Part shown: piece by piece, positions 1-64,000 of the stretch
How the letters are laid out: every line of letters starts with the position of its first letter
Position numbering within the stretch: the stretch's first letter is position 1
Assembly (NCBI GenBank): GCA_951406725.2
Contig: OX597817.1
Span: 163,246,001 to 163,310,000 of the forward strand
Origin: Octopus vulgaris
Lineage: Eukaryota
Reading direction: 5' to 3'
DNA length: 64,000 bases
The notes under the pieces: model-generated
The model's input: the letters and a program-made list of their open reading frames with translations, nothing else
Database searches by the model: none
What the model was told of the DNA's origin: nothing
Position numbers and translations under genes: made by a program

Positions 1-130
1 TATTTATCAACCTCGAAAGGATGAAAGGCAAAGTCGACATCAGCGGAATTTGAACGCAGAACGTAAAGACAGGCGAAATACTGCTAAGCATTTTGCCCAG
101 CGTGTTCACGATTCTGCCAGATCGCCGCCT
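1..130 (-). mobile_element. SINE family A (tRNA-derived head, Meta-domain-like body), partial
   Basis: Reverse complement of GGCGGCGAnCTGGCAGAA...GTTCAAATTCCGC...GCCTTTCATCCTTTCG. Confidence 0.85.
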
Positions 131-363
131 TAACTACTCTGATGTTGGTGGTGATGGTGGTAGCAGTGGCGGAGAGTTGTTGTCCGATGTGCGGTTCTAT
201 GTAAGGATTCGTGGGAGGCCGCCGATACGGTCGTGGAGGATAGTAGATCCTAGCAGCAGTCATTTTTCGCGATCGCATCGGGAGAATTATTAGTATAAAA
301 CGTCTCTGTAACTATTGCTGTAGTTTATGTTTTGTAAAAAAGAAACATTTAAATGGGCATCAT

Positions 364-367
<4 letters not shown>

Positions 368-412
<45 letters not shown>

Positions 413-478
413 GCATAATTGCTCACACACATACGCACACGTACATATATGTATACATACATACATATATATATATAT

Positions 479-522
<44 letters not shown>

Positions 523-690
523 GAGAGAGGGAGAGAGAGAGAAAGAGAGAGAGAATTGAGAGGGAGAGAGAGAGAAAGAGAGAGAGAATTGGAGAGAGGG
601 AGAGAGAGAGAATTGGAGAGAGAGAGAGATAGAGAGAGAGAATTGGAGAGAGGGAGAGAGAGAGAGAGATACAAACACACACACATCATG
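368..690. repeat. (TA)n and (GA)n compound microsatellite
   Basis: Direct inspection. Confidence 0.95.
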
Positions 691-1321
691 CTCATATATC
701 AATATCAATGAGGTTATTTTGACAATAAATAAAATACGTTCGTATATTTTGAAGACATATCATGACTACTGGCTCCTCTCTTTAATAGTTTCTTTGAAAC
801 ATCTCTTAGAAACGGTTGTAATCATTGGCCAGTAATGGAAGATAAGAAGCAATGTGTGAGCAATAACGGCAACAAATGTAGATAGTAATGGGAAAACTCA
901 ACAGGAAATATAAAAAGTAGCTCAGGCCCTAAAATCTAAAGGATTGCCGTTTCTATCAATTTGCAACGCCATTAAATAAATGTTTAGTCTAGGCAGAAGC
1001 TGACTTCCATAAATAGGTTGTGATGATGTTGATGAGAGTAGTGATAAGGAGAAGAGGAAATAAAACTGATGATAACAAAATGACAACCTTCAGAGATACT
1101 ATCATAAAATTCTTTGAAAATAGTAAATATTGTGTGATGTTTTGATTTTATTTGATTATATTGGCAGAAATATTCCGTAGAAATGCTCCCAAATTGCAAC
1201 GGACTCAATTTACAGAAAGCATTATTAAATAGAGAATTCAAAGTAGATAATAATAAACTCATTCAGGTTTGGTGGAAAGCCATAAATGGACTAAATTCGT
1301 AACAGTAATACATTTAACGAA

Positions 1322-1915
1322 GGCGGTGAGCTGGCAGAAACGTTAGCACGCCGGACAAAATGCTTTGCGGTATTTCGTCTGCCGCTACGTTCTGAGTTCA
1401 AATTCCGCCGAGGTCGATTTTGCCTTTCATCCTTTCGGGGTCGGTAAATTAAGTACCAGTTAGGCACTGGGGTTGATGTAATCGACTTAATCCGTTTGTC
1501 TGTCCTTGTTTGTCCTCTCTGTGTTTAGCCCCTTGTGGGTAGTAAAGAAATAGGTATTTCGTCAGCCGCTACGTTCTGAGTTCAAACTCCGCCGAGGTCG
1601 ATTTTGCCTTTCATCCTTTCGGGGTCGGTAAATTAAGTACCAGTTACGCACTGAGGTTGATATAATCGACTTCATCCGTTTGCCTGTGCTTGTTTGTCTG
1701 CTCTGTGTTTAACGAACTTGTGGGTAGTAAAGATTGGTATTTCTTCTGTCTTTACGTTCTGAGTTCAAATTCCGCCGAAGTCAACTTTGCCTTACATCCT
1801 TTGCGGGGCAGGGGGTTAATAGATTAAGTACCAGTTGTGTACTGTGGTCGATCTAATCGACTGCCATCCCCCACCAAAAAAAAAGCGACTTCGGGCCTTG
1901 TGCATAGAGTAGAGA
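1322..1915 (+). mobile_element. SINE family A with three tandem bodies
   Basis: One head (A box GCTGGCAGAAACG) then about 184-bp units starting at 1370, 1554 and 1737, each with B box GAGTTCAAA(T/C)TCC and GCCTT(T/A)CATCCTTT. Confidence 0.9.
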
Positions 1916-2466
1916 AGTATTGTGTTTAACGACTCTCGTTCTTAGTTCAAATCTCGTCGGTGTCAGGTTTGCCTTTTATCATTCTAAAGGTGATAGACTA
2001 ATCGCCCCCACTTGATCATATTTTACTTTGTTTCTTACAAAACAAATCACTATTGATCTCTTCAAATCTACTGATGTAAATGACACTGAACTCATAGGCA
2101 TAATTACAGATAATTATCGCTTGATACAAAAATGAAACCATAAATCAAGAGGTATGACAGGTGAATATATATTCATTTAACCACATGATTTCCGTGGTAT
2201 TACAGCTGTTTCGCAACATTTTTCGTGAAAGTATTAATTTCAGTATGGAAGAAATTATGCGTAGATGATTCACCTCGCATACCTCCTGAACTTATAATTT
2301 TATATGCTTCTCATGAAATACTTTCACAAATCGAATCTTGATTTTTTAGATACATAGACACTCTACATTACACTTCTTCGTAATTGATTACTATATGCGG
2401 CTGATAGCCGAGTTCGTAAAAGGAGCTTTCTGTAATAGCAGCACCATTCTCTGAATCCGCATATTC

Positions 2467-2562
<96 letters not shown>

Positions 2563-2686
2563 TTCTCTTAATTCATGCTAGAAATTCATTTAATGATAAT
2601 GTCTATAAATATATTATATGCTTGGAATATATAAAAGCTTTTATTTTTGCTTGAAACCGATATTGTACTGTATAATATTCATGGAA

Positions 2687-2772
<86 letters not shown>

Positions 2773-2804
2773 ATATCTATCTATCTATCTATCTACCTAC
2801 CTAC

Positions 2805-2855
<51 letters not shown>

Positions 2856-3458
2856 CCTACCAACCTACCTATCTATCTATCTATCTATTATATATCTCTG
2901 TCTGACTGAGGGATTGTCTATATAGTCATAAGAGATGACATGGGAATAAATATTTCATTAGCTTCATTTTAAAATATAAATTAATTTCAATGAAAGGAAT
3001 TGCATTATATATATAATGATTCCAAGCATGAATATCAGATGGGCACAAATGCTAACATCAACAATGTTTCCATAAATGTAAGCATAAATGCGAACATAAA
3101 CGGTGTTAACATATACGATGACAGACTAAACCGAGAATCCAACTTCCATTATAGTATAGAACTGACATTATTTGTTAAATTTACAAAAATATAAATTCTA
3201 CTCTAAGAACTTTACACTTGATTTCTAATAAAATATCACTTAACATTTATGAGGAAATTAATGTTTCTTGTACAAAAATTGGACAGAAAATTTTAGTTGC
3301 ATTCTAAAAATATAAAATGTTTCGTAATTTAACACGCCAAGGCTTATGTATTGGATCTAGTATTAATAAGAGAAAGCGTTTGGGTGCCAATAATTTTCGC
3401 ATCCACACACACACAAACACACTCATACATATTCATATATACACATTATACAAACATA

Positions 3459-3491
<33 letters not shown>

Positions 3492-3604
3492 TACACACAC
3501 ATATATATATATATATGATACATATATTTATATATGCATATACATGTACATATACATATGCATATGTATGTATATATTTTGTACATATATATGTATGTAT
3601 ATAT

Positions 3605-3647
<43 letters not shown>

Positions 3648-3703
3648 GCATATATATATTATATAAGCATATATTATATATACATATATTTATAAATATA
3701 TAT

Positions 3704-3763
<60 letters not shown>

Positions 3764-3792
3764 ATATACATATATACAGATATACCTATGTG

Positions 3793-3836
<44 letters not shown>

Positions 3837-3947
3837 TGTGTATATATGAATATGTATGAATGTCTTTGTGTATGCATGACTATGAAAATTATTGGCAGCA
3901 AAGCATTTTCTCTTATTGATATTGGATCTAATATTTTATCGCCCGAA

Positions 3948-4180
3948 GGCGGCGAGCTGGTAGAAACGTTAGCACGCCTGGCAAAATACATATGGTATTT
4001 CTTCTGCCACTATACTCTGAGTTCAATTTCCGCTGAGGTTGGCTTTGTTTTTCATCCTTTCGGGGTCGATTAAATAAATACCAGGTACGCACTTAGGTTG
4101 ATGTAATTGATTGAATCCCTTTGTCTGTCCTTATTTGTCCCCTCCGTGTTTAGCTCCTTGTGGGCAATAAAGAAAGAAAT
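3948..4180 (+). mobile_element. SINE family A
   Basis: GGCGGCGAGCTGG head to AAAGAAAT tail. Confidence 0.85.
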
Positions 4181-4416
4181 ATTTTATCGCCTGAGAGTGC
4201 TGAATTACGAAGCATTGATAATGACTTCGAGGTTTCGGCCTACTAAACCATCATCGGACAGTTCGATGATGGCATCTCGTCCATCTTTACGCCCTGAGTA
4301 AAATAGTAAAATAGTAAGACAACAAAAGAATGAAAGAGACCTCGATATTATGTAAATAGAGGAATTTATCTGTAAAAGTAATATGTGACAATATGTGACA
4401 TTTTTCCCGATGGCCA

Positions 4417-4477
4417 GATAACTGAAGAGATGGCGGCCTGGATTTCCACTTCGGCATCCGAAACTCGGAGTTTTATC
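4417..4477 (+). ncRNA. Type I hammerhead ribozyme motif (GUU site)
   Basis: Stem I GATAA/TTATC; CTGAAGA 4422-28; stem II GATG/CATC with one extra C before GAAA (4460-63); stem III ACTC-G-GAGT; H17=T4472. Confidence 0.65.
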
Positions 4478-4507
4478 ATGGCTACCGAATAATTGTCACA
4501 TATTACT

Positions 4508-4575
<68 letters not shown>

Positions 4576-4587
4576 CAAACAGGGGTA

Positions 4588-4675
<88 letters not shown>

Positions 4676-6509
4676 CATCTATCCATCTATCTGTGCACAC
4701 ATATACGTTCTTATATTTCCACTCTAAAGGGATACAAAATATATATATTATGCAATTTTAATTCAAATCTAAGTTATCTAATATTGCCTATACTACAATA
4801 AACAACTCTTAACTAATTATCTCCTTCTCGTGGTGTAATGATAATATTAATTATTTATGCAAACATGAATTACCCGTATAAAACCAAAGGATTTCATTAA
4901 TGAGTCGATGGTCTACCACAAGGCTCATTGTTTGATGTAACTACCTTCTTAGTTATTAATTAAAAACCAACAACAACTCCAAACTAATATTCATGTTTTC
5001 TCCATCACAGAAATGTAAGCATATCTCATTGCTGTATGCAGAAGGAATACAGATATGATTGATCTGGGTTTTAATTAGGCTGCAATAATGAAATTAATCA
5101 TTGATGGCTTGGAATCAGGCACTGAGAAATCATTTCAGTGTATTTCTTCTAAAGGTCGTAGATTAGGCATGTTTATTGTAGGTCGAATCTCTCCTGATAT
5201 CCTCGTCAGTTTAAATACATGGAATAATTTATCCTCCATCTTTGACTTGTTTCTGTCATCGGACTCCGGTCATTCTGGGGCACTGTCGAACAAATCGATC
5301 GCAGTACATAGTTTCAAAGTCTGCTACTTGTTCAGTCGGACACTTTTACCGCATCACTAAGACATGAGAACGTAAACAAACCTACACTTGGTGTCAAGCA
5401 AAGGCGGGAGACAAGCACAAACACAAAGATACACACCCACACATATTCACACAAAGACACACACATGCACACACACATGTACTTACGATGGGCTTCCACG
5501 TAGTTTCCGTCTACAAAGTGGGATTGTACCCAAAACCATGTAGTTGCAGAGCAAGCTTCTTAACCACATAGCAATGTCTGCGCTTTTATATAAAAAAGGA
5601 AAAATTAGAAATTTTGCTATACACAACCCAGTCTATTACTGTATCAGAATTACGTCTTATTTCGCTATTTCCAGAATATTTCGCATAAAATAAAGCAAAG
5701 CTTGTGTACATACGTATATATGTTTGTGGTTTTGTACATATGTATGTGCGTATCTCTGTGTGTTTATAAAGCACGCACATGTCACAACAACACCGCACAA
5801 TTATTGATTAATACCGAATCCACTAAATGTCAATACATGTCTCCACGACGAACAATACCTAGCATGTAGAAAGCGAAGGTATCAAGGGACAGAAGTTGGT
5901 TGAAATTATCGAACTAAAAGCTAAGCCAGCTTCCTCATTCGAGACAGTTTGACTGAGAGCTGATCTGCTGGAAAATTTCTGTCACAAGGAATATTAAATA
6001 AAGTTTTGGAATACAAAAGCGATTGTATTAATCTTCGTGGTATTTTGTTATTATTTGCCATCATGAAAAAAGTAGTGATCAGGTAGAATTAGAATTGCTA
6101 GTACGCTGGAAAAGGTGCTTTGTAGCTTTTCTTCTGGGTTTACGTTCTGAGTTCAAATGACGGTGAGGTCGGGTTTGCCTTTCATCCTTTCGGTATCGAT
6201 AGAATAAAGTAGTGGGAAGCCCCTACCTTCCAAAATTGCTGGCCTTGTGTCTAAACTGGAAACAATTATTTCTCTTCTGATTAATCTGATTGTGCAAATC
6301 CATAATAGAAGACATTCCAGGCTTGAGCATCCAGTCGTTTTGTCTGTCTAGGACCTCATTGGCTATTGTGCTCAGATAAAAAAAAAAAAGAATGGATAAA
6401 GTGGAGCACTAGTCAAGTAGTCACCAACCACTGGCCATTACTGTCTTGAGTCCTAGGACTCACAGGGCTGGTTGCCCGGTGTCTGGGGTGCGTGTAGGTG
6501 AGTAGGTTA

Positions 6510-6715
6510 GTGGTGTGGGTGTTGGAGTCGTGATCGTAAGATTGTGGTTTCGATTCCTGGATCAGGCGATGCGTTGTGTTCTTGAGCAAAACACTTCATT
6601 TCACGTTGCTCCAGTCCACTCTGCTGGCAAAAATGAGTAATCTTGCAACGGACCAGCATCCCGTCCAGTGGAAACCGGAAAACCGGCCCTATGAGTCTAA
6701 ATGACCCGAGAAAGA
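6510..6715 (+). mobile_element. tRNA-derived SINE with CORE-like middle (related minus fragments near 6760-6925, 8380-8570, 12960-13050, 41130-41270)
   Basis: B box GTTTCGATTCC then TGTGTTCTTGAGCAAAACACTTCATTTCACGTTGCTCCAGTCCACTC. Confidence 0.65.
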
Positions 6716-6967
6716 TTTTTATCCTTATCCCTATGGCGTATAGTGACAGAGATCGTATAGTGACCGAGATCCCAACACTTCCTCAGTCCATCGCAGGGTT
6801 ACTCATTTACAGCCGAGTGCACTGGAGTAGAGTGAATTGAAGGGTTGTACTCAAGAACATAACGTAGTTCCCGAACTGGGAATGGAAACCATGATTTTGC
6901 GAACAACACCCCTAACCACTAAATCTCTCAAATTTACCCGGTCAAGTAGAGGTGCTTTTATTTAATC

Positions 6968-7150
6968 GAGCTGGCAGAATCGTTAGCAAGCCGGGCAAAA
7001 TACTTTGCGGCATTTCGTCCGCCCTTAAGTTCTGAGTTCAAATTCCGTCGGGGTCGACAGATTAAGTACCAGCTTAACACTGTTGTCGATGTAATCGACT
7101 TACACTTTCCCCAGCAATTGCTGGCCTTGTGCCAAAATTTGAAGCCAATA
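6968..7150 (+). mobile_element. SINE family A (more decayed copies near 6080-6270, 9290-9560, 13065-13170, 58450-58575)
   Basis: GAGCTGGCAGAATCGTTAGC...GAGTTCAAATTCC...GCTGGCCTTGTGCCAAAATTTGAA. Confidence 0.8.
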
Positions 7151-7664
7151 ATAACTCATCACCGCATTAAAAATATAAAAAAAAACTGTCAGGTAGAATC
7201 ATTAGACCGTTGAGAAAAAAAAATGCTCTGATGTATTTGTTTTTGAATTCAAATCACACCAACGTCGTACTATGATGTTTAGGAAACAACATAGATTTAG
7301 AAACAAATTTGTTGTTTTTAAATAAATTGTAAATCTATTCTTGACTTGGAAATATTATAAAACGCTTAAAAGATTCTTCAGAATTATATTACATAGAATT
7401 TGATAACGATTAAAACGTAAACTGAAACAAAACACGACAGGAACAGCATTTGTAGGAAGCAGACGAACGGTAGATGTAAAGTAGTTGGTGTTTTATTTTA
7501 AAATTTTAATATCTCATTTTCTTTTTCTTTGGCACTGGTGGATTAGAATATTAAAATAGTTATTTTAAAATGTTATCTTGGAATTTCAAAATGAAATGCA
7601 CACTTTGTTAAAAGCTTACATGTACGTATTATATATATAAATGTATTCTTTATATATATATATG

Positions 7665-7737
<73 letters not shown>

Positions 7738-7753
7738 CATCTATCTATCTATC

Positions 7754-7833
<80 letters not shown>

Positions 7834-7852
7834 GTATGTATATATATATATT

Positions 7853-8188
7853 CTTGTATTTCTTTCAGTCATATTACCTAGGGCCATGCTGACGAACCGC
7901 CTTTAGTCGAACAAATCGACCCCAAGACTTATACTTTGTAAGCCAAGTATTAATTCTATCGGTTCCTTTTGCCGAACCGTTACGGGGTTACGGGGATGTA
8001 AACGCACCAACATCGGTTATCAAATGATGGTGGGGAGTCACACACACACGCCTACCAAATCCACTGACAAGGCTTTGGTCGGCCCGAGATTATAGTAGAA
8101 GACACTTTCCCAAGGTTTCACGCAGTGAGACTGAACTCGGAACCATGTGGCTGGTAAGCAAGCGACTTACCACAGCTACTCCTGCTCC
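7853..8188 (-). mobile_element. SINE family B
   Basis: Reverse complement of GGAGT(A/G)GCTGTG-GGTAAGT...CCTTGGG.AAGTGTCTTCTACTATA...; decayed relative near 5300-5585. Confidence 0.85.
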
Positions 8189-8194
8189 TATATG

Positions 8195-8241
<47 letters not shown>

Positions 8242-9559
8242 ATGCATACATACACCTCAACGCACTTACATAAACCATAGCCGTTACACACAAGCGAATA
8301 TTACGTGGCAGCATGTACCATGCTTTCGCTAATTATTTCGACGCCTATGTAATCGCGAGCAGTGTTAGACAACCTCTTTTCACTCCCACCGTCCATCCAG
8401 CGAGAATAAGACAGCTGGGTGGAGAGAGAGAGTTGCGCCAGAGCTGTGATGGTACCCAGTATAGCTGTCTATATTGGAGTAGTGGGAAATGAAGTGCCTT
8501 GCTGAAGGACCCTTGCTCTAGGAATCAAACCGACGGCCTTGCGATCGTGAACCTAACACCCTGACCACCAGGCGAATTGGCAGATTCATTAAAGCGTTGG
8601 GCAGAATGCTCTTCGACATTTGTTCTGATTGTCTGTGCATTGAGTTAAAATTCTATCAAAGTCAACTTTGTCTTTTATCTTTTTGGGTTAAAAAAAAAAG
8701 TAGTCCAACGATAGGGATTGTCGGAACTGATACAGCATCGAAAGGCATGTATACAGCATCTGGGCATCTGTTCTGTCTCTGCCCGTTCTGAGTTCAAATT
8801 CCGCCTCCAGTCACCTGAAATGATTCTACTTCTGTTAGGAGCTGATAACATGACGAGGCAAAAGAAAATTTTACACTGTGTTACTTGCCAACAGGATGGT
8901 AAAAATCTGTAGAAGCCAGACCAAACGGTGGATGTAAAGTAGCTGATGTTTTTATTTTATAATTTCAATATCACGTTTTATCTTATTTACTTTTGGCACT
9001 GGTAGTGTAGAACATTAAAATATTTATTTTAAAATGTTAGCTTAGAATTTAAAAACGAAACACGCACTCTGTTAAAAGCTTGCGCCAGAGTATATATTAC
9101 ATATATTGTTCATGTGTATGAAAATGATAAACAATGTATTTCATTTTGAAATACCTAGATAACATTTTGAGATAATCATTTTAATGTTCTTGCCGTCCAA
9201 TGCCAAAAGTTAAGAAGAAAAGTAAAATTTATTTATGAAATGGCAATCAACCAGGGTAAATGGAGAGCGCTTTCATGTGTTAATGTGCCGTCTGTAGATA
9301 TACGGTGAAATCGTTTGTATATTGGATGGATGGCATCAACAAATCCCCTTCCTGAAAAATTGCTGGCTTTGCACCTAAATCGGAAACTATTATTAAAATG
9401 AGCCGAAGCTGGCACAATCCCTAGAACGTTGGAAAAATGTCTGGCATTGTTTCTTTGGAGTCTTTACATTCTGACTTTAATTCCTAGAAAGGTCGACTTT
9501 GCTTTCATCCTTTCAGGGGTCGATAAAATAAGTACCAGTTGAGCATTGGGGTCGGTTTG

Positions 9560-9896
9560 TATAATCGTTCAAAAGGTCCCTGAATAAGGGTTGTTTAAGA
9601 TTGTTGGACGAAACACCCATGTTTCCAGAGGTGAATTATTCAAACCCCAAAGAACACACATAGCTATGATGCTCCCCCACTACTTCTGCTCGTGATAGAG
9701 ATGCACATATCGTCAGCCACTAAGGGACATGGTCAACTGGTTAAGGTCAAACAACTGACAAGCAAATCTGTGGTATTGAGCAGAATATTTGCTGTAGCCC
9801 ATCTTTTATACCAAGACAAAACAATGTACATGATAACACTGCCAATCAGCTAAGATCAGAAGCCATGAGAGCCACTGTCTGGTACTGCATCAGGGA

Positions 9897-9950
<54 letters not shown>
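9560..9950 (+). mobile_element. Probable LINE 3' UTR ending in (ATT)n
   Basis: Higher-complexity block ending abruptly in an (ATT)n tail at 9899-9951. Family is inference. Confidence 0.4.
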
Positions 9951-9951
<1 letters not shown>

Positions 9952-10330
9952 GAGCAAGAGGGCAGCGCATGCCATGAAAGTAACACTGGTAAATATGTAT
10001 GAAGCCCAATATACCCATCATGACTACCTGTCTGATAAGGGTATACCAGAGTCGTTTGTGAGAGCAGTCGTTATATTTCAGATATCCTCATTTTAAAAAT
10101 CATCTCTAGCTAATCGTTGAGAGGACGTTGGTGTTGTCTTGACAGAGGTGTGCGTGTCAGTGTGTAAGTAGTTTATTTCTCTTATTTTGTTATTTTACTG
10201 ACGCAAATGGATAAGCATTTATATGAGCAGACGCGAACACAAAGCTATTCAATATATGCAATATAGCCTATTAATTCATTCATCACACATCCCATACATA
10301 CATACATACATACATACATACATACATACA

Positions 10331-10361
<31 letters not shown>

Positions 10362-10517
10362 CACGAATGTATCGTTTTTATTGTTTATTTTATCTGCAAG
10401 GGAGGAGAAATATCTTGTTAGGAATGCATCGCATAGTCGTAAATGATGTACGACATCAATTAATCTTTACATATTTATTTCATTTATGTTTTTGTTTTTC
10501 TCATATCGACTGTAAGG

Positions 10518-10585
<68 letters not shown>

Positions 10586-10589
<4 letters not shown>

Positions 10590-10761
10590 GGCTTAGTAAA
10601 ATAAATTACTTTGCCGCATACTGAATTTATTTTACTAAGCCCTTTTATTTTACTAAGCCCTTTTATATAATGTAATAATTTGAATTCGCCTTAAATGGTC
10701 CCTTTGCATACTGAATACTTGGTGAAATTGATTAATTAATTAATTTTACCCTCAATTGTTG

Positions 10762-10765
<4 letters not shown>
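10586..10765. mobile_element. Short fold-back element in (TA)n
   Basis: Arms AAAGGGCTTAGTAAAATAAATT 10586-10607 / 10624-10645 (right arm partly duplicated); terminal hairpin GGTGAAATTG...TAATTTTACC 10721-10750; (TA)n both sides. Confidence 0.6.
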
Positions 10766-10805
<40 letters not shown>

Positions 10806-10821
10806 AGGCGATATATATATA

Positions 10822-11150
10822 GGCATAGGAGTGGCTGTGTGGTAAGTAGCTTGCTTACGAACCACATGGTTCCGGGTTCAGTCCCACTGCGTGGCACCTT
10901 GAGCAAGTGTCTTCTACTATAGCCTCGGGCCGACCAACGCCTTGTGAGTGGATTTGGTAGGCGGAAACTGAAAGCTCGTCGTATATATGTATATATATAT
11001 TTGTTTGTGTGTCTGTTTTTGTCCCCCCAAAATCGCTTGACAACCGATGCTGATGTGTTTACGTACCCGTAACTTAACGGCTCGGCAAAAGAGACCGATA
11101 GAATAAGTACTAGGCTTCCAAAGAATAAGTCCTGGGGTCGACAAAAGGCG
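10822..11150 (+). mobile_element. SINE family B
   Basis: GGAGTGGCTGTGTGGTAAG (A box), GGTTCAGTCCC (B box), internal TA/TG microsatellite. Confidence 0.9.
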
Positions 11151-11362
11151 GATGGCCTGGGCTTTAGAGAAGTAGATGAAGGTGGTTTGTACAATGTCAA
11201 TCAATTAACTGTTTGGGAAATGTAGTGCCTTGAGTTCAAATTAAGTTATTAGAGAGTTTCTTAATGGTAATGTAGTTCTTAGCGTAAACCACCTCTGAAA
11301 AACATTCTCGGGCCTTTCATTAATGTTATATATCATCATATTGATAATATTAGTCGTGTCCA

Positions 11363-11760
11363 AGGCGGCAAGTTGGCAGAATCATTTGCAAGTTGGGCAA
11401 AATGCTTAACGGCATTTCGTCCGTCTTCATTCTGAGCTCAAATTTCGCCGAGGTAGACTTTGCCGTTCATGCTTTTGGGGTCGATAAATTAAGTACCAGT
11501 CAGATACTGGGCTCGATGTAATCGCCTGTTACACTCCTCAAAATTACTGGCTTTGTGCCAAAATTCGAAACCTATATTAGTCATGTTCATGGCGGCAAGC
11601 TGGCAAAATGTTTCACGTTCTGAGTTCAAATTCTGCCCAGGTCGACTTTACCTTTCATTCTTCCTGTGTCTATAAAAGACGTGCCAGTTCAGCACTGGGG
11701 TGGATGTAATCGACTTAACATCTCAACCAAAATTTCTGGCCTTGTGCTAAAATTTGATAT
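11363..11760 (+). mobile_element. Two adjacent SINE family A copies
   Basis: Heads at about 11363 and 11590, each ending ...CTTGTGC(C/T)AAAATT.GA; the preceding ATATTAGTC(G/A)TGT(C/T)CA context is also repeated. Confidence 0.8.
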
Positions 11761-11779
11761 CAGTATTAGTAGTTTCCAT

Positions 11780-12200
11780 ACTGTATGGGATGTACTCAGG
11801 GACCTGTGGGGATTATAAATTTGCATCTCTTCGTCATAATCCCTAGCTCAGAATTACCAAGACTCTGTATAAAAGTGAGATTACTTTTGTTCTCCATCAT
11901 CACATTGTTAATACATCCAGCTAAAACTCTTTGTATTTGTTTATTTTTTCAATTTGTATGCAAGATTAATATCTAATTGTATAGTGACTTTTAATATATA
12001 TAGTAGCTACTTATTACTAGAAATTCAAGCACAATATCAAGCGTATTGTCACCGGTAATTCTATCAGTAATCATAATATGCTAGTCATGGTTTATCACAG
12101 GCTTTGGAGCATATTTCTCTCTTTCAGTATTGATTTTTGTTTGTGTCTTTGCGTACTGTGTATCAAAATTATTGCCAACGTGATTATGTCGTGATGCATA
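11780..12200 (-). pseudogene. R4/Dong-like RLE-domain remnant
   Basis: Minus strand RHNHVG...EKYAPKPV...ITDRITGDNTLDIVL (RHN.V / TDR.I..NRPDIV pattern) with stops and frameshifts. Confidence 0.5.
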
Positions 12201-12204
12201 ATCC

Positions 12205-12389
12205 GATTTATTTAATATTGGATATTGAGTTCAGGGCATAAATATAAACTACAAAGCCTAAGTCTCACATTTCTTTAGAACTGAAAAATATTTGTGATTT
12301 ATTTAATATTGGATATTGAGTTCAGGGCATAAATATCGACTACAAAGCCTAAGTTTCACGTTTCTTTAGAACTGAAAAATATTTGTGAT
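12205..12389. repeat. 91-bp tandem duplication
   Basis: GATTTATTTAATATTGGATATTGAGTTCAGGGC at 12205 and 12296. Confidence 0.95.
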
Positions 12390-12569
12390 GGTATGATATA
12401 TTGACAGTTTTTTTTTTCGTACTGCTACAACACTTTCTTTTGTACACCCCTGACACAATTAATACACTTCTACACACGCAATAAATCCCCACGCATGCAT
12501 ATGTTCCAGAGATCTAAAAGACTGTTTATGCAAAAGTTCGCCTATCGATGCTTTTCTTAATAAAAATAA

Positions 12570-12950
12570 TCTCTCTATATATAAAGCTGAAGTTGTCTGA
12601 GTATGGCAGGTTTGGTAGCCTTCAACTAACACTATCTCCTCCGAGACCCTGCGGCGCAAGTTGATCAAAATTGAGATTATGATAGAAGAAGGCTTGCTCT
12701 TCCTTCCGTAGAAAGAAAATTCAAATCAGACCATGTTAACACCAAAAATTATTTACATTAAAAAGGTGGGGTTTTTTTTAATGAAAATCCCTACTTTTTA
12801 CGATTTTTTGACTGCTGTGTCGCCATTTTTCGGTGTATTTCAACCACTTAAAGAGAATAACAAGCTACATAATGCAAAATTTTTACTTTTCAAAAATTTC
12901 AATTCTAAAGGGTCGAAACAAACCCGAGCAACGCCGATCGATACTGCTAG
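12570..12950 (+). mobile_element. Non-autonomous Helitron-like element
   Basis: Starts A|TC, ends subterminal hairpin-like CCCGAGCAACGCCG then CTAG|T; no TSD; 3' end shared with 61950-62320. Confidence 0.7.
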
Positions 12951-13557
12951 TCATTGATATTATTCACTTTGCTTAAGAACACAACGCACCGCCCGATCCG
13001 GGAATTTAAAACTACGATTTCGCAATCACGAATGCCACATCCTAACCACTAGGCCACACGACTTCACTTTCATCCATTCGGGTCGATAAAATAACCTACC
13101 TTCACGCACTGGGGCTGATGTAACTAACTCACTCTTCCCCTCAAAACTGCTGACCTGGTGCCAAAATTAGAAAGCATTTATTATTCACCAGTAGTTTCGT
13201 AGCTGCTGGTATGCCAGCCGAACTGTCTTCCTCTCGATTGTCAAGTTACTGTAATGTCCCAGCTTAAGAATAGAAGAAACGTTTTGCAGATTCTGGTAAT
13301 CTTTGACTAAACACATTAGTACACGTTGAGTAAACAGACAAGAGCTGTTTCTTCAGTGCAATGTCATATTGCATTGCTATTTACTTAAGCGTTCTCTCTC
13401 CTCTTCTGTGATGAATATGGCACTACAACCGGCTGACATTTCCTTCTCGTTGATACATTCCAAAGACAGTGAAAGCTTGCTTCTTTCGCAGAAATGTTAT
13501 TTCTAGTCTACTCGTTTTATCGATTATACACCACCCCTCTTCCTTTTGCAGCTTCGC

Positions 13558-14060
13558 ATCATCCTCATCATTATCATCGTCGTCGTCGCCATCCCCCCTC
13601 CTCATTATCCTCCTCACCATCCTCCTCCTCCTCCTCCTCCTCCTCCTCCTCCTCTTCCTCCTCCTCCTCCTCCTCCTCCGCCTCCTTCTTCTCCTCCTCC
13701 TCCTCCTCCTCCTCGTCGTCGTCGTCGCCATCCTGCCTCCTCATTATCACCATCACCACCGACGCCATCACCACCAATATCTTCCTCACCTTCATCCTCC
13801 TCCTCATCATCATCATCATCTTCATCATCATCGTCGTCGTCGCCATCCCCCCTCCTCTTTATCATCATCACCACCAATATCTTCCTCACCTTCCTCCTTC
13901 TCCTCATCATAATCGTCATCATAATCGTCATCATCAGCATCACTACCATTGTCCTCCTCCCGCTTCTCAGCATCATCATCATCCTCATCATCCCCACGAC
14001 GACCACCATTATGATTCCCACCACCATCATGATCATCCTAATCATCATGATCGACATCAA
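13558..14060. repeat. Compound trinucleotide region (CCT/CAT/CGT/CAC)
   Basis: Low-complexity triplets with internal duplications such as ATCACCACCAATATCTTCCTCACCTTC twice. Confidence 0.9.
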
Positions 14061-14407
14061 TTATTTTTAAAAGTATCAAAGTTTCACGTTTATAAAATCA
14101 ACGTAGCCTTGCCTTCATCTTTTATAAATCCTTAAATCCTTAAAAATGTTTTAGCCCGAAGGCCGCGGCCATGCTGGGGCACCACCGCTGAGTATTACAA
14201 ATAAATTATTTCCTCTATATTCAAGGTCATTTTCATATTGAGCATTACACAGAATATCTGTAACTCTTACATCCACATCTCCGTTGTACTGTCTCTCAAT
14301 CAGTTGATTCTTCTTGGTGAGGTTTCCAGTGTTTCCATGACAACAGAAATCACTTTCGGTCTCATTATTAGAATTTTCTCAAGTTGTCTGATGTTGACAC
14401 TTCACAA

Positions 14408-14601
14408 TATTTACCGGGTGCCGTTTCCTTCAGCATGGAATCTAGATGTATTTAAAATATTTACCGGGTGCCGTTTCCTTCAGCATGGAATCTAGATGTA
14501 TTTAAAATATTTACCGGGTGCCGTTTCCTTCAGCATGGAATCTAGATGTATTTAAAATTTTCCGGGTACCTTGATAATCTAGATGTATTTAAAATATTTA
14601 C
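14408..14601. repeat. 50-bp tandem repeat, 3 copies plus partial
   Basis: TTACCGGGTG recurs at 14411, 14461 and 14511. Confidence 0.95.
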
Positions 14602-14759
14602 TGCCGTCCTTCAGTGGAATCTCTCTCTGCTCCTTCAGCATCTCCTTGATAATGTTCTGTCTGTCTGTCACACACACACACACATTATGTTTTATTGATA
14701 ATACTGAATGTCTGGAATGCGGACAACTTTGGTTTGAATTTACCATCTTTTATCTTTTA

Positions 14760-15160
14760 TATTTTAATTGCTCCCATCATTGGACTGCGGCCATGCTAGG
14801 ACATCACCTTGAGAAGTGTAGTCGGACAAAGTAACCTTGGTACTTTTTTAAAAATCTGATACTTATTCCATCTTTCCATTTTGCGGAACCGGTATGCTAC
14901 AAAGATATAAATAAACCATCACCAGTTGTTAAGCAGTAGGGAGACAAACACAAACATACACACACATGCACACAAGTACACACACATATACACACATATA
15001 TATTCGACGGTTTTCACACAGTTTCCGTTTACCAAATTCACACACAAGGCATTAGTCGCCTCGTGACTATATTAGAAGAGGCTTGCTCAAGGTTCCCCGC
15101 AGTGGGACTGAACCCGAAACCAAGAAGTTCCAAAGGGAGCTTTTTAACCGCACAGCCCTG
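14760..15160 (-). mobile_element. SINE family B, diverged
   Basis: GACTGCGGCCATGCT...GCAGTGGGACTGAACCC. Confidence 0.75.
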
Positions 15161-15794
15161 TTTGAATTTACATAGTTTTTGTGCTCTACATTTTAAATAA
15201 ATCTAGATTCCTTACCACAATAACATGATCAGCTTGCACTGAGAAATCAAAGAAAATGACCCCGTAATACTAATTTTTCAATAACAGCTACTGTCTAATA
15301 CCATTTCATTCTGCTTCTACTTTGATTCACATTTTCTAGTAACATCACAAAGTATCGTTTACCATATACCACCGCGTATTCTTTTATATAATTCTTTGTG
15401 CCATCATTATATATTTACAGATTACATTATTGACTCTCGTAATTGCTACACATCCGAAACAGTAATTTGTTAAGTTCTATAATCATTGGCATGATAACGG
15501 TGTCTGTTTCTCTCTTCAATCCTCCATATTTCATCTAAGCCCATTGTGAACTCCTGTTATGTCTTCTATTTCCTTGGCAAGAAGCCCGTGTAATACATTT
15601 CCTTTGTAGTTTAATTGTCTAAGTTATTATTATTCTGTAATTTTCTTTTCTGTGTCTTCGTTTTCGTGATTGATCTTTGTGTTGCAGCTCATGAAAGCTT
15701 TTCTCCACCTTTCTTGAAAAACTATCTCTAGTCATGCAAATATTCTCGAGTGCACTGTGTCCTTTACACCGTATTTGCCTCTGCCTATCCCTTT

Positions 15795-16750
<956 letters not shown>

Positions 16751-17417
16751 AATTTGCTGACGCCGCTGTATAGGTACAATCTGTGATGCATTATTAATAG
16801 CCTTTTTGATATCTTTTCACTTCATAGATTTTGTTTTTCTATTTACAAAAGAAAAGCTGAAGAATATATCAATAATGGCATTGCTCAGGTGCCGAGTCTT
16901 TTAATAGTTTTTTCCTCCTTGTTGCTTTGTCCGTATGATCTTCCTGATCGCCATCTTGTATTCCTCTTCAGATTTGTTTTCATTTACATCTACTTTATTC
17001 CATCAATCTGATGTACACTCAGATGTCAGCCTTCTTCAAAGATCTTTTCACATTGATATTTGACTTCACCTTTCCTTTCTCTTTACAAAAAAGATATTGT
17101 ACATTTGATAATGAAATGTTTCACCACACTATTCTATATCAAACTGTATCTAAGAATCGATCCTTTTGTTACTTCTAAAATAAATTATGAAATTGTCCAT
17201 GAATGATTGATTCTTTCATTATTTTGGTTCCGTGATTTTTCACTTTCATAATACAAAAAGACAGCGATGTAAACGATAAAATATAGAAGCGGCGAATATT
17301 TATCTTCCTGGAAAATAACACTTTGAATCTCAATTTCATTCGAGGATGCTTGAACATATGTCAAACCAACTTCTTATTGAATGTCAGTAACCTTTTGTTA
17401 TTGTGGATTTCTAACCT

Positions 17418-17456
<39 letters not shown>

Positions 17457-17807
17457 TAAAATAGGCGGAAACTGTTTATAACAATGAGAGTATTACAAGA
17501 GAAGCTAACCCCCGGACGGAGGAATAGCTATATTTTGGACAAAAGCATGAAAGATACAAATAAAAACCTCATCACCAGTACAACAAATATGAAAAAGAAA
17601 TCAGTAGTGATAGTAACACATCCACACACGAAACGGTAATGACCAAAGCAATAGTAAAAACGAGAACAGCAATACAGAGTCTTTGCTGGTAACACATCAT
17701 ATGGATCGTTGTTTTTATTAGGGTCACAATGTAGGGATTGTTATTATTGTGGGACCCTGGGTTGGTGGTGACTGCAATTAAGGATTAACACGAACTTAGA
17801 AAAGACG

Positions 17808-17998
17808 ACAATTACAGTGTGGAAGATACATATTAGCCATTCAAAATACACAAAGACTGTTAACTTCACTTAGACGTTTATCATTTGATGTCAAAATTTT
17901 CGTTGGTGGGATGATCATTTCGCCAACAAATAATAAATGTTCAAGTGAAGTTACTAGCCTTTGAATAGCTAATATGTGTCTTCCAAGCTGTAATTGTT
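17808..17998. repeat. Diverged inverted repeat (fold-back element remnant)
   Basis: ACAATTACAG..GGAAGATACATATTAGC..TTCAAA..AACTTCACTT (17808-17871) versus its imperfect reverse complement (17943-17997). Confidence 0.55.
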
Positions 17999-18953
17999 TT
18001 AGTTTCAACACACTTTCTCAGATCATCTCACTTGTTTGGCAAGTACACCTCCAAAATATAAATGACAATCACATGTGGTGGAATTAGATTTTGAATGATC
18101 TCAAAATGTTATCGAAAACTCAGAAGGCAGAAGAGCTTGAGAAAGTATTAAAAAAAATAAATAAAAAACGCTACCGCGAAAGTAACGAGTTAGAGCTAGA
18201 GATGGAAGATATCAAGAACTTCTTCCATTGAAACAAGACGAAGAGAATCTAAATTTCCTACACGAAAATGATAATGTCTTTCTTGACAGTATAAGTGAAA
18301 CACTTGCAAATGTACAAGACCTGGGGTTCCTTTCTAAGAAAACAAACTTGCAGTTCGTTTTGGTTATTGATGTATGTGAGTGAAAGTATTGCTGTTTAGA
18401 AAGATTGTGGTCTTAAAGTTAAAATATAGATAAACCAAAAGGGAAGTAAGTTTAAAGTAGACGCAGAATCTCGTAGAGAATCAACAGATATGCAACAAAT
18501 CTGATACTTGACCGAGTATATTGAGAACATTTCTCTTTACCTTCTATTGAAAACGAAAGTAGGCATTTCTTTTCTGCGTAGTAGGTATAAAATAGTATAG
18601 ATTTTATTAAAACCTTCATCACACCATTTTAGTATCAATAAAAGTGAGAAAGGAGAACTCCATGAAGATTAAATCTTTTTTTAAAAATGGTGCATACTAA
18701 GGGTTGAATTGATGTGTGTAAAGCGCTTGGCTATCCGATTTTGTTTATAAAGTGGGGGAGAAAAGACTCCTAGTCTGTTGTTTCTTCTTTTTCTTTTTTG
18801 GGGGACCCATTAAATCATTTACATATTTACAAAAGTATCAACTATATCAATAGAAAACGTATTGCCCCGACTATGCTATCCTTCATTTTCTGTCTTGTTC
18901 GGACCAAGGAATTTCACGCGTGCGTCTATTCTTTGTTCTACATTTGAAAATTC

Positions 18954-19001
<48 letters not shown>

Positions 19002-19715
19002 GAGGAAAGAGAAAAAGAAAGAGAGAGGGGGAGAGAAAGAGAGAGAGAGAGAGAGAGAGGAAAGAGAAAAAGAAAGAGAGAGGGGAGAGAAAGAGAGAGA
19101 GGAAGAGAGAAGCTGTGTGTGAGAGTGTGTGTGAATATGTGTGTGCGTGAATGTGTGTGAGTATGTGAGTGTGCACACGCATGTTTATGTTTGCGATTAT
19201 ATTCTCCAAACTTGAGCATTTTGTTGTAATATTTATGCGAGTGAGTATGTGTGTGCGCAATTACTTCTGTGGCAATTGGAATTTTGAATTGTATAAGTTT
19301 TTGTTGTTGTTGTTGATTATAGAACAGGGCAACTCTGAGGAAGTATTCTTACGAATAAATTTATCACAAACATGGTCTGACACTCCTTTTTTTTTCAACC
19401 ATAACGTATTTAGGACTACGTTACGTTACGTGCTCTCTCAATTTTAATATGGTAGAGTGTGATTTTGGAATTTAATTTAATTTAATTTTAATTTTAATTT
19501 TTAATTTTTAATTTTTTAATTTTAATCTTAATTTTAATTTTTAATTAAATGATTTGGCTGTTATTGTACTTTGATAGAAATTTATAAATTTTCTTCTGTG
19601 ATCTTTCTCTTTTGCGTATAAAACAAACTAAAAAAAACCTACAATTTTCTTCTTCTTCTTCTTCTTCTTCTTCTCCTCTTCCTCCTTCTTCTTCTTCTGC
19701 TACTACAACTAAACA

Positions 19716-19802
<87 letters not shown>

Positions 19803-19848
19803 CATGAATTCTCCTTTTGATTTTATGTTTCATCTTGTTTTAATACAG

Positions 19849-19917
19849 GGTATTGCCAGCATATCCACCGAGATGGAAATGAAGTCATACTTGTCCACTG
19901 CATGGATTCATCAGACA
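19849..19917 (+). CDS. Universal stress protein (USP-domain) gene, internal exon: (W)YCQHIHRDGNEVILVHCMDSSD(T)
   Basis: Pyrimidine-rich tract and acceptor tacAG at 19847-48, donor GTAAGT at 19918; 69 nt, phase 1-1. Peptide matches the USP 'W...h+.gDevilvHv' segment and joins in frame to the next exon. Confidence 0.85.
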
Positions 19918-20137
19918 GTAAGTATACATACATTACTATATAGCATTATATTACAGTCCTCATTGTTTTTGCTCTGATCGACCAGAACTTTGATCAAAGC
20001 CATTTTAGTCACAGCCACCCCAACTATTCTTTTTTTCAATAATATTTCCGTTCTCTTTCCTTGTTTTTTTCCTTGCTTTTTTTTGTTTTTACTGGCTGCT
20101 GGCCATCTTTTCCTATACATTCTATTCTCAGTGGTGT

Positions 20138-20525
20138 GGGGAAGCACTCCGTCGGTTACGACGATGAGGGTTCCGGTTGATCCGAATCAACGGAACAGCC
20201 TGCTCGTGAAATTAACGTGTAAGTGGCTGAGCACTCCACAGACACGTGCACCCTTAACGTAGTTCTCGGGGATATTCAGTGTGACACAGAGAGTGACAAG
20301 GCCGGCCCCTTGAAATACAGGTACAACAGAAACAGGAAGAAGAGTGAGAGAAAGTTGTGGTGAAAGACTACAGCAGGGATCACCACCATCCCCTGCCGGA
20401 GCCTCGTGGAGCTTTTTTAGGTGTTTTCGCTCAATAAACACTCACAACGCCCGGTCTGGGAATGGATACCGCGATCCTATGACCGTGAATCCGCTGCCCT
20501 AACCACTGGGCCATTGCGCCTCCAC
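20138..20525 (-). mobile_element. SINE family C, full length, in USP intron
   Basis: tRNA-like head GTGGAGGCGCAATGGCCCAGTGGTTAGGGCAGCGGA; 12-bp TSD TCTCAGTGGTGT at 20126-37 and 20526-37. Confidence 0.92.
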
Positions 20526-21190
20526 TCTCAGTGGTGTAATCACGCACAAACACAATTAAAGTGAATAAAAATTTGACTGGAGGTATATTGAGATTGCTTA
20601 CAATTTTGAGATATAGCAGACTACTAATTGAACAGGCTAATGTTTGTTTGCAAAATCGGTTCGAAGTCTTTCAAAGAAATGTCTGTGAACAATAGAGAGT
20701 TGTTTCTTCATAATAAATTATTTGTTAGGGTAGAGCAGAAGTGCAAGTTCTTCAACCTAATGAAGGTAAAATAATTTTGTTCTCTTTTAGATAAGAATAA
20801 TGAAGTAAATTCATTGATTTCAAATTCAAATTTCTAATTTCGCCTCACGCTGTGCGGAGATAGCTACCTCCCGTTATATTAACGATCATCATGAGGGCGT
20901 CACGTGTGTTTGAAATAAATAATACGAGAGATAAATTTCAGTCCTTTACATTTCATAATCAGTCGTGTTCTCTGTGTAATCAATCTTATTGATTGTTTCC
21001 TTATATTTTATTTATACTTTCGAATAATAATTAGAATAAAATTAATAAAAATTTTATTGTAGATTCAAGCAGTCAGACACAACATAAAATGTATATTAAA
21101 GATACACTTTGAACTATTTCTTATAAAATATTCAAACTATTTTTGCATTGTTTCTGAAATTTGAAATGCGAATATAATTTTTTTTATCAG

Positions 21191-21276
21191 CTTCTGATGC
21201 TTCTGTGAGGCTTGGAAGAGAAGAACAGATGCTTGAACTGGAGAAAGGATTTATTGATAAGATGTCTACATATGGA
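21191..21276 (+). CDS. USP gene, internal exon: (T)SDASVRLGREEQMLELEKGFIDKMSTYG
   Basis: Acceptor tttttatcAG at 21189-90, donor GTAAGT at 21277; 86 nt, phase 1-0, compatible with both flanking exons. Helical USP middle region. Confidence 0.85.
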
Positions 21277-22734
21277 GTAAGTTGTTCAATTTTGATTTTG
21301 CCGAATATTTCTTGATTTTTCACGAAGAATTTTCTTTAGTTACATATCTTCTGACTGGAATAATGTTTTAAACAGAGCTTTAATTCTAGTATCTTGCTAA
21401 GAGTGTACCTGTTAACTTTGTAGAATTCACTTAGTGACCGCTCTTCTAGTATGTCTATGCAAGTAATACTCCCAATGTTAAAGGGGCCTATATTTGTTCC
21501 CCGTTTTTATCTTGACAACTAAAGGCTGCACACATCCTACAAAAAACTTTACTTCTCCTCTCTCAACCCCATACAGTTCAGGGTTCAATCTCACAGCCCC
21601 TTAGGTTAGTATTTTAGTCAATTGACTTGACTTACCTAGTTTCTTGTGAATAAAGCTTTAATGAAAAGAAAATTTGGGGAAGCCAGCCGCGTGTCCACCC
21701 CACACCACGTTTATATGTTCCATTGATGTATATTAGTAAAAAATGTACAGGTCAGCGATAAAACCGATAAATTGGTACATTCGAGCAAGAATGTTTCAGG
21801 TACTTATTTCTCATGATGTTCCCATGTTTCTGTCACCATTGGCAATATTGGGAACCAGTGATTTGTTATTTGAAAACTCGTAAATAATAATACCATTGCT
21901 CGCAAAATGGAAACCTGTTGTGTGGACACCCCCAGACGATGAAGTAGGCTAGCCCAATACGTAGATATAGAGGGAGAAATCTAGATGTCAGGGATGGAGT
22001 TGAGTAGAGGTCATCCGAACGAGCGACATAACAAAACGATAAAATAAAACGAAGATAACTGTGAAACCTACTTCGATCACTTTAGCCCATGGCTAAAAGA
22101 ACTTTTATTATTCTGAAGTAGTGTAAGCCAAAGTTTACTCTTATCTTAAAAATAACTCTTCAAACCTCCTATATCTGCAGAAATATAGCTCAATGCATAG
22201 AAACACAGTACAATTTGTTCATTCTTTAAAGGGTTAACTTTTCTGTCTCTGCCAACTATTGATCTATTGATCGATTATTCTAATTTCGAACACTGAGATA
22301 AAGATGCTCGTAAACAGCCGCCTACAGTGTTACTTTGAGTCATTCTCTTTCCCCTTTTCTCTGTTGTTGTCTTGACATACATAAAACATTTATTTAATTG
22401 TGTCTGACCTGACAACATCCAAAACTAAGATATACTCTTATGGATTCCACCCGTCTCTTATCTCTGAAATGTGCTATTGCATTATGACTAGCGGGCTGGT
22501 CTCAGCCATAATCTATCAACATATTTGTATCTTAGGATATTCTGTCACAGTTTCCGTCTCTTCTTTATTGACCCAATTATTAGATATAACCAGAAAATAT
22601 TTCTATTTTCCCTCCCTTGCTCTCTACACATATACCTTACGTTTGTGTGATCACAATGAACAGAAACTTTAGAAAAATCCTTTAATAGAGTTATGACAAA
22701 GAACAAACAAACTACATGATTACACACATCAAGA

Positions 22735-22945
22735 AGGCGACGTGCTTGCAGAATCGTTAGCACGCCGGACAAAATATTTAACGGATTTCGTCTGTCTTTA
22801 CATTATTAGTTCTAATTCCACCAGGTTGACCTTGCTTTTTGATCCTTTAAGGACCGATAAAATAAGTATCAGTCAAGTACTGGGGTTGATGTAATCGACC
22901 AGCCCTCTCCCTCAAAATTTCAGGCCTTGTGTCTATATTAGAAAG
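22735..22945 (+). mobile_element. SINE family A in USP intron
   Basis: Head GGCGACGTGCTTGCAGAATCGTTAGCACGCC; flanked by the repeated ATTACACACATCAAG (probable TSD, about 22719 and 22950). Confidence 0.85.
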
Positions 22946-23083
22946 AGTTATTACACACATCAAGGAAACAGACTTGCATCCACTCCTATTTACTTCGGAA
23001 CAATAAAAACAACTTAAATCACCGAAATCACCACAGACTCCAGGGCTAGCAACTCTTGTTGATCTTTCAGTACAACTTCACAT

Positions 23084-23323
23084 ATATATTTCGTTTTTGG
23101 ATTTGGTTTTCCAGATTCTTTATATGAGTTCGTGTGTTGAAGCATATTCTGTTGTGTCTGGGGAGGGTCATATTCTTTTTGTACCTTATAATCAAGACTA
23201 TAGAAAAGGTTGCAAGACGCAACGAAAATTTTAGGAAAATAAAAATAAGAAATAAGTGGAAACTTTACCGGTGAGTGTGTTACATCATAAGGCACAAAAA
23301 AAATGACTCTCCCCAGACTCACA
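23084..23323. mobile_element. Fold-back PLE-like element inside a USP intron
   Basis: Minus copy with tail (23084-23192) abuts a tail-less plus copy (23193-23323); homologous to 57389-57720; short TA runs at both ends. Confidence 0.7.
23198..23234 (+). ncRNA. Hammerhead-like motif of the UUGAAAA family (copy with U4A)
   Basis: CTA-TAGAAAA-g-GTTGC-aagac-GCAAC-GAAA-AT-TT-TAG; homologous to both arms at 57481-57562. Confidence 0.4.
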
Positions 23324-24496
23324 TATATAACATTGTCAAAATTCTGTATCCTAAAAGTTTAGGCTTCATTTTCAGGCTTAGAGAAAAATTCATCCCTGAT
23401 CAGTTGCTGTTGCTCTAGAAATCTCAAGTAAGGTTCACATCGAAGTACTGCTCACATATCTTTGATAGTACTGTTTCTACACACAAAAATGTTGTAGACT
23501 ACATCAAAAATAAGACCCTTAGGTTAATTGGCATAATACTTGCAAACAGGATACAATGACTGCCTTAGAGATATGCAGATTCTTCTCTCGGATTTGTCTA
23601 CTGTTACAACAAAGAAGCTTTTGAACCTCAGAACTGACTAATTACATATTCATGTATACAGTTTCACCTGATACAGCGGTCTTTTTCACAATCTGTAGCA
23701 TATACTAAATTTTATATCATTCAGTTGTTCCTTCGTAAAGGAGAAAAAGTATAGAATTCCCTTTTCCAACCATGCTGCAATCATCGACAATGTTGAAAGT
23801 TTCAACTAAGCATCAGTAATCAACTATATCTATCTCTCTAATCTTAGGCGGCATATAAAGAACCGAGTGAGAAGTAAAGTGTTCTTGAAGTGTTGTCAGT
23901 GTGTTTGCTTGTTTGAGAATGGTTATATATGTAATAGCAGGAATTGTGATTCTACATGTAAGAGCAAAGATTGCTGGAGGTTGGTGCAGATACAGACTGT
24001 GCCGATCATATGACTATGTGGTGTTTCCTTTTGTTAATCTTTTTCTTTCGCTCTCTAAATGTTCTGTGAAAATGCTAGCTACGTTGTCTTAAGTTTTCGT
24101 TAATTTACTGTGGAAAGATTGGTGAGGCGGGGCGAAGGGCAAAACTCGTACAAGCAAACCAGGAATACAAACTATTAAAATTTGCCAAAGCCTATTCTTG
24201 CATGAAACACATTATGTTATTGAGATGATTACAGATCTATTAATAGTCGTTCCAATCTATTATGTATCTTATTCCATAAAAAACAGCGCTCGTTACAGAG
24301 GAAATTAATTAACTGTATTAATAAATGAATCTCTCTCAGATAACGAGAACGTATCTCAGAATATCAATGTTGGTAATTTCTAACATTGATAATTTTTCTT
24401 GTTGTTCTCATAACTTTTTTGATATATGTTTTTATCTCTGATTAATTTGCTCCAGTTTAGCTTTATCGAAGACTTTGTCTCTGTTCTATTCTTCAG

Positions 24497-24775
24497 GTGG
24501 ACGCTACCATACGTCAGATCTCCGGCAAACCGGGTGAAGCCATCTGCAAAGCCGCCGAAGAGGAATGTGCCACCGTGATAATTACTGGGACTCGTGGATT
24601 GGGGAAGCTGAAAAGAGCATTCCTTGGTAGTGTCAGCGATTACATAGTCCACCACGCCACAGTACCAGTGTTAGTGTGCAAAAGTGGAGATGACAAAGAA
24701 AAGGACGGTGATGACGAAAAGAAAGACAGAAGGTGGAGCAGAAAGAGCAAGTCTAAAAAGGGGCACCCTGACTAA
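24497..24775 (+). CDS. USP gene, last coding exon: VDATIRQISGKPGEAICKAAEEECATVIITGTRGLGKLKRAFLGSVSDYIVHHATVPVLVCK plus charged C-terminal tail
   Basis: Acceptor cttcAG at 24495-96, phase 0. Hallmark USP motifs GxPGEAI, G-x2-G-x9-GS (GTRGLGKLKRAFLGS) and HHATVPVLV; TAA stop at 24773-75; AATAAA-like signals near 24835-24845. Confidence 0.95.
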   Translation: MDATIRQISGKPGEAICKAAEEECATVIITGTRGLGKLKRAFLGSVSDYIVHHATVPVLVCKSGDDKEKDGDDEKKDRRWSRKSKSKKGHPD

Positions 24776-24989
24776 ATTACCCTATTTAACTACCCACTAA
24801 TCTTTGTTTCTCTAACAAACTTCCTTTTCCGAACAAATAAATAAATATAATAAAAAAGATAAAAAAACACAAAACAGCAACAAACAATCACATACACACG
24901 CACAAATATTAGTCTCCACTTAGCGAACATGTCCTGCATGAAAATTTGTGTGTAGATATGCGTTATACACCTATACATACTTATGTTGT

Positions 24990-26750
<1,761 letters not shown>

Positions 26751-28316
26751 ACATTTGTAATAAAATAAAATTATATGACTAGTTATAAACAAAATCTGCA
26801 AATGGAAAGCTTTTTCGAACAGATAATCCCAATTTCTCAATTGGTCCTCAGTCATACTTACCTTGTTTCGTATGGAAAATATCAACTTGAGTCTGATTGA
26901 ACTGACGGATCTTTGTTCTCTAGGCTACAATCTGGAACACATAAACACAATATTTAAGACACACAATGACAAACAGATGAATTATTTCGAAAAATTCCCC
27001 TATAGAAAATATGTGGCTAACTTTTCAAAACATATTCAAGTTTGTAATAATGGTAAATAAACTAATTTTGTAGGTATATAAAATAAAAAAAAAAAAATGT
27101 TCCCTTATATGATTTGAGTATATAAAATCTGTGATACCAGTTTGATTCATGGTTTCAGAGTTTCACTCTTCTACGCATATTCGTATCTCATAGTCCATAA
27201 CAGCTTTTGCCCTGTAGTCCATAAAACAATGACCTACATTAAGAATTATGAAACTAAAAATAAAACGACAGAATTTCAGAAAATAATAAATTTCAAAGAG
27301 ACAAAAGAAACAATCACCAATGTAAAGTAAAAATGAAAACATATATAAAATGAAAATATGGAAATTGAGATAAAAATCAATATTAAATAAAGAAATTAGA
27401 ATTGTAAAAACTGAAATTAGTCTTAAATGCGCAAATATTTCGTCAATATTAATGCTAAGCTTTCAAGATACAATCCACATACGACCAACTTTATGTCAGA
27501 ATTCTGCTAATAAAACGTTTTTAGAATGATTGAAATTGCATTCATCTAGATATCATTTTATAAAAAAATTATCCATAAAATTAATACTATCTATCAATAA
27601 AAATGAGCTATGAACGTTTAAATGTTTTTATTGGCGGATTTGGTACTCGGTTAGAGATATGCAACAGATAAGTAAAGTTTATATAATTCTTAGGTTTGTT
27701 CACAGTTTAGGATACAAATAGCTGCGGTAATATGAAATTAATTCTCAGATACAAAAATAAATGAATAAATAAAAAAAAATCACAAAGAAATGGGCCAGAA
27801 AAAATATCTACAGTTAATTTACGAAGAATATGCACTTATATTATTGTGAAACTTAAAATACGCAAGTAAGAGCAGAGCTGTGAACGAATAACTAATGAAA
27901 AATGTACAAATTCTCATAAAATTTCGATTGTACGCTCAGTCACTGAGGAATTGACTTTGAGAATAATACTTCAAGGCTTGTCTTTTGAAGTTCAATTCCA
28001 AGAGGTTATTTTCAAATATATGCAACACGCTCCATTTGTTCAGATTATAATTTCCACCCAAATGACTAGTCAACTGGCAAAAGGCAGCATTCATGTGGAT
28101 TACTAATCGGATAGTATCTCCCCAAATAACAGCAGTAAGTGCACTTAGACAGTTTTACTTCATTACTTCATTTGCCGCCGGTAATAGTATTTGCAAATGA
28201 GCGTAAATGTCACAAATGTATGACTGTTTTGTACTGTGACATTTTGTGGTTTTTATGCCTATATCAGAAATAATAATTCTTATATATATATAAAAAAGAG
28301 TATATATATATATATA

Positions 28317-28630
28317 TGGTTTACTGTTCCGTTAAGGTAAGATCAACAAAAAAATAACTCCATCCAGTGAGAGATAAATATTTAATGTATACAGTAAAAA
28401 TATATGAACTACTAACTGTTTCTTATTTTGGAGACACGTGTCCAGGCAAGTTTTTATTACACGCCTTGTGTCTCTAAGCAACCTGCAAACCCTGAGCACA
28501 TAGTCTATTCTATTTAAAAATTAGAATAGACCGTGTACCCAGAGCCTTAGGATTGCGTGGAGATACAAGGCGTGTTATAAAAACCTGCCTAGACACGTGT
28601 CTCCAATGTGAGAAACTATTAGTAGCTTTT
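28317..28630. mobile_element. Older, diverged fold-back element in (TA)n
   Basis: Imperfect inverted arms about 28407-28512 / 28521-28626; unpaired tail on the left; TA tracts both sides. Confidence 0.55.
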
Positions 28631-28647
28631 TTTTTAATACTACGTAC

Positions 28648-28706
<59 letters not shown>

Positions 28707-30932
28707 CATGTACATATATATTCAAACAACAATTACTGAATTTAAAAATTGTGCACCAAAGCGCATTGAAGACATCTTAGAATAGATATAACATTATGAA
28801 AAAAGAAAACATCTTGATTTAAACAAATTTATGCCCTCTATAAACTGACAAAATATATCAGCTTAAAGCTTTGAAACATCATCGGCTTCTTTCAACATGA
28901 AATGGTTACATGAAATATAAACATCAAAACATGATGTCTGAAATAAATGGTGTTATGCAATAGAAACAAGAAAAAATCCACAAGGAATCAAAAACATCTT
29001 GATAATTAATGACTATAAACCTGGAAAATGGAACGTGGACTCTTTGTGATGTATTTCTTTTATTTTAACATAGTAGCATAAATAAAATCGCCAAACTTGA
29101 GAAAAGTTACGGAAAAGTGGTAAAATAAATAAGTTTTGTTTGTCCATTTTGTATGCACGCATATACGAAGAAAAATGGGTGATTTTGTTTTACTAGTACA
29201 CACGATCATCCATATATATATAAATATATATATTTCGATTTGTCCCTTTTCTTTCTCTCTGTCTCTCATGTGCGTATATGTACATACATAGCCCCATAAA
29301 GAATATATACATATATATATTCATATATACACATTCACACAAATATAGACTTCATCTTATCTAATGTGCCGCATCCTCACACCTGGGTAAATTTGCTGCT
29401 CTACAATTGTTATATAGCAATACTACACAGTGGCTGTGTGAACTACGAAATCCTCGTCGCCACTGTTATGTCGCACGTTCGGATGTCTTCTACTCAACTC
29501 TTCTCTCTAGACTCTACGTATTGGGCTAGTCTACTTCATCGTCTGGGGGCGTCCGCACAACAACAATATAACCCTCCTCACAATGCAGCTTATTCTACTC
29601 GTAACATTTCTTCAACCATAGAATCAAAATAAACGAAGTTGTATCGCTATTATAACTCAAACCTCAAATAATCACTGAGACTCAGTCCTGCCATCTATCT
29701 AAACACATAAAGCAGTTTGACATTGCTATTTTATATTAGACTTTTTCAACTAGGAGGATCGAATCTTCGCTAGCTAAGGTATAGTCACGGAGTGAGTAGA
29801 GCAAAAATTTGGACACAAATAATCGTGACATTCATGAGTTGTTTTGACCTTGTGAGATCTCCTTTAAAACCAAATAATGCATCTTAAGAACAAGCGTTCG
29901 AACTGAGGAAACCTAGTATTCTTTGTAGTTAATGTGTTTCCTTTCGCGCTAAACTATTGACTACCCTTACTATATACATGGCTAAGGTGGATAAATGAAA
30001 AACAGTGGAAAGAATTTTACAATAATTATTCAAAGAAGCAACATTATAACATTTCTAAACTTAATTCATTTTTTATTTAAGAAAACTGCAAAATCTTCTC
30101 AAACTGATAATTCAAATTTCACCGATATCGACATTTAATACTTTGGGATATATGTTGCTACTACCTGTCTTTCCTATCTGTAATTAATCCATCATCCGAG
30201 GTTCTGCTTCAAAATTCGGACACCAGGATATTTGATGCATATTTTATCAAACATTCTGTTTCAACCCTTTCATGTACAGAAGAAGAGCATTCTCTTTCAT
30301 TACTAAATACGAAGGTATTCTTCTCTACAGCTGGATGTATATAAATATTGTTGTTTAGCCCCTGATAAGCTCATATCGAACAAATCTATGATCAAAGGCG
30401 TACAAGCCGTCAGCATCCCATCATTTTTACAGATAAAACGTTTCTATCTAGGATTACATTATACAATATGTTTTTCCTTCCTAAGTCAAGGTTCCTTGTA
30501 GGTTAAGTAACTACGTAGTCTATCATTTGTCGGCTCGCATATAAATAACGTATCTTACTTTAGGTGCATTTCACATATCAAGGCGTAAAAATGTTAACGT
30601 AACTGCGCAGTGTAACATCAATAACGTTTTAAGTTTTGTAATTAAGTGGGATGTTATAAAAATATTCAGAATTAATTTTTAAGTGAATAATTTAGATACC
30701 GCAGAAAACTAATATTTGAAGAAATGAGAATGATCTTTCATCACCCTTTAACCCTTTTCATTAACCTCCTTGAACGTTTGCTGTGTCTAACATTCTAAAG
30801 ACCAACTAATACTAATTGAAACGGGAATTTTTCTTGGATTACTAACAACTTTATTTGCTACTATACGTTGTATTACATTACAGATGTATGTTTATTTGTA
30901 ATTTGCTCGACTATATTGAAATCTATTTCATT

Positions 30933-30974
<42 letters not shown>

Positions 30975-30984
<10 letters not shown>

Positions 30985-31312
30985 GAAATGAGGTACTCAG
31001 AAATTCGGATGGTTTTATATTTACAGATATTTATTTGTATATTACATGTTTTTATACATCATATAGCTTATATCGTATATCATATATTAGCGCTTTCGTC
31101 CTTTCTGATGGAATTTTTAAATTGCATCCATTCTGGCGGATTTTTCAAACAGTTCAATTTGAAAAATCCACCAGAATGGACGTAAGCGTTATATGATGTA
31201 TAAAAACATGTAATATACAAATAAATATCTGTAAATATAAAACCATCCGAATTTCTGAGTATCTCATTTCTTCTAATATAAAATACCTGTACATCATCTC
31301 CAAACCTTCTAA
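30975..31312. mobile_element. Fold-back PLE-like element in (TA)n
   Basis: Inverted arms about 30975-31065 / 31190-31280, inner hairpin 31127-31180, hammerhead-like motifs on both strands, (TA)n both sides. Confidence 0.7.
31085..31151 (-). ncRNA. Hammerhead-like motif with UUGAAAA (U3-A8) core
   Basis: Minus strand TGT-TTGAAAA-aTCC...GGAC-GAAA-GCGC-TA-ATA; palindromic stem III AGCGCT; 10.1-11.1 pair is A/C (damaged). Confidence 0.45.
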
Positions 31313-31367
31313 TATATATATATGTATATATATATACATACATATATACACACATATATATACATAT

Positions 31368-31428
<61 letters not shown>

Positions 31429-31634
31429 TATATATATATGTATATATCTATATGTATATATCTATATATATACATATATGTATATATATATGTATATATA
31501 TAAAATTGTTTCATTTTTTCTTTGTGATTTATGACATTGAATTTTGTTATATTAATCTTGGAGCACTTTGTTGATTATATGGTTTAAAATACACATATCA
31601 GAATGTGTTACTAGGTGTGCATGTATGTCCTAAG

Positions 31635-31691
<57 letters not shown>

Positions 31692-32090
31692 TGTTTGAGT
31701 GTGTGTGTTTGTGTTAATATTTAAACATATTTACTTGAAAGTTTATGATTTTCGATATGGTTGTAACAATTATGGCCTTATTCTGTGCAAGAGGGACAGT
31801 GATTATACCTTTTATTATAGATACTTTCCCTCTTCCGGATAAAGCAAGGTTGGTGCAACTGTTAGTATTCGACCTGCGATTTCTACATCATTGTGTTTGT
31901 CAGGAAATATGAGTTAAAAGGGCTATTCCAGAGAGTTCGAATCCTAGAGAGTGATGTAGAGTTTAGTATAGTGTCTACAATGGGGATGTAGACAAAACGA
32001 ACGGTGGATAGGAGCAATCAGTAGTAATACCAGTTTTCTAATTCACAGGAGGAAGCTGTGTCATAGTTAGAAGAGACATTGGGATGACTA

Positions 32091-32695
32091 AGGCAGCGAG
32101 CTGGCAGAAACGTTAGCATGCCAGACGAAATGCTTAGCGGTATTTCGTCTGCCGCTACGTTCTGAGTTCAAATTCCGCCGAGCTCGACTTAGCCTTTCAT
32201 CCTTTCGGGGTCGATAAATTAAGTTGCCAGTTACGCACTGGGGTCGATGTAATCGACTTAATATCTTTGTTTGTCCTTGTTTGTCCCCTCTGTGTTTAGC
32301 CCCTTGTGGGTAGTAAAGAAATAGGTATTCCATCTGCCGTTACGTTCTGAGTTCAAATTCTGCCGAGGTCGACTTAGCCTTTCATCCTTTCGAGGTCGAT
32401 AAATTAAGTTGCCAGTTACGCACTGGGGTCGATGTAATCGACTTTATCCTTTTGTCTGTCCTTGTTTGTCCCCTCTGTGTTTAGCCCCTTGTGGGTAGTA
32501 AAGAAATAGGTATTCCATCTGCCGTTACGTTCTGAGTTCAAATTCTGCCGAGGTCGACTTAGCCTTTCATCCTTTCGAGGTCGATAAATTAAGTTGCCAG
32601 TTACGCACTGGGGTCGATGTAATCGACTTAATATCTTTGTTTGTCCTTGTTTGTCCCCTCTGTGTTTAGCCCCTTGTGGGTAGTAAACAAATAAG
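32091..32695 (+). mobile_element. SINE family A with three tandem bodies
   Basis: One head then 185-bp units at 32140, 32325 and 32510; flanked by AAGA(G/A)ACATTGGGATGAC (probable TSD). Confidence 0.9.
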
Positions 32696-34365
32696 AAACA
32701 TTGGGATGACGGGAAGACGCAGCACGTCGTAAGATTTGCCTTTGTACATCTGTGGATGATTGAAGGTGTCTCTGTAAGTGGATGACTTCTGTGGATGCCG
32801 TCTAGAATATGTGAATACACGTGTGTGTATGTGTGTGTGTGTGTGCGCATGTTGTGTGCGTATGCATGCTGTGTGCGTGTGTGTGTGTGTACGCAGCATT
32901 GACGAATGATTAAGAAGTTAAGCTTTGCAATGACAAGGTTATTTGTTCGATCCCATTACGGAGCATCTTGGACAAGTGCTTTTCTCTATAGTTTCAGGTT
33001 GATCTAAAGACTTGTGGGTGAAAGTAAGCTGACGGGATCTGTACGAATTGTAGCTGCAGTTTAGTGGTTCGGGTTTTGTTAAAGGTTAAAAAAGTGTTTT
33101 ACGCTGATTTTGTCTGAGAATTCCGATAATGGCGTGTGTGTCTGTGGATTGTTCAGCCACTTACACACTAGTTCAATGAGGAGGTAATTCAGTTGATCGG
33201 ACAACTAAATATTCATCGTCGAAACCGACAGAGATCCATTTACTTTGATGAAGTTATTTTACTTAGTGTGTGTATGTGAGAGAGAGAGAGAGAGAGAGAG
33301 ATTGTTAGTTGAGAAATATGTCAAAAGCTTTTCAAACTTGGAAGTATTTAATGGTTTATCATCTCTGTTTCTCTACCACCGAGATCAGAAACTATTTCCT
33401 GACAATAATAACATTTCACTGTTTTGACACTTATTTTCACGCATTATTGTACATTTGTAAATCACAGAGTTTCTTTTTCTCTAACATAAACACTACTAGA
33501 TGCAAAAATTGTCCATAAAACCTGACAGCTAAACTAATCCACGATGTTTCAAGGATATAAAATGTTATTTGAGAAAGCTAACTTATTTTAAGCAGAATAC
33601 TAATTAGATGTCGACAATAACTAAATATGTTTAACTTAAAAATTCACAACATATTTGAAACACTCACTCTAACAAAAAGATAGTTAAATAAATAAAATAA
33701 AAAAGAAATAAAGCAAGCAATACTAGTAACATTTCTATTATTCTATATTTCATTGAACAAACATATGATATCTGGCTTTATTTGTAGGAATGAAAATGAG
33801 TTAAATGCAAATAATGGTGTTGAAATGTAGCCAGGATACCTGGAAAACAAATTTACTGGCATGGACTCTGCTTATTTCATTATGGTTATGAAATTTTCAG
33901 TTTGATTAGCTGTCAGCTTTTTATTCTCCAATAATCTGCCATTGGGTGGTAATAAGTTGTATTGTTATTGTAAGCATTAGATTAGACCGATTATTAGTAA
34001 ACAAGATAGAATAGAGCTGGAATGATTTTGGCAATAATCAAGAATGATAAATATTATAACTTAACTTGAGAAGCTATAATTACACACGAAACTTTCTTTT
34101 AGTTGAAATGTTGGCAATTATCATTCTTTCGTGTAAAACTTTTACAAAATATTACATTTGTGCAGAAAATAATATGATTCACTTAGCCTGTAGAATATAA
34201 ATTCTAGAATTAAGAAAAAAAAAAAAATACTGTCAGCATAGATCTAAAATTGCTAGACAACCTCAAGGTAAATAATACTGCCATAGTCTGTACTATAGAG
34301 AAATAGAAATGTAGGTGTTATATACCCCTACAACTCAGAAACAAATGCTGATATTGACTAGGCAT

Positions 34366-34580
34366 AAGGTGGCGAGCTGGCAGAATCGTTAGCACGCCCG
34401 GTAAAATGCTTAGTGACATTTTTTCGTCTGTCTTTACGTTCTGGGTTCAAATTCCACCGAGGTCGACTTTGCTTTTCATCCCTTCGAGGTCGATAAAATA
34501 AGTACCAGGTGAGTACAGGGTCGATGTAATCGACTTACTATCTCCCCTGAACTTGCTGGTCTTGTACAACATTTGAAACC
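34366..34580 (+). mobile_element. SINE family A
   Basis: Full head and body; GATATTGACT repeated on both flanks (probable TSD). Confidence 0.85.
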
Positions 34581-35849
34581 GATATTGACTCGATATTTGA
34601 TTGGGACTTTTAACTAGGTATTAGATTGGGACTTTCTGCACCACTGTATATGGTTTATATATTGTTTCAACAAAAGTTGTATTTATGAGTGTATAATACC
34701 TTAACAGCTACATCACGACACGTCCGTTGTTTAAATGTTGGAAAAAGAGGCTAAACATGTTATCGTCAGTATAATCCCATAACCTAGACACTTTCGAGAG
34801 GTCTGTTTCATACTTGGGATCGGTTGAAAATTTTATGGGGTTGACTATATCCAAATTTGAGGTATTCTTCTGGCTTGCTTTTCTAATATAGTTCAGAGGA
34901 CTAAAGTATGTAATTACAAAACAAATATAATCGCCTCATTCATCAAAATGATAAATGGCAGCGTATATTTTAAATGAATTAATGCATACGCTCGCGCGCA
35001 CACAAGCACACACACACACACGCACACACACACACCTACATTATTCAACTAGAACACAATTCAAACAACAAACTAATCTTGATAATAGGAAAAGGTATCG
35101 ATGTTGGTCTAATAAAAATTTGCATATATTAACTTGTATGTAACGATGTTCCTTGCCTTAATTTTAAAATCTTAAACAAAACTCTTTCTCACTTTAAACA
35201 ATTTTAAATATAATAAATCAGTCTGATTTGTGGAAGATTCTGTTCATTCTTCATTCTAATGGTCATACATACATCGAAGTCTGATTTCGTTCCAACTAAA
35301 AACAAATAATAATAAATAAATAAAAGTATAAAATGGTTTAACATCTAAAAATTACTGTATTGGTGGGAGAGTTTTTGATCTTCTGATCTAACTCCAAATA
35401 ATTGTTTCATAATACGTTTTATTAATATAATTGTTGCATGGTAACTGTTCGGACGAATCATTTATTTCATATGAAATAATACTTTTTTACGTGTCTGCGG
35501 TGATATCTACAGTTAATTGAGGCACATTATCTCAAGTGGGTCTTGCTAGGTATTTACACTGACCGGAAACTAACAATAAGCTATTAGAAGTAAAAAAAAA
35601 AAAAGATGAAAAAATATCTCAGATACCTATACTGTGTTGGTTAATGCCAATGAAAATCCATTTTGTATTTATTGATTTCAGGAATGTTTGGTCAAGACGT
35701 GGGACTAAATTGCACCTTCTTGAGATGGAATTTAATTTGTAGGAACGAAAGTTACAAAAGCTAGTGTTATAACAAAAAGAAAAAAAAAGAATCTTACTCT
35801 TAAAGAGTCAGAATAATTTCGTCTAAATTACGCAAAAATGAAAATAACA

Positions 35850-36655
35850 CTGACGTCTCATTTTAACAGATATATTTACCAAAATTATATAAAAATATCT
35901 TGAAATACTAAAGAGTAAATTTATTCAATAAAATCACGTTGGTTTCAACTACGGTCTCCAGACGACTTCGGAATCTCCTGCAACTCTTCTGGACGGTCTC
36001 CTTGTTTAAGTTGATGAATGATGCCATAATTCTTGCCTTCAGTTCATCATCGATGTTATAAGAAGTTTTGTTGGTCTCTCGCTCTCGGATTGCAGTGTGG
36101 GGAGTTATGTGACCAGACGTTAGGATTGATGTGATCGCAGAAATTGTCTAACAGCCATGACTGGGTTCCCCTGCTTGTGTAGCATGGTGCAGAGTCCTGT
36201 TGCCAGACATAGGGTCTTCCAGCAGCCACACTCTTGACTCAGGGCAACATTACCTCGACCAGGCACTTGATGTAGGCCTCCGTGTTGAGTCTGAGACCGC
36301 ATGGGAAGATGAATGGAGGCATAACGTCGCTATCACTAGTGATCACTCCAAAGACCATGATGTTGACTGGATGTTAGATTTTTTATCACTCTCGGTACAT
36401 GTCCTCAGATTGCACTGTCCCCAGATTAACAACCAAACACTCAGAAATATTCGTATTCGAGCTTCCGGCTCGAATGCCAGGGAGTATAGCATGTCGTGAA
36501 TTCTGGCAGAGTGAACTGTGTCATGGTGCTGTTTTTCTCACAGGCGGTGCCCAACTAACCCTCCTATTCTGTGTAGTCGACAAAATCAAAAACAAAGAAG
36601 CACATGCGCGAAATAAAAAAATATAAAATGGCGACAATTTACCCATTGCATCCTG
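35850..36655 (-). mobile_element. Tc1/mariner (maT-like) transposon remnant
   Basis: Minus-strand ERETNKTSYNIDDELKARIMASFINLNKETVQKSCRRFRSRLETVVE and WSHNSPHCNP (WPPNSPDxNP-like); right end CAGGATG... followed by TA; left end degenerate. Confidence 0.7.
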
Positions 36656-36691
36656 TATATATATATATATATAATATATATATATACATAT

Positions 36692-36746
<55 letters not shown>

Positions 36747-36747
<1 letters not shown>

Positions 36748-36930
36748 CTTGTTTCAGTCATTTGACTGTGGCCATGTTGGAGAACTGCCTTTAGTCGAGC
36801 AAGTCGACCCCAGGACTTATTCTATCGGACTCTTTTGCCGAACCGCTATGTTACGTGGACGTAAACACATCACCATCGGTTGTCAAGCGATGTTGGGGGT
36901 ACAAACACAGACACACAAACATATACACAC

Positions 36931-36996
<66 letters not shown>

Positions 36997-37159
36997 GACG
37001 GGCTTCTTTCAGTTTCCGTCTACCAAATCCACTCACAAGGCTTTGGTCGGGCCGAGGCTATAGTACAAGACACTTGCCCAAGGTGCCACGCAATGGGACT
37101 GAACCCAGAACCATGTGGTTGGTAAATAAGCTACTTACCACACAGCCAATCCTGCGCCT
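36747..37159 (-). mobile_element. SINE family B
   Basis: Full length with an expanded internal (TA)n. Confidence 0.9.
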
Positions 37160-37176
37160 AAGAAAAATTGCCATGT

Positions 37177-37223
37177 AGCCCCCAGTGAGAACTGAACTCA
37201 CGACCCCTGGTTTACAAGACCAA
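37177..37223 (-). pseudogene. 5'-truncated tRNA-Thr(TGT) pseudogene
   Basis: Minus strand TGGT-CTTGTAA-ACCAG-GGGTC-GTGAG-TTCAGTT-CTCAC-TGGGGGC: anticodon arm with TGT, variable loop, T-arm and 3' acceptor strand; D-arm and 5' acceptor strand missing. Confidence 0.75.
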
Positions 37224-37447
37224 TATATACAAGGTATGTACTTAAATATATATAAGTACATATCTTATATAGTATGTATATATTATATTAATCTGCCAGT
37301 ATGGCTGATAATTCGCTTCCCACTTGTGATGACAACATCATCCCTCTTATGTTTATATAACCATATACATCTACATAGATATGCACACATCTATACATAC
37401 ATACACACATACATATATACATCCATATATATATATATATAGACACA

Positions 37448-37491
<44 letters not shown>

Positions 37492-37494
37492 TAC

Positions 37495-37527
<33 letters not shown>

Positions 37528-38140
37528 TATATATATATGTATATATATATGTATATATATATATATATATCCTTTCCTCCCCAGTGACATTTAGTATTTG
37601 TTTACATCGAAGAACTCTCATTCACCCCAACGTCTTTGTAGTAGCCAAGTGTGTAACTGCCAGTTATTATATTTAATGTCATCTTTCATTACAGAAGGAC
37701 AAGAAAAAGATATTCTTATCTGATGTAGTAGTTGAAAGGTGTAGTTAACGGTACGTTGTGGTATTGCAGCAACTTAGTTAATGTTTTCGTCTCTAAAGCT
37801 AAGGAAGTTTTAATATTTGTTCTATTGAAATCTGGAGAGACTAGAATTATCTGTTAAATGACTAGCGTTTTCCCTAGGAGATTGATTCCTACAATTATGA
37901 ACGCGGATCGTATTGATTTAAGAGCCAAGAAGGTGTGCGAATAGATAATTTTACAAATGGAAATAACAACCTTAGCTTTCATCTTGTACGAACGCGACCA
38001 GTATTTACATGTATGTATATTTTGGGCATTCAGTAAGGTCTTGTTAAAATAACAAGTAAGATTTCAACAGACTTATAAGAACTTTAGAAACGTGCTGAAT
38101 AGGAAATATTACGCTAGCGTGAGAGCATATTCAGTTATTA

Positions 38141-38643
38141 CAGTGATCCCTCGTTTATCGCGGTAGATTGGTTCCGAGACCGGCCGTGATAACTGAATTT
38201 CCGCAAAGTAGGGACACCATATTTACGGTATTTATTTAACGAGTATTTGGACTTTTAAAACCTTCCCTGTACTGTTAAAAACCCACCCATTACAGTAGTC
38301 TATTAATAACAAGGACAACTTTTAAGCCATACCACTTTAGATTTAAAAAAATAAAGATTGTTACTGTTACACAGACCAGATTACAAAGCAGAAAGCTGTG
38401 ATTCATCGTCTCTCTCCATTGCACCAATCACAGCACGTCTTAAGTTCAAATACCCCTGTATATGCTTTTTTGCTATTTTACTCTTGTTTTGTTGTTCCTA
38501 GACTAGGAAATAATATTTATTATTAATATTTTAAAGGATTTAATGAAAAATTTTAGGCGTCCATTTATGTGTATATATATTTTTAAAATCCGCGAAGTCG
38601 TGAATCCGCGAAAGTTGAACCGCGAAGTAGCGAGGGATCACTT
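38141..38643. mobile_element. Tigger/pogo-like MITE
   Basis: TIR CAGTGATCCCTCG..TCGCGGT / ACCGCGA..CGAGGGATCACT(T), TA TSDs, subterminal CCGCGAA repeats, no ORF. Confidence 0.85.
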
Positions 38644-39477
38644 TATATGACAATGTGTAGAATGCTAATTTGTTATTTCAAAAAATTCATACGTTAGGCA
38701 TTTGATGATGCTCGTTCTCCATTCAATGTTGAACCAAGAATTTGTAATCTTTCAAAGATATTATTTCCACTGTTTGATTTTTTTAAAACAAAGGAAACGA
38801 AGAAAGGAGGTAAGAAACAAACCTGAAAGTAATTTCTTAAAATTATATGAAAAATATTTTCAGTTATCTATATGAAATTAATAGTCAACAGAACGGATGA
38901 TTAGGAGAGATAAAAAATGAAAACAATCAAAAGCTATTCCTAGTCTTTTGAGACTGGGAATAGCTTTTAAATAACCTCATAAAGTGAATATTTCAAATTT
39001 ACATTCTCACGCCGCTAAATATGGCTGGCTTCCACCATTAAAAAAGAAGAAATTATATATTTAAAAATATAAATACATAAAAACTACTTTTTCTCATTTT
39101 TCATTTTAAATATTTATACGAACTAGCTGTTTTTTTTTTATTTTCCACTGAAAACTTTCCAAAAATATTTAAAATATTTTCTTCCATTAATTTTTCTTTT
39201 ACTTGTTGATCTGGAAAGAGAAGTTAATACTTATAGTCTGCATAGATTGTTTTTGAGACGGCGAGAGTTCTTTGGAATTACGTCAATATGCTGAGTTTTC
39301 TATCTGAAGAGATGATTGGTTGTTGTTGTTGTTTAACCCCAGGTCATCATGATTGAGTAGACCTATGATCAAAGCCATTTCAGCAGTAATCATTCTGTAC
39401 TTTCCCTATGTGCAAAATGTTCCTTACTCAAATGATTGGGTATGATTTGAAGGCAATTTGGCTGCCCCGTAGAAATA

Positions 39478-39993
39478 CCGTAAATCCTCAAGTATAATCT
39501 CCATTTCCCCACCCAAAAGGTCAAAATCCCTAGTGCGTACTATACACGAGGTTAAAAATGAAAAATATTTTCTAAGCAATGTCCGAGTCTCAATTTGCTG
39601 TCCGGCAATGTTTATTAAGACGCCTTTTGTGATGTCGGGCGCGAAAATACCTTAAGCTAAGCCTGAAAGCAATGAAGTCATAAAAGAATCATCCATAGCT
39701 TGCAGTAAACAACATTTATTAAAATAAAAGTATTCAGAACACAGAATAACATGTAGCAAAAACAATTTACAAACATATTTACATTCCCAAATAACAGTTA
39801 AGAACATCACCATTATTGTATTACGCATGTGCGGAAGTGTTTGTTCGACTAGGTGCTGCTGGCTTAATTACGCACGACTCAAGTTAGAGAAGAGGTGCGT
39901 ATTATGCACAGTGTTTAGGTTTTTCAGAAGTACAGACCCCTAAAGCCCCCTGCGTATTATACCCAAGGGCGGACTATACTCGAGGATTTACGG
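39478..39993. mobile_element. Tc1/mariner-superfamily (pogo/Tigger-type) MITE
   Basis: TIR CCGTAAATCCTC(A/G)AGTATA at both ends, TA TSDs (39476-77, 39994-95), subterminal GCGTA(C/T)TAT repeats. Confidence 0.85.
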
Positions 39994-40169
39994 TACCCCT
40001 GTTTTTATTGGCTCAACGTTCTATTAGTGTAATTGTAAAACAGTATCGTTTTAGAAAACAGATATACACATCTTAGAACATTTGCTGGATTTGGAGAAAG
40101 GAACAGTGCCCATGGCCTTTGTAGGCCCTCCTAGTTCGGTGAGATCGATATCTTTAGTGTTCCTCTTGC

Positions 40170-41050
40170 ACTATGGTAAATCAAGACCTATTAGAAAGAT
40201 ATGAGCCAAGAGGAAATCTAGGGGTACGACGTCCGTAGAAGGAAGCTCTTGGTGTAGGTATTAGCGTGAGACTTGATGGTTGGACGTAACGAGAGTGATA
40301 AGTGGAGAGATGAGTGAGACGGGAATGTCTATGAAGAGGTAGCATGAATCTACTTAGCTCCAATGTGTAGAGGATATAATAATAATGATAGGGAAGGCAG
40401 AAGGAGGGAGGAAACAACATGCCTATGAGCGTGTATATGTGTGTAGTTTTCTGACTGTCAGTTGGTTTGTCTATTTCTAAATGTCTGCATGAACAACAGA
40501 GGAACCGTATCAGCTATGAGAGTAATATTTCATATGATTCTCACGTGAGCTTTGTAGAGTATCAAAATTTATTGGGTGATGAACTAACATCAGGTTCCGA
40601 AGAGAAAGGCCAATAGTTGGAATGCATTCCTAGCTATGTTATGGCTGTGAATTTGCCAGGAGAAATCTTCGACGAAACCCAACAATTGGAGCGGTTTTGA
40701 GGGCTTTAGCTGAGTACTGCTCCTAATTAAGTGAAGTGTGGTGCAAGGACATTTTCTTGATACGAGTTGTGCTGGTGTTTCCTTGCTTTTGAAGCAGATA
40801 AGAATAGCATGCCCTCATTGAAGGACGTTTTGTTTCACGAAGAGTATTAACAAATTTCCTCTTTCAAGTAGGACGATTCAGACCTTGCTTCATAAATGGA
40901 AAATTTGGAACTTTTACTCCGAGCTTTATCTTCTAAGTTTCAGCTATTAATGTCATTGGCCAATACTTCTCTAAATACACTATCGTAGACGACAAATGAG
41001 GGTACAGATACTTCTTGATGAGCAATCTGCACGGATGAGTGTGTTTATAG
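40170..41050 (-). pseudogene. CR1/L2-group LINE RT C-terminal remnant
   Basis: Minus strand EDFSWQIHSHNIARNAFQLLAFLF and LELSRFMLPLHRHSRLTHLS, typical of the distal ORF2. Confidence 0.5.
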
Positions 41051-41512
41051 TGATCAACTGAATGTGTTGTACATTAGTTCACTCTCTCCATCAATCGGCA
41101 TTGCCTGTACAAGTGCACAGTGTCGCACACCACAGATGTTGTAGAGGTCGCGGAACAATGTAAAAGGACGTTGTTTTGTTCAAGAACACATTGTACAACC
41201 AGGACCGGTAATCGAAAACACGACCTCGAGATCGTGAATGCAACGCCCTAACCACTAAGCTACGTTCCTTCACAACTCTTGTATTAGGTTGTTATGTAAT
41301 GGATTTATATATATGTTATACTACTGAGACTATGCTAACTACCACCGACAGATAATTTGAGTTATAATAATATTTGCAATAGAAACAATGGGATTAATAA
41401 TTCAGAGGTAATCGTATTGATACAGCTTAGTGCAGAACAGAAATGCATGAAATAATGAAGCACATTCTCATGTATGCACTCCCACCACCGGAACCTCAAC
41501 TCTCTTTCTCTT

Positions 41513-41570
<58 letters not shown>

Positions 41571-41574
<4 letters not shown>

Positions 41575-41907
41575 ATCAAGGAACGGCCATAATAGGCCAT
41601 TCACCCACTAGAAATAACAGCCAAAAGCTTTAACCGCAAAATAACATCAATTCCGTAAACCAGGAGAAAATTAAAAAACATTTACCCTGTAATTTCTTAT
41701 ACGATGCACCGTTTCATCTACTGTAGATGAATGTTATTTTGCGGTTAAAGCTTTTGGCTGTTATTTCTAGTGGGTGAATGGCCTATTATGGCCGTTCCTT
41801 GATTGTGATGTTGAACTTAAAAATGGTTTATGACTATTTAATTTTTTCCCACTAGGCCGCTGGTGGCAAAAGAATTCTACAAAATTTTTTTTGCCACCCT
41901 ATATTGA

Positions 41908-41913
<6 letters not shown>
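41571..41913. mobile_element. Fold-back PLE-like element in (TA)n
   Basis: 77-bp inverted arms 41571-41647 / 41731-41807; 3' half of a hammerhead (GAAA-CGGTGCATCG-TA) on the minus strand at about 41699-41715; tail ends GGCCGCT-GGTGGCAAAA...TTTTGCCACC then (TA)n. Confidence 0.7.
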
Positions 41914-41938
<25 letters not shown>

Positions 41939-41939
41939 G

Positions 41940-42240
41940 ATCACGGGTCCGACCAGACCATCAGATGTTGTTACACATCGCTTGTCACAATGCGTTCGCA
42001 TTGTTTCAGCCTTCAAATGACGTCACCTCGCTGGCTAAGCGAGCAGGCCAACAGAAGAAAGAGTGGGAGAAAGAGTGGTGAAAGAGTACAGCAGGGATCA
42101 CCACCCACTGCCGGAGCCTCGTGGAGCTTTTTTAGGTGTTTTCGCTCAATAAACACTCACAACGCCCGGTCTGGGAATCGAAACCGCGATCCTGCGACCG
42201 TGGGTCCGCTGCCCTAACCACGTGGCCACTGCGACTCCAA
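41940..42240 (-). mobile_element. SINE family C with alternative 3' tail
   Basis: Same head and body as 20138-20525, different distal part. Confidence 0.85.
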
Positions 42241-42241
42241 C

Positions 42242-42336
<95 letters not shown>

Positions 42337-42413
42337 AATATATATATGTATATATATATACATATATTACATATATATGTATATATACATATATTATATA
42401 TATGTATATATAA

Positions 42414-42452
<39 letters not shown>

Positions 42453-42466
42453 ATATATATATATAT

Positions 42467-42637
42467 AGGAGTGGCTGTGTGGTAAGTAGATTGCTTACCA
42501 ACCACATGGTTCCGTTCATTCCCACTGCGTGAAACCTTGGGCGAGTGTCTTCTACTATCGCCTCGGCTCGACCAAAGTCTTGTGAGTGGATTTGGTAAAC
42601 AGAAACTGAAAGAAGCCTGTCGTATATATGTATATAT

Positions 42638-42671
<34 letters not shown>

Positions 42672-42900
42672 ATACATACATATGTATATGTGTGTGTATG
42701 TGTTTGTGTGTCGGTATTTGTCCTCCCAACATCGCTTGACAACCGATGCTGGTGTGTTTACGTCCCCGTCACTTAGCGGTTCGGCAAAAGAGACCGATAG
42801 AAAAAGTACTAGGCTTACAAAGAATAAGTCCTGGGGTCGATTTGCTGGGTGGTGTTCCAGCATGGCCGCAGTCATTTGACAACAAGTAAAAGAGATAAAA
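42467..42900 (+). mobile_element. SINE family B
   Basis: Full length, tail CAAGTAAAAGAGATAAAAGA. Confidence 0.9.
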
Positions 42901-44476
42901 AGATATATATGATGGCAATTTCTCCATGTCCAAAGATCATGAGGAAGAAAGACACGCCTTCGAGTCATTATGAAAACTGATCCTTGACACTGCTGAGTGT
43001 TTTTTCCTGCCTGCGCTTAACAGTTTAGTGTGAGCCAGTCCGTACAATCCGGTGACACTCTCTATAACTGGAGATTTAATCTCAATGGGTTAGTGGGCTA
43101 AGACGGCTGCAGTGGGCAGCAATATATAGGTGTTACACTGGGGCTAGGGTAACCTTCTTCTAGATGAATTACATTACAGGGCTGGAGAGCTCCTTCATTC
43201 TCTACAATACTCTTCCATCTATCTGGAAGACTTGATTGGTGTATGTGAACAGTTCTGTCTGTTTTTGATGGGGAGGGAGAATAGGCGATGGAAAAAGAGA
43301 AAGGAATGGTATAATAAAAGAGAGAGAGAAACGAATGTATGGTAACGTCGGATTGTTTTGATATTTGAGTATGCAGATGTCGGGATGGGTAGTATAGTTC
43401 ATTAGTTTGACCTTAGTCACAGCGGGCACCTCCACAATGAATTCAGACGCAGTAGGAGCAGGAAGTAAGGCTATTCTGTCGTTGAAGTTCACACAAATTA
43501 AATAACATAGAACTCAATAGGATAAAACCAGAGGGGGCTTACGGAAAAAAGACTGCAGATCAAAACAAAATAAACAATGATGGAATGGTTGAAAATAGGA
43601 ATGATAAAAGTTCCCCTATAGAAAAAAAACGGGTCCGAACAACTCCATACAATTGGCAGTGCAATCAATATCTAAGGAAGATGCAAACACTGTCACAGGA
43701 GGGAAAACAAATGTGAGCAGCAACATGAACTCCGCTTATAGGACCGGAAAAGATAATATCACATGTAAGTTCAGACGGAGAAATGAGTGCAATTTTAACA
43801 ACAACTGTATGGTAATGACTGTGGTTAACAAATGTGAGGTGAAGACGGGTACACAAGAAAACATGTAGATGGGTGGTACCAGAGACACTCTGAAAAATCG
43901 TCTGCGCAACCATTTTATGTCATTTTCCAGTGTACACAAAAAGCACGGCACATCATTATCTAACCTCATCTGGAAGCTCAAACAGAATTGAGTTGAGCGT
44001 AAAGCCAACTGGTCTATAATGAAAAAAAAAAAAACGCTAGCCATACAATAAAACATTGCATGTGTGCAACTTATACCCAGAGAAAACTCTGGAGATCATT
44101 GCATCCAGAGAAAACATAATAGACATTCCAAAGTAATTATATCATGTAAGCATAAAAGCAAGGCATCATTCCTAGAATTCAAAAAGAACATTTTGAAACA
44201 GAAAAAACTCTAACTGTCACTAGCATCTAATGGAACAAGAGAAGAACATATAGACGAACTAAACGAAAAAACAAACAAACAAAATCCCATTATTTTCCTA
44301 TGCTATCTGCTATGTAATTGTACCACCAGAGGTAATTAAATGGACCATTTAAGAGAACATCATTTGTCAACTCAGACAGTGAATTCCAACAACAAAATAG
44401 CTATACTTCTTGACCCTATATTTACATACATATATAAATACATAAACACACACACACACATTATATGTGTGTATAC

Positions 44477-44760
44477 AAATTATACACGAAAGGAAAGCCA
44501 CTAAATGGTTTTCCAACACGCTAGAAATAGCAGTCAAATCCCAAACCACGAAAAACCTCATTGTTATTTTAGCACCTTGAATTAGTTTTTTCGTGGTTTG
44601 GGATTTAACACCTATTTCTAGCGCGCTGGAAAACCACTTAGTGGCTTTCCCTTCGTGTATAATTTTTATACACACATATAATAATTTTTGCAGTCTACGG
44701 ACATTTTTACTCACGCTGGCCACTGGTAAAAGTGATTATTGAACTTTTACCTTATATATA
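44477..44760. mobile_element. Fold-back PLE-like element
   Basis: Inverted arms about 44477-44555 / 44587-44665 with TATTTCTAG motif; tail GGCCACT-GGTAAAAGT...ACTTTTACC (44725-44751) then TA repeat. Confidence 0.7.
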
Positions 44761-44764
44761 TATT

Positions 44765-44970
44765 CTTTTATTCTTTTACTTGTTTCAGTCATTTGACTGC
44801 GGCCATGCTGGAGCACCGCCTTTAGTCGAGTTAATCGACCCCAGGACTTATTCTTTGTAACCCTTGTACTTATTCTATCGGTCTCTTTTGCCGAACTGCT
44901 AAGTTACGGGGACTTAAACACACCAGCATTGGTTGTTAAGCGATGCTGGGGGGGACCAACACAGACACAA

Positions 44971-45001
<31 letters not shown>

Positions 45002-45185
45002 TATATATATACATATACATATATATGACGGGCTTCTTTCAGTTTCCGTCTACCAAATCCACTCACAAGGCTTTGGTCGGTCCGAGACTATAGTAGAAGA
45101 CACTTGCCCAAGGTGCCACGCAGTGGGGCTGAACCCGGAACCATGCAGTTGGTAAGCAAGCTACTTACCACACAGCCGCTCCTGT
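44765..45185 (-). mobile_element. SINE family B
   Basis: Full length, (TAAAAGAA)n tail. Confidence 0.9.
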
Positions 45186-45199
45186 ATATATAGGAGTCG

Positions 45200-45395
45200 C
45201 CATCATAGATCGGTAGCCACTACACACATTTTTTTCTCTCCTTGTTTTTTCTGTATACCTTTCTGTAGAAGAGCGTAGGTTCGAAACGTAAAAGACTTTT
45301 TCTATTCCTGAGCGTTATACTAATACATCTGTTTGTTTTGTACACCACCTGTCTTCGTCTTTTGGTTTATTTCGTGAACTCTCCATATATATATA
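45200..45395 (+). mobile_element. PLE-like 3' fragment with variant hammerhead, ending in (TA)n
   Basis: Homologous to 48120-48300 (minus); both end at a TA tract. Confidence 0.55.
45259..45294 (+). ncRNA. Minimal hammerhead-like motif with variant core (CUGUAGA-A)
   Basis: CTTT-CTGTAGA-A-GAGC-gtag-GTTC-GAAA-CG-TA-AAAG: stem I CTTT/AAAG, stem II GAGC/GTTC, palindromic stem III ACGT, GUA site; A6 replaced by U. Confidence 0.5.
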
Positions 45396-45862
45396 TGATT
45401 TCCGTGAGACCTCTGAGACTGGTGAGGTGTACGTGATCCGAAATACTATTTCAATCACCTGGTAAAAAGAATCGAAAAACTGAATGTCAATTGTTACTAC
45501 ACTTCTGGTCAATAATAATAAATAAGACGGTTGGCAGAGACAGCATTCATGAAGTAGAGCAATAACTTGGCAGAGACTGCATAGCGTTGGTTTAAATAGT
45601 TTACAATTTTTAACTGACTTTCTACATTCCAAATTTAACTGCTTTTCTTGTCGATTATTATCTGATATCTCTGTGAGATCGATAAATGCGATCAATAATA
45701 AAATGGAATTTACACCAATACCTTTACTCCTCCTCTGAAGCAAAACGTAAAAAGAAAAATCAATTATAAAGATTAGTAATATAAAAAAAAATATCAGAAA
45801 CATGTTCGTTCACATGGTGTTAACATTTTATAAAATAAGATATTTTATACGCGCACGCGCGG

Positions 45863-45911
<49 letters not shown>

Positions 45912-46238
45912 TATCCTCACCCACCCCACACAAATATAGGAATATGTATATTCACACGCACACAAATATATATATATATATATATTCATTGTATATATAC
46001 ATACATATACATCCTTGCATACACATATTTATTCATACATACATATACACAAACATATATATATATATACATATATATACGTATATGTATGTATATATGT
46101 ATGTATATATACATATATACATGCACATATATACGTATATATATGTGTGTGTATATATATATATATATGCGTATATATATGTGTGTATATATGTGTATAT
46201 ATGTGTATATATATATGTATATATATGTATATGTATAT

Positions 46239-46348
<110 letters not shown>

Positions 46349-47174
46349 TAGTTACATGTTTCAATTGATCGTATGTAGTTAAGAGAACAGAACAGTATCG
46401 ACTAACTAACTGCGAAGTATATATGAAAATATTAGTAGCAGTAAGATTACGTCACCAATTTTAAGCATCAGTCAAATTCTTGAAGCGTAAATGACTACAT
46501 TTTATTTTTGATTTGACATCAAATGTCTAAGAACAGACTGCTGCAGACATATTACTATGAGGCAGGTGCCAAGAAATAAATACGAGACAAAAAGAAGTTT
46601 GAATAATGAAATTGTTAATAAGCAAACAGCTTGCTGTGTTGGAAAGCAACGAAATGTAATGCTACCAAACAAGGAATATTTACCAACTGTTGATGCATAA
46701 ATCATCTTAATACAGACAATATTTAGTGAATCTGTGATGCAATTTAGTGTATGAACATTAAAGAAACGCTTGTTTAGCAGACAAGAACATTTTGTCATTT
46801 TCCGTAAACAAACAATAACAATGCCTTTTAAAACAATATCTCATTTTTAAAAAAGTGTTTCTATTATCTGTATTTTTCCTTATAATATATTCGTAAACAA
46901 TGGCCTTTTGAAAGACTATGAGCTTAAAGACCAGGCTAATAGGAAAATCAATATATCACTGTACAAACGGATTTTTGTTTTCATTTTATTTTGCTCTGTT
47001 ATTTGTTATTTTTAACTTCTCGTGTGTTTAAAATTCAGTCAAAACATTTAGTTTGAATACATTAGTTCAAGACTCTATAAGTACACTTGTTTAGCGTCAA
47101 CTGCTCGGCCTCTTTAGGTATGTGTAAATCATCCTGTTTATCAAAATATTGTATGAGGGTGTGTATGTGTGCAT

Positions 47175-47221
<47 letters not shown>

Positions 47222-47400
47222 TAAGCTGAAGTGAAGGCAGCATATTCTTTGTCTATCTCCTTACCTTCTTGGAGATTTTAATGCAGCTGAGGTTTGCTCT
47301 GCATTTAAATTGATGTAATGGTTGCATTGTTCAATTAAATGGAGTTGCTTGAAACGATCGTACTGCATTACCTCTGGATATCCTTATATATATATATACT

Positions 47401-48097
47401 CAACTGATAAGGGTGAGAAAATTGGATACTAATTTAATAGTACATCCATTTAACACCAAGTGGCCCAGTGCACAAAAAAAAACCTGGATTATGACAAAAT
47501 TTTTATACATAAATATAAGAGAGTGGTCACTATGTGGCTCACTCTGACACTAGAAATAGATCCGATAGGTTTCAGCCACAAAATAAATGTTTCCAATGAA
47601 AGTCAGCACGACTGTTAGCTCAAACGAACAGGGCAAATAAAAATAACAAAAATACAGATTATTTTGGGACAATTGATTCGCTATTAATGAATTAAATGAA
47701 AGTCAGCACGACTTTCATTGTATCTGTTTCCGTGAATTTTGGCGGGCTGTGGTTAAGGGCATTTGAATTATAACAGCGAATGCAATCGACTGAACCACAC
47801 GTGTACTTATCGTTATGGTAAAATCTGGCGTGAGATTGAGTAAATTGTATTTTAGATGGTTTTGGCTGATGAGCTACAAGTGAATTACTGTGAGTAAAAT
47901 TACATTTAATTCATTAATAGCGAAACAATTGTCCCAAAATAATCTGTATTTTTGTTATTTTTATTTGCCCTGTTCGTTTGAGCTAACAGTCGTGCTGACT
48001 TTCATTGGAAACATTTATTTTGTGGCTGAAACCTATCGGATCTATTTCTAGTGCCAGAGTGAGCCACATAGTGACCACTCTCTTATATTTATGTATA
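47401..48097. mobile_element. Fold-back, hammerhead-bearing PLE-like non-autonomous element in (TA)n
   Basis: Near-perfect 195-bp inverted arms 47504-47698 / 47903-48097; tail with terminal hairpin 47412-47457 on the minus copy only; (TA)n on both sides. Confidence 0.75.
47859..47940 (+). ncRNA. Type I hammerhead ribozyme, canonical core, predicted cleavage after GUC (C47933)
   Basis: Stem I TTTTGG(47860-65)/CCAAAA(47934-39); CTGATGA 47866-72; stem II GCTA/TAGC extended by TGAATTA/TAATTCA; GAAA 47922-25; palindromic stem III ACAATTGT; C17 at 47933. Confidence 0.85.
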
Positions 48098-48119
48098 TAT
48101 ATATATATATATATATATA

Positions 48120-48300
48120 GTTGGAATTTACAAATAAGAAAAAAACAAACAAGCAAAGCAAAAGACGTAGACGGGTGTGTAAAACACAAACAGATGTATT
48201 AGTTTAACGGTGGGGAAGTTAGAAAGTCTTTTACGTTTCGAGCCTACGCTCTTCAACAGAAATGAACGCAGAGATAAACAAAGAGAGAAAATAAAAGCGA
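48120..48300 (-). mobile_element. PLE-like 3' fragment, second copy
   Basis: Shares GAAGAGCGTAGG(C/T)TCGAAACGTAAAAGACTTT and CTAATACATCTGTTTG with 45260-45340. Confidence 0.55.
48228..48263 (-). ncRNA. Minimal hammerhead-like motif, second copy of the CUGUNGA family
   Basis: Minus strand TTT-CTGTTGA-A-GAGC-gtag-GCTC-GAAA-CG-TA-AAA; homologous to 45259-45294. Confidence 0.5.
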
Positions 48301-48900
48301 GTTATTGACTTCTGTTCAAACTAGAATAAACATGGACGCGAAAGAGAAATACATTGCTGATAAGACGTAATACATCGGTTTCTATGTTAAAAAGAGTCAT
48401 AGAAACCAACTTCTCTTGCAACTGTAATTGCTCCATACTCCTTGTCTTTCTTAACATATCACTTCGCTATTATGAGCAAACATCTTAGCTAAATATAAGT
48501 GTTAAGGATATTACCAAAATGGAATACATAGTCTTTTAATACCAAGCTGATATCTATACGTTATCGTTATCTTTTCTTAAACGGCGGAACGCAATGTAGA
48601 TAAAGCTACTGTACCGTGTAACTATTGGGTTAACCATTGGATGAAAAGAAGTCGAAAGCTACTCGTGCGACTCGAACCCGCACCTTTTGTAAACAGAACA
48701 GATGTTCTACCACTGAAGAATCCTTCGAATTTCCCCATCCATTTTAGCAGCTTTGTTCCCAGTAAGAAATATATCTTTTGTTTTGAATATTTTGTCCAAA
48801 GAACGACAGGTATAGTGTCATATAAGATGAAAAGCCTTCCTGAACCAGAGTAGCGTGTTATATATGATGTTACGTTAGGAGTAAGCACTGAAAGGCCTTC
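48300..48900 (-). pseudogene. CR1/L2-group LINE RT remnant
   Basis: Minus strand FRKAFHLI*H (DFRKAFD.V.H) and KLLKWMGKFEGFFSGRTSV (LLKWI..FL.GR.Q.V). Confidence 0.5.
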
Positions 48901-49415
48901 ATTTCATTTGCGTCCATTCTTTCCTCGTCAATCAATAGACATTACTTTCTTTTATATCGTTACAAACCACTTTTCTCTATATTACTTGCTTGAGACAGGT
49001 GATACATCGTACTTGAAAGGTCTTATTTTATGGTGGCATTAAAATTTTCTGCTTTTATTCGCTAAAAACAAGCTGTTGGTATTCTAAACGAAAGAATCAG
49101 AAGAAATCATTTCTCGTAAGTCATTTCTCGCGTAAGTCATGAATTACGAATTTTATAAGTCTATATTTTATTTCTGTATGGGTTAAATGAATGTCTAGTG
49201 GTAAATTAACAGACGTTATTGGCAGAAATGTGGACCAGCTAAATTGAAAACGCGAATCTTTGATAATGTTACAGTGAAAAATAAATTTTCATTGTACAGG
49301 CTATGTATGTATGTATGCATGCATGTATGTATGTATGTATGTATGTATGTATGCATGCATGTATGTATGTATATGAACATGCATAAATACACACACATAT
49401 ATATATATAAATTCA

Positions 49416-49451
<36 letters not shown>

Positions 49452-50169
49452 CATGCGTACTTACATACACACATATATACATACCTACGTACGTACGTTC
49501 ATACATACATACATACATACATACATACATACATACATACATACATACATACATACATACATACATACATACATACATGTATTTTCAGCATTGCAATATG
49601 CGTAAATGAGATAAATATTTTTTAAAAAATTACTTTGAACAATACAAGCAAAGAGTTAGGCGGAATATGTAAGGTAATATCAATAAATGAAGCTGAAGAG
49701 AAAAGATATTGTATTTCATAGGTTGTTCGATGGTCCTATATTATTTCGGGAAAGATTCCCCTTTTCATATAGAAGCAAATAATCAGAGTGCGGAGAAATG
49801 TATTATTATTATCGGTGGAGTGCGTTGAAATGTAAGCATTGATAAATTACTGTATTTAAGGTTGTGATTGGCTAAGATAGGTAGTTAGAGTAGCCGGAAG
49901 TAGTATGGAGCGTGGTAGCAACCATGGTAAGTGATATGGTATGACAAGTTAATGCAGGTGAGTGAGGGAGTGGTGGGAAAGGCCACTGAACAATTGCTGT
50001 CCTTTAAGGTAGTTTAGATCTGTAGGCAACTTATATTGAGAATGTGTTTGCTGTTAGGTTTAGTAAAATATATTGTAGTGATGTGTGAGTATGTGTGAGA
50101 AATGAGTTTAAAAGATGAGAAAAAAAGGAGCAGACGCACGGTAGACACAAGGTATTTAGAAGAGCCATT

Positions 50170-50750
50170 TCGTGTCATTGTTTCAGTTATGTTGTTTTCT
50201 GATTTATGCTACTTGATGAGAATAGTTTCCTTGAGTCTCATGTTACCAAATGTTCATGGTTACTGAATTTATCGAAGTGTTTCTTGTTCGGGGAATTATA
50301 TGTGGGTAGGTGTTCTTTAATTCGAGTGTAGAACTTTCCGGTTGCACTGCCAATACAGTGGTATCCACGTTTATCACATTTTATTTAGTACGCTATATAT
50401 ATCACCTTGATCACCTTGACCGACCAGTCCGTCGGGCGTCCATTTGACATCGCTGGTCACACTCCTCTCTGGATCGCGCGTGATCCACGTGATCCCAATC
50501 GTCCTTCTGAAATCGTAACTCCGCCGTCGTGGAGGTCTTCCGGGGTGGTCGTTTATATATATATATATGTATGTAGATATATGTTTGTGCCACGGATAAA
50601 TCAATCTGTTGGTGTACACATGTTCTCGGAAAGTTGTTTTCTTTTGAAAAGACTCGATGCGAGGAGGATTAGGTGCATACCTATTTCTCTTTGCGAATGG
50701 TTTTTTGAATGACAGTAATAGGTTTGCTGAAATGTATTAGCTTAAGGAAG
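50170..50750 (-). pseudogene. Decayed Penelope-like element: GIY-YIG endonuclease and linker
   Basis: Minus-strand translation near 50395-50290 gives IAY*IKCDKRGYHCIGSATGKFYTRIKEHL (VVY.I.C..C...YIG.T.R....RIKEH pattern), then frameshifted RLKETILIK; interrupted by an insertion at about 50395-50570. Confidence 0.7.
50400..50552 (-). mobile_element. Probable RTE-like LINE 3' fragment inserted in TA
   Basis: GC-rich island ending (minus) in GGTCGGTCAAGGTGATCAAGGTGATA short tandem tail; TA flanks. Family assignment is inference. Confidence 0.4.
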
Positions 50751-50915
50751 CAATTCGCCCACTTTAAATCAACCCTCCAAAAATTCATCCAAAATGAATC
50801 TGTCTGCATTTTTAACAAATATAGCAGTTCCGATGAAGCCATTTACACTGCGCATTTCCAAACAATTTTCGAACTTAATGAATATCCCAACAACTTTCAC
50901 TCATTTCCAACATAA
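50750..50915 (+). pseudogene. Decayed PLE reverse transcriptase thumb fragment (inverted relative to the GIY-YIG part)
   Basis: HFKSTLQKFIQNESVCIFNKYSS...[15 protein letters not shown] resembles the PLE H..S..P.......R....CS.....L..NGYP..F thumb. Confidence 0.55.
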
Positions 50916-51146
50916 AATACAGAACTTTCACCCATCCCCCGCTTAAAATACAGAACAATCAACAAAAGAACGCTTCACATCCTCGACCCGACGCTGAAGG
51001 CTTGGAGGTCCGTGAAGGTGTCTTTGCTTGTTCACGACTACATAGTAACGTGAAACAATTTATGAAAGCATGCTACATGCTACAAGCTCATGCTCGTTTA
51101 CAAATGACAGCTATGATTTTTTACATGCATGCGTACGTGCATACAT

Positions 51147-51730
<584 letters not shown>

Positions 51731-52818
51731 TATATACATATATAGATAAATATATACGTACAAACGCACGTACGCACGCACACACTCATACACACACATA
51801 CACACACTGACACATGCTTATATACAAGTTTATGTAGTGATATGATGCAGTGGCATGATATATATTCAATATACATGTTAAGCATGCAAATATGAAATGT
51901 TGATATAAACATAAATATTTCTTCTCAGACAAGATTTCCTACAAGCTTGAACTCTTTAGAAGCTCGGAAGGTATTTAGTGACTGGGCAAGCCTATTTTGT
52001 TCATTTGAGAGAATCTAAGTTTCCACATCATGGAGTTCTCAGAATGGAATTCACCGCGTTACCATAAAGAATACGAACCTTAGAATTGAAACTGCACTCC
52101 CTCCTTCTACGTCAATGAGCGCTACCAGATGCGCGAGCGTAATTTCTATTATATTATTAAGAAATATATCTCTTTATATTTTATTTTGTTGCAGAGATGC
52201 AGAATGCTCAATGCTTGCCTGTATAAGGTGCGTAGAGAGTGTAATATATATATATGCGTGTTTGTATGTAGTTTTGAGTATAAATGTGTAGATATTTATA
52301 TATATATATTTGCGTATAAAGCTATAAATGAGAAGGTAGTTGTTTGTTAAGAACTGTGGTGACTAACAATACTTTTCTTTTGTATTTTTTCTTCAGGTAA
52401 TTATAAAACGAAATAGAATAAACACGGAAACTGAACGAATCCCATCCATTCAGTTGATACATTCATCCAATTGCTGTCAACCCAGCAGTCCATTGTCTTC
52501 GTCTGATAATTGCCATATCTATACAACGTTATATTTGTTTAACAAAATTAAAAAAAACAATGATAACCAAGCTAATCTAAAACTTTCATTAACATTTGTT
52601 TTCCGTTGCGGGCTTCCTCTTATAGCATTCGCCCTGATTGTTTTATCATACTCAAGTGTGGTGACATCAATTTTTATTTCTGTTGTTTTTATATACACAT
52701 GTTAAGAATTGTTACAACGGATTCTGGAAAGTGAAGTTTGCATGTCCGTACATTGCTTTTGATGATTTTCCTGACGTCCTTGAGTGATTTACAACTAAAT
52801 GGATACATAACTTTGTAA

Positions 52819-52886
<68 letters not shown>

Positions 52887-52888
52887 TA

Positions 52889-53090
52889 AGGCAGCGAGCT
52901 GGCTGAATCGTTAGCACGCCGGGCGGAATGCTTAGCGGCATTTCGTCCGTCTTCACGTTCTGAGTTCAAATTCCGCCGAGGTCGACTTTGCCTTTCATCC
53001 TTTCGGGGTCGATAAAATAAGTACCAGTTGAGAACTGGGGTCGATGCAATCGACTTACCCCTCTCCAAAATTGCTGGCCTTGTGCCAAAA
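52889..53090 (+). mobile_element. SINE family A inserted in (ATT)n
   Basis: Full head and body between two (ATT)n tracts. Confidence 0.9.
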
Positions 53091-53096
53091 TTATTA

Positions 53097-53146
<50 letters not shown>

Positions 53147-54783
53147 ATGATACATTAATAAAGACTGTTTATATTCATCTTAGTGTTTACGAATTGAATA
53201 TGTTTATACGTAGATTTTTTTTCATCCCAACATAATTACTAAAACAGAAATTTTCAATTGCATAATGCTAATGATTTTCGCATCCTTTGACCAATTACCG
53301 GCAATCACTTTACTATTTGATAAAATTTAGATAATGTCCTCATATAACCAGAATTAAAATGAGAAACTGACACTTTCAAAATTCCATGCCTCTTACTTGG
53401 CCTTATAAAAAGCTGTAATGTCAGGAATATAGAGCTGGAAGAGGATAAATAGAGAAGGTGAAAAAAACCTCATTTTGAAAAATATGCTAAAGCATTTTCA
53501 GAACTATTAGTTTGAAACTACTTTGATGTGTGGTGATTATCATTTTTTAAAATTCTTGTGAGAGAACAAACCTCTGAGAAAACTGTACGCTCAAATAATT
53601 ACTGATGAAGTAGAAAATTATATTTTCCCTTCCATTTTGCCTAAAAACGCTAAATGACACTTTAACTCTTTTGAAACCTCTCCCGGGGATGTGATTTTAA
53701 TAATCATTCATAATAGGAAACAATAAATAAAATAAAAATAAGATATAAATAAACCGACCCCTCCACCTAAAGAAGCTGTAATAGATTTGTGTTATCATAA
53801 GCGATGATAATCATAGTAGGGTACAGCTAAGCATTTCTCGTAGCGTTACAATAATTTTAAAATAACAGGACCAAGATGTCGGTTACATAGCAACATATAG
53901 GAATGTATAAAATTCATACATTTTACTCGGACATTATCCACTTAAATATAAGAAAATTTCTATATCAGAATATTTATTGTGTATCAAGGAGTCGGCTCAC
54001 TCGTGTTTGTTTCTTCTTGACTTACTTTAATAACAAAAGAACTTCAGCTAAAAACCAGTCAACTGCAATAAAGAGTGGAGACCATAAAAAAGATATTCTA
54101 ATATAGTATCAGATTAAACTGTTGTATTATATCTAAATATAGTGATAGGCTAACCGTTTTATCAAACAGATCCAATATTTATTTGTAAGTTTAGGTGATA
54201 TCCGAATAAGAAGAGTAAATAATCACTTCAAAAGTTTCTGATGTTTCTATAGCGACTGCTTATAGCTTGTATTTCCCAGTCAAAATAAAGTTTCTTATAT
54301 AAGAAGATTAGCCCAATATCCACCACCATATATAACTACAAAACAAATAAAAAACAACAAACAAATCTCAATTTATATTCGCTGTTGTTGATATACGTTT
54401 TTTTTGTGTGGCTAATATCATAGAAGAGGAAACCAAAATTGTGTGGTGTTAATACATTTCTAAAGAGTATTAGCGAGTGTAAAGTAAATCAATTGGCTTC
54501 TCCTTGGAAATGATACTGGTTGTGGATTCAGTTCATGTATTTATTGACCTATGTTGTCATCACCACCGCCCATTCCAATACATTATTGTCAAATACAATA
54601 TCATGTGTTCGTTTCTAGCTACTGTATGGTTGCTCGACTTCCTAGACATAGTAGCCAAACCTCCCTCACATCATAACTTGTCCGCTTATTAAAAAGGTCA
54701 TACCTGGATAATACAAAACGGTTGGAATGCCATTGATCATAGGCCTTCTCGATCAGGGCTGAAAAAAAAAAACAAAAGCAGCA

Positions 54784-54975
54784 GTGGAGGCGCAATGGCC
54801 CAGTGATTAGGGCAGCGGACTTGCGGTCGTAAGAACGCGGTTTCGATACCCAAACCGGGGATTGTGAGTGTTTATTGAGCAAAAACACCTAAGCTCCACG
54901 GGGCTCTGGCGGGAGGGGTGGTGACCCCCGCTGTATTCTTTCACCTCAACTTTCTCTCACTCTTTCTTCCTACTT
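54784..54975 (+). mobile_element. SINE family C, 3'-truncated
   Basis: GTGGAGGCGCAATGGCCCAGTGATTAGGGCAGCGGAC...AACTTTCTCTCACTCTT. Confidence 0.85.
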
Positions 54976-56712
54976 CTGCCACAAAGCAGAGGAACCATGA
55001 TGTAACGCACTATGGTGTGGTAAACTTTCAGAAATCTAGTCTAGATTGCGAATCCTCTGTACCCCAGGATGGTTCAGCTCTCCACCCGTTAAAAGCCACC
55101 GTTTACGGTATGAGGATAACAACTTAGCTTTCGCACCCGTGCAACCGCCGGTCTATCGCGTGTGGTGGGGAGATCTCCAAGTCGCCACACGCATTTTTAG
55201 TAGCTTAGAGTAGGCTCGAATTAGAGATTATTCTTTGTGGCAAATGGCGTGAGTCCTGATTGGACGAAGAAGAACAACAACAGCAGCAGTCACAGCAGCA
55301 ATAGTCACAGCAGCAACAGTCACAACAGCAGCAGCCACCGCAACAGAAGCCACCGCAGTCGCAGCAGCAGAAGCAGCAACAATATATGTCGGTTTGCAAA
55401 TGTCTTTATTATTTTTATTGTACTTAAAGTATTCTATATTATATTTCTAAATGCGCACTCACGTAGACACACATACACGCGTACATAGACGTATGCACAC
55501 ACATACACAAATCTACGCACGCGCACACGTATATACACACATATATCATTTAATATTTCCTAGAAAACCAAACAGGAAAAAAATGTATTTCTTCAGATTA
55601 ATTTTCACTGAAATTCGTTGAGAAATTAAGAACTACTAGAGTAAAAACATACACAATATTGTAGATATAAATGATAGAAATAGATCATAAACAACGTCGT
55701 GTAGATAAAAACTTACAGTACAGCTTAATTAAAACTTAAGAGAGATGTACGATTGTATTGTGAGATGGTAAAGTTAGTAAGATTAGTGTACTGAGCGATC
55801 ATATGCCAATGTCGCCTACAGAGAAGGCCTACAGTACATTATAGGACGATGGTATACAATTCACCGAAGGAAAAAAAGATAGACAAAGAGGGAGTAGGAG
55901 AGAGGGAGAAAGAGAAAGAGTGAAAATAGGAGAAGATAGGCAATATTGTATTTAGAAATGGTATAGAATACAGCCTTGAGAGAATATACTCAGTACAACA
56001 CATAGAGATGGTGTAAAATGCAGCCTAGGGAGAGGATGGGCATTAATTTATGAAGGGATGAGAATATATTCTGTACATACGGGGAGAATGTAAAAAGTTC
56101 AGTATAGAGGCTATAAATACACTGTACTTGCGTGAAGAGATTATACATAGTACAGTATAGAGAGATTAGAACACTACAATACATAACAATATACGGAGCT
56201 TATCTACTGTAGTATAAGAGAGACGAGTGTTACACAGAGAAGTACTGTGTAAAAGAAAATAGAAGATACATAGTGTTGTATAAGGAACAGTTGCTTAGTA
56301 TTGTGTGTTATTATACTTACAGTATTATAATACACGGTGTTATATGGAGAAATGACACATAATAGTATACTGGTGGACGATGGTGATGGTGAACCCTCTC
56401 TTCGCTTCTACGGATGAGAGTTCAGCAAGACACGGCCTGTGGAAAACGACCACCCCCCTATGACCACCTGTGTGTTGGGTCAAAGCTGAAAACCTCCAAT
56501 AACATCCTTTATTTGACATTGTCACCCCTTTTCCTATCGCTATTGGACTTAATAAAGAAAATGTTATGGTATTACTACTGGTGCCTTGGTTTGCTGAACA
56601 CCAGCGCAATGAATATTGTTGAAGTGGATATCGTTTGTGCAGAGCCAGTCCCAGGCTTTCAACTCTCGAACGGGTATTGGTCTAGTGTACCAAGTGCCAA
56701 GAGCCCAGTAAT

Positions 56713-56975
56713 TGTGGGGGTACATGGCCGAGTGGTTAGAGTAACGGACTTGCGGTCAAGGGATCGCGGGTTCGAATATCAGACCGGGCGATGTGTGTGT
56801 TTATGAGCGAAACACCTAAGCTCCACGCGAACTTCTGCTGACTCTTTCGCCACAACTTTCTCTCACTCTTTAAGCTCACCTGCGACAGACGGCGTCCCGT
56901 CTAGGTGGGGGAACCTATACGCTAAGGAAACCGGAGAAACCGACCCTTATGAGCCAGGCATGGCTCGAGAAGGTA
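56713..56975 (+). mobile_element. SINE family C head with third tail type
   Basis: Head ATGGCCGAGTGGTTAGAG...; tail GCGACAGACGGCGTCCCGTC...GAAACCG...CCTTATGAG shared with 6510-6715. Confidence 0.8.
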
Positions 56976-57388
56976 AAAAAAAAGCCCAGTAATTATCAGG
57001 ATGCAGTATTTGTAAGGAGTTACCTTCTCTTAGGTGAACAGTTAAAGAACTGAAGGACCTCATCGGCCTTGGGTCTTTTGGGGTATCTGCAAGAAACCTT
57101 TTTCCGGAGGCAATACGGGTGGATAATACATATTACTATCAGATATACGATTTAGTGTTTTATAGTGGGAAGCATGTAGGTAGTATTGTGTGATGGCAAG
57201 TGATACATTGCTCATGGGATAAAAACCAGTGGCATATAGATAGAAGAGATAAGGTATTGCACAGTGAGAAGGGATATAACATTGTACACTGAGATACAAT
57301 ATTGTACAAAGAAAATAAACATATGAAATACCATCTCTGAGGAAGAGAAGATCCACATTACAGAGAAATGACAAATACTATGTATAAA

Positions 57389-57720
57389 CTGTTGTGTCTG
57401 GGGAGGGTCATTTTCTTTTTGTGCCTTATAATGTAACACACTCACCGGTAAAATTTCCACTTATTTCTTATTTTTATTTTCCTAAAATGTTCGTTGCGTC
57501 TTGCAACCTTTTCAATAGTCTTGGCTTTTGAAAATGTTGCAAGACGCAACGAAAATTTTAGGAAAATAAAAATAAGAAATAAGTGGAAATTTTACCGTTG
57601 AGTGTGTTATATTATAAGGCACAAACAGAAAATGACTCTCCCCAGACACAACAGAATATGCTTCAACACACGAACTCATATAAAGAATCTTGCAAAACAA
57701 ATCCAAAAGCGAAACTATGT
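57389..57720. mobile_element. Fold-back PLE-like element (same family as 23084-23323)
   Basis: 127-bp inverted arms 57389-57515 / 57528-57654 with 12-bp spacer; tail 57655-57718 on the plus copy only. Confidence 0.75.
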
Positions 57721-58585
57721 ATAAAGATATTTGAAATCAGTGATTCAAGTCCCATCATTATAATCACTAGTTTTCGATTCCCAAACTCATAAAAGTTACA
57801 CTGACTGAAAAACGTGATATGTGAAACACTGAAATGAAGTTTCTACGAAAAATTTGAGAGAATTTATCTCTTCTTTTTATTGTCTAATCCCTTCTAATTA
57901 CTTCCAGTCTGTGAATGAAGGGAGTTAGATAATTTCTTTCACGGTTTTATGGATATTTGATACGAAAGATTACGTTTTTGATCACGGTAAGTTGCTTGTC
58001 ATATCTTATATGAATAATTTATAAGGAAAAAAAATTAGATAACTTTCAAATTACACAAACATTTATCTAGCTATTTTACAGTCATCTAATTCGAGGTTTT
58101 AGCCAATCTAAAGTGGCTTTAGCAATCAGATGTCATTATTACTTTTGCATAATATTGCAGCTGAATTGGTGATTGCCATCGAGCAAGAGGTAGGTTTCCA
58201 TCAATCAGAGAGAATTCAAGTTTCCGCTTCAAGACAATATTAGCTTATACAACTAATATTCCATAAAAAGGCATCTGTATGAAATATTCCCAAATGTGTC
58301 TGGTCAAAATGCATCAATAATTAGTTTGCTTGAGTAGCTGGATATGCCTGAAAGGGAAGGAAGTTCCGAGTTCAGTTATATTCTAAGTTTTAGTTTAATT
58401 TGGATGTTTTGGTTTACGGCAGCTTGTCGCTCCAATTATCACTATTGAGGCGATTGGATAGCAGAAATGTTAAAGCGCTAAATTAAATTTATTTTGTACT
58501 TTAACCTTCTAAATTCAATTCCAACTCTATTAATCTTTGCTTTTATCCTTATGGGATCGACAAAACAAGTGTCACGCTTTAGTTA

Positions 58586-59152
58586 TTGTGTTGTCCGGAA
58601 AGTTCGTGCCGATTTTTAAAGGAAAGAAAAAAGTCAATAAACACTTGCCATTACATTTTTAATCAACCAAATATGAACCATTTTGTTGCACAATGCGTCT
58701 CCATCTTTCCTTTAGCTTGAAAATACCCTCTTCCCAGAATTGAGGTGGTTTCATGGCAAATAATTTATCAAGGTATCTTTTTATGTCATCCAAGGAATTG
58801 AAATTTTTACCATTAAGACTATTCTGCAGAAACCTGAATAAGTGGAAATCCAAAGGAGCAATATCTGGTGAATATGGAGGGTGGGGTAACACATCCCAGC
58901 CGAGCTGCAGCAATTTTTTGTCTGGTTCCCAAAGCATCAAATGCCGAAAATGAACGTTCTTATCTTCCAATTTAAAGGGTTACAAAACTAACACAGGTTA
59001 TAGGAACATAAACCTTCTTCCACGAAAAGATAGCTTAAACTGTGCTCTAAATGGAGGTGTAGTCAAATCCTATTTTATGGAGTCAACCATGTCCTAAAAT
59101 AAGTCGAAAGGTAAGCTACTATAAATCGACACGAACTTTCCGGACAACCCAA
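58586..59152 (-). mobile_element. Internally deleted mariner element
   Basis: TIRs TTG(T/G)GTTGTCCGGAAAGTTCGTG(C/T)CGATTT at both ends, TA TSDs (58584-85, 59153-54). ORF 58659-58970 fuses N-terminus MEDKNVHFRHLMLW to C-terminal HPPYSPDIAPLDFHLF. Confidence 0.93.
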
Positions 59153-60275
59153 TAGTTTTAGCCTTTCTCAAATTAGCGGCCATCTGCCAAGGTAGGCTAC
59201 CGCTGTTGCTTTATCTTCTTCGAAGTTAATTAACAGGAGTCCAGTCATTCTTAATGCTGGATGATGTCGAGGTAGGTGCTCTTTATTTAGAGTATTGTGT
59301 ACAGTAAGATCATTATGCCACGGCGGTAAATTAAACATGATATTAGAGAAATACTTTATTGAACCTCCTACTATTTGAACTTAAACGGGAATATTATACT
59401 TCAATCATTTCTCTTACGAAAGCTTGAATCCACTTTGAAAGGCAAATCAAATCACCAGGAATGAAATCGAAAGGATTAATTGCTATTTATTTATATCAAC
59501 CTCATCTTTTATAGCTTTCAGTCGTTTATAATCGACAGCGTTGAGCTTTCCCACTTATATAACTTCTCTTACTGCATACACATGAAATGTGATTGGTCAA
59601 ATGCGCTAACGAGGAGGCATCTACATAGTCGCTCTATCTGTTAGAAATGTCAACCAAATAACACTCTACTGTCTTACAGAAACAGAAGAGAATGGTCACA
59701 GTAGATACCTCTAAAATGTGGTATGCTCAAGTTTGGAATGTTTTTGGTTCTAAATCTACCCGAATCGAGTTAAATTATCGATAGATGTATTAAACATCAC
59801 CGCTTACAACAAATCAAAATGTCCGCATTTGAATGATAGCATACTTTATTAATTCAGGACGACTGAACGAGAAATACGATTATGAAGGAGATTGAATTGA
59901 AAGCTGTAAGACATTTATCACAGGGCACAACTTATTGTTGTCTTCGAAGGGCTGTGAAAGCCAATGAAGCAAGAGTTAGGCTCTTCGTCAAGTCAAGCAG
60001 TGAGTGACCTAGTGTAAGTTATTTCACTCTTGAAAAAGGCATGGACCACAGTCTGCTCTACTTTCTGCTAAAGATTTTCAATGTGAAATCAATATTCCTC
60101 TCTGGAACTGCATACATTAATCAATAATACTAATGTCTGCTTTATGAGCAGAGATAGATGGATAAATAGACAGATAGATAGATAGATGAATAGATAGATA
60201 CATACACACACACACACATATATAATACAAACATACATACATGTAAATACACATTCGTATATATGTATATATATG

Positions 60276-60322
<47 letters not shown>

Positions 60323-60368
60323 ATATATATACATACATACGTATATGGATATGGATATATATATGTAC

Positions 60369-60422
<54 letters not shown>

Positions 60423-60600
60423 CACATATATATGTATGCGTGTGTATAGATATATGTATATGTGTGAATATACACACATATATATATATATATGTATATA
60501 GATTCATTATATATACACACACATAAACGTATACATATGTATTCTTTCATTGGTTCTAGTTACTTGAATCGATAGATAGATAGATACATACATACATACA

Positions 60601-60634
<34 letters not shown>

Positions 60635-60705
60635 CAAATATACATACTTACTTACTTCCATACATATATCATACAAACATGCATACACATAAATACACAT
60701 TTGTA

Positions 60706-60774
<69 letters not shown>

Positions 60775-61405
60775 GTATATATATATGTATATATATAGAC
60801 ATATATATACATACATACGTATATGTATCTGGATATATATATGTATATATACTCATTATACACACACACATATATATACGTATATATATGTATTCTTCCA
60901 TTGATTCTAGTTACTTGAGTCGAGGGCGTAGCCTTCAGGCATTTAGTCAATCATGTCAACCCAAACGAGTATTTCATTCAACATAAAGGGACAGGGCATA
61001 AAGTCAGACCACGACCAACTTATGCATTCATACACGTGAGTGCATATGTATCTATGCGTATACATGTATATACGTATACATTTGTACATATGTATATATA
61101 ATATATATGCCTATGAATGTATATTTATGTTGTTGGTACAGATCTTTATAGACACGTACACATAGGTTGTTCGCCATGTTTTTTAATGTATTATTTATGA
61201 CCATTAATGAATAACAACACTCTTCCTTCTCTTACTTCACCTCTTTCGTAACTACCACCACTATTGTTTCGTTATATCATCATTTATGTTGTTCTTGTTG
61301 TCGTTGATATCGACTTTCGTCACCACCGTCCGCCACATAATCTGTTGCATTGCATTACGTATATACTCACATTTTAATTATTCATAGATGTTATTAAGTC
61401 TTTCT

Positions 61406-61493
<88 letters not shown>

Positions 61494-61898
61494 TCATCAT
61501 TATCATCATCTTTCTTCTCCTCTCGAGACGTAATTGCTGTTTGGCATACGTAATTGCCATTGTTATTATTTTATACTTTTATTATAATTTATACATATTC
61601 CAGAAATCCTACCCACCACCACCTTCACCAGCTTCTAGTCATTATTATCATCTTTGCTATCATAATATTTCTATGTTTGTAGTGGACATTGCGTTGTGGC
61701 GTCATGTTCGTGACGAATCCATCTCTGTTGGGATCCTTTGTTATTTTATTCATTACTCTTAGGCTTACTTGAAAGGTATAAATACTGTATAAAGGCAATA
61801 CATTTATCGCTCTCGTAACCATCACCACTATCATCAACACCACCACTATCACCAACACCACCACAACATAAATGCTTCATTCATACGGGAAACACATG

Positions 61899-61949
<51 letters not shown>

Positions 61950-61952
<3 letters not shown>

Positions 61953-62320
61953 ATATATAAACGGCAGTTTGTCTGTGCGTGTTTCTGTGTGTCTGTTTTC
62001 TCGTACCCTCACTCTGACCACGGCTTTCAACCGATTCTGATGAAACTTGACACACACATAGCCCAATGTCATAATTCAAAACTAACGCAGCGAAAATTTT
62101 GAAAAGTTCCCCCAGTTCTGAAAAAAATCGATAAATTCGACATGGGGTCCAGAATCAGAAACACAAACTGTCTAGGGGACGCAACTCCACCTTTTTTAAC
62201 TAAAAAAAAATTTACCATCATTTTTTCCCATTTTTTTGCTATTTTTTGGCTATAACTCTCTAAAAATGCTTTATAGTTATTTCCCTTACAAACCTGAGCA
62301 ACGCCGGGCGATACTGCTAG
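61950..62320 (+). mobile_element. Non-autonomous Helitron-like element in (TA)n
   Basis: A|TCTATATATAAA start; ACAAACCTGAGCAACGCCGGGCGATACTGCTAG|T end. Confidence 0.72.
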
Positions 62321-62927
62321 TATATATATATATATATAAAGCGAAGCGAATACAAATAACAAGAAGCAGCAAAAACCCAAGTCGTGTTCACAGTTAATAT
62401 TATTTAGTTGACGCTCAGAGAAGGATAAAAGTGATAGAGTAGAGTAAATGTTATAACGTTTCGGACATAGTCCATCGTCAGATACAAGAGTGAAGTCCAG
62501 GACAGAATAACGGAAAGTCTTAGTTGTGATAGGAGATTAGAAAAACGTAAACACATACATTCTACGCTTTCTAGGCACGGAATAAAGGAGGAGACTGCTG
62601 ACAAACTGTGTCACAATTTCTTGGTCTCATCTCAGAGGAAACTTACCCGTTTCGTTTTCTTTACCCAATCGTTTGTATTGAATATTCAGTTGATATATAA
62701 AGCAGCCAGAAATTAAACTATTACCGTAGTCGACAACTAAATTTCCATATCTGTGCTTTTGATTACACGTCATTAGTGAAACAATATATATTTTATGTAC
62801 AATAAAGCATGAATAATGAGCACTGAAGTAAATTTAACCGTTAGAAAGCTTTAGCTGCGATAGGAAATTATATAACAGCGGTATATTCTATGTGATAGGC
62901 TGCGGAAGGAAATTAAGTACGTTTCCT

Positions 62928-62970
62928 CTGAAGAGCGGCCAATAAACTGCGAAACTGTATTTTAGCAGTC
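62928..62970 (+). ncRNA. Partial hammerhead (core, stem II and stem III; no stem I)
   Basis: CTGAAGA-GCGG-ccaataaa-CTGC-GAAA-CTG-tattttag-CAG-TC; flanks do not pair. Confidence 0.35.
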
Positions 62971-63229
62971 TCTTCTCTCTTTTTTCCGCTGAGGCTCGTT
63001 ACGCTGCATGACCGCATTCAAATTTTTATTGATTTTAATTAATTTAAATGCTCAGAATCAATAATTAAACTAATGGTTTTATTTTTCTTCTCATTACAAT
63101 TTTAACTAGTTGACATATTTTGGTCTATTATTCAAGCACCAACATAAGTTTTATTTGAAATAGTTTGATTTTTAAAATTTTATAGTGGAAATATGAAAAA
63201 AGTGTGAAAAGTACGGTTTTGCTAAATTT

Positions 63230-63417
63230 GTTGTCAGTTTAGTTGGAGAGTTAACTTTGCTCGAGTCCTGGGCTGGAGAAGATTGTTGCTAATATCTGTT
63301 TCCATAATTTTCGGCATGATGGAAGTGAGTGCGATATGATGAGAGCTGGTAGAGGTAGAGAAGTTGTCATTCTTGAGAACAGGACAGACCGTAGCGTGAA
63401 TGCAGAGATGGAGATAG

Positions 63418-63448
<31 letters not shown>

Positions 63449-64000
63449 TAGAGAGAGCGTCAGAGGTAGATATAGAAATAACTAGATAGATAGAGAGATA
63501 GAGAGAACGAGAGAGGGAGGGAGAGAGGGAGAGATAGAGAAAATGGAAGGAATATTTTCCAAGTATGTGATGATCCATGTTTGAAACGACTGGAAACACG
63601 TTCACTCTTGGAAAAAAATAATTTGGCGAACATATTTTGTTTGTGTAGTGGGAAGTTGAGTGTAAAGCTGTTAGAGAATGCGGATGTTTTCTCTGCAGGA
63701 CAGCAGTTTACAAAACTATCATGGCTGTGAAGTGAAGAAAATACGTATTCTACAAAAGTGGTTAATATCGGTTTGGTAATGAACAAAAGGGGCCGACTAG
63801 AACATGAGAGGAGATTGAGGCCTAAGTATATATGCTGCCTGGATGTTTCCTTCGCGATTCAGTATTGCAATGAGTGTTGCATCGAGTAAGAGACGTCCAA
63901 TTTCTAGTTAAAGGAAGTACAGCTACATGTGAACTCAGTGAGGTATCTAGATCTGCGAGTTTTTGTTGACTGTGGAAGAACACGAACTGAAGGACAGTTT
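63230..64000 (-). pseudogene. CR1/L2-group LINE RT N-terminal remnant split by a microsatellite
   Basis: ATVCPVLKNDNFSTSTSSHHIALTSIMPKIME (A.V.P..K.......NYRPIALTS...K.ME) preceded by HTWK and PAEKTSAF. Confidence 0.65.

Follow-up and report, generated by a model that had tools for sequence, protein, structure and literature searches.

In a 64,000-nucleotide stretch of the Octopus vulgaris genome (contig OX597817.1, positions 163,246,001 to 163,310,000; this whole stretch is hereafter the window), a complete hammerhead ribozyme motif lies in one arm of an inversion that is bordered by (TA)n. Which kind of element leaves such a structure behind, and which enzyme has copied it? An initial interpretation made from the letters of the window, here called the sequence-only reading, had proposed a young, non-autonomous retroelement of fold-back form. 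We followed the element through the genome (2.8 Gb, 227 contigs) and consider the locus to be an insertion of a non-LTR retrozyme that was copied from RNA into (TA)n by the protein of a Penelope-like element (PLE), most likely one of the Hydra clade; we put the probability of this reading at about 0.75. That the retrozyme is mobilised by a PLE is in our opinion very probable. The interest lies in the evidence on mechanism from the family as a whole, not in the window locus.

Judged by its sequence, the locus is one PLE-type insertion composed of two opposed, truncated copies of one unit (Table 1). Complementarity of the arms (47499-47701 and 47900-48102) amounts to 98%, with 3 differences in 198 nt, one being the change of GAAA to GAAT in the left arm. 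The near-perfect inversion, the (TA)n on both sides and a left arm with only the 3' half of the ribozyme had all been recognised by the sequence-only reading. Its picture of a fold-back element has to be modified: the inverted arms are present, but the mobile unit is a tandem retrozyme unit and not a 700-bp fold-back, and the outer segment at 47400-47503, for which no explanation had been given, represents the 3' tail of the element itself and belongs to a left copy of ~300 bp. At the joint, the left copy stops at AATG, followed by a back-jump of 100 nt, a 6-base fold-back on an internal hairpin and the right copy; the junction hairpin that re-uses arm-internal sequence had been described before and is confirmed here. 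Comparable re-copies or snap-backs are present at the joints of L194, L142 and the Hydra insertion L262, and such a joint is presumably the trace expected from template switching and from microhomology-mediated end joining alike. A template switch at the inversion junction had been assumed; the hairpin does mark the joint, but the inversion most likely represents two cDNAs that were primed on opposite target strands. The window copy is probably an ordinary, dead-end copy of the repeat, since it has only one complete ribozyme and since read-through transcription is predicted to yield a long hairpin in which the ribozyme is destroyed. Folding gave a predicted probability of stems I and II of 0.83-1.0 for the right copy alone and of 0 when the whole insertion is transcribed; the window copy is therefore probably silent as a ribozyme unless it is transcribed from within.

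Table 1 Features of the window locus, with positions in the window, strand and basis of the assignment
Feature	Position	Strand	Basis
Left (TA)n target remnant	47385..47398	.	Sequence
5'-truncated unit copy, unit ~221-534, long 3' end	47400..47701	-	BLAST against natural unit of array L031
Tail between short and long 3' ends, ~100 nt in the subfamily of the window copy	47400..47503	-	Tail follows the short end in full copies, e.g. L002
Ribozyme 3' half of left copy, GAAA changed to GAAT, 5' core absent	47661..47701	-	Sequence
Joint of the two copies: back-jump at 4-nt microhomology AATG re-copying 47595-47613, then fold-back giving a 10-bp hairpin	47695..47719	.	
5'-truncated unit copy, unit ~38-413, short 3' end	47720..48093	+	BLAST against L031 unit
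Type I hammerhead motif with stem I of 7 bp, extended stem II of 49 nt and stem III of 2 bp inside the 8-nt palindrome ACAATTGT	47859..47940	+	
Right (TA)n target remnant	48094..48119	.	Sequence

The hammerhead motif of the right copy is complete. Stem I (47859-47865 paired with 47934-47940) is followed by CTGATGA from 47866, stem II (47873-47921), GAAA from 47922, the palindrome (47925-47932) and GTC ending at 47933, so that the core elements CUGANGA, GAAA and UH stand in type I order together with stems I and II. All core and stem features named by the sequence-only reading were thus recovered, with a stem I of 7 bp. The cleavage site is predicted between 47933 and 47934. The 91-nt ribozyme region folds with a z-score of -4.2, and none of 200 shuffled sequences was as stable. 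For the palindrome of stem III a self-duplex of 8 bp (-6.4 kcal/mol) and no hairpin of its own is predicted, as would be expected for dimer-dependent cleavage; pairing of a palindromic stem III between two copies is the arrangement described for this type of cleavage (PMC4209133).

Conservation was determined for those 61 of 92 loci (see below) that have both anchors outside the motif, with the first copy of each locus. At the 12 core positions only 6 of 732 cells (0.82%) departed from the commonest letter, compared to 641 of 5,917 cells (10.8%) at the 97 other positions of the same loci. The free core position N7 varied (G29/A21/C9/T2), and the core was intact at 56 of the 61 loci. These sequence comparisons show that the ribozyme is under selection. 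RNAalifold applied to 16 full or near-full units yielded a structure for the whole unit in which 98.2% of cells are paired; 13 pairs showed two-sided changes (7.0 in shuffles), among them 4 of the 10 pairs of stem I, a count that leans towards itself because it was made on the same alignment that yielded the structure. When 18 families and subfamilies chosen by hand were compared, pairing at the first five positions of stem I was kept in 75 of 90 cells, against 28-42 when the strands were slid, and the first pair was found as GC, AT, TA and CG. Conservation and co-variation of core and stems among genomic copies, on which the sequence-only reading had staked its ribozyme, are thus present.

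A pattern for long-stem hammerheads gave 6,456 matches in the genome and none with the reversed control. The hammerhead scan proposed earlier was therefore successful with this pattern but not with Rfam, which listed no hammerhead model among the best 150 of 217 matches for the whole window nor among the 4 matches obtained for 47400-48090 with E up to 10. This failure is probably due to the 49-nt stem II, and a hammerhead pattern with a spacer of 10-40 nt also missed the window motif because its stem II is longer. The long-stem ribozymes suggest that hammerheads are undercounted by standard searches. Five further long-stem hammerhead families were noticed, whose carriers may be Hydra ends or retrozymes (L107; L108/L113; L109/L114/L117/L118; L112; L116).

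The mobile unit is, according to its sequence, an ORF-less repeat of 505-535 bp that is found as monomers, in tandem arrays of up to 12 full units and as inversions in (TA)n. Arrays have a spacing of 532-535 bp and carry a hammerhead in consecutive units. A natural 534-bp unit cut from array L031 served as reference; three subfamilies are ~75-100% identical to it, and stem II has 46-50 nt across the family. A search with the right arm of the insertion yielded 1,911 candidates at first look, 40 of them scored, and exact genome matches numbered 2,079 for a 29-mer of the unit and 2,906 for an 18-mer of the tail (controls 0). The repeat thus occurs thousands of times in the genome, with a minimum of 2,079 exact-match sites. 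Neither an ORF of 200 aa or more nor similarity to a reverse transcriptase (RT) was detected inside the unit, which is in agreement with the absence of an ORF noted before and does not fit an autonomous PLE. At the 92 loci no RT/GIY-YIG ORF was found in a pseudo-LTR arrangement, and of the two things expected from a BLAST search, a high copy number and a linked RT/GIY-YIG ORF, only the former was found. As judged by the ORF and RT searches, the unit conforms to the definition of non-LTR retrozymes, which are without ORF, LTR, PBS and PPT. Copy number, the conserved and co-varying ribozyme and the lack of an ORF of its own together bear out the proposal of a young, non-autonomous, hammerhead-bearing retroelement. 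The monomer is highly self-paired (67% paired), with circular-fold z-scores of -4.9 and -5.0 (30 shuffles).

How the unit is inserted was analysed at 92 loci, which correspond to 100 fetched loci minus 8 same-place or segmental duplicates; they were taken from the best BLAST hits and pattern lists, not at random, and represent ~100 of more than 2,000 sites. One locus ran past its locus edge, leaving 91 for scoring. The same insertion with shared flanks was seen at two or more places for L011/L012, L148/L149 and L194/L229, which are segmental or assembly duplicates. The 3' ends fall at two fixed places ~100-120 nt apart, a short end at unit position ~413 and a long end at ~534 (ends at 393-448 were scored as short, the short ends of two subfamilies being labelled 439 by a mapping artefact). 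One 3' end was present at 39 of the 91 loci and two at 52. Of the two-ended insertions, 49 combined one long with one short end, none had two long or two short ends, and the remaining three (L006, L142, L162) had an odd end. This pairing holds even in insertions of tens of bases (L196, L201, L203). In all three subfamilies, a long end that runs on continues with unit position 1. Within a distance of 40 nt, TA repeats were found at 138 of 143 3' ends and at 25 of 39 outer 5' ends, and nesting in the (TA)n of a neighbour is common (L005, L208, L225). The 5' break points, 144 in number including internal and outer ones, show an even distribution; the pile-up that was sought at the cut site (unit position 254) is absent, with no break at 250-264, and the template was thus not a cut linear monomer. 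Taken together, 5' truncation, partial tandems, an inverted 5'-truncated copy, a one-sided tail and (TA)n are all present, i.e. the signature of Penelope-like insertions as defined in PMC8557442. The Penelope-like insertion structure suspected earlier is thereby substantiated among the loci examined.

Each insertion appears to be the product of a single template. At 20 of 21 two-arm loci the arms differ from each other by 0-7 per ~150 nt, whereas the median difference from other loci is 7-28; only L156, which consists of two separate insertions, deviates. Within arrays the divergence is 0-0.4%, with 22 private substitutions versus 1 shared (ten samples with at least 3 units, two of which overlap one array; gapped columns ignored), and the 11 units of L032, distributed over both strands, show zero substitutions. 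Between arrays the divergence is 0.2-8.1%, the lowest value being that of L032 versus L033. Near-identical units on both strands point to one template per insertion, as far as can be read from the sequences. The uniformity of arrays would fit repeated copying of one circular monomer; it could also be the product of a uniform source array or of assembly polishing.

We propose the following course of events. Tandem arrays would be transcribed, and two ribozymes, paired via their palindromic stems III, would release a monomer that would be ligated to a circle; excision and circularisation are assumed by analogy with the retrozymes of coral, mussel and axolotl. The GIY-YIG nuclease of a helper element would nick both strands of (TA)n, and from each 3'-OH reverse transcription would start at an internal site of the RNA, the long site being used by one and the short site by the other. 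By circling the template many times the enzyme would generate arrays of identical units, and the cDNA ends would finally be joined via microhomology jumps and snap-backs, resulting in the inversion and the small hairpin. For another PLE, internal initiation at two tail-bounding sites and nicking of both strands have been described in vitro (PMC11167929). In the same system ribozyme cleavage was dispensable for insertion (PMC11167929), and only 1 of 9 Xenopus retrozyme dimers was cleaved in vitro (bioRxiv 10.64898/2026.07.22.740005). A circular RNA template is the alternative we somewhat prefer. The complete picture, in which a Hydra-clade dimer nicks both (TA)n strands, the two non-equivalent start sites of one and the same retrozyme circle give rise to one cDNA each and rolling yields identical tandems, so that the insertions record PLE copying of circular RNA, and in which thousands of hammerheads with stems II of 45-85 nt, undetected by Rfam here, are common to retrozymes and Hydra elements, is put forward as a tentative proposal.

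Concerning the helper, tracing of other long-stem ribozymes led to a group of Hydra-clade elements (18,299 candidates) with intact ORFs of ~955 aa after the first Met. Hydra family A (ORF of L124) shows RWK, DKT, a CxCX5C linker, CxxC, CxH, a C-terminal nuclease and a (TA)n target; the label Hydra is based on the motifs that define the clade in PMC8557442, and the CxCX5C linker is not visible in family F. A Pfam search with a 641-aa Hydra piece gave no useful match. Families A-G were found, and each one examined carries a ribozyme of its own, with a stem II of 51-85 nt and a 6-nt stem III insert like that of the unit. All 19 classifiable two-ended Hydra insertions (47 loci) combine a long with a short end, and the tail has ~115-155 nt in families A and F. 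PLE sequence occurs within 150 bp of 4 of the 92 retrozyme loci, in all four cases Hydra and in two separated by (TA)n. Direct joins of unit and PLE were found twice for Hydra (L194, L142). At L194 a 1.1-kb coding piece of Hydra F is joined to the unit at the ribozyme via microhomology and an 18-nt re-copy, both parts being ~98% identical to their nearest relatives; at L142 a snap-back hairpin links the unit to the 3' end of Hydra G. Both joins may represent a template switch or a nested insertion followed by deletion. From these comparisons of sequences we consider a Hydra-clade element the likely helper. Note that at least seven Hydra families are present (L121-L140, L171-L190, L211-L230, L261-L290), several of them with intact frames of 840-1,090 aa and asparagine-rich insertions. 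Those examined all have long-stem hammerheads; the published set includes one octopus Hydra family and reports short stems II for Hydra ribozymes (PMC8557442 File S2).

A parent element of the unit was sought in addition. Outside the ribozyme, no terminal repeat of Hydra or Neptune-like families matched the unit significantly (best 2 of 200 shuffles among 24 pairings, and 6 of 300 among 27), and a later alignment round found no Hydra match for the unit family; when the number of pairings tried is allowed for, no terminal-repeat homology indicates derivation from a specific Hydra family. Families A, B, C, D, E, F and G were each rejected as parent, none aligning with the unit outside the ribozyme. 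The terminal repeats of families A, B and C fail to align with each other, too. A comparison of a second retrozyme family (546-bp unit, see below) with one Hydra F copy gave a z-score of 4.1 that was not repeated with another copy. Fourteen tail-only sites were inspected for an autonomous carrier and were all short retrozyme insertions, one being the join at L194.

An alternative source of the helper would be a Neptune-like family, to which a search for GIY-YIG families led. These families received this presumptive label because their sequence has a nuclease at the C-terminus together with a cysteine linker. One young family of this kind, with RT and GIY-YIG nuclease, has many intact ORFs of 781 aa (565 relatives in a protein search) and ends in (TA)n, and a second Neptune-like family shows long and short ends as well (L090), so that the end rule is not specific to Hydra; moreover, no sequence link from the unit to any Hydra terminal repeat was found. 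Against this, the Neptune-like families examined have minimal ribozymes (stem II of 17-20 nt, stem III insert of 4 nt), the one readable tail has ~35 nt compared to 100-120 nt in the unit, direct joins among the 92 loci number 0 versus 2 for Hydra, and similarity of these families to the unit does not exceed AT-rich noise. We therefore regard a Neptune-like helper as unlikely. If element and helper are as we assume, the template could still have been different, namely a linear, uncut multimer transcribed from a uniform source array, without a circle and with a ribozyme that acts later or only with assistance by protein. The main substrate of the anole PLE is indeed unprocessed RNA, and ribozyme mutants of it inserted normally (PMC11167929); the passage of cDNA across the cut site without a pile-up and the near-identity of some arrays (L032/L033, 0.2%) agree with this as well. 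On the other hand, an insert of 11-13 units would require a transcript that stayed uncut at every intact ribozyme, the ribozyme core is under strong selection, variants within arrays are nearly all private, and the unit folds well as a circle. This renders a linear template the less favoured, rather unlikely possibility.

More distant from our reading is the assumption that the copies are solo pseudo-LTRs, i.e. truncated ends of an autonomous element that escaped detection. Many other long-stem ribozyme matches are in fact 3' ends of Hydra elements, and the loci inspected are a small part of all sites (~100 of more than 2,000). Long ends that continue, however, always enter unit position 1, and this in three subfamilies; full units without an ORF stand in arrays of up to 12; at none of the loci does an ORF follow the tail or a 3' UTR precede the unit; and the homologous 546-bp-unit family behaves alike. 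We consider this explanation highly improbable. The 200-bp inverted arms also resemble the terminal inverted repeats of a fold-back DNA transposon or the product of a local repair inversion, with an incidental ribozyme motif that Rfam did not see; but the inversion point is a different one at each locus, the outer ends differ from one another in sequence, inversion is lacking in 39 of 91 insertions and the ribozyme core is selectively conserved. The end structure of the 91 insertions and the conservation of the core refute this idea, to which we attach a negligible probability. A retrozyme copied from RNA by a PLE protein thus remains our preferred reading.

The octopus unit has much in common with the non-LTR retrozymes of animals (PMC7229834; bioRxiv 10.64898/2026.07.22.740005): a tandem repeat that lacks an ORF and carries a single type I hammerhead in each unit, a short palindromic stem III, low GC content, monomers to multimers, a strongly self-paired predicted circle and the presence of PLEs in the same genome, of which retrozymes have been proposed to be non-autonomous derivatives. 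Its unit length compares to 170-400 nt (PMC7229834) and 51-972 bp (bioRxiv 10.64898/2026.07.22.740005). Differences are the stem II of 46-50 nt instead of a short hairpin and the PLE tail, inversions and (TA)n targets in place of recognisable target-site duplications. A parent terminal repeat that can be aligned is lacking, whereas 21 of 57 Xenopus families matched PLEs (bioRxiv 10.64898/2026.07.22.740005). Circles of the octopus retrozyme are a prediction from its sequence.

Hydra-clade PLEs, which include the octopus element Hydra-1_Obim, share with the unit (TA)n targets, a type I hammerhead near the 3' end, tandem or inverted insertions and a one-sided tail (PMC8557442, where the PLE tail is described as usually one-sided), and those of the same genome also its long stem II and the long/short rule. 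Contrary to these elements the unit has no ORF; its short end lies ~160 nt after the cut site, compared to 35-60 nt in Hydra A, D and F, and its tail of 100-120 nt exceeds the 30-40 bp given in PMC8557442. The Poseidon PLE of the green anole resembles the unit in two internal RT start sites that bound the tail, in nicking and extension of both strands and in AT-rich targets, and its protein is predicted to be a dimer (PMC11167929). In Poseidon no difference in start site was found between the strands (PMC11167929), whereas 49 of 52 two-ended octopus insertions use each site once; the Poseidon start sites lie inside an ORF (PMC11167929), unlike those of the ORF-less unit.

The class of non-LTR retrozymes is known, and the octopus variant appears to be new. 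A literature search, to the scope of which subscription journals, Repbase and Dfam did not belong, found no cephalopod retrozyme, no mobilisation by Hydra-clade elements and no long-plus-short rule; the 2026 retrozyme survey sampled no mollusc, and its supplements may contain further retrozyme families (bioRxiv 10.64898/2026.07.22.740005). The family may already be present in Repbase or Dfam as an unclassified consensus. So far, arguments on the enzyme and the template of animal retrozymes have drawn on co-occurrence and, in frogs, on the similarity of terminal repeats (PMC7229834; bioRxiv 10.64898/2026.07.22.740005). In the octopus family the individual insertions provide such evidence: they have the PLE tail, pair long and short ends strictly, carry a single haplotype each and in two cases are joined directly to Hydra. 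Complex PLE insertions with tandem and inverted copies, which PMC8557442 lists as unexplained, can also be accounted for in a simple manner by the long/short rule. The genome itself provides the reagents for a test, namely Hydra ORFs that are both intact and young, retrozyme units of recent origin and start sites that have been mapped.

Several minor observations were made in the course of the analysis. The second retrozyme family, with a unit of 546 bp, is homologous to the first on the 3' side of the cut site (z 17.8); with best copies 97-100% identical it is very young (1,125 candidates; L225:6650-7901, L231-L260, G000). In its ribozyme the first pair of stem II is an A-C mismatch, and stem III would give tandem G-A pairs in a dimer; an automatic count of its ends was too incomplete to be used. 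In alignment A1 of the first family, columns 381-387, just before the short end, pair with columns 484-490 in the tail, with one two-sided change, and this predicted pairing may hold the two start sites together in one RNA structure. The young Neptune-like element (L084:1268-4968, L081-L089) has an upstream frame of up to 479 aa that overlaps the 781-aa RT-nuclease frame, and a hammerhead variant in which U3-A8 replaces C3-G8.

Words of the unit occur in sequencing runs under three organism labels; judging from these sequences the family is probably common to related species, or else to the labels. Among the runs listed as containing the unit, none is on record as RNA. Contigs of three runs guessed to be RNA and of one unclassified run map onto the unit, contain no joints or ends and have no bearing on expression. 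At L032:2634-2652 and 3290-3305, clusters of five T-to-C and five A-to-G changes, each in a single contig of run X1 (a run only guessed to be RNA), resemble the pattern of A-to-I editing and may possibly have arisen by it. In the window itself, 43803-44021 holds a fragment of a Hydra-type nuclease domain with 34% identity to Hydra family F, and a repeat of 184-185 bp, presumably a SINE-like sequence, stands in tandem at 1369-1808 and 32139-32693 and is present in the flanks of other loci, too.
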